The notes under the pieces are model-generated. The model was not told the DNA's origin and did no database searches. It saw only the letters and a list, made by a program, of their open reading frames with translations. From positions 1-25,033 of the IMG/VR virus record IMGVR_UViG_3300025888_000280: 25,033 nt of DNA; one strand, written 5' to 3'. Positions 1-25,033 of the stretch are shown here, one piece after another (the stretch's first letter is position 1; every line of letters starts with the position of its first letter). The position numbers and the translations under genes were made by a program. The stretch is from a virus. Its lineage: Duplodnaviria > Caudoviricetes.

Positions 1-321
1 TTAATATCTAACCCCATCACCAATAGAAAATATATCTTTCACTATTGTAAAGACACTAGTATCACCTTGTTCTATTGTAATATCATAAATATAATCACCT
101 GCTGCTAAAGAAGCATCTGTTCCAGTTCCAGAAAAATGTAATGTACCAGAAGCATCTGTAACTGTTCCTGTCTTAAATAACACAGTTGAAGCATCAGTAG
201 TTTTCTTCTTAACTGTTAAATAAGGAGTATATCCTGTAATGTTGTTTATATTATAAACACTAACATCAAATGAGAATGCGTTATGCTGAAAGATTGGTAT
301 TTTATTATCTTGTGTTGCCAT
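1..321 (-). CDS. Small beta-rich virion protein (BppU/Ig-like), D-x-S-rich
   Basis: 106 aa at the end of the tail cluster; AGDYIYDITIE resembles the G-x-Y-x-Y-D strand of BppU-like domains; AAAATAA leader and TAATATATA motif upstream. Confidence 0.5.
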   Translation of the reverse strand: MATQDNKIPIFQHNAFSFDVSVYNINNITGYTPYLTVKKKTTDASTVLFKTGTVTDASGTLHFSGTGTDASLAAGDYIYDITIEQGDTSVFTIVKDIFSIGDGVRY

Positions 322-345
322 TATTGATTGTTATTTTTATATATA

Positions 346-561
346 TTATTCAATTATTTCAGGAGGTTCGATGAGCGTCACTTCAACTTGCGGACAACTT
401 TCTAATAATTCTTTTACGCTTGCAAATACAACATTATCAATTATATCTACAGGAAGTGCAAAACCTTCTACAACTTGAATTGGTTCAAGTGCAGAGTATG
501 AACCGTATTTACCTTTAACTCGGTCTGCTTGTTCCTCTGTCATTAAAATCATTTTTTCCAT
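346..561 (-). CDS. Hypothetical small acidic protein, possibly tail-fibre associated
   Basis: 71-aa ORF packed between neighbours; starts 2 nt after the upstream stop. Confidence 0.55.
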   Translation of the reverse strand: MEKMILMTEEQADRVKGKYGSYSALEPIQVVEGFALPVDIIDNVVFASVKELLESCPQVEVTLIEPPEIIE

Positions 562-563
562 AA

Positions 564-1868
564 TTATCCTATTACTTTTTTAATTGAAAAATATGTGACA
601 TCTCCTGGTGTTCCTGTCCTTATTCCGAAATATTCAGTAGCACTTCCACAATTAACTATTTTAGTGAATGTACCCGAACCTGTTACCCCACCAGTACCAC
701 TACTAAACTCAATATAAACATTTGCTAAAGCAGCAGTATGTGTTATTACTATTCTATATTGTTCCCCTACAACATTAGCGTTTATAGGTGGTGCTTTCAA
801 GATTAGATTATCTGCTGTTCCACCAGCAAATGTAGCAGTATTATTACTTATAGTCCAATTGCTGGTGGTACTTGTCCATAGTGAATCATCATTAAAATAT
901 GGGTCAGGATTTAATTCAGGACCAAGTAGAACACTATCTATATTATCTCTAAAATACTTATTTATGTTATACAATGCTAAATGTGCTGAACCTGCACCAT
1001 AACCTAAATTACCACCAATAAAAGCGTCACACGCTGTTGCTATTGAAATATAAGTTGGAGTACCACTATTATTGGTACAAAGCATAAATACATTAATTGA
1101 TGGAACTTCTGCTGACGCTCTGGATGCATTAGCAGCAGAATTTCCATTTACCATAGTTTGCATCATAATGTTTAATCTTTGCTGTCCCATCATTCCAATT
1201 CTTGGAATACCCCCAGCCATATATAAACTTGAATTTATATAGTTGAATAACATATTATCAGTGGCTCTAGCATATAAAACTGCTTTTGCACTTGCAGAAC
1301 TTAAAGCTCCAATTAAACCAGCCCAAGTCCCTATTTGTTGGTCAATCATAGTTATTCCCTGAGAAGCTGAATTTAATGTATAATTAACACCATTAGTTGA
1401 AGGATTAAAATTACTATTTAAGTACTTGGTAGCAGCACCAGTAAAACCAAGTGTAGTATTCCAAGCTATACCATTTACTGCTGTAGCATTATATAAATCT
1501 CCTTTCCAATTCAATAAACTTGCTTGTTGTGTATGTAAATCAAATCTATAATAGCAATCTAATTTATCCCAGACACCAGCAACCTTTAAGTCAATAATTG
1601 TTTTATCAATCAAGTCAGCAAGTAAGGCTGATGGTTGAACACTCATACGAGCAAATAAAGCAAGTGCTTCATCACAATATAAAATTGGTTCAATGTAAAC
1701 ATCACTTATTGAAACAATCCCATATATTTGTGCTAAATTAGTTCTTCCACTTATAATACTTCTATTCACATAACCACTTATAGGAGAACTATTAATCACA
1801 CCTAATATTTTAGATTGATTGATTTCCCCGTATTTAGGGATATATGTGATTGTTCCAGTAACTGACAT
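564..1868 (-). CDS. Putative tail/receptor-binding protein with beta-sandwich (ConA/LamG-like) domains
   Basis: 434 aa, G/S/T/N-rich; LKVAGVWDKLDCYY segment and GPELNPDPYF...W carbohydrate-binding-like start; ATGAATATATA motif upstream. Confidence 0.5.
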   Translation of the reverse strand: MSVTGTITYIPKYGEINQSKILGVINSSPISGYVNRSIISGRTNLAQIYGIVSISDVYIEPILYCDEALALFARMSVQPSALLADLIDKTIIDLKVAGVWDKLDCYYRFDLHTQQASLLNWKGDLYNATAVNGIAWNTTLGFTGAATKYLNSNFNPSTNGVNYTLNSASQGITMIDQQIGTWAGLIGALSSASAKAVLYARATDNMLFNYINSSLYMAGGIPRIGMMGQQRLNIMMQTMVNGNSAANASRASAEVPSINVFMLCTNNSGTPTYISIATACDAFIGGNLGYGAGSAHLALYNINKYFRDNIDSVLLGPELNPDPYFNDDSLWTSTTSNWTISNNTATFAGGTADNLILKAPPINANVVGEQYRIVITHTAALANVYIEFSSGTGGVTGSGTFTKIVNCGSATEYFGIRTGTPGDVTYFSIKKVIG

Positions 1869-1901
1869 TAAGAATAAGTTATTTTATTATATATTCATCA
1901 T

Positions 1902-2930
1902 TTAATATGCAACATAAGTTCCACCCGGTACTATCCAATTGCCTACATTGTTCCAATCAGTTGACACGGTGTGAAAATAACCTGATATACTAGGTTTATT
2001 ATACCAAATTCCTTTGTATTGAAAATGTGTGGTACTTATATAATCAAAAGTCATTAAAGGATAAAAACTACCACTCTTGCCTTGTGATATACCTTTTGTA
2101 TATGTATAACCTGTTATAGTTACTGTTGCAGGTAATGTTGCAGTTAATGTTCCAAAAGACGGTGGATAGGAATACATACTATCAATTGTAGCAACTGTAG
2201 TGAGATATGTATATCTGTTATCTCCGTAATAAAAATGTCTTATGGAATCAAATGTTTGATTAATTGTTGCAGGGTCAATATCAATATATGTCATATTCAA
2301 AACTATTGTAATTGGATAAATAGTACCACCTTCTATACTACCATATACAGTTGTACCAGGACCATTACAATATAATCCAGTTAATGCACAACTAGTTAAA
2401 GTTCTTGGAGTTGAACCCGGAACTTCAATTTTCCAAAAACCACTCATACTACTATAATCATACGATGGGTCATCTGATACTTCGTGAACTGGTGAATAAA
2501 ATGTTCCTTCTGATGTTGTTAATTGTAATTTAACATAAGCAGGTAAATTAGAAGGCGGTTTTTCACCCTTTTCAATTTTAAAATAAAGACTGGCTGAACC
2601 GCTAACTATCATTCCTTGTTGGTTGTTTGGACAATCTTTAATGAATACAGCAGGTAAAGCATACTTATTATAACCTGCAAAATCTCCCATTCTATAAGGT
2701 GCTCCACCACTAGGGGAAAATAAAGCGTTATGATTGACTAAAGAACTAGTGCATAATTCAGATAGAACATTAGTATCTTCTCCCAAAACATTTTTTATAT
2801 TTGTTATAGTTATATCTGATACTTCAAATGTTTTTGTTGTTGCGTTCCAATTACTTATCGTACCAATCGTCTGATTACTTGATATGGGTACATATTTGCT
2901 ACCTGTAGGAACTGTTACTATTTTTCCCAT
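1902..2930 (-). CDS. Tail-associated protein
   Basis: 342 aa coupled to the fibre gene by a TAATG overlap at 2930; N-terminal IKNVLG..LSELCTS..PYRMGDFAGYN segment recalled from proteins next to fibres in Bacteroidota phages. Confidence 0.55.
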   Translation of the reverse strand: MGKIVTVPTGSKYVPISSNQTIGTISNWNATTKTFEVSDITITNIKNVLGEDTNVLSELCTSSLVNHNALFSPSGGAPYRMGDFAGYNKYALPAVFIKDCPNNQQGMIVSGSASLYFKIEKGEKPPSNLPAYVKLQLTTSEGTFYSPVHEVSDDPSYDYSSMSGFWKIEVPGSTPRTLTSCALTGLYCNGPGTTVYGSIEGGTIYPITIVLNMTYIDIDPATINQTFDSIRHFYYGDNRYTYLTTVATIDSMYSYPPSFGTLTATLPATVTITGYTYTKGISQGKSGSFYPLMTFDYISTTHFQYKGIWYNKPSISGYFHTVSTDWNNVGNWIVPGGTYVAY

Positions 2931-5134
2931 TAATATTCTTTATTTTTATAATATTCTAAATCTTTTCTTAAACCGTTAATTTGTTTTTGTTGTTCCTTGA
3001 TTGCCTGAATAAGCACTGGGATTAACTGCACATAATCTACTGCTTTATAATCCTCATAAATTGGATGAATTAATTCTGGAAGAACCTCTTCTACTTCTTG
3101 CGCAATAAGTCCAAAGTTGTTTCTTTCATCTTTTGCCGAGTTAAGTTCTTTTGCTTTATCATTCCATTTAAAAGAAACAGGTTTTAGTTTATTGATTATG
3201 TCTAAAGCAGAGAATGGTTTTATGTCATATTTAAGGGTCTCATCTGAAGAATAGTAAGCTGTTATTTCACCAGCAGCATATATATTATTTCCTGAATAAA
3301 TATAACCAACTGCGTGTATATAACTACCTGCTGATATATTACCACCAACACCAATACCACCAGTTGCTGATGAAAAACCACCTGCTATAACTACAGTTCC
3401 TACTGTAACTGCACCATCTACAATTAAGTTATCATTTCCAGCGTCGCTATCTCCTCCAACGTGTAATCCCCCGTTAATAGAAAGCTTTGAACTTGGTGCT
3501 GTAGTTCCAATACCTACATTACCACCGTTAGGCTGTAATGCAAGTTTTTTAGTTGACCAAGATGTATTCTTACTAGCTGTTTGTATAACGCCACAATCAA
3601 CAGTATCATCCGTACCTAATTGTAATTCAGTATATACATTAGCAGTATTAGATTGAATTGATATACCATAACTATTTTCAGTAGCATATGCGGTATTTTT
3701 TAAAATTGTAAGTTTTCCGTTATCTGGTGTTATAGTTCCAATACCTACATTACCATCATTGGTTATTCTCATTTTTTCCGTTGCATCTGCGCCTGTTGCA
3801 GTACCAAAAACCATATCAGCATTGTTAACATAATAACCTGATTGTTGAACCATTTTTATAATTCCCTGTACACCATTATATGCTGAATTAATAATATCAA
3901 AAGATAATCCTAAACCATCATAATCTGCTTCTGAACCTGCAGGGTTACTGTTTGTACCACCTCCACCTATAGAAAGTCTATGACTTGGTGTAGTAGTTCC
4001 AATGCCGATATTACCTTCTTTAATTCTCATATCTTCATACACAACACTATCCCCGTGTCTGGTTCTAAATATCATATCTTGTCTCCAAGTGTCTCCACCT
4101 TGGTCAAGTACATCTATACTTCCAGATTCAGCATTATTGAAATCACTAAACATAAGTTTTAAATGTACAGGAGTCGCTACAGAACCATATGTTGCTGTTT
4201 GTATATTTACAATTGGAGTAGGTGCTTTTATATGTAATATTGTTGAAGGTGTAGTAGTCCCAATACCAACATTACCACTTGTGGCTAATACTAACTGATT
4301 TGCATTATTAGACCAAGTACCAAGTATTAAAGCCGATTCTGTATTAGTACCAGCATAATCTGTGTATATCTTAGCTGGTGAGTTACTGCCTGGTCTTAAC
4401 CAAAGTCTATTGTTATTTGCAGTATTCTCAGAAAAAATAGTAATACAATCAAAAAACATTGGGTCTGTTATAGGGGCGTAATCTGCTATGTTCGCATTTG
4501 CAGCAGTTCCAAAGGTTCTATATGCTAATTTATTAGTATTTAACCAAGCAATTGAAGTATCTTGTTGTCCTAATTTAGTTGCTATAGTAGTAGCAAAGTT
4601 AGGGTCATCACCTAAAGCATCACCTAATTCTTGAAGTGTATTTAATGTACTTGGAGCAGCACCTACTAAACCTGCCAATCCATCTGCTAATTCAGTACTA
4701 TTAATAAAATACACACTATGTGCTGAGTTATTATGAGATGCTGGTGCAAATGTAGAAGGTTTATCAGTTAAATCATTCCAACTGCTAACACCTCCTGTTG
4801 AAGCATTCAAATATCCTCCACTCCAAGTTAAACCTGTTCCTATTGAAGCTTCTTTAAATAATCCATTTCTCCAATCAGGAAGTGCTGAAGGTGCTGAAGT
4901 GAATGCAGCCACTTCACCACCTGCATAAAAACTAAATGGAGTTCTGATTGAGTTTGTAGAAGCTTCAAAGTAGAATGCTAAAGACGAATCAGTAAATACT
5001 GGAAGTTTAACATCAGTTGAACCACCACCACCAAATGAGCCACCGCCTGAACCACCTGAACCATAGACTCCAGAACCTACTTGCCCATCGCGCCTTACTG
5101 GCAAAAGTGGATATTGAGTTATATTTATAGACAT
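2930..5134 (-). CDS. Tail fibre with C-terminal intramolecular chaperone (peptidase S74)
   Basis: APSTLNTLQELGDALGDDPNFATT fibre motif; four GN(V/I)GIGT repeats; C-terminal SDETLK..LKPVSFKW..GLIAQEVEEVLPEL..VDY plus coiled coil. Confidence 0.9.
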   Translation of the reverse strand: MSINITQYPLLPVRRDGQVGSGVYGSGGSGGGSFGGGGSTDVKLPVFTDSSLAFYFEASTNSIRTPFSFYAGGEVAAFTSAPSALPDWRNGLFKEASIGTGLTWSGGYLNASTGGVSSWNDLTDKPSTFAPASHNNSAHSVYFINSTELADGLAGLVGAAPSTLNTLQELGDALGDDPNFATTIATKLGQQDTSIAWLNTNKLAYRTFGTAANANIADYAPITDPMFFDCITIFSENTANNNRLWLRPGSNSPAKIYTDYAGTNTESALILGTWSNNANQLVLATSGNVGIGTTTPSTILHIKAPTPIVNIQTATYGSVATPVHLKLMFSDFNNAESGSIDVLDQGGDTWRQDMIFRTRHGDSVVYEDMRIKEGNIGIGTTTPSHRLSIGGGGTNSNPAGSEADYDGLGLSFDIINSAYNGVQGIIKMVQQSGYYVNNADMVFGTATGADATEKMRITNDGNVGIGTITPDNGKLTILKNTAYATENSYGISIQSNTANVYTELQLGTDDTVDCGVIQTASKNTSWSTKKLALQPNGGNVGIGTTAPSSKLSINGGLHVGGDSDAGNDNLIVDGAVTVGTVVIAGGFSSATGGIGVGGNISAGSYIHAVGYIYSGNNIYAAGEITAYYSSDETLKYDIKPFSALDIINKLKPVSFKWNDKAKELNSAKDERNNFGLIAQEVEEVLPELIHPIYEDYKAVDYVQLIPVLIQAIKEQQKQINGLRKDLEYYKNKEY
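3502..3755. repeat. 23-bp exact direct repeat inside the fibre gene
   Basis: tagttccaatacctacattacca at 3502-3524 and 3733-3755, encoding GNVGIGT. Confidence 0.9.
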
Positions 5135-5148
5135 ATTTGCAAATTATT

Positions 5149-7275
5149 TTAACTTAGAAATTCTCTTGTACTTGCGCATTCAATCATTACGCAATTCATA
5201 TTTTCATATCTGTCATTATATGTTCCACCAGCGATATAAAATGCTTTTGGATTATCATTTTCATCATAAGAATATGTACTATCCTTAATTAATTTTGTAG
5301 TTACTCCGAGTAAGAAATCTTTTACATTTAAAGTTCCTGTTAATTTACTCCTTGGAACTTTATATTGAGATAATAAAGACTGAGACAAAAGGTCAATTGT
5401 ATTATGTATTGTTACATCTGTTCCACGATATAATCCTACTATATTAGTACCAGATACAGTTTCATCAAGGCCTGAAAATGCTCCTCTTGATACACCATAA
5501 GGTCCGGTTCCATTTGTTAATTTTATATCTGTAGGTTTTTTCTTCATATTAACAATACTATTTATATCTGCAGTTCTTAATATGCCTGTATTTGATATTT
5601 GTATTTTATTTGAATCTACAATCTGTAGACTTATATTTTTAATAATAATATTTTTTATATAAGCTTCCGTTGAATTTGAAATCCAATCATCTCCTAATTC
5701 CTGTCTTATAAGTGGCGGCACTATAGCACCAAATGCTGCATCTGCTGGTATATTAATAAATATAGAACCGCTCAATAAACCGGTTCCTGAAACAACTGCA
5801 TCAGAAATTGGAATGTAAATCATAACAGTTGTCCATCTATCATCAATTCTACTTAAATCAACATTTTTTAAATATGCCTTTTTTCTAACCCAACTCATAT
5901 CATTTGTAACCCATACAAGTTCATAGTTTGCATCAATTTCTCTTACGTATATATTAGAGGATGCAGTAGTATCTTGCCAACCTGAACCATTCCACCATTT
6001 ATCACCTATTTTAATTTCAATACCTTTTAAATATAAAGTATTGATAAATATTTCTCGTTCACCAGGAGTAAGTATATTGGAGTCGTTTTTTGTATTTACA
6101 TACACATCCATATTCAATTGTAATTGCAAATTATCGTCTTGTTTTATATTAGATTGAGGAAATGTATAAGAGAAACTGCCAGATGCACCAGGAACTTGTT
6201 TTATATAAAATGTAGGGTCATCTAATTTTACAAAAGAATCATTTGCTTGTATTCCTTCAAAACTTGCGGGATAAGTTAACGTCCAGTCTTTCATTGTAAC
6301 TGGACTAAATATGTTATATGTTATACTATTATTAGTATAAGGAATACTAGGACCATAGGATGCATTTTCTGTAGTAAACCCATAAGTATAACCTGTAAAA
6401 CTATAAGGGTCATAGTTAACTTTTATTTGATTAAAGGATGGAATAATATCTAAATTAGAACCTGTTTCAAACCAATTTATATCTTTATTTGAAATATCAA
6501 GATAACCCCCAAGAGTTAAAACATTTTCTGTAAACATTGCTGTATCATACACTTTACCTTTTGCAGTATTGTGAAGATTTATTGGGTCAATAATATAAAT
6601 ATTTGTACCTCTAAAACTCATTGATAAACCAAGTGCACCGAATATTGAATTAAGAACTTCTCGACAAGACATTGCAGTTAAATTTTCATCAACATAGTTT
6701 TCATTATTTACTTTCAATTCTGCAAATAAATTATAGTCAGATGTTTTTGTATTCAAATCATTATTGGTGTAAATATTATAGAATGCAATAATTAATTTAC
6801 TTTGAATATTATTCAGAACTTGTCCAATTGTTTCAAACCCTGTATATAAAGTACCATCACTTTGTTTATAATAGTACTCATCAAGTAATGCCATTCCATC
6901 ATTACATTCTATAGTAATTTGAGAAGGCACATTATAGCCAACACTATAACTTTCACTATATAATCCGGTATTTATAAATCCTTGCCAAACTAGATTAACC
7001 CCACTTACACCGTTATATATTTTAACCACATATTTTTGTGGGTCAATAGTAAATAATCCAGTTAAAGTTAATGGAGTAGAAATTACCTTAATAGTAGCGC
7101 CGGAACCTGTTGTAGGTGCATAAATATTATTTACATCACCATTGAAGGAAATATTTAATGGGTCTCCAGTAGAAGTTAAATAAATAACATCACCACTATA
7201 AGTAGCATCTTCTATATCAATTGTTGTAATTCCTTGACTAAGACGTTTATAATTTATACGATATTTTACAGCCAT
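5149..7275 (-). CDS. Tail tip / baseplate hub-type protein
   Basis: 708-aa beta-rich ORF directly after the tape measure (TAATG overlap at 7275); VWQGFI..YSESY..ITIECNDGMALL segment typical of siphophage tail-tip proteins. Confidence 0.65.
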   Translation of the reverse strand: MAVKYRINYKRLSQGITTIDIEDATYSGDVIYLTSTGDPLNISFNGDVNNIYAPTTGSGATIKVISTPLTLTGLFTIDPQKYVVKIYNGVSGVNLVWQGFINTGLYSESYSVGYNVPSQITIECNDGMALLDEYYYKQSDGTLYTGFETIGQVLNNIQSKLIIAFYNIYTNNDLNTKTSDYNLFAELKVNNENYVDENLTAMSCREVLNSIFGALGLSMSFRGTNIYIIDPINLHNTAKGKVYDTAMFTENVLTLGGYLDISNKDINWFETGSNLDIIPSFNQIKVNYDPYSFTGYTYGFTTENASYGPSIPYTNNSITYNIFSPVTMKDWTLTYPASFEGIQANDSFVKLDDPTFYIKQVPGASGSFSYTFPQSNIKQDDNLQLQLNMDVYVNTKNDSNILTPGEREIFINTLYLKGIEIKIGDKWWNGSGWQDTTASSNIYVREIDANYELVWVTNDMSWVRKKAYLKNVDLSRIDDRWTTVMIYIPISDAVVSGTGLLSGSIFINIPADAAFGAIVPPLIRQELGDDWISNSTEAYIKNIIIKNISLQIVDSNKIQISNTGILRTADINSIVNMKKKPTDIKLTNGTGPYGVSRGAFSGLDETVSGTNIVGLYRGTDVTIHNTIDLLSQSLLSQYKVPRSKLTGTLNVKDFLLGVTTKLIKDSTYSYDENDNPKAFYIAGGTYNDRYENMNCVMIECASTREFLS

Positions 7276-8843
7276 TACGAATAACTATTTATTTTTCGAT
7301 TTTGATAATCCATATAACCTTGTAAAGAACCGTTTTGAAATTTAATTAAAACTGTTCCACCACTCATCATACTGGCAGATTGACTATTGGAAAACACTTG
7401 TGAACCTCTGGGAATATTAACAAGTTCGGGCCCATTTTCACCAACCATAGATAAACCACCTGGTGCAAAGTTTGTTCCGTTAGCAAATCCGAGAACACTT
7501 TTTAAGCCTGAACCAAAAGAAAGAAGTCCTTTTGCAGCGCCAGATTCAGGAAATAAAACTTTTAATGCGATAAATACAGCAGCATAAGCAGCAACTTTTA
7601 TTGCCATTTGTTTTAACATATCTTCAAAAGCTTTTGCCATTCCTTTCCATCCACCCTCAATTGAAGCAACCATAGTTTCAGACATTCCTTGTATTGTTCC
7701 CATTTGATTTTTTGTTAGTTCTGCATATTTAGTTTGTTCATTATATATTGCAGGCCAGTTTATAGTTGGAGTTTTGAAACCACTTGTAAGATCAACCTTA
7801 CGTGGTTTATATATACCACCATCTAATGGTTTACTTTGACGACCTAATAGTTCAGGTCTGAGATATTCATCATTTAAATCTTTAACTTCTTTGGCCAATT
7901 CCTTAGTTGCTCCAATTTCTAATCTTGAATCCTTCATTATAGCAGTATTATACCTCATTTGTGCGTTATACTTAGCATCTTCAGCTGTTGATTGAAAATT
8001 GTATAATAAGACAAGATTATCTTTTTCACCACGTTCAAGTTTTTGCAAAGTCATATAAGAATCTACTTGTTCTTGTGTAAATCCTGCCTCTAACATTCTT
8101 GTTTTAGCAATTCCTTCTTGAGTTTCTAGAGCACCTTTTTTAAAGTGATCATAATATGCAGTTGCAACACCGTAAATAGTACCCATTTCACTAGTTTGTT
8201 TATCTGTCATATCTAATGAAGTTTTATATGCTGTCATAGCAGCTTCAACTTGGACTTTATTTATAGATACCCAATTTTGTTTTTCTAATCCTAATTTTTT
8301 ATCTGCAAGTGCTTGTGATTTATTATTTATTTTCTCTTCAATTACTACAATTTGACTCCATATATCTGCACGTTCTACTTTAGTTTTAGTCATATCAGAA
8401 GCAGCTTCTTTTAACTGGGCACTTTGTCTTTTCAAACCTGCTATTTCCCAATTAGAGAATGCACTAAAAACTTCTAAATCATCGAATTTCTCTGCTAATT
8501 TCTTTGCTGCTTTATAAGTTTCATCAAAACCTGAAATTATATTACCAAAACTTGCAGTAGATAGATTTCTTAATAAACTTTTAAATCCACCCTCTAAACC
8601 TGCAACAGTAAACTCTAATTTATCTGCTCCACCTTCTGTAGAGTTCATTGCTTTTTTGGCAAAATCAAGTGCACCGGCAACCCCTCCAACAACAGCACCC
8701 ATCTTCATAAATGCAGATGTTACTTGTGTACCAACATCCGTTGTGTTCTTTCCATAATCCTTTAAGTGTTCTTTAGACTCTTTTAATTTTCTGATAAGTT
8801 CAGCATTATTTGCAGTCAGGTTTAAATTTAAATTTGCTGGCAT
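7275..8843 (-). CDS. Tape measure protein (short)
   Basis: 522 aa, helical and Ala/Lys-rich with hydrophobic segments; C-terminal FANG..GG.SMVGENGPELV..PRGSQV motif; follows the chaperone genes. Confidence 0.88.
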   Translation of the reverse strand: MPANLNLNLTANNAELIRKLKESKEHLKDYGKNTTDVGTQVTSAFMKMGAVVGGVAGALDFAKKAMNSTEGGADKLEFTVAGLEGGFKSLLRNLSTASFGNIISGFDETYKAAKKLAEKFDDLEVFSAFSNWEIAGLKRQSAQLKEAASDMTKTKVERADIWSQIVVIEEKINNKSQALADKKLGLEKQNWVSINKVQVEAAMTAYKTSLDMTDKQTSEMGTIYGVATAYYDHFKKGALETQEGIAKTRMLEAGFTQEQVDSYMTLQKLERGEKDNLVLLYNFQSTAEDAKYNAQMRYNTAIMKDSRLEIGATKELAKEVKDLNDEYLRPELLGRQSKPLDGGIYKPRKVDLTSGFKTPTINWPAIYNEQTKYAELTKNQMGTIQGMSETMVASIEGGWKGMAKAFEDMLKQMAIKVAAYAAVFIALKVLFPESGAAKGLLSFGSGLKSVLGFANGTNFAPGGLSMVGENGPELVNIPRGSQVFSNSQSASMMSGGTVLIKFQNGSLQGYMDYQNRKINSYS

Positions 8844-8878
8844 ATTGATTGATTATTTTATATCTTATATATTCATAA

Positions 8879-8903
8879 TAAAAAAAGGGGTTAATTAACC
8901 CCT
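8879..8903 (-). terminator. Intrinsic terminator after the tail chaperone genes
   Basis: Perfect palindrome AGGGGTTAATTAACCCCT (8886-8903) followed on the minus strand by a T run. Confidence 0.75.
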
Positions 8904-9215
8904 GATACTTTTCAATGAATTCCAATCTAATGGTTCATCTTCTTTATTTTCTACTATTTCATCTGAAAAATTCATTAAAGTTAAATCTGAGGGTGAAGTT
9001 ATTTCTCCATCTTCTTTAAGATTCGGCAACATAAGATAGAATGTTTGAATTCTCATCAAATTTCTTTGTATTTTTAGGTTTGCTTTTTCTTCATCTGATT
9101 TATATTTTAATGCAAGATAAATTTCAAGGAGTGTTAATTGGTAATAATCATCTCTACTGATTCCTAATCTGTAAATACAAAATGCGCATAATTCAGTATT
9201 ACTTAGGTTACTTAT
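8895..9215 (-). CDS. Tail assembly chaperone GT extension (programmed -1 frameshift)
   Basis: 106 open codons in the -1 frame after the A9 run (9215-9223): ISNLSNTELCAFCIYRLGISRDDYYQLTLLEIYLALKYK...DWNSLKSIRG*; fills the gap before the tape measure. Confidence 0.85.
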   Translation of the reverse strand: MSNLSNTELCAFCIYRLGISRDDYYQLTLLEIYLALKYKSDEEKANLKIQRNLMRIQTFYLMLPNLKEDGEITSPSDLTLMNFSDEIVENKEDEPLDWNSLKSIRG

Positions 9216-9565
9216 TTTTTTTTACCTTCACTTGAAGTTTCAGCAGATTTGGGCAAGAATTTAGGCACCAAACTTATGAAATCAGTATACATTTTATCAT
9301 TTGAAAGAAACAATGGCATATCTTCTCTTTTTAACTCAAGTTTTTCTCTTGCAACTAAATGTCCTTCTACAAGGCAATGCCAAATAAGAGGTTCGTAAAG
9401 ATAAATCTTAGAGTTTTTTATTGGACCCAATGATGCATCATCATTACCCATAATTTCCGATAAGATTTCAAACCCATAACCAGTTTCCATCTGAATTTTA
9501 CCAAAAACAAATGTGCTTAGGAAAATAGGATATTTTTTCCCTTCATATTCAAGAAATTCTACCAT
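9212..9565 (-). CDS. Tail assembly chaperone (gpG-like)
   Basis: 117 aa between tail tube and tape measure; ends GGT AAA AAA AAA TAA (slippery site). Confidence 0.82.
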   Translation of the reverse strand: MVEFLEYEGKKYPIFLSTFVFGKIQMETGYGFEILSEIMGNDDASLGPIKNSKIYLYEPLIWHCLVEGHLVAREKLELKREDMPLFLSNDKMYTDFISLVPKFLPKSAETSSEGKKK

Positions 9566-9583
9566 ATATTATATTATGTTATT

Positions 9584-9994
9584 TTATCTAGTACTTACGT
9601 CCCAGTCACCTTTCATATCACAACTGAAAGTCATAAAATCTTTGTTTCCAGGGTTTGTACCTTTCAAATCAGTAATAGCTACCGTTCCAAGTACAAAAGT
9701 ACCTGCTGTTGAAGCATTAATAGGTCTGAATTGATAACCAAGTGTCGCATCAGTACTCATTGTACGTAATAGAAATCCATAACCCAATGAACTATCAGCG
9801 TCTCCTTGAATGTAACCCTCAAGTGATGCAGTAAGTTCGTGACCACCACAAGATTGGTATGTGTTTTTTAATCCATCTGCAAGTTGAGTAGTTTCAACTA
9901 AATTAGTTCCAAGACTATAATTGAAATTTTTGCAATATGTAAACGGTGTTCCTCCCATTAAAAATTGAAAGTCTATTCCTTTTATTTTTCCCAT
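9584..9994 (-). CDS. Major tail (tube) protein
   Basis: 136 aa; canonical position; VETT..., LTASLEG and TFSCDMKG strands typical of TP901-1-like tube proteins. Confidence 0.78.
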   Translation of the reverse strand: MGKIKGIDFQFLMGGTPFTYCKNFNYSLGTNLVETTQLADGLKNTYQSCGGHELTASLEGYIQGDADSSLGYGFLLRTMSTDATLGYQFRPINASTAGTFVLGTVAITDLKGTNPGNKDFMTFSCDMKGDWDVSTR

Positions 9995-10037
9995 TTTATT
10001 AAATTATTTTAAGTTTTTATAATATATATATTCATTC

Positions 10038-10430
10038 TTAATTTTCATAAAGAATATCGAAGCTTAATGTTTTGTACCACAATTCATAATCATAATCATA
10101 AGCGGTTTTGTCCCCGCCGATTGAAGATATGTTTCTTATTTTGTTATCGTCGTAATCTTCAAAATATCTTAACAATTCATCAGAAATTGTATCAACTGTA
10201 ATATCGTCCGGTGACAAAATTTGAATTGATAAATCATAGTGCTGAACACAATCTTTATGATTCATATCACCTTCTGATGATACTAAACTTTCATCAAAAA
10301 CCATCCAATTTTTTGTATTGTTTGTTTTAAGAACATTATCATCAATATGAATGTGTCTTATACCGCCAGTAATGAAAGTATTTAATGATGCATCTGAAGT
10401 AATACACGTTAAAATATCATCGAATATCAT
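10038..10430 (-). CDS. Tail terminator / tail completion protein
   Basis: 130-aa acidic protein just upstream of the tube gene; YDLSIQI strand. Confidence 0.65.
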   Translation of the reverse strand: MIFDDILTCITSDASLNTFITGGIRHIHIDDNVLKTNNTKNWMVFDESLVSSEGDMNHKDCVQHYDLSIQILSPDDITVDTISDELLRYFEDYDDNKIRNISSIGGDKTAYDYDYELWYKTLSFDILYEN

Positions 10431-10921
10431 AATAGTGTTTTATTTATTTTTCTTGTTAAACGTTCAACAATTTTGTTGCAATCATTTGAAAAGTTTTCTT
10501 CAATGTTTTTTACCATAGGTGCAATTTGTCTATCAATTAAAGGTTCAATTTGATTTTTTGCTTTAATTTGACCTCTGTTTGCGCCTTTTTTTGTTGTTCT
10601 TATTTTTGTTCCTGCATCTTCCCACCTAATTAAAAATGGTACTCTCCCAACTAATCCCGTTTTTACACCTATTGATCCGTGTTTATGTATTATAGTACGT
10701 ACTCCTTTTAAAGGATATAGATAATATAATCTACCTTTATATTTATATTGTACAGCTGATGAAAAACTTGAATACAAAACTTTGATAGGTTTAACAATGT
10801 ATGTGTTTGCATTTGACCCTAAAACTGAAACAATTACTTTCTTTTCAATTTCTGCAGGTAAAACATCTATCATTTCCAGTGTTTCTTTAAGACCTTCAAC
10901 TTCATATTTAATTGTTTCCAT
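10427..10921 (-). CDS. Neck / tail completion protein (HK97 gp10-like)
   Basis: VEGLKETLEMI N-terminus and RWEDAGTK motif; ATG at 10921 preferred over the TTG start at 10933. Confidence 0.7.
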   Translation of the reverse strand: METIKYEVEGLKETLEMIDVLPAEIEKKVIVSVLGSNANTYIVKPIKVLYSSFSSAVQYKYKGRLYYLYPLKGVRTIIHKHGSIGVKTGLVGRVPFLIRWEDAGTKIRTTKKGANRGQIKAKNQIEPLIDRQIAPMVKNIEENFSNDCNKIVERLTRKINKTLL

Positions 10922-11234
10922 AATGATTCGCAATTATCTTTAGTATATGGCGTGGTTCTGTTTCAATCACTTCAATTATGTTATACCATTTTTCATCATA
11001 CAAAATTCTAAATGTATTATCAATTATTTTTGTATCAAGTGTCCATCTAATAGTGAATTCAGTTGTATACAGGTATTGTTCACCTATATTAATTGTCGAT
11101 ACACCTGAGCGAACATAAACACCGGCAAATATGTTACAATATTCCACATATCTAAGTTTCTCTGAAAGCATCGAGGTGATATCTGAAACACCCTGATAAA
11201 TACTAATTCGTTTATTTAATGGATATTTAAGCAT
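10908..11234 (-). CDS. Head closure / head-tail adaptor (SPP1 gp16-like)
   Basis: LNKRISI..TEFTIRW..RILYDEKWYNIIEV pattern; start moved to the ATG at 11234, just after the upstream stop. Confidence 0.82.
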   Translation of the reverse strand: MLKYPLNKRISIYQGVSDITSMLSEKLRYVEYCNIFAGVYVRSGVSTINIGEQYLYTTEFTIRWTLDTKIIDNTFRILYDEKWYNIIEVIETEPRHILKIIANHYGNN

Positions 11235-11238
11235 TTCA

Positions 11239-11754
11239 TTAAAGTAATTTGTATTGTTGGCATAAACTATCACATATATCATCATATATGTCTGTTTTAT
11301 CATACATTCCCAAAGCCTTAAATATGATTGCTTGTTTAATAGGTTGTGGAACATCACTATTGTTATTCCAACCTGTAGTAAAGTTAATAGCCAATAAATC
11401 TGTATCTAAAGTAGGGTCAAATGAAATAATAACATTATCATAACTCTTTGTAGTTGTATATGCTGTTACTAAAGTACTGGAATCATTATTTAATATACTT
11501 GTGATTGAATTATAATTACCTTGAGGGATAACTAATTCACTTCCAGTAAAATCTTTAAGAGTAATAATGTTACTTGTATATGCAATGTCCTGATTTATAA
11601 ATCCTTCTCTATCTCTTGTTGCAGATATTAATAAAGAATCGATATAATCGTTATCATCATTTTCATTTAAAAATAATGAAAACGTTCTTTTTATAAGTGC
11701 TTCATCACTTGCTAATGTAACTGGGTATGATATTTTTGTTTTTGTTATATACAT
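11239..11754 (-). CDS. Head-tail connector (HK97 gp6-like)
   Basis: PVTL..DDNDYIDSLLISA..FTTGW..VPQPIKQAI..MYD motifs; follows the capsid gene. Confidence 0.85.
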   Translation of the reverse strand: MYITKTKISYPVTLASDEALIKRTFSLFLNENDDNDYIDSLLISATRDREGFINQDIAYTSNIITLKDFTGSELVIPQGNYNSITSILNNDSSTLVTAYTTTKSYDNVIISFDPTLDTDLLAINFTTGWNNNSDVPQPIKQAIIFKALGMYDKTDIYDDICDSLCQQYKLL

Positions 11755-11783
11755 TTGAATGAATTATTTTAGTATATATTCAT

Positions 11784-11814
11784 AAAAAAAGAGAGAGCTT
11801 TAACTCTCTCTTTT
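11784..11814 (-). terminator. Intrinsic terminator after the capsid gene
   Basis: GAGAGAG/CTCTCTC stem (11791-11810) with a 7-T tail on the minus strand. Confidence 0.85.
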
Positions 11815-11837
11815 CAGAATATTTTAATTGACTAAAA

Positions 11838-12917
11838 TTATGCTATGCTACCGTCTCTGATTGCAAAAGCTCTTTTGTTTGTAACACCGTCATCAACCAT
11901 CATACGTGCTGTTAATACGATTTCACCTTCTGGTGCTTTTGTGAGATAATCAACTATTACTTCTATTCCGCCCCAAGTTCCAACTGCTACTCTAGAAAAG
12001 TCTCCAAAGATAATTTTGTTGGCTGCTAATTGTGGTGCGGAAAATGAAGGATAACCATTAAGTTCATTACCAACCCAAATTGCGGGTCCTGTAGTTGTTC
12101 CTAAAGCAATAGTTCTCTTTAAGTAACCTTTAATTGAAGGAGATGTTACGTAAGATGCTGGACGAATACTCAATCCACCTAATGATGCTTCTGCATTTAC
12201 AATATCTGCAAATGTTAAAGGAGCGCCAGTTGTAACGATTTGAGTTGCTGCATCAGTAAGAATGTTAGCAAAAACATCTTTTACAACTGCATTCCAAAGT
12301 CCATCAACAAGGTTCTGATAGATACCATTGTAAATTGCTGGGTTAGTTTGAACCAATGTTTCAGTCGTTATTGTTTGAGTATGTGTAAGACGTCTTGCTG
12401 CAAGTAACAAATCTTCAACGTTCATTGAAGCGTCTGCTCTAAAGGTTTCTCCTGGGAAAATTGCCATATCTTCTGCCATTGAAGGAACTACAAAGTTACC
12501 ATTTAATCCTGGGTAGAATGTTACTCCTAAAGAATGAAGGAATGCTTCACCGGGTGCTAAAACAATATCTACAGAATTAGCAACTGTTTTGTTGATAACA
12601 TCCGTGTTTGAAGTTGTCATTATTGGGTTTGCGCGGAATTCGAGTTTACCTCTACCATTTACTGCTTCGTTAAGGAAATCTCTGAAAGAAACTCCTAATG
12701 TTTTAGTTTCGTTTCTTGCTTCAACTGCAGGTACATCAACAGATTTTGATCTTTCTGCTTGTCTTTTTGCTGTTTCAATGTCAGCACCAAGTTTAGTATA
12801 TTCTTTTTCAAGATTTGTAACTTGAGTTCTGGTTTCATCAGTCATATCAACTGCTAAAATAGCGTCAATCTGAGATGTAATTCCAGTACGTTTTTCTATA
12901 AGTTCATTTAATTTCAT
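11838..12917 (-). CDS. Major capsid protein, HK97 fold with delta domain
   Basis: Coiled-coil N-terminus; ELNGYP..IIFGDFS..GGIEVIVD..AFA C-terminal motifs. Confidence 0.93.
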   Translation of the reverse strand: MKLNELIEKRTGITSQIDAILAVDMTDETRTQVTNLEKEYTKLGADIETAKRQAERSKSVDVPAVEARNETKTLGVSFRDFLNEAVNGRGKLEFRANPIMTTSNTDVINKTVANSVDIVLAPGEAFLHSLGVTFYPGLNGNFVVPSMAEDMAIFPGETFRADASMNVEDLLLAARRLTHTQTITTETLVQTNPAIYNGIYQNLVDGLWNAVVKDVFANILTDAATQIVTTGAPLTFADIVNAEASLGGLSIRPASYVTSPSIKGYLKRTIALGTTTGPAIWVGNELNGYPSFSAPQLAANKIIFGDFSRVAVGTWGGIEVIVDYLTKAPEGEIVLTARMMVDDGVTNKRAFAIRDGSIA

Positions 12918-12985
12918 ATTTGATTTGATTATTTTAAGTTTAGTTTATTATATGTTAGTATATATATCATTGAAAATTCGGAATT

Positions 12986-13681
12986 TTACTTTTTTCTTTC
13001 CCAATTTCTCTTCAAATAGATTCTTGTTATAAAGTCTTCATTAAGTTTCTTACGAGTCTTAACAGATTGTTCAGTTTCCTCAATCTTTTTGAGTTCTTCT
13101 GCTTTTCTTGTTTCTTCTGCAGTAATTTCTGCTTCCTTTTTTTCAATTTCATCAATTGAACGTGCAGCAACAGATGTGTTTGGATATGCAGGATGATTAA
13201 CGGTACTTACATCATAGAGACCATTAAGTTTAGAAACAGTTCTAAGGAATGTACCGTCAGTTCTTTTTTCCCATTTTTGTCCATCATTTCCAATATTAAA
13301 AGCGAATGAATTTGCTGATAAATCACCCCTTTGAACCAATACATATAAGTCATTAGCATATGAAACGTTAGGAACTTCTGCCCTGAACATTAACCCTTTA
13401 TCATCTACACTTAATTTTAATGAACCACTTGAAGTTCTTGCAACAAGTTTTTCATTATTATGATTGTAATTGTAAATAACATCAAGGTTGGGTGAGTTAA
13501 GAACTTCATCGAATGCAGTTCTTGTAAGCACTTCATTGAAAGTTTTTCCTTTTTCAGTAAGCAATCTGCTTTCTTGATTAAATAAAGCAGCATAACCAGT
13601 GATATAACGTTTGTTATCTTCTTCAATTGATCTGCAATCAATGCCATCAGCGACATTGAAATATCTAATTTCTTTTTCCAT
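12986..13681 (-). CDS. Prohead maturation protease (HK97 family)
   Basis: ITGYAALFN, YNHN, DDKGL, SFAF, YDVSTVNHPAYPNT motifs. Confidence 0.93.
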   Translation of the reverse strand: MEKEIRYFNVADGIDCRSIEEDNKRYITGYAALFNQESRLLTEKGKTFNEVLTRTAFDEVLNSPNLDVIYNYNHNNEKLVARTSSGSLKLSVDDKGLMFRAEVPNVSYANDLYVLVQRGDLSANSFAFNIGNDGQKWEKRTDGTFLRTVSKLNGLYDVSTVNHPAYPNTSVAARSIDEIEKKEAEITAEETRKAEELKKIEETEQSVKTRKKLNEDFITRIYLKRNWERKK

Positions 13682-13705
13682 TAGTTGATGTTATTTTAGT
13701 ATATA

Positions 13706-14980
13706 TTAAAGTTTTACACCAGTACTTGCGTCCTGAGTATTTGGTCCACTGTTCAAACTTTCCATTGTTGTCATCTGATTGAATAAATAATGAGAATCGC
13801 CACCTTCAATAAATGACATATTTTCAATCTCTCTAACTTCATTCATTGTCATTCCTGCAGTTTTTTGCAATGCTTCATATCTTCTCATTCTTTCTTCAGT
13901 TGATAATTCCAAAATTGCATTGGTGTTATATTTAATGCTCATTCCATTATCTATTTCATCAGTTGTTAAAAATTTCATTTCTAACTCTTGTCTATTTGAA
14001 TTTAATGTATGTGATATAGTACTTGATTTGAAATCGAGTTGAAGTGATTGAATATTAGAATTCTTTTGTGCCTGCATTATATTCAAATAATGAGGTGGAA
14101 TTTGATAATATGCTGCTATATTTAATGTCGCCTTTTCAATAGTTGCTAAATAAAGAGCATCATTTTGGTCATTTGTCAATTCCTGTATTTCACTATTTCC
14201 AGGCAATCTTGGAAATGCAACTATTTGGTCGAAATTACCCGTAACTCGAGTTTTATTTGAGTCTATATGTGTTCCTCCTGCTTCTTTTCTAAATTTATTA
14301 GCAGCATCTTCAAGTTTTGCAACATCACCAGATGTAACAGTTGTTTTAAGATATTTTGTAGTCTTAGCATCATTCTCATAATAGTTTGTAATAGTCTTAT
14401 TGGCTAAATACATTCTTTTAATTTCTTCACTTAATACATTATAAGGTTTTAAAGCAGTAATTCCATTATATGTATCTCTCTTAAAGTGTATAATTTCACT
14501 TGAATCAAATATTGATTTAGCTCCATTAGTTGCAAATCTGTACTTAAGATAACCATTTTCAAAAAAAGGCAATCCAACAACTAATGTAGATGGAACAAAT
14601 TCTAACTCTATTGCACCTGTTTCAGGATCTTTATGTATAATAGCAAATGATTCACCTTCTGTTTGCTTCACCTTTTCCATTGTATGCCAAAACGTATATC
14701 TATTTGTATATCCATTTGGATTATGATGTAACATATGATAACGAGGGTCACTCTTAACTACTTCATCAAATCCATCATTTACATCATTATATAAACCAAT
14801 TGGAATACTTGCAACAGTATTTGCGATTATAGTTGAACATATTTCTATTGCAGTATTGCACGTATATGTAGTTGGAAATACATTCAAAGGTCCGTTTGAC
14901 ATTTGTGTATATCCCACGTAATACATTGTAGGTTGGAATGATGGATTGAACCATCTCTTTACATTATCTGAAAAGCTCAT
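13706..14980 (-). CDS. Portal protein (HK97 family)
   Basis: IANTVASIP, PNGY, EIIHFK, IAAYYQIPPHYL, MTMNEVREIENM..IEGGD. Confidence 0.93.
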   Translation of the reverse strand: MSFSDNVKRWFNPSFQPTMYYVGYTQMSNGPLNVFPTTYTCNTAIEICSTIIANTVASIPIGLYNDVNDGFDEVVKSDPRYHMLHHNPNGYTNRYTFWHTMEKVKQTEGESFAIIHKDPETGAIELEFVPSTLVVGLPFFENGYLKYRFATNGAKSIFDSSEIIHFKRDTYNGITALKPYNVLSEEIKRMYLANKTITNYYENDAKTTKYLKTTVTSGDVAKLEDAANKFRKEAGGTHIDSNKTRVTGNFDQIVAFPRLPGNSEIQELTNDQNDALYLATIEKATLNIAAYYQIPPHYLNIMQAQKNSNIQSLQLDFKSSTISHTLNSNRQELEMKFLTTDEIDNGMSIKYNTNAILELSTEERMRRYEALQKTAGMTMNEVREIENMSFIEGGDSHYLFNQMTTMESLNSGPNTQDASTGVKL

Positions 14981-15023
14981 ATTTAAAGTTTATTTTACTT
15001 ATATATCTATATATTCAAGCTTT

Positions 15024-16751
15024 TTAGAACGCTTGTATATTCGGGTCATAATTTTTATGGAAAAATAGGGCCATAGCATTGTTTAGTGCAATTGCACCGT
15101 CTTGACTATCTCTACTTTCATTTCTGAATATCTTAAGATTACCATTAGCATCTGCACTTCGTATTCTTGCATTTTTCCAGTTCCAAGTCATAACTGGGTT
15201 GTCGCTATAAATAAGTTTGTCTGAAATTATGGCTACAAGTATCTTACTTAAAGGTTCTGCCATATATTTTGTCCACTGATTAACCTTATAATGTTCACCA
15301 CAATTAACATCTTCAATATATCGTCTGAATTCGTTCCATCCATAAGGGTCATAACCAATACCAACTATGTTATATTTATCTGATAATTCCTTAATTCTAT
15401 CAGCAATAAGTTTATAATCTATGTAAGCATCATTACATCGTGTAATATGTCCGTCCTTAATCCATTTAGTTAAGTTCTCTCCACCTTTACGTGTTAAGAA
15501 CTTTGATTCATTTCCAATCCAATAGTAAGGATATGCTTCCCACTTATCATCTTCTTCAGTATGAAATAGACATACCAAACTTGATAAGTCATTTGTTTTA
15601 CTTAAGTCTAATCCTAAATAACAATCTTGTCCCAACCATTTTTCTAAATCAACTTTTTGTCCCGCTCTAATACGATGTTCAACACTTAATACTTCTTCTT
15701 CATTATAATCAATGAATATATTCAAGTCTTTTGTTTTGAAGTCTGCCTTTGCCTTTGGCGAGAATTGAGCATCATTGTAAAAATCTTCCATACGTTTTAA
15801 TGGCTTCGTGTGCCCTAGAGATGGATTACATTTATGCCATAGGATATTATTACTTATATCTTCAGGGTCATCTCGTTTATCGAGACAAAACAGGAATGGC
15901 AAAAACTTATCATCTTTAATCTCACCCATTGCAACTTTCTTCGCTCTATCAACTAAGTCAACACAAAATCCATCTGTCTTAAAACCTGCCGTACTTATTA
16001 ACATTACTAATGAGTCTTTTCTTTTGGCGGCACTTTTCTGAGCATTACGGAAAACCATTTCATCTTTTAACAAGTGTATCTCATCTATGAATGCGAGCAC
16101 TAATTCAAGTCCGTCTATTTTCTTATCATCATTAGGAACTACTTTAATTCCACCCACATCATTAACAAACTTTATTGGTCTTTCACCTCTTTTGATATTG
16201 GAATCATAAGAGTTCAACATTACTGCACCATTATTGAAATGTAAGAATTGATGAAGTTCAGGACTGTGCATAACAGTTTTATGTAAATCCTGAATTACTT
16301 TTGCTCTATTTTCAACTGTGCTTATAATTATTGATTGAGGACTTATTTGTTTATATCCCAAAAGGAAATATAAAGAAAGTGCAACACCTAGTGTAGTTTT
16401 GCCATTTCCTCTTCCCATATACGTAAATGATTCAGAAAATCTTCGTTTGTTCGTGCCTCTGATATACATTCCGAATATCATTGCAACTAGATATGCTTGC
16501 CAAGGAAGTAACTCAAGTTGTTGATATCCCTTATCATCATACGCAATGTTAACTAATGACAGAAATCTAAATATACGGTCTACTTTTTTGGTCTTGATCT
16601 CATATTCAGGAGTATCTTTGAACCACTTAACTACACTTTTAATATAATCATTAACTATTATTGAGTCATTCTCAATACCGTCTCTATATTCATAGACTTT
16701 CTGCCAACAATCAAAAACATATTTATAAATATCTTCTGATTCCTTATTCAT
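15024..16751 (-). CDS. terL: Terminase large subunit
   Basis: LLPWQ; Walker A GRGNGKTT; Walker B FIDEIH; ISTAG; nuclease motifs GLDLS, YDPY, DGAIA. Confidence 0.95.
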   Translation of the reverse strand: MNKESEDIYKYVFDCWQKVYEYRDGIENDSIIVNDYIKSVVKWFKDTPEYEIKTKKVDRIFRFLSLVNIAYDDKGYQQLELLPWQAYLVAMIFGMYIRGTNKRRFSESFTYMGRGNGKTTLGVALSLYFLLGYKQISPQSIIISTVENRAKVIQDLHKTVMHSPELHQFLHFNNGAVMLNSYDSNIKRGERPIKFVNDVGGIKVVPNDDKKIDGLELVLAFIDEIHLLKDEMVFRNAQKSAAKRKDSLVMLISTAGFKTDGFCVDLVDRAKKVAMGEIKDDKFLPFLFCLDKRDDPEDISNNILWHKCNPSLGHTKPLKRMEDFYNDAQFSPKAKADFKTKDLNIFIDYNEEEVLSVEHRIRAGQKVDLEKWLGQDCYLGLDLSKTNDLSSLVCLFHTEEDDKWEAYPYYWIGNESKFLTRKGGENLTKWIKDGHITRCNDAYIDYKLIADRIKELSDKYNIVGIGYDPYGWNEFRRYIEDVNCGEHYKVNQWTKYMAEPLSKILVAIISDKLIYSDNPVMTWNWKNARIRSADANGNLKIFRNESRDSQDGAIALNNAMALFFHKNYDPNIQAF

Positions 16752-17103
16752 CTTTGATTTGATTCATTTGTTCAAGGAGTGAAAGGCCTGTATCAATCTT
16801 AGTTGTGACTTCAAGTTTCTTACCTTTCTTAGAAAGTCCTAAAAGTTCAAGGTCTGCACGTATTTGTTTTGAACAATCACCCATTACCGTAAATGCAAGA
16901 TTAAGAAAGTATCTTTCAGTGCCTGCAGGTCTAATCCCAGGAGTATCTGGTCCGGTAACTCTTCGTCTGTAACCCTCACTCTTAATATCTTTTTGAGTTT
17001 GCTTAAATATCTCGTAATAAGTTTCTATTCGTTCGATTGCTAAATCATCAGAAGTCGTGTAATCTGCGCCTAATGCTTCTATCAGTTTATCTCTTAATGT
17101 CAT
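16744..17103 (-). CDS. terS: Terminase small subunit (P27-like)
   Basis: 119-aa helical ORF overlapping the terL start; I..EG..N.AF..LGLS pattern. Confidence 0.75.
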   Translation of the reverse strand: MTLRDKLIEALGADYTTSDDLAIERIETYYEIFKQTQKDIKSEGYRRRVTGPDTPGIRPAGTERYFLNLAFTVMGDCSKQIRADLELLGLSKKGKKLEVTTKIDTGLSLLEQMNQIKDE

Positions 17104-17347
17104 TTTAGAATGGTTATTTAGAGTATATATCCATTAAAAAAATGAAAGGATTAAGGAATAGTCTCAAGTGTATACAGGGTTAAACATCAGGGAGTTCAGG
17201 GTTCAGTGACCAAAAATGCTATATGATGAACGAAAATATTAAGGTGATATCTTGGCTTAATGTTCGATAACATCGATAGATAGCCCCATTATATTTGCCT
17301 GTTTCATTCTTAGCTTTTAAGAATATATAAACAAACGACATACACTA

Positions 17348-17671
17348 ATGCGACTACTTAACCTCAACCAATACGATGATCGTCAACTCTTCTATCGTTC
17401 TAAAGAATGGAGAACTTTAAGACATATAAAGATAGGGTCGCAACCTTTATGTGAATATTGTTTGAAGAAGGATATACTAAAACCTGCAACAGAATGTCAT
17501 CACATCATCGACATATCAGACGTGCCTACAATTGAGAACGCACTCAATTACGACAACTTAATGTCGTTATGTAAAGAGTGTCACAGTCGCATTACTGCAC
17601 AAAAAAAGAGACCCGTTTGGAGTCCCTTTAATCTTAAAGAGTTCATATCTAAGAACTCACTAACAACTTAA
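17348..17671 (+). CDS. HNH endonuclease, packaging-associated (HK97 gp74-like)
   Basis: FYRSKEWRTLR..PLCEYC..ATECHHI..NLMSLCKECHSRIT. Confidence 0.92.
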   Translation: MRLLNLNQYDDRQLFYRSKEWRTLRHIKIGSQPLCEYCLKKDILKPATECHHIIDISDVPTIENALNYDNLMSLCKECHSRITAQKKRPVWSPFNLKEFISKNSLTT

Positions 17672-18110
17672 TATTCCTTTGTACTTCTTCATTACTATCA
17701 TTCTCTTTTGTAAGTTCTACATTATTATGATAGTTCCATACAGTTACATACACCTTATATTGTTTCAATCCTAATGCTTTCATTACTAATGTTGATATGT
17801 ATTGAATCATAACTGTGTCACTTGGTCTACCATTCGTCTTACATTGACTTCGCATTGTAACACAAACAATCAATTTATTCTTTACTATTTGAAATCCTAG
17901 TCCCATCATACAGGAGTTGTTTATATTGTTATTGACTGATATTGCTGCCTGCCTTGACTCCCTGAACTTATTTAAGGTATCAACTATTCTTGGTATTTGT
18001 GGTAGAATCCTGTCTTTATAGCAAGTCTCGTCTACACCGTAAGGTAAGAATAAGAATGAGTTGACTTCTTTGAAGGGTAGAGTGTAGTGATAATTTATAA
18101 GTGGGTTCAT
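17649..18110 (-). CDS. Minimal thymidylate synthase / dCMP hydroxymethylase-fold protein
   Basis: SRQA, Cys in NSCMMGLGFQ, KL...VTMRS, G.PSD and terminal YH, in the order found in the TS family. Confidence 0.7.
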   Translation of the reverse strand: MNPLINYHYTLPFKEVNSFLFLPYGVDETCYKDRILPQIPRIVDTLNKFRESRQAAISVNNNINNSCMMGLGFQIVKNKLIVCVTMRSQCKTNGRPSDTVMIQYISTLVMKALGLKQYKVYVTVWNYHNNVELTKENDSNEEVQRNIKLLVSS

Positions 18111-18367
18111 TGTTTGATATTACATTTAGCACTGCTTTCAATATAACCCCAAGAATTTGTTGTTTTACCTGTCCAATCATCTTCAATTTCTTTAATTTGT
18201 TTTTTTGTTTTATCGCATAGTTCTCTTGTGTCAACGCTATTTTCACCATTTACTTGTAAATTACAGGTGCACGTCCAACAATAAGGGGTTTCGTCTACTG
18301 GGTTAGTACAGTTAAACATTCCTAATAATAAGAATGAGATTAAGATAATTTTGATTTTTGTTTTCAT
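18107..18367 (-). CDS. Small Cys-rich lipoprotein
   Basis: Signal peptide MKTKIKIILISFLLLGMFN-C; CWTCTC and two further Cys. Confidence 0.7.
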   Translation of the reverse strand: MKTKIKIILISFLLLGMFNCTNPVDETPYCWTCTCNLQVNGENSVDTRELCDKTKKQIKEIEDDWTGKTTNSWGYIESSAKCNIKQ

Positions 18368-18543
18368 AGTTTTTAAATTTATTTTGGTTTTAGGTTTAAT
18401 ATAATCATTGTATTTGAATCGATAAAACGTTGATTGTTAATGTTTTGTTAAAGAAATGGCTTTGTTCAAAGTAGAGTCTCACGTTAATACTGAGTATAGC
18501 TTTGATGGCAAGTGTTACTACTAATAGGGTATATATAGAATAT

Positions 18544-19755
18544 TTAATAATTAAATTTATATTGAGTGAGCTTTAACTGTGTGAATTTCTCTTCTAACTG
18601 TGTGAGAATCTCGTTTCGAATATCCTCGACAAAGTATATACTATCGTGAACGGAAAGTGCTCCTTGATTTGAGAATTGATTTGTTATTGGAATGAATATG
18701 TCGCTTTCCTGTCTTTGTAATCTCTCACATAAAGTTGTCTTTTCATTTAGTAACATAGTGTATAATGTTGGAAATTCTTTTCTAAATATTGTTGTAAAAG
18801 GTGGTTCAGTTCCACCAAGTTTGAAAAGTAGTTTTAAGAATTCTGGTTTAGCGTGTAATTCTCTATCATTAATAAACTTTTTTACTTTAATGCTTTGATT
18901 TTTATCATAACACATATAGGATTCCTGACCAGATTCCTTCCATTTATTGAGAAACCAATTGTATATGTCATCTTCTACAACTATATTATAGAATCTATTA
19001 GCTTCATCTGTATTGTACTTAGAAAGCATATATGAAGCAAACAAGTATGGTTGAGATGACTTTAAGTCAATTGAAATAAGAGGTTTGTTATCAATAGTAC
19101 AAAATGAACGTAATTCTCTCTTCATTAGATTGAAATTCGTAAATACCCTGTTACTATGATCGCCTTTTATAGAAATAATACGTTTATCATTAAGGTCTAA
19201 TACATACCTGAAATAGATACGTAATTTATTTGATGATAAATTTTGTGAGTTAATCCAAGTTGTAGCTTTAATTGTATCAATTTTGAACCTATCACTTTTT
19301 AAAAGATTGTATTGAGGTAATAAGTAAAGATCAGTTGGAACTTCACGTTCTGAAATAATCTTCTCATATAGTTCATCTGATATTTCTTCTTGAACAATGA
19401 TGCTTTCTTGTTCACTAAGTAAGTATTCAAAATATGGTGAATAAAAATAATTACGACAAAGTCTTTTTTCCTTGTTGTATGATGTTGAAACAAGAATGTT
19501 TTTATCAATAAGAGTTTTGAGAATTATGTCTAATCTCCATTTTCTTTTTCCACTGACTGTAGTAAGTCCATATTTTATTCGTTCCTTATTGTTATTGATG
19601 TATGGCATCTCATCATTTTTAATGTAAGCCATATTTTCTTCAAGTTTTAAGAGAAACAATAGATAATGCTCTCTTGTAGTTGTTTTATCATAACTATCTG
19701 ATAAAAGTTCATCAAATAATTTGATTTGATTTTGGGTAAATGAAATTAGTTTCAT
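18544..19755 (-). CDS. Family-A polymerase-like protein (palm/fingers only) with possible N-terminal winged helix
   Basis: NRVFT..N..KRELR; motif A SIDLKSSQP; motif B R...K..L.LLF; LQRQES; motif C SVHDSI. Confidence 0.72.
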   Translation of the reverse strand: MKLISFTQNQIKLFDELLSDSYDKTTTREHYLLFLLKLEENMAYIKNDEMPYINNNKERIKYGLTTVSGKRKWRLDIILKTLIDKNILVSTSYNKEKRLCRNYFYSPYFEYLLSEQESIIVQEEISDELYEKIISEREVPTDLYLLPQYNLLKSDRFKIDTIKATTWINSQNLSSNKLRIYFRYVLDLNDKRIISIKGDHSNRVFTNFNLMKRELRSFCTIDNKPLISIDLKSSQPYLFASYMLSKYNTDEANRFYNIVVEDDIYNWFLNKWKESGQESYMCYDKNQSIKVKKFINDRELHAKPEFLKLLFKLGGTEPPFTTIFRKEFPTLYTMLLNEKTTLCERLQRQESDIFIPITNQFSNQGALSVHDSIYFVEDIRNEILTQLEEKFTQLKLTQYKFNY

Positions 19756-19757
19756 TG

Positions 19758-19869
19758 GTCACGGTATTATTTTATTTAAATAGCAAAAGAGGTTCAAGGA
19801 AACCGTGACGAAACCTATAGAACCTCTTTTCTATTTTGAAAAATATCTTTATAATCTTATTCACGGTTT
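19758..19869 (-). promoter_or_regulatory. Structured 5' leader (element A)
   Basis: Stem 19778-19795/19820-19836; loop complementary to 19861-19869 and 19758-19765. Confidence 0.7.
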
Positions 19870-19911
19870 AATTATATATTCATTTAAAAATTCGACTTTG
19901 TACACTTTTAC

Positions 19912-20005
19912 AAAAAGCAATTCCTGAGTAACGAACAACCATAACTCAGGAATTAAAAATGAAACAAATTATATCTTTTTACCTGTTGCTGAGGTATATC
20001 TTTCT
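19912..20005 (-). ncRNA. Candidate ~90-nt small RNA or 3' element (element B)
   Basis: TTGATATATA motif at 20010-20019; small hairpin 19980-19996; 11-bp terminator-like stem 19919-19954 with T tail; no ORF. Confidence 0.5.
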
Positions 20006-20050
20006 ATATTATATATCAATTGAAATAAATTGAACTTTATTGGCTCAATG

Positions 20051-20500
20051 TCAAACATTCTCGCCATTTCTAATTTCCTGTATCTTATTATGCCAAATCT
20101 CTCTTAATTTTTCACAATGTTCTTTTTCTTCTTTAGTTCGTCCACGTATAGGATGTTCTAATGCATATTCAATTGCGGTATTATGTAATTTTTTAACAAG
20201 GTTATAATTTTCGTGACTTATATAGTGTTCACCTCTTGGTCTTCCAACGTGTCTTTCTCCTTTAATGTAAGGTCTATAATTATCGTCAGGTCTAATTAAG
20301 CCTTCTAATATTTTTTGTTTCCTAAGTTCACTAAAAACAGATTTTTCATTTCGTATTCTATGATATTCACTCATATCTTCATAATAGATGTCTGTTATCA
20401 TAGGTGATACTTCTACAATTTTAACATATGCTGGATGATGAGACATATTCTTTTTGAAATTGTCTATTATTTTTAAGTAACTGTATAGTCTTAGGTTCAT
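20051..20500 (-). CDS. Hypothetical basic protein with AT-hook-like GRPR
   Basis: 149 aa; RHVGRPRG; AAAATAA leader. Confidence 0.6.
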   Translation of the reverse strand: MNLRLYSYLKIIDNFKKNMSHHPAYVKIVEVSPMITDIYYEDMSEYHRIRNEKSVFSELRKQKILEGLIRPDDNYRPYIKGERHVGRPRGEHYISHENYNLVKKLHNTAIEYALEHPIRGRTKEEKEHCEKLREIWHNKIQEIRNGENV

Positions 20501-20592
20501 AGTCTTGATTTATTATTTTGTTTTCTCGATGAATAATCCGTTATTACAAATATGAGCAATGAGAGTAATAGGGTAAGTGCAAGTAGTGTCAT
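20497..20592 (-). CDS. 31-aa single-TM peptide
   Basis: MTLLALTLLLSLLIFVITDYSSRKQNNKSRL*; starts 8 nt after the upstream stop and ends in an ATGA overlap with the next gene. Confidence 0.65.
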   Translation of the reverse strand: MTLLALTLLLSLLIFVITDYSSRKQNNKSRL

Positions 20593-20600
20593 AGTTTTGA

Positions 20601-20744
20601 TTATAATTTTATTTCAAGTAAAGCGATTTCGTGTTGTACTTGTAAGTCACGTTTTGCTTTAGCAAGATGTGCTTCTATTGCTACCTTTACATCTGCATTT
20701 AGTTTTGCAAAGTCTGCAAGTAATTCTTCTCTTCTGGTTTTCAT
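20601..20744 (-). CDS. Small coiled-coil protein (47 aa; 66 aa if started at 20801)
   Basis: MKTRREELLADFAKL...; start at 20744 supported by a leader shared with the upstream gene. Confidence 0.55.
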   Translation of the reverse strand: MKTRREELLADFAKLNADVKVAIEAHLAKAKRDLQVQHEIALLEIKL

Positions 20745-20800
20745 ATTTTTATATTTTTTTAGTTGTTGTAAGCTTCTGTGTCTATCTGTATCATTGCTCA

Positions 20801-20983
20801 TTATTTCTTTATTATTCTATATACATTGATATATCTATAAATTAAAGATGCCGGCACGTCCCATTTATTCATAACCCAATTTATATTCATATCAAATTGT
20901 ACCATTAGTTGTATGTCATCTAACATATCTAAAAAAGCTTTTACCTCTTCTGGAGGTGTGCAATAAGGTTTTGGTATTTTCAT
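20801..20983 (-). CDS. Small protein, possible HTH
   Basis: 60 aa; NINWVMNKWDVPASLIYRYI resembles a helix-turn-helix. Confidence 0.5.
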   Translation of the reverse strand: MKIPKPYCTPPEEVKAFLDMLDDIQLMVQFDMNINWVMNKWDVPASLIYRYINVYRIIKK

Positions 20984-21063
20984 AGGTTTATATTTTTTTA
21001 GTTGTTTATTTTATTTATACACGATTGTTTTTCTTCAAAGGTGCAGTCGTTGTCGGTATTTCT

Positions 21064-21156
21064 AAAAAGAAAACCCCGAATTCTCCTACGACAAAGGAAT
21101 TCAGGGTTGTTCATACTTATGAAAATTTAGTATATTGTTTACCTGTCGTAGTAGGT
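21064..21156 (-). promoter_or_regulatory. Terminator-like hairpin with upstream partner hairpin (element C)
   Basis: Stem 21072-21083/21097-21108 with T tail; loop complementary to 21144-21151 and 21427-21435. Confidence 0.7.
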
Positions 21157-21166
21157 TTGTGTTTGC

Positions 21167-21427
21167 TTATTCTAATGTCTTTTTATGCTTTTGATTCGTA
21201 TTAATGTTTTTCATATTTATACTTACAATTCCTACAATATCTATAGATTCGTTAAACGGAACTTTATATGTACGATACATTGTATGGTGAGGAACCTTAA
21301 ATGAAATTGGAATGTAAGTAGCATCATCTGTCATATAGATGCATTCTCCTATAACTTTCATTTTGTTAGATTTGAGATAATTGATTGTTGCAATTACTCG
21401 ATTGTCGTGTTTTTCTGCTTTTTTCAT
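21167..21427 (-). CDS. Hypothetical protein
   Basis: 86-aa ORF with A-rich leader and promoter motifs upstream. Confidence 0.55.
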   Translation of the reverse strand: MKKAEKHDNRVIATINYLKSNKMKVIGECIYMTDDATYIPISFKVPHHTMYRTYKVPFNESIDIVGIVSINMKNINTNQKHKKTLE

Positions 21428-21572
21428 TGTCGTAGTTTTAGTTTAGTTTATAGATTATATGTATCAAATCTTCTATTGTTTTCAGATTGCCTGTTAAACT
21501 TGAGTTAATGTATCTAATCTATATAGTATATATTCAAAGTCAAACATCAGCAAATGTGCCGTTAGTGTAAGG

Positions 21573-22082
21573 TTAATTGAGAGTGAATGTAACCTTCATA
21601 TCAATTGTCGGGTCGTATGTCAACATAATCACATCCTTCATAACCTTGTAGTCAGTACTGACACACGTTTCGTTATTCATCCATTTTTTCTCTACTTTAG
21701 GTTTATCAGTCTTCCATCTTTGTGCTCGTTCTCCGAGGTTGAATATTATACAATCTCTGAGACCCGAACTGCTTGGATTTTTGAAATAATTGATATAATA
21801 GATGAAGTCATATCCATTCTGTTTCTTATACTTTAACAGATTGACGAGTTTGTCTACCTGTAATATGTAATCGGGATATGTAGATTCAAAACAATTTCGA
21901 ACTTTCACTTCTACAAGAACTGTCTTCTGATTAGTTAACTTAACAATTGCGTCATAAGCGATGCGCCCTTTAGTGTATTCAACACTTGCAACAGTTGGTA
22001 TATGTGAAAGAAGTCTTGATGTAAGAAACCGTTCATTAATTTCAAATTCTTTCAGTTTCTCGTTCATACCCAGGATATACAT
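21573..22082 (-). CDS. PD-(D/E)XK nuclease-fold protein
   Basis: E..RF, YDAIV..LVEVKVRN catalytic motif. Confidence 0.75.
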   Translation of the reverse strand: MYILGMNEKLKEFEINERFLTSRLLSHIPTVASVEYTKGRIAYDAIVKLTNQKTVLVEVKVRNCFESTYPDYILQVDKLVNLLKYKKQNGYDFIYYINYFKNPSSSGLRDCIIFNLGERAQRWKTDKPKVEKKWMNNETCVSTDYKVMKDVIMLTYDPTIDMKVTFTLN

Positions 22083-22347
22083 TATTTTGCATATCCGAGT
22101 CGAACTCGTTCATTTTAAGTTGGTTGAAGTCTGATTCGGTATTACGCAACAGTACGTCCATATCAAAAAAGTCTTCGTGATTAGTTATAGGTTTAGTGTT
22201 GTTAAGTATTTGATAATTTGGGTTTGACTGTATCAGAACTGTAATAAGACCTTTGTCGTCTATATCAACGTCTGCATCTGCACCTGCTTGTTTCATTAGA
22301 AATATGAAATCATTAACAGAATCTAAAATTGAGGGTTTGGTTTCCAT
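22042..22347 (-). CDS. Hypothetical acidic protein
   Basis: 101 aa; first gene of the leftward block. Confidence 0.6.
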   Translation of the reverse strand: METKPSILDSVNDFIFLMKQAGADADVDIDDKGLITVLIQSNPNYQILNNTKPITNHEDFFDMDVLLRNTESDFNQLKMNEFDSDMQNNVYPGYERETERI

Positions 22348-22511
22348 TCATTTTGGGATAATTTTAGTTGATTGTTATTAGTTTATTGTATTTATCAATG
22401 AACAAAAACCTTCACAAGTACAGTCTATGTAAGTGAATAAATAATATGTAGTAATATATTTTTTTTCCTGAGTGCTTCATAGTCACTACAGGTTTTATTT
22501 TCTTTAAATGC

Positions 22512-22633
22512 AAAGGGAGTCTGTTCGGACTCCCTTTCGTTGTTTATATAAAAAGAAGCGGCATTTCCCGTGTCTCGCTGCGTTCCTTGTGCTAAAAAGG
22601 AATAAAAATGTGGAATAAAAAGGGAAATGCCGC
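22512..22633. other. GC-rich double stem-loop in the divergent intergenic region
   Basis: AAAGGGAGTC/GACTCCCTTT (22512-22537) and GCGGCATTTCCC/GGGAAATGCCGC (22558-22569/22622-22633). Confidence 0.7.
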
Positions 22634-22832
22634 AACTCAAATATCGTAAATATTTTAATTCCAAGCAAATAAATTTAAGAATTTGTTAATGCTTTGATTA
22701 TCAGCGTTATGTATAATGAGTATAAATTACATAACTGCTGTAAAATAGTGTGTATCTGATTGTTATCGAATCGGTGTTGTTTGTTAGATTTACATAACAT
22801 TAATTTTAATTATTCATTTAAATCTTAAAACA

Positions 22833-23255
22833 ATGAAAACAAAAACATCAACAACCAGACAGTTCACTTCAGTAAATGATTGGATTAAATCAAACCCAAG
22901 TGAAGAAGAAACAAAGAAAGTTTTAGAACTGATTAACAAAACAGGTAAAAGAGAACTTAAACAACTTCTTTGGGAAAAACGTAAAGAACTTAACAAATTA
23001 ACAAAGTTTGCAGATCAACTAAAGGAATGGGGGTTTAAAATATCAGATGACACAGCTGCAAAGGATATAGCAGAGAGAATCAAGACTGTTATCAATGAGA
23101 TACAGGAACTTCAAACAGAAATCGGTCCGGTAATCAAACGGATCAAGAAAGTAGAAGAAATTGAAGAAGAATTCAATGTTGAAGAAAACGCCAAAGGTGT
23201 AAAACAAGGTCCAAATGACAAATCTGTTAAAGGACCAAAAGAAACTAAAGAATAA
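22833..23255 (+). CDS. Hypothetical coiled-coil protein, paralogue 1
   Basis: 140 aa; DWIKSNPSEEETKKVLELINK. Confidence 0.8.
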   Translation: MKTKTSTTRQFTSVNDWIKSNPSEEETKKVLELINKTGKRELKQLLWEKRKELNKLTKFADQLKEWGFKISDDTAAKDIAERIKTVINEIQELQTEIGPVIKRIKKVEEIEEEFNVEENAKGVKQGPNDKSVKGPKETKE

Positions 23256-23267
23256 TCAAACATCCAT

Positions 23268-23297
23268 AAAAACCCGGTCTAACACACCGGGTTTTTT
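23268..23297 (+). terminator. Intrinsic terminator
   Basis: AAAAACCCGGT/ACCGGGTTTTT stem with T tail. Confidence 0.85.
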
Positions 23298-23319
23298 GTT
23301 CACATAAACTTATAACATT

Positions 23320-23625
23320 ATGAAACATTATAAAACACTTACAGAATGGCTTCTAAGTAACCCATCAGAGGTTGAAAAAAAGAAGTTAATTAACCTTATT
23401 AATAAAGGTATTACTAATCCTACAAGGAAAGAGATTTATGAATTAGAAAGGTATTACCGTAAACTATCTGTCGGAGAAAATTATATGAAGAAACTTGGTT
23501 ACTCACCAATCAAAGAAACACAAGATAGAATGAAAGAAGTGAAAGTTCAAATTAATAAGTTATCAGAAGGTCTTCCTGCTCCATTACAAAGTGCTAAGAA
23601 GAATGAAGTGGATGAAACCAAGTAG
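23320..23625 (+). CDS. Hypothetical coiled-coil protein, paralogue 2
   Basis: 101 aa; EWLLSNPSEVEKKKLINLINK. Confidence 0.8.
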   Translation: MKHYKTLTEWLLSNPSEVEKKKLINLINKGITNPTRKEIYELERYYRKLSVGENYMKKLGYSPIKETQDRMKEVKVQINKLSEGLPAPLQSAKKNEVDETK

Positions 23626-23644
23626 ATACTAAAGGACTTGGTTT

Positions 23645-23670
23645 AGAGGGCTGGAAACGGCCCTCTTTTT
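23645..23670 (+). terminator. Intrinsic terminator
   Basis: AGAGGGCTG-GAAA-CGGCCCTCT-TTTT, GNRA loop. Confidence 0.85.
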
Positions 23671-23731
23671 ATTTTAACAGCATTTTAACAGCCTAAAATT
23701 TGGTAGTCTCGATTTATTTACGTATATTCAT
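23671..23731 (+). promoter_or_regulatory. Promoter with tandem TTAACA boxes
   Basis: ATTTTAACAGC twice (23671-23692), TTTG at 23699-23702, TATATTCA at 23723; resembles a Bacteroidota -33/-7 layout. Confidence 0.55.
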
Positions 23732-23823
23732 AATACAAAATTGAAATATTAGAAAATAAAAAAATTAGGGCGAAAGCTTAAGGATAAAACTATGTCTATT
23801 ATTAACTAAAAACAATTAAAATT

Positions 23824-24117
23824 ATGAAAAACTATTTAGAAGAATTAGAAGAACAAAGAATTGCATTTGAAAAAACTTTTTGGAATATTGACCTTAATAC
23901 AATACCTAAAGGAGAAGATAGAGATAGAGGGAGAGAAGACGTAGTAACATCAAAATCTTATTTTAATGTAAAAGAATTAATATTTGATTTATGTAGAGAT
24001 ATAGAAGAACTGAGTGAAGATAATATTGAGGAGCGTATTTTTGATATTATAATAGCAAGTTATAAATATGAAAGTCAACGTAGAAGATACTCTGCTAAAA
24101 ATCTTAAAAGGTTTTAG
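23824..24117 (+). CDS. Hypothetical protein
   Basis: 97-aa ORF with A-rich leader and its own terminator. Confidence 0.7.
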   Translation: MKNYLEELEEQRIAFEKTFWNIDLNTIPKGEDRDRGREDVVTSKSYFNVKELIFDLCRDIEELSEDNIEERIFDIIIASYKYESQRRRYSAKNLKRF

Positions 24118-24123
24118 AACAAT

Positions 24124-24156
24124 AAAGGGACTTTATATAAAGTCCCTTTGTTTTTT
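24124..24156 (+). terminator. Intrinsic terminator
   Basis: Perfect palindrome AAAGGGACTTTATATAAAGTCCCTTT (24124-24149) followed by a T run. Confidence 0.8.
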
Positions 24157-24181
24157 AACAAACTTTTAATAGATTTGCTAT

Positions 24182-24625
24182 ATGCCTGCAAAAGGAAGTC
24201 ATTTTAAAAGCGAAGAATCAAAAAGGAAAATAAGCGAAAAACTTAAAGGTAAACCTCCGTGGAATAAAGGCAAAAAGGGTACTGGTGGGTGGAGAAACAA
24301 AAAAGGTTCGATTCCTTGGAATAAAGATGAAACTAAAAAAACAAACAGTAAGTTAAAGAAAATGTCTGATAGGCAGCAAGCCAATGTAACATACAAACTT
24401 GGTAAAAAGGGAAATAAATTATCAGACAAAGAAATTGTACAGTTATACGTACTTGGACAGGCAAGAATGCTATTCTTAATATCTAATGATAAAAATGCTA
24501 AACGACCAGAGGGAATTTATTCATACGGTGAAATTTCACAAATGTTTGGTATATCAATAGCTACTATAAAAAAAATTGCACGTAATGAGAGAAGAAATAT
24601 AGTAACAAAAGATATAAAATTATGA
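24182..24625 (+). CDS. NUMOD3 + HTH DNA-binding protein
   Basis: SEESKRKISEKLKG, PWNK twice, C-terminal SYGEISQMFGISIATIKKI. Confidence 0.75.
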   Translation: MPAKGSHFKSEESKRKISEKLKGKPPWNKGKKGTGGWRNKKGSIPWNKDETKKTNSKLKKMSDRQQANVTYKLGKKGNKLSDKEIVQLYVLGQARMLFLISNDKNAKRPEGIYSYGEISQMFGISIATIKKIARNERRNIVTKDIKL

Positions 24626-24673
24626 GTTGCATAAACTCCTTTTTCTTTTTATATTGCATAAAACTCTGAAAAT

Positions 24674-25033
24674 ATGGAAAATGATGTTGCTAAAAAGATT
24701 GCTGGTGATTTTGAAGTAGAAATTATATCTAACATCAATAATCCAGCATTCTTTGCCGAAGTTTTGAAACATAAGAATGATAAACTTGAAGAACGAGTTC
24801 ACCTAGCATTTTGGACTAAAGTTGAACCTAATGATGCGGTTGCAAAATCTGCTTGTTACTATAAATTAGAAGGTAGTTATATAGGTGCTTTTCAAAGAAT
24901 TCATCAAATACTTTTGGATAAATTTCTTGAAATGTATGGTAAAATAGCCCGGGGAGAAGAAGGTCCAATAAATCGAATTGATGTATTGCATTATCTGCTT
25001 AATAAGTATGATTATGAAAAAGGGGCTTTTTGA
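24674..25033 (+). CDS. Hypothetical protein
   Basis: 119-aa ORF ending at the window edge. Confidence 0.65.
   Translation: MENDVAKKIAGDFEVEIISNINNPAFFAEVLKHKNDKLEERVHLAFWTKVEPNDAVAKSACYYKLEGSYIGAFQRIHQILLDKFLEMYGKIARGEEGPINRIDVLHYLLNKYDYEKGAF

Follow-up and report, generated by a model that had tools for sequence, protein, structure and literature searches.

The window analysed here, a stretch of 25,033 nt, is part of a 31,051-nt provirus record that is 98% complete, and its GC content is 33% or lower in most bins. Pfam and PHROG searches identified terminase, HNH and thymidylate-synthase-like genes within it. At its start the provirus record carries a piece of a Mg-chelatase-like host gene, together with a serine recombinase. 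At locus L214:1-2356 a serine integrase adjoins a truncated Mg-chelatase-like gene, which we take to be of the comM type, followed by a 752-aa restriction-methylase fusion. The truncated gene is the likely insertion site. The host likely belongs to the Bacteroidota, since the closest homologue of the 403-aa polymerase ORF of the window in a named genome sits in a Bacteroidales MAG (44% identity). None of the early ORFs scanned was recognised as a CI-type repressor, by a kind of scan that remote families can escape; two neighbouring paralogous early ORFs of no known family (22833-23625, 29% identity) are regulator candidates. A 153-aa thymidylate-synthase-like fragment next to the replication slot (17649-18110) is kept in related phages.

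Three RNA elements of about 110 nt each (A, B and C) lie on the minus strand of this window, with the following features.

21428..21435, minus strand: second tag of C, CUACGACA, directly before the AUG (21427) of the upstream 86-aa ORF
21167..21427, minus strand: 86-aa ORF of no recognised family, between the two tags of C
21141..21156, minus strand: small hairpin of C, ACCU-ACUACGAC-AGGU, showing tag T1, just past the stop of the 86-aa ORF
21072..21108, minus strand: terminator-like hairpin of C, with a 12-bp stem and a 13-nt loop containing UGUCGUAG (anti-tag 21093-21086)
20999..21006, minus strand: AACAACUA, possible partner of the B loop, in the start region of a 60-aa ORF
20760..20767, minus strand: AACAACUA, possible partner of the B loop, upstream of the AUG at 20744
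20010..20017, minus strand: predicted RATATATA promoter-like box of B
19981..19995, minus strand: small hairpin of B, ACCU-CAGCAAC-AGGU, with the weak tag AGCAAC (19990-19985)
19918..19955, minus strand: terminator-like hairpin of B, with a 12-bp stem and the loop UAUGGUUGUUCGUU (anti-tag GUUGUU)
19873..19880, minus strand: predicted RATATATA promoter-like box of A; the same box stands ahead of the terminase, portal and other late genes
19861..19869, minus strand: 5' tag T1 of A, AAACCGUGA
19840..19849, minus strand: conserved spacer motif of A, AAGAUAUUUU
19785..19830, minus strand: terminator-like hairpin of A, with an 11-bp stem (19830-19820/19795-19785) and a 24-nt loop
19758..19765, minus strand: second tag T2 of A, ACCGUGAC, at -10..-3 of the polymerase-like AUG at 19755
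18544..19755, minus strand: 403-aa family-A-polymerase-like gene led by A

An earlier note on this DNA had described three minus-strand elements, each with a tag, an AU-rich spacer and a terminator-like stem, and all three were found as placed. Its claim of a further tag copy beside a start codon in A (19765-19758) and C (21435-21428) was likewise borne out. The spacer is indeed AU-rich, but the distance from tag to stem measured 29-34 nt, a little less than the roughly 40-50 nt claimed. The anti-tag of A, UCACGGUUU, lies within the hairpin loop at 19808-19800, and A/U tracts flank this hairpin on both sides. In C, the tag CUACGACA occupies 21151-21144 on the minus strand; this element has no box directly ahead and is located after the 86-aa ORF.

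The 403-aa gene behind A is likely PolA-like and a replication protein. It has invariant D230, K303 and H370-D371 motifs, and its structure model (pLDDT 89.9) retrieved in Foldseek, among the matches listed, family A polymerases in every case, the matches being weak (best E 0.009). Furthermore, an Atlas structure neighbour (TM 0.74) carries family A polymerase as its automatic name. Pfam and PHROG gave no convincing match for this ORF, and a sequence search of the PDB retrieved nothing. A link of this ORF to TV-Pol (PMC2579912) is putative.

Tag-loop pairing was scored with 1 for A-U, 2 for G-C and 0 for G-U. Complementarity between loop and tag, originally proposed for all three elements, was confirmed for A (score 13) and C (12) against mismatched controls of 7.5 +/- 1.5, whereas B remained at chance (7). 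The hairpins of A, B and C have fold z-scores of -2.6, -3.2 and -3.4, respectively. The loop of A pairs with the start region at -13.8 kcal/mol versus -11.6 kcal/mol with the 5' tag, and the loop of C reaches -13.4 kcal/mol with the start region of the upstream gene. Within the window, the tags of A and C occur only at the tag and second-copy sites, and the element itself is the only source of anti-tag. The start region of A contains neither an ORF that could encode a leader peptide nor, in sequence or fold, a start-masking hairpin.

The loop of B likely reads start regions lying upstream in place of its own tag, which would make B a variant of the element. Its tag-loop pairing amounts to -3.8 kcal/mol with a pairing probability of 0.01, compared with -7.8 and -8.1 kcal/mol for the AACAACUA start regions at 21006 and 20767. 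The counterpart of B in L210 keeps the hairpin and the loop core, lacks the tag hairpin and has a similar start-region site (-8.8 kcal/mol). Because such A/C-rich starts are common, these pairings are only suggestive. What stands of the earlier proposal is a covarying RNA family in which a terminator-like hairpin is tied to start-codon regions; the tag-loop pair of B is weak, and the B-like hairpin of L210 has no tag.

Searches with polymerase alignments yielded 13 viral, 54 metagenome and 16 genome loci, and terminase, nuclease and thymidylate-synthase-like queries retrieved further related phages. Of 23 candidate leaders, L133 was dropped for lack of a hairpin by our routine, leaving a curated set of 22 copies picked mostly for pairing. 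The leader order is a RATATATA box, tag, spacer, stem-loop and U-rich tail, usually followed by an AUG. In these 22 copies 3-27 nt separate the box from the tag, which a small hairpin often displays; the spacer carries the motif AAGAWAUUUU or UUAAUUGUUUCRU and aligns poorly among copies; the stem has 9-16 bp and the loop 7-28 nt; and in 17 copies the AUG is found 21-39 nt past the stem. An interpretation of the spacer motif as an antisense TAnnTTTG box or a conserved antisense ORF was ruled out by inspection. Six copies (A and five others) carry a second tag beside the start codon that follows, within -13..-2 of its AUG; four of these stand before PolA-like genes and two before unassigned ORFs, and the other 16 have none at the next AUG. 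In five copies, tag helices of 12-14 bp form in loops of 17-22 nt and leave 3-9 loop bases free, while L122 and L189 have one tag in common, different stems and fully paired 7-nt loops.

The genes behind the leader are diverse. It precedes PolA-like, DnaD-like (L223) and homing-endonuclease-like/HNH genes (two in L210), as well as unassigned ORFs that take up the corresponding genomic slot in L210 and L225. Indeed, unrelated genes occupy the polymerase slot with the leader unchanged at L210:5950-6564, L223:5427-6131 and L225:6930-7571, and L210 has three leaders with three different tags.

At least five U are found in the eight nucleotides after the last G-C pair in 19/22 copies, compared with 14% of 1694 control 8-mers. 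The G+C stem followed by a U-tract of an intrinsic terminator is thus present, with loops that are mostly oversize; a consensus terminator scan admitting loops of 3-8 nt did not pick up A, B or C. Of the RATATATA box, 8.6 occurrences would be expected in the window and 19 are present, 17 of them on the minus strand; 14 of the 19 are intergenic with a start downstream, including those of terminase and portal. Boxes stand before most lytic gene units, on the minus strand at 21534, 20017, 19880, 17131, 15015, 13707, 11780, 10032, 8873 and 1895, and on the plus strand at 17322. To judge by this distribution the box is probably a phage lytic promoter. It differs from the TAnnTTTG host consensus, and no sigma factor or activator for it was recognised.

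The curated copies having been chosen largely for pairing, the cognate partner being best in 19/22 of them is to be read with that selection in mind, and an unselected set was built from the 38 loci with a polymerase match reaching the N-terminus. Excluding 12 duplicates and two loci without upstream DNA left 24 loci, including the phage of the window and one near-identical pair. A hairpin lies within 150 nt of the start in 15 of these loci and is absent in nine. The earlier note had named similar match rates in shuffled terminator loops as a refutation, and the comparison with mismatched loops came out in its favour: 9/15 hairpins scored at least 11 with their own upstream sequence versus 1.9% of 210 mismatched pairs, with means of 10.5 and 7.1, respectively (rank test p=1.3e-5, the pairs not being independent). 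Downstream pairing is weaker and not significant in this set (p=0.08), with scores of at least 10 in 5/15 versus 1.9%. A generic tag-loop scan returned 37 matches in 337 kb of family loci (duplicates included), many behind a TATA-like box, compared with 20 in 251 kb of background, none of them behind a box.

Homologous loci retain loop-tag complementarity with different sequences, in agreement with the view that tags vary while pairing is kept. Between A, L188 and L152, both sides change in 3/9 tag pairs and 5/11 stem pairs (three sequences only), and the covariation score was reached by 2/500 shuffles, slid controls being lower. L188 has CCACGA in place of CCGUGA, a change made jointly by its tag, loop and start-codon tag. 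On alignment A8, column covariation was unusable because of noise. These comparisons lend no support to the idea of a sequence-addressed code, as tags change no faster than stems and L122 and L189 have a common tag. Isolated non-Watson-Crick pairs in the stems comprise six G-U, no A-C and one other, and this excess of G-U over A-C favours a single-stranded nucleic acid, RNA, of the minus strand.

When the RNA is cut at the end of the loop, the tag is paired (P of at least 0.97) in 20/22 copies, the exceptions being B and its L210 counterpart. With the tag and the whole hairpin present, the hairpin wins in 20/22 and the tag is paired with P of 0.9 or more in L135 and L136; as the folding program excludes pseudoknots, "wins" here leaves aside any state in which the two helices coexist. 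With 6-9 nt of the 3' arm present the tag mostly stays paired, and the hairpin takes over at the full arm in most copies. Adding 120 nt of upstream sequence, as in read-through transcripts compared with those from the own promoter, left tag pairing unchanged. The 12-14-bp tag helices of five copies would be incompatible with a fully closed stem. In L122 and L189, loops of 7 nt are compatible with a stable kissing interaction.

Starting from the observed complementarity, its covariation, the strand bias and the gene context, we infer transcription, termination, the order of folding and the direction of each effect. We see an even chance that A and C constitute a co-transcriptional RNA switch joining a terminator-like hairpin to start-region pairing. 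The 5' tag would capture the loop sequence before the terminator closes, so that the polymerase reads through; the hairpin would close later, and the freed loop would then pair over the start region and turn translation off. Each transcript from the predicted lytic promoter would give a short or leaky burst of protein, which would suit replication proteins and nucleases, and such a switch would likely limit the expression of both. In copies that have no second tag, attenuation would be the only effect, and C would exert its effect backwards, on the gene preceding it. The switch model does not accommodate B and its L210 counterpart, which count against it. Also against it are the 16 copies that have no second tag at the next AUG, the non-significant downstream pairing in the unselected set and the nine polymerase loci with no such hairpin in the 150 nt before the start.

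Among the alternatives, we weighed a trans-acting feedback of the P4 CI kind, a tentative reading to which we give a rather low probability. The loops of terminated leader RNAs would bind the tags of new transcripts and cause termination and repression, and the tags would set copy-control or immunity groups. The six copies with a second tag, four of them ahead of PolA-like genes, reproduce the order of P4 seqA-CI-seqC (PMC4825925, accessible text), an antisense segment between upstream and downstream complementary sites; in P4 premature termination controls the replication genes of a temperate element, as it would here. The tag often displayed in a small hairpin loop, the element as sole source of anti-tag in the window and the lack of a recognised CI-type repressor among the early ORFs scanned are all in its favour, and cleavage within the conserved AU-rich spacer motif could remove the tag. 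On a role in lysogeny or immunity the observations point both ways: the record is a provirus with an integrase, yet the box of A and B also precedes late genes and may therefore be silent in a lysogen. The tag divergence no faster than that of stems and the tag common to L122 and L189 also speak against this reading, and no clear distant start-codon targets were found in the records searched. The antisense segment here is a terminator loop, whereas a CI-like processed RNA is a feature of P4, and the leader differs further in having no Rfam match, a likely Bacteroidota host and several differently tagged copies per genome. It is doubtful, if conceivable, that a 30-kb genome carries orthogonal RNA-only feedback loops, each terminated leader repressing its own leader via a private 7-14-base tag; and with similarly slight probability temperate phages would set their replication dose in this way, and perhaps exclude superinfecting kin, with a cassette that could stand ahead of any gene for replication or for a nuclease.

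We judge it unlikely that the mRNA 5' end adopts a static fold, kissing or pseudoknotted, that serves stability or protein binding without switching; the second tag would be an alternative docking site that damps translation. The fully paired 7-nt loops of L122 and L189 agree with such a fold, as does a tag 3-27 nt past the box, near the predicted 5' end, but the enriched U-tracts and the long tag helices with 3-9 free loop bases in five copies do not, and a leader preceding unrelated proteins argues against binding of the gene product. We consider very improbable a mechanism of the IncI/IncB type, in which a pseudoknot between loop and start region activates translation and an opposite-strand antisense RNA blocks it. 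The loop is complementary to a site just before the replication-gene start, as in ColIb-P9 (PMC4705826, accessible text) and other IncI/IncB/IncK rep leaders (PMC10724649, likewise), and A/U tracts stand on both sides of the hairpin of A. However, activation by the pseudoknot of those leaders depends on a leader peptide as well as on an antisense RNA, and the present analysis found neither; the 5' tag is an additional part, and the second tag covers -13..-2, presumably inside the ribosome footprint, with no start-masking hairpin. A TAnnTTTG or RATATATA box on the opposite strand was found in 1/14 loci and not for A, chance being about 0.2 TAnnTTTG per locus; for one locus, L139, the anchor was not an ATG. 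Equally far-fetched is a reading of the tags at the level of DNA, as repeats that represent protein sites or scars of duplication, with the hairpins as ordinary terminators. Tag, anti-tag and second tag do form direct and inverted repeats in DNA, but the stems show six G-U and no A-C pairs, the anti-tag is always within the loop, and a single protein site is unlikely because tags differ between phages and between copies in one phage.

In the maturation gene of MS2, slow folding leaves the start region open to translation for a limited time before covering it; that timer belongs to an RNA phage, has no terminator and adopts a different fold. In C4 RNA of P1/P7, variable loops pair with a translation-start site and a few base changes alter specificity, but C4 has three stem-loops, with a' and b' loops, and is excised by RNase P, compared with one or two hairpins here (PMC5320573, PMC6906374). 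In T-even homing endonuclease leaders (PMC2988022, accessible text), nuclease expression is kept low by an RNA structure next to a late promoter, and the present leader also stands before HNH genes. In T4 it is only on long transcripts that the hairpins conceal the start, the promoter being inside the structure, whereas in A, B and most relatives tag and hairpin are downstream of the box. The leader works like antisense and attenuation systems without being a member of them: with C4, IncI and T-even leaders it has single features in common, while the defining ones fail.

The family had not been recognised earlier, and Rfam agreed: the Rfam 15 covariance models gave no match at E<=1 in the window and, in 12 relatives, two chance-level matches away from the elements. 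A scan of viral contigs with the B/C motif returned 120 loci, and among 124 pattern matches only the phage of the window had a matching loop; the A-type motif returned four loci, three of them chance-like. A three-part motif scan covering about 54 of 64 parts gave 98 distinct matches, two with a hairpin, both already known and both pairing. INPHARED phages yielded three weak matches and PLSDB plasmids none, and a search of sequencing runs listed none with the RNA. At distant polymerase-like loci of Bacteroidales genomes (12 of 401), no clear element was seen in the 12 loci, with two chance-like matches. A description of the leader was not found in the literature searched outside subscription journals, PMC5737381 and PMC10690425 included as far as accessible; the 10,006 candidate RNAs of the latter, largely from IMG/VR, may include it. 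On these comparative grounds, the leader RNA is real, covarying and apparently uncatalogued, and a switch is plausible, while the earlier note made too much of B.

If true, the switch model would provide a compact protein-free device that couples termination to translation in Bacteroidota, a group without Shine-Dalgarno control (PMC6847099, accessible text). For small temperate phages in which one promoter type serves replication and virion genes, it would account for the rationing of replication proteins and nucleases. The natural variants are ready compensatory mutants and so allow a cheap test. Acting in trans, the leaders would represent a second circuit of the P4 type, built independently of the first, and would offer orthogonal RNA parts as a natural set.

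Some loci depart from the common layout. A second leader type without a 5' tag, in which an upstream segment is complementary to one or two start-codon sites, precedes polymerase homologues at L124:5816-5988, L126:5786-5958, L128:1040-1212, L141:1124-1296 and L158:5100-5266. In L124 a tRNA-shaped piece stands ahead of this leader, which ARAGORN does not call as a tRNA. At L137:250-316, an imperfect second tag is followed by AUG-UAA, 30 nt before the polymerase start. Tandem hairpins precede the polymerase gene at L127:5740-5970, where the first loop pairs with the 5' tag and the second with the spacer motif and the -11..-3 start region.
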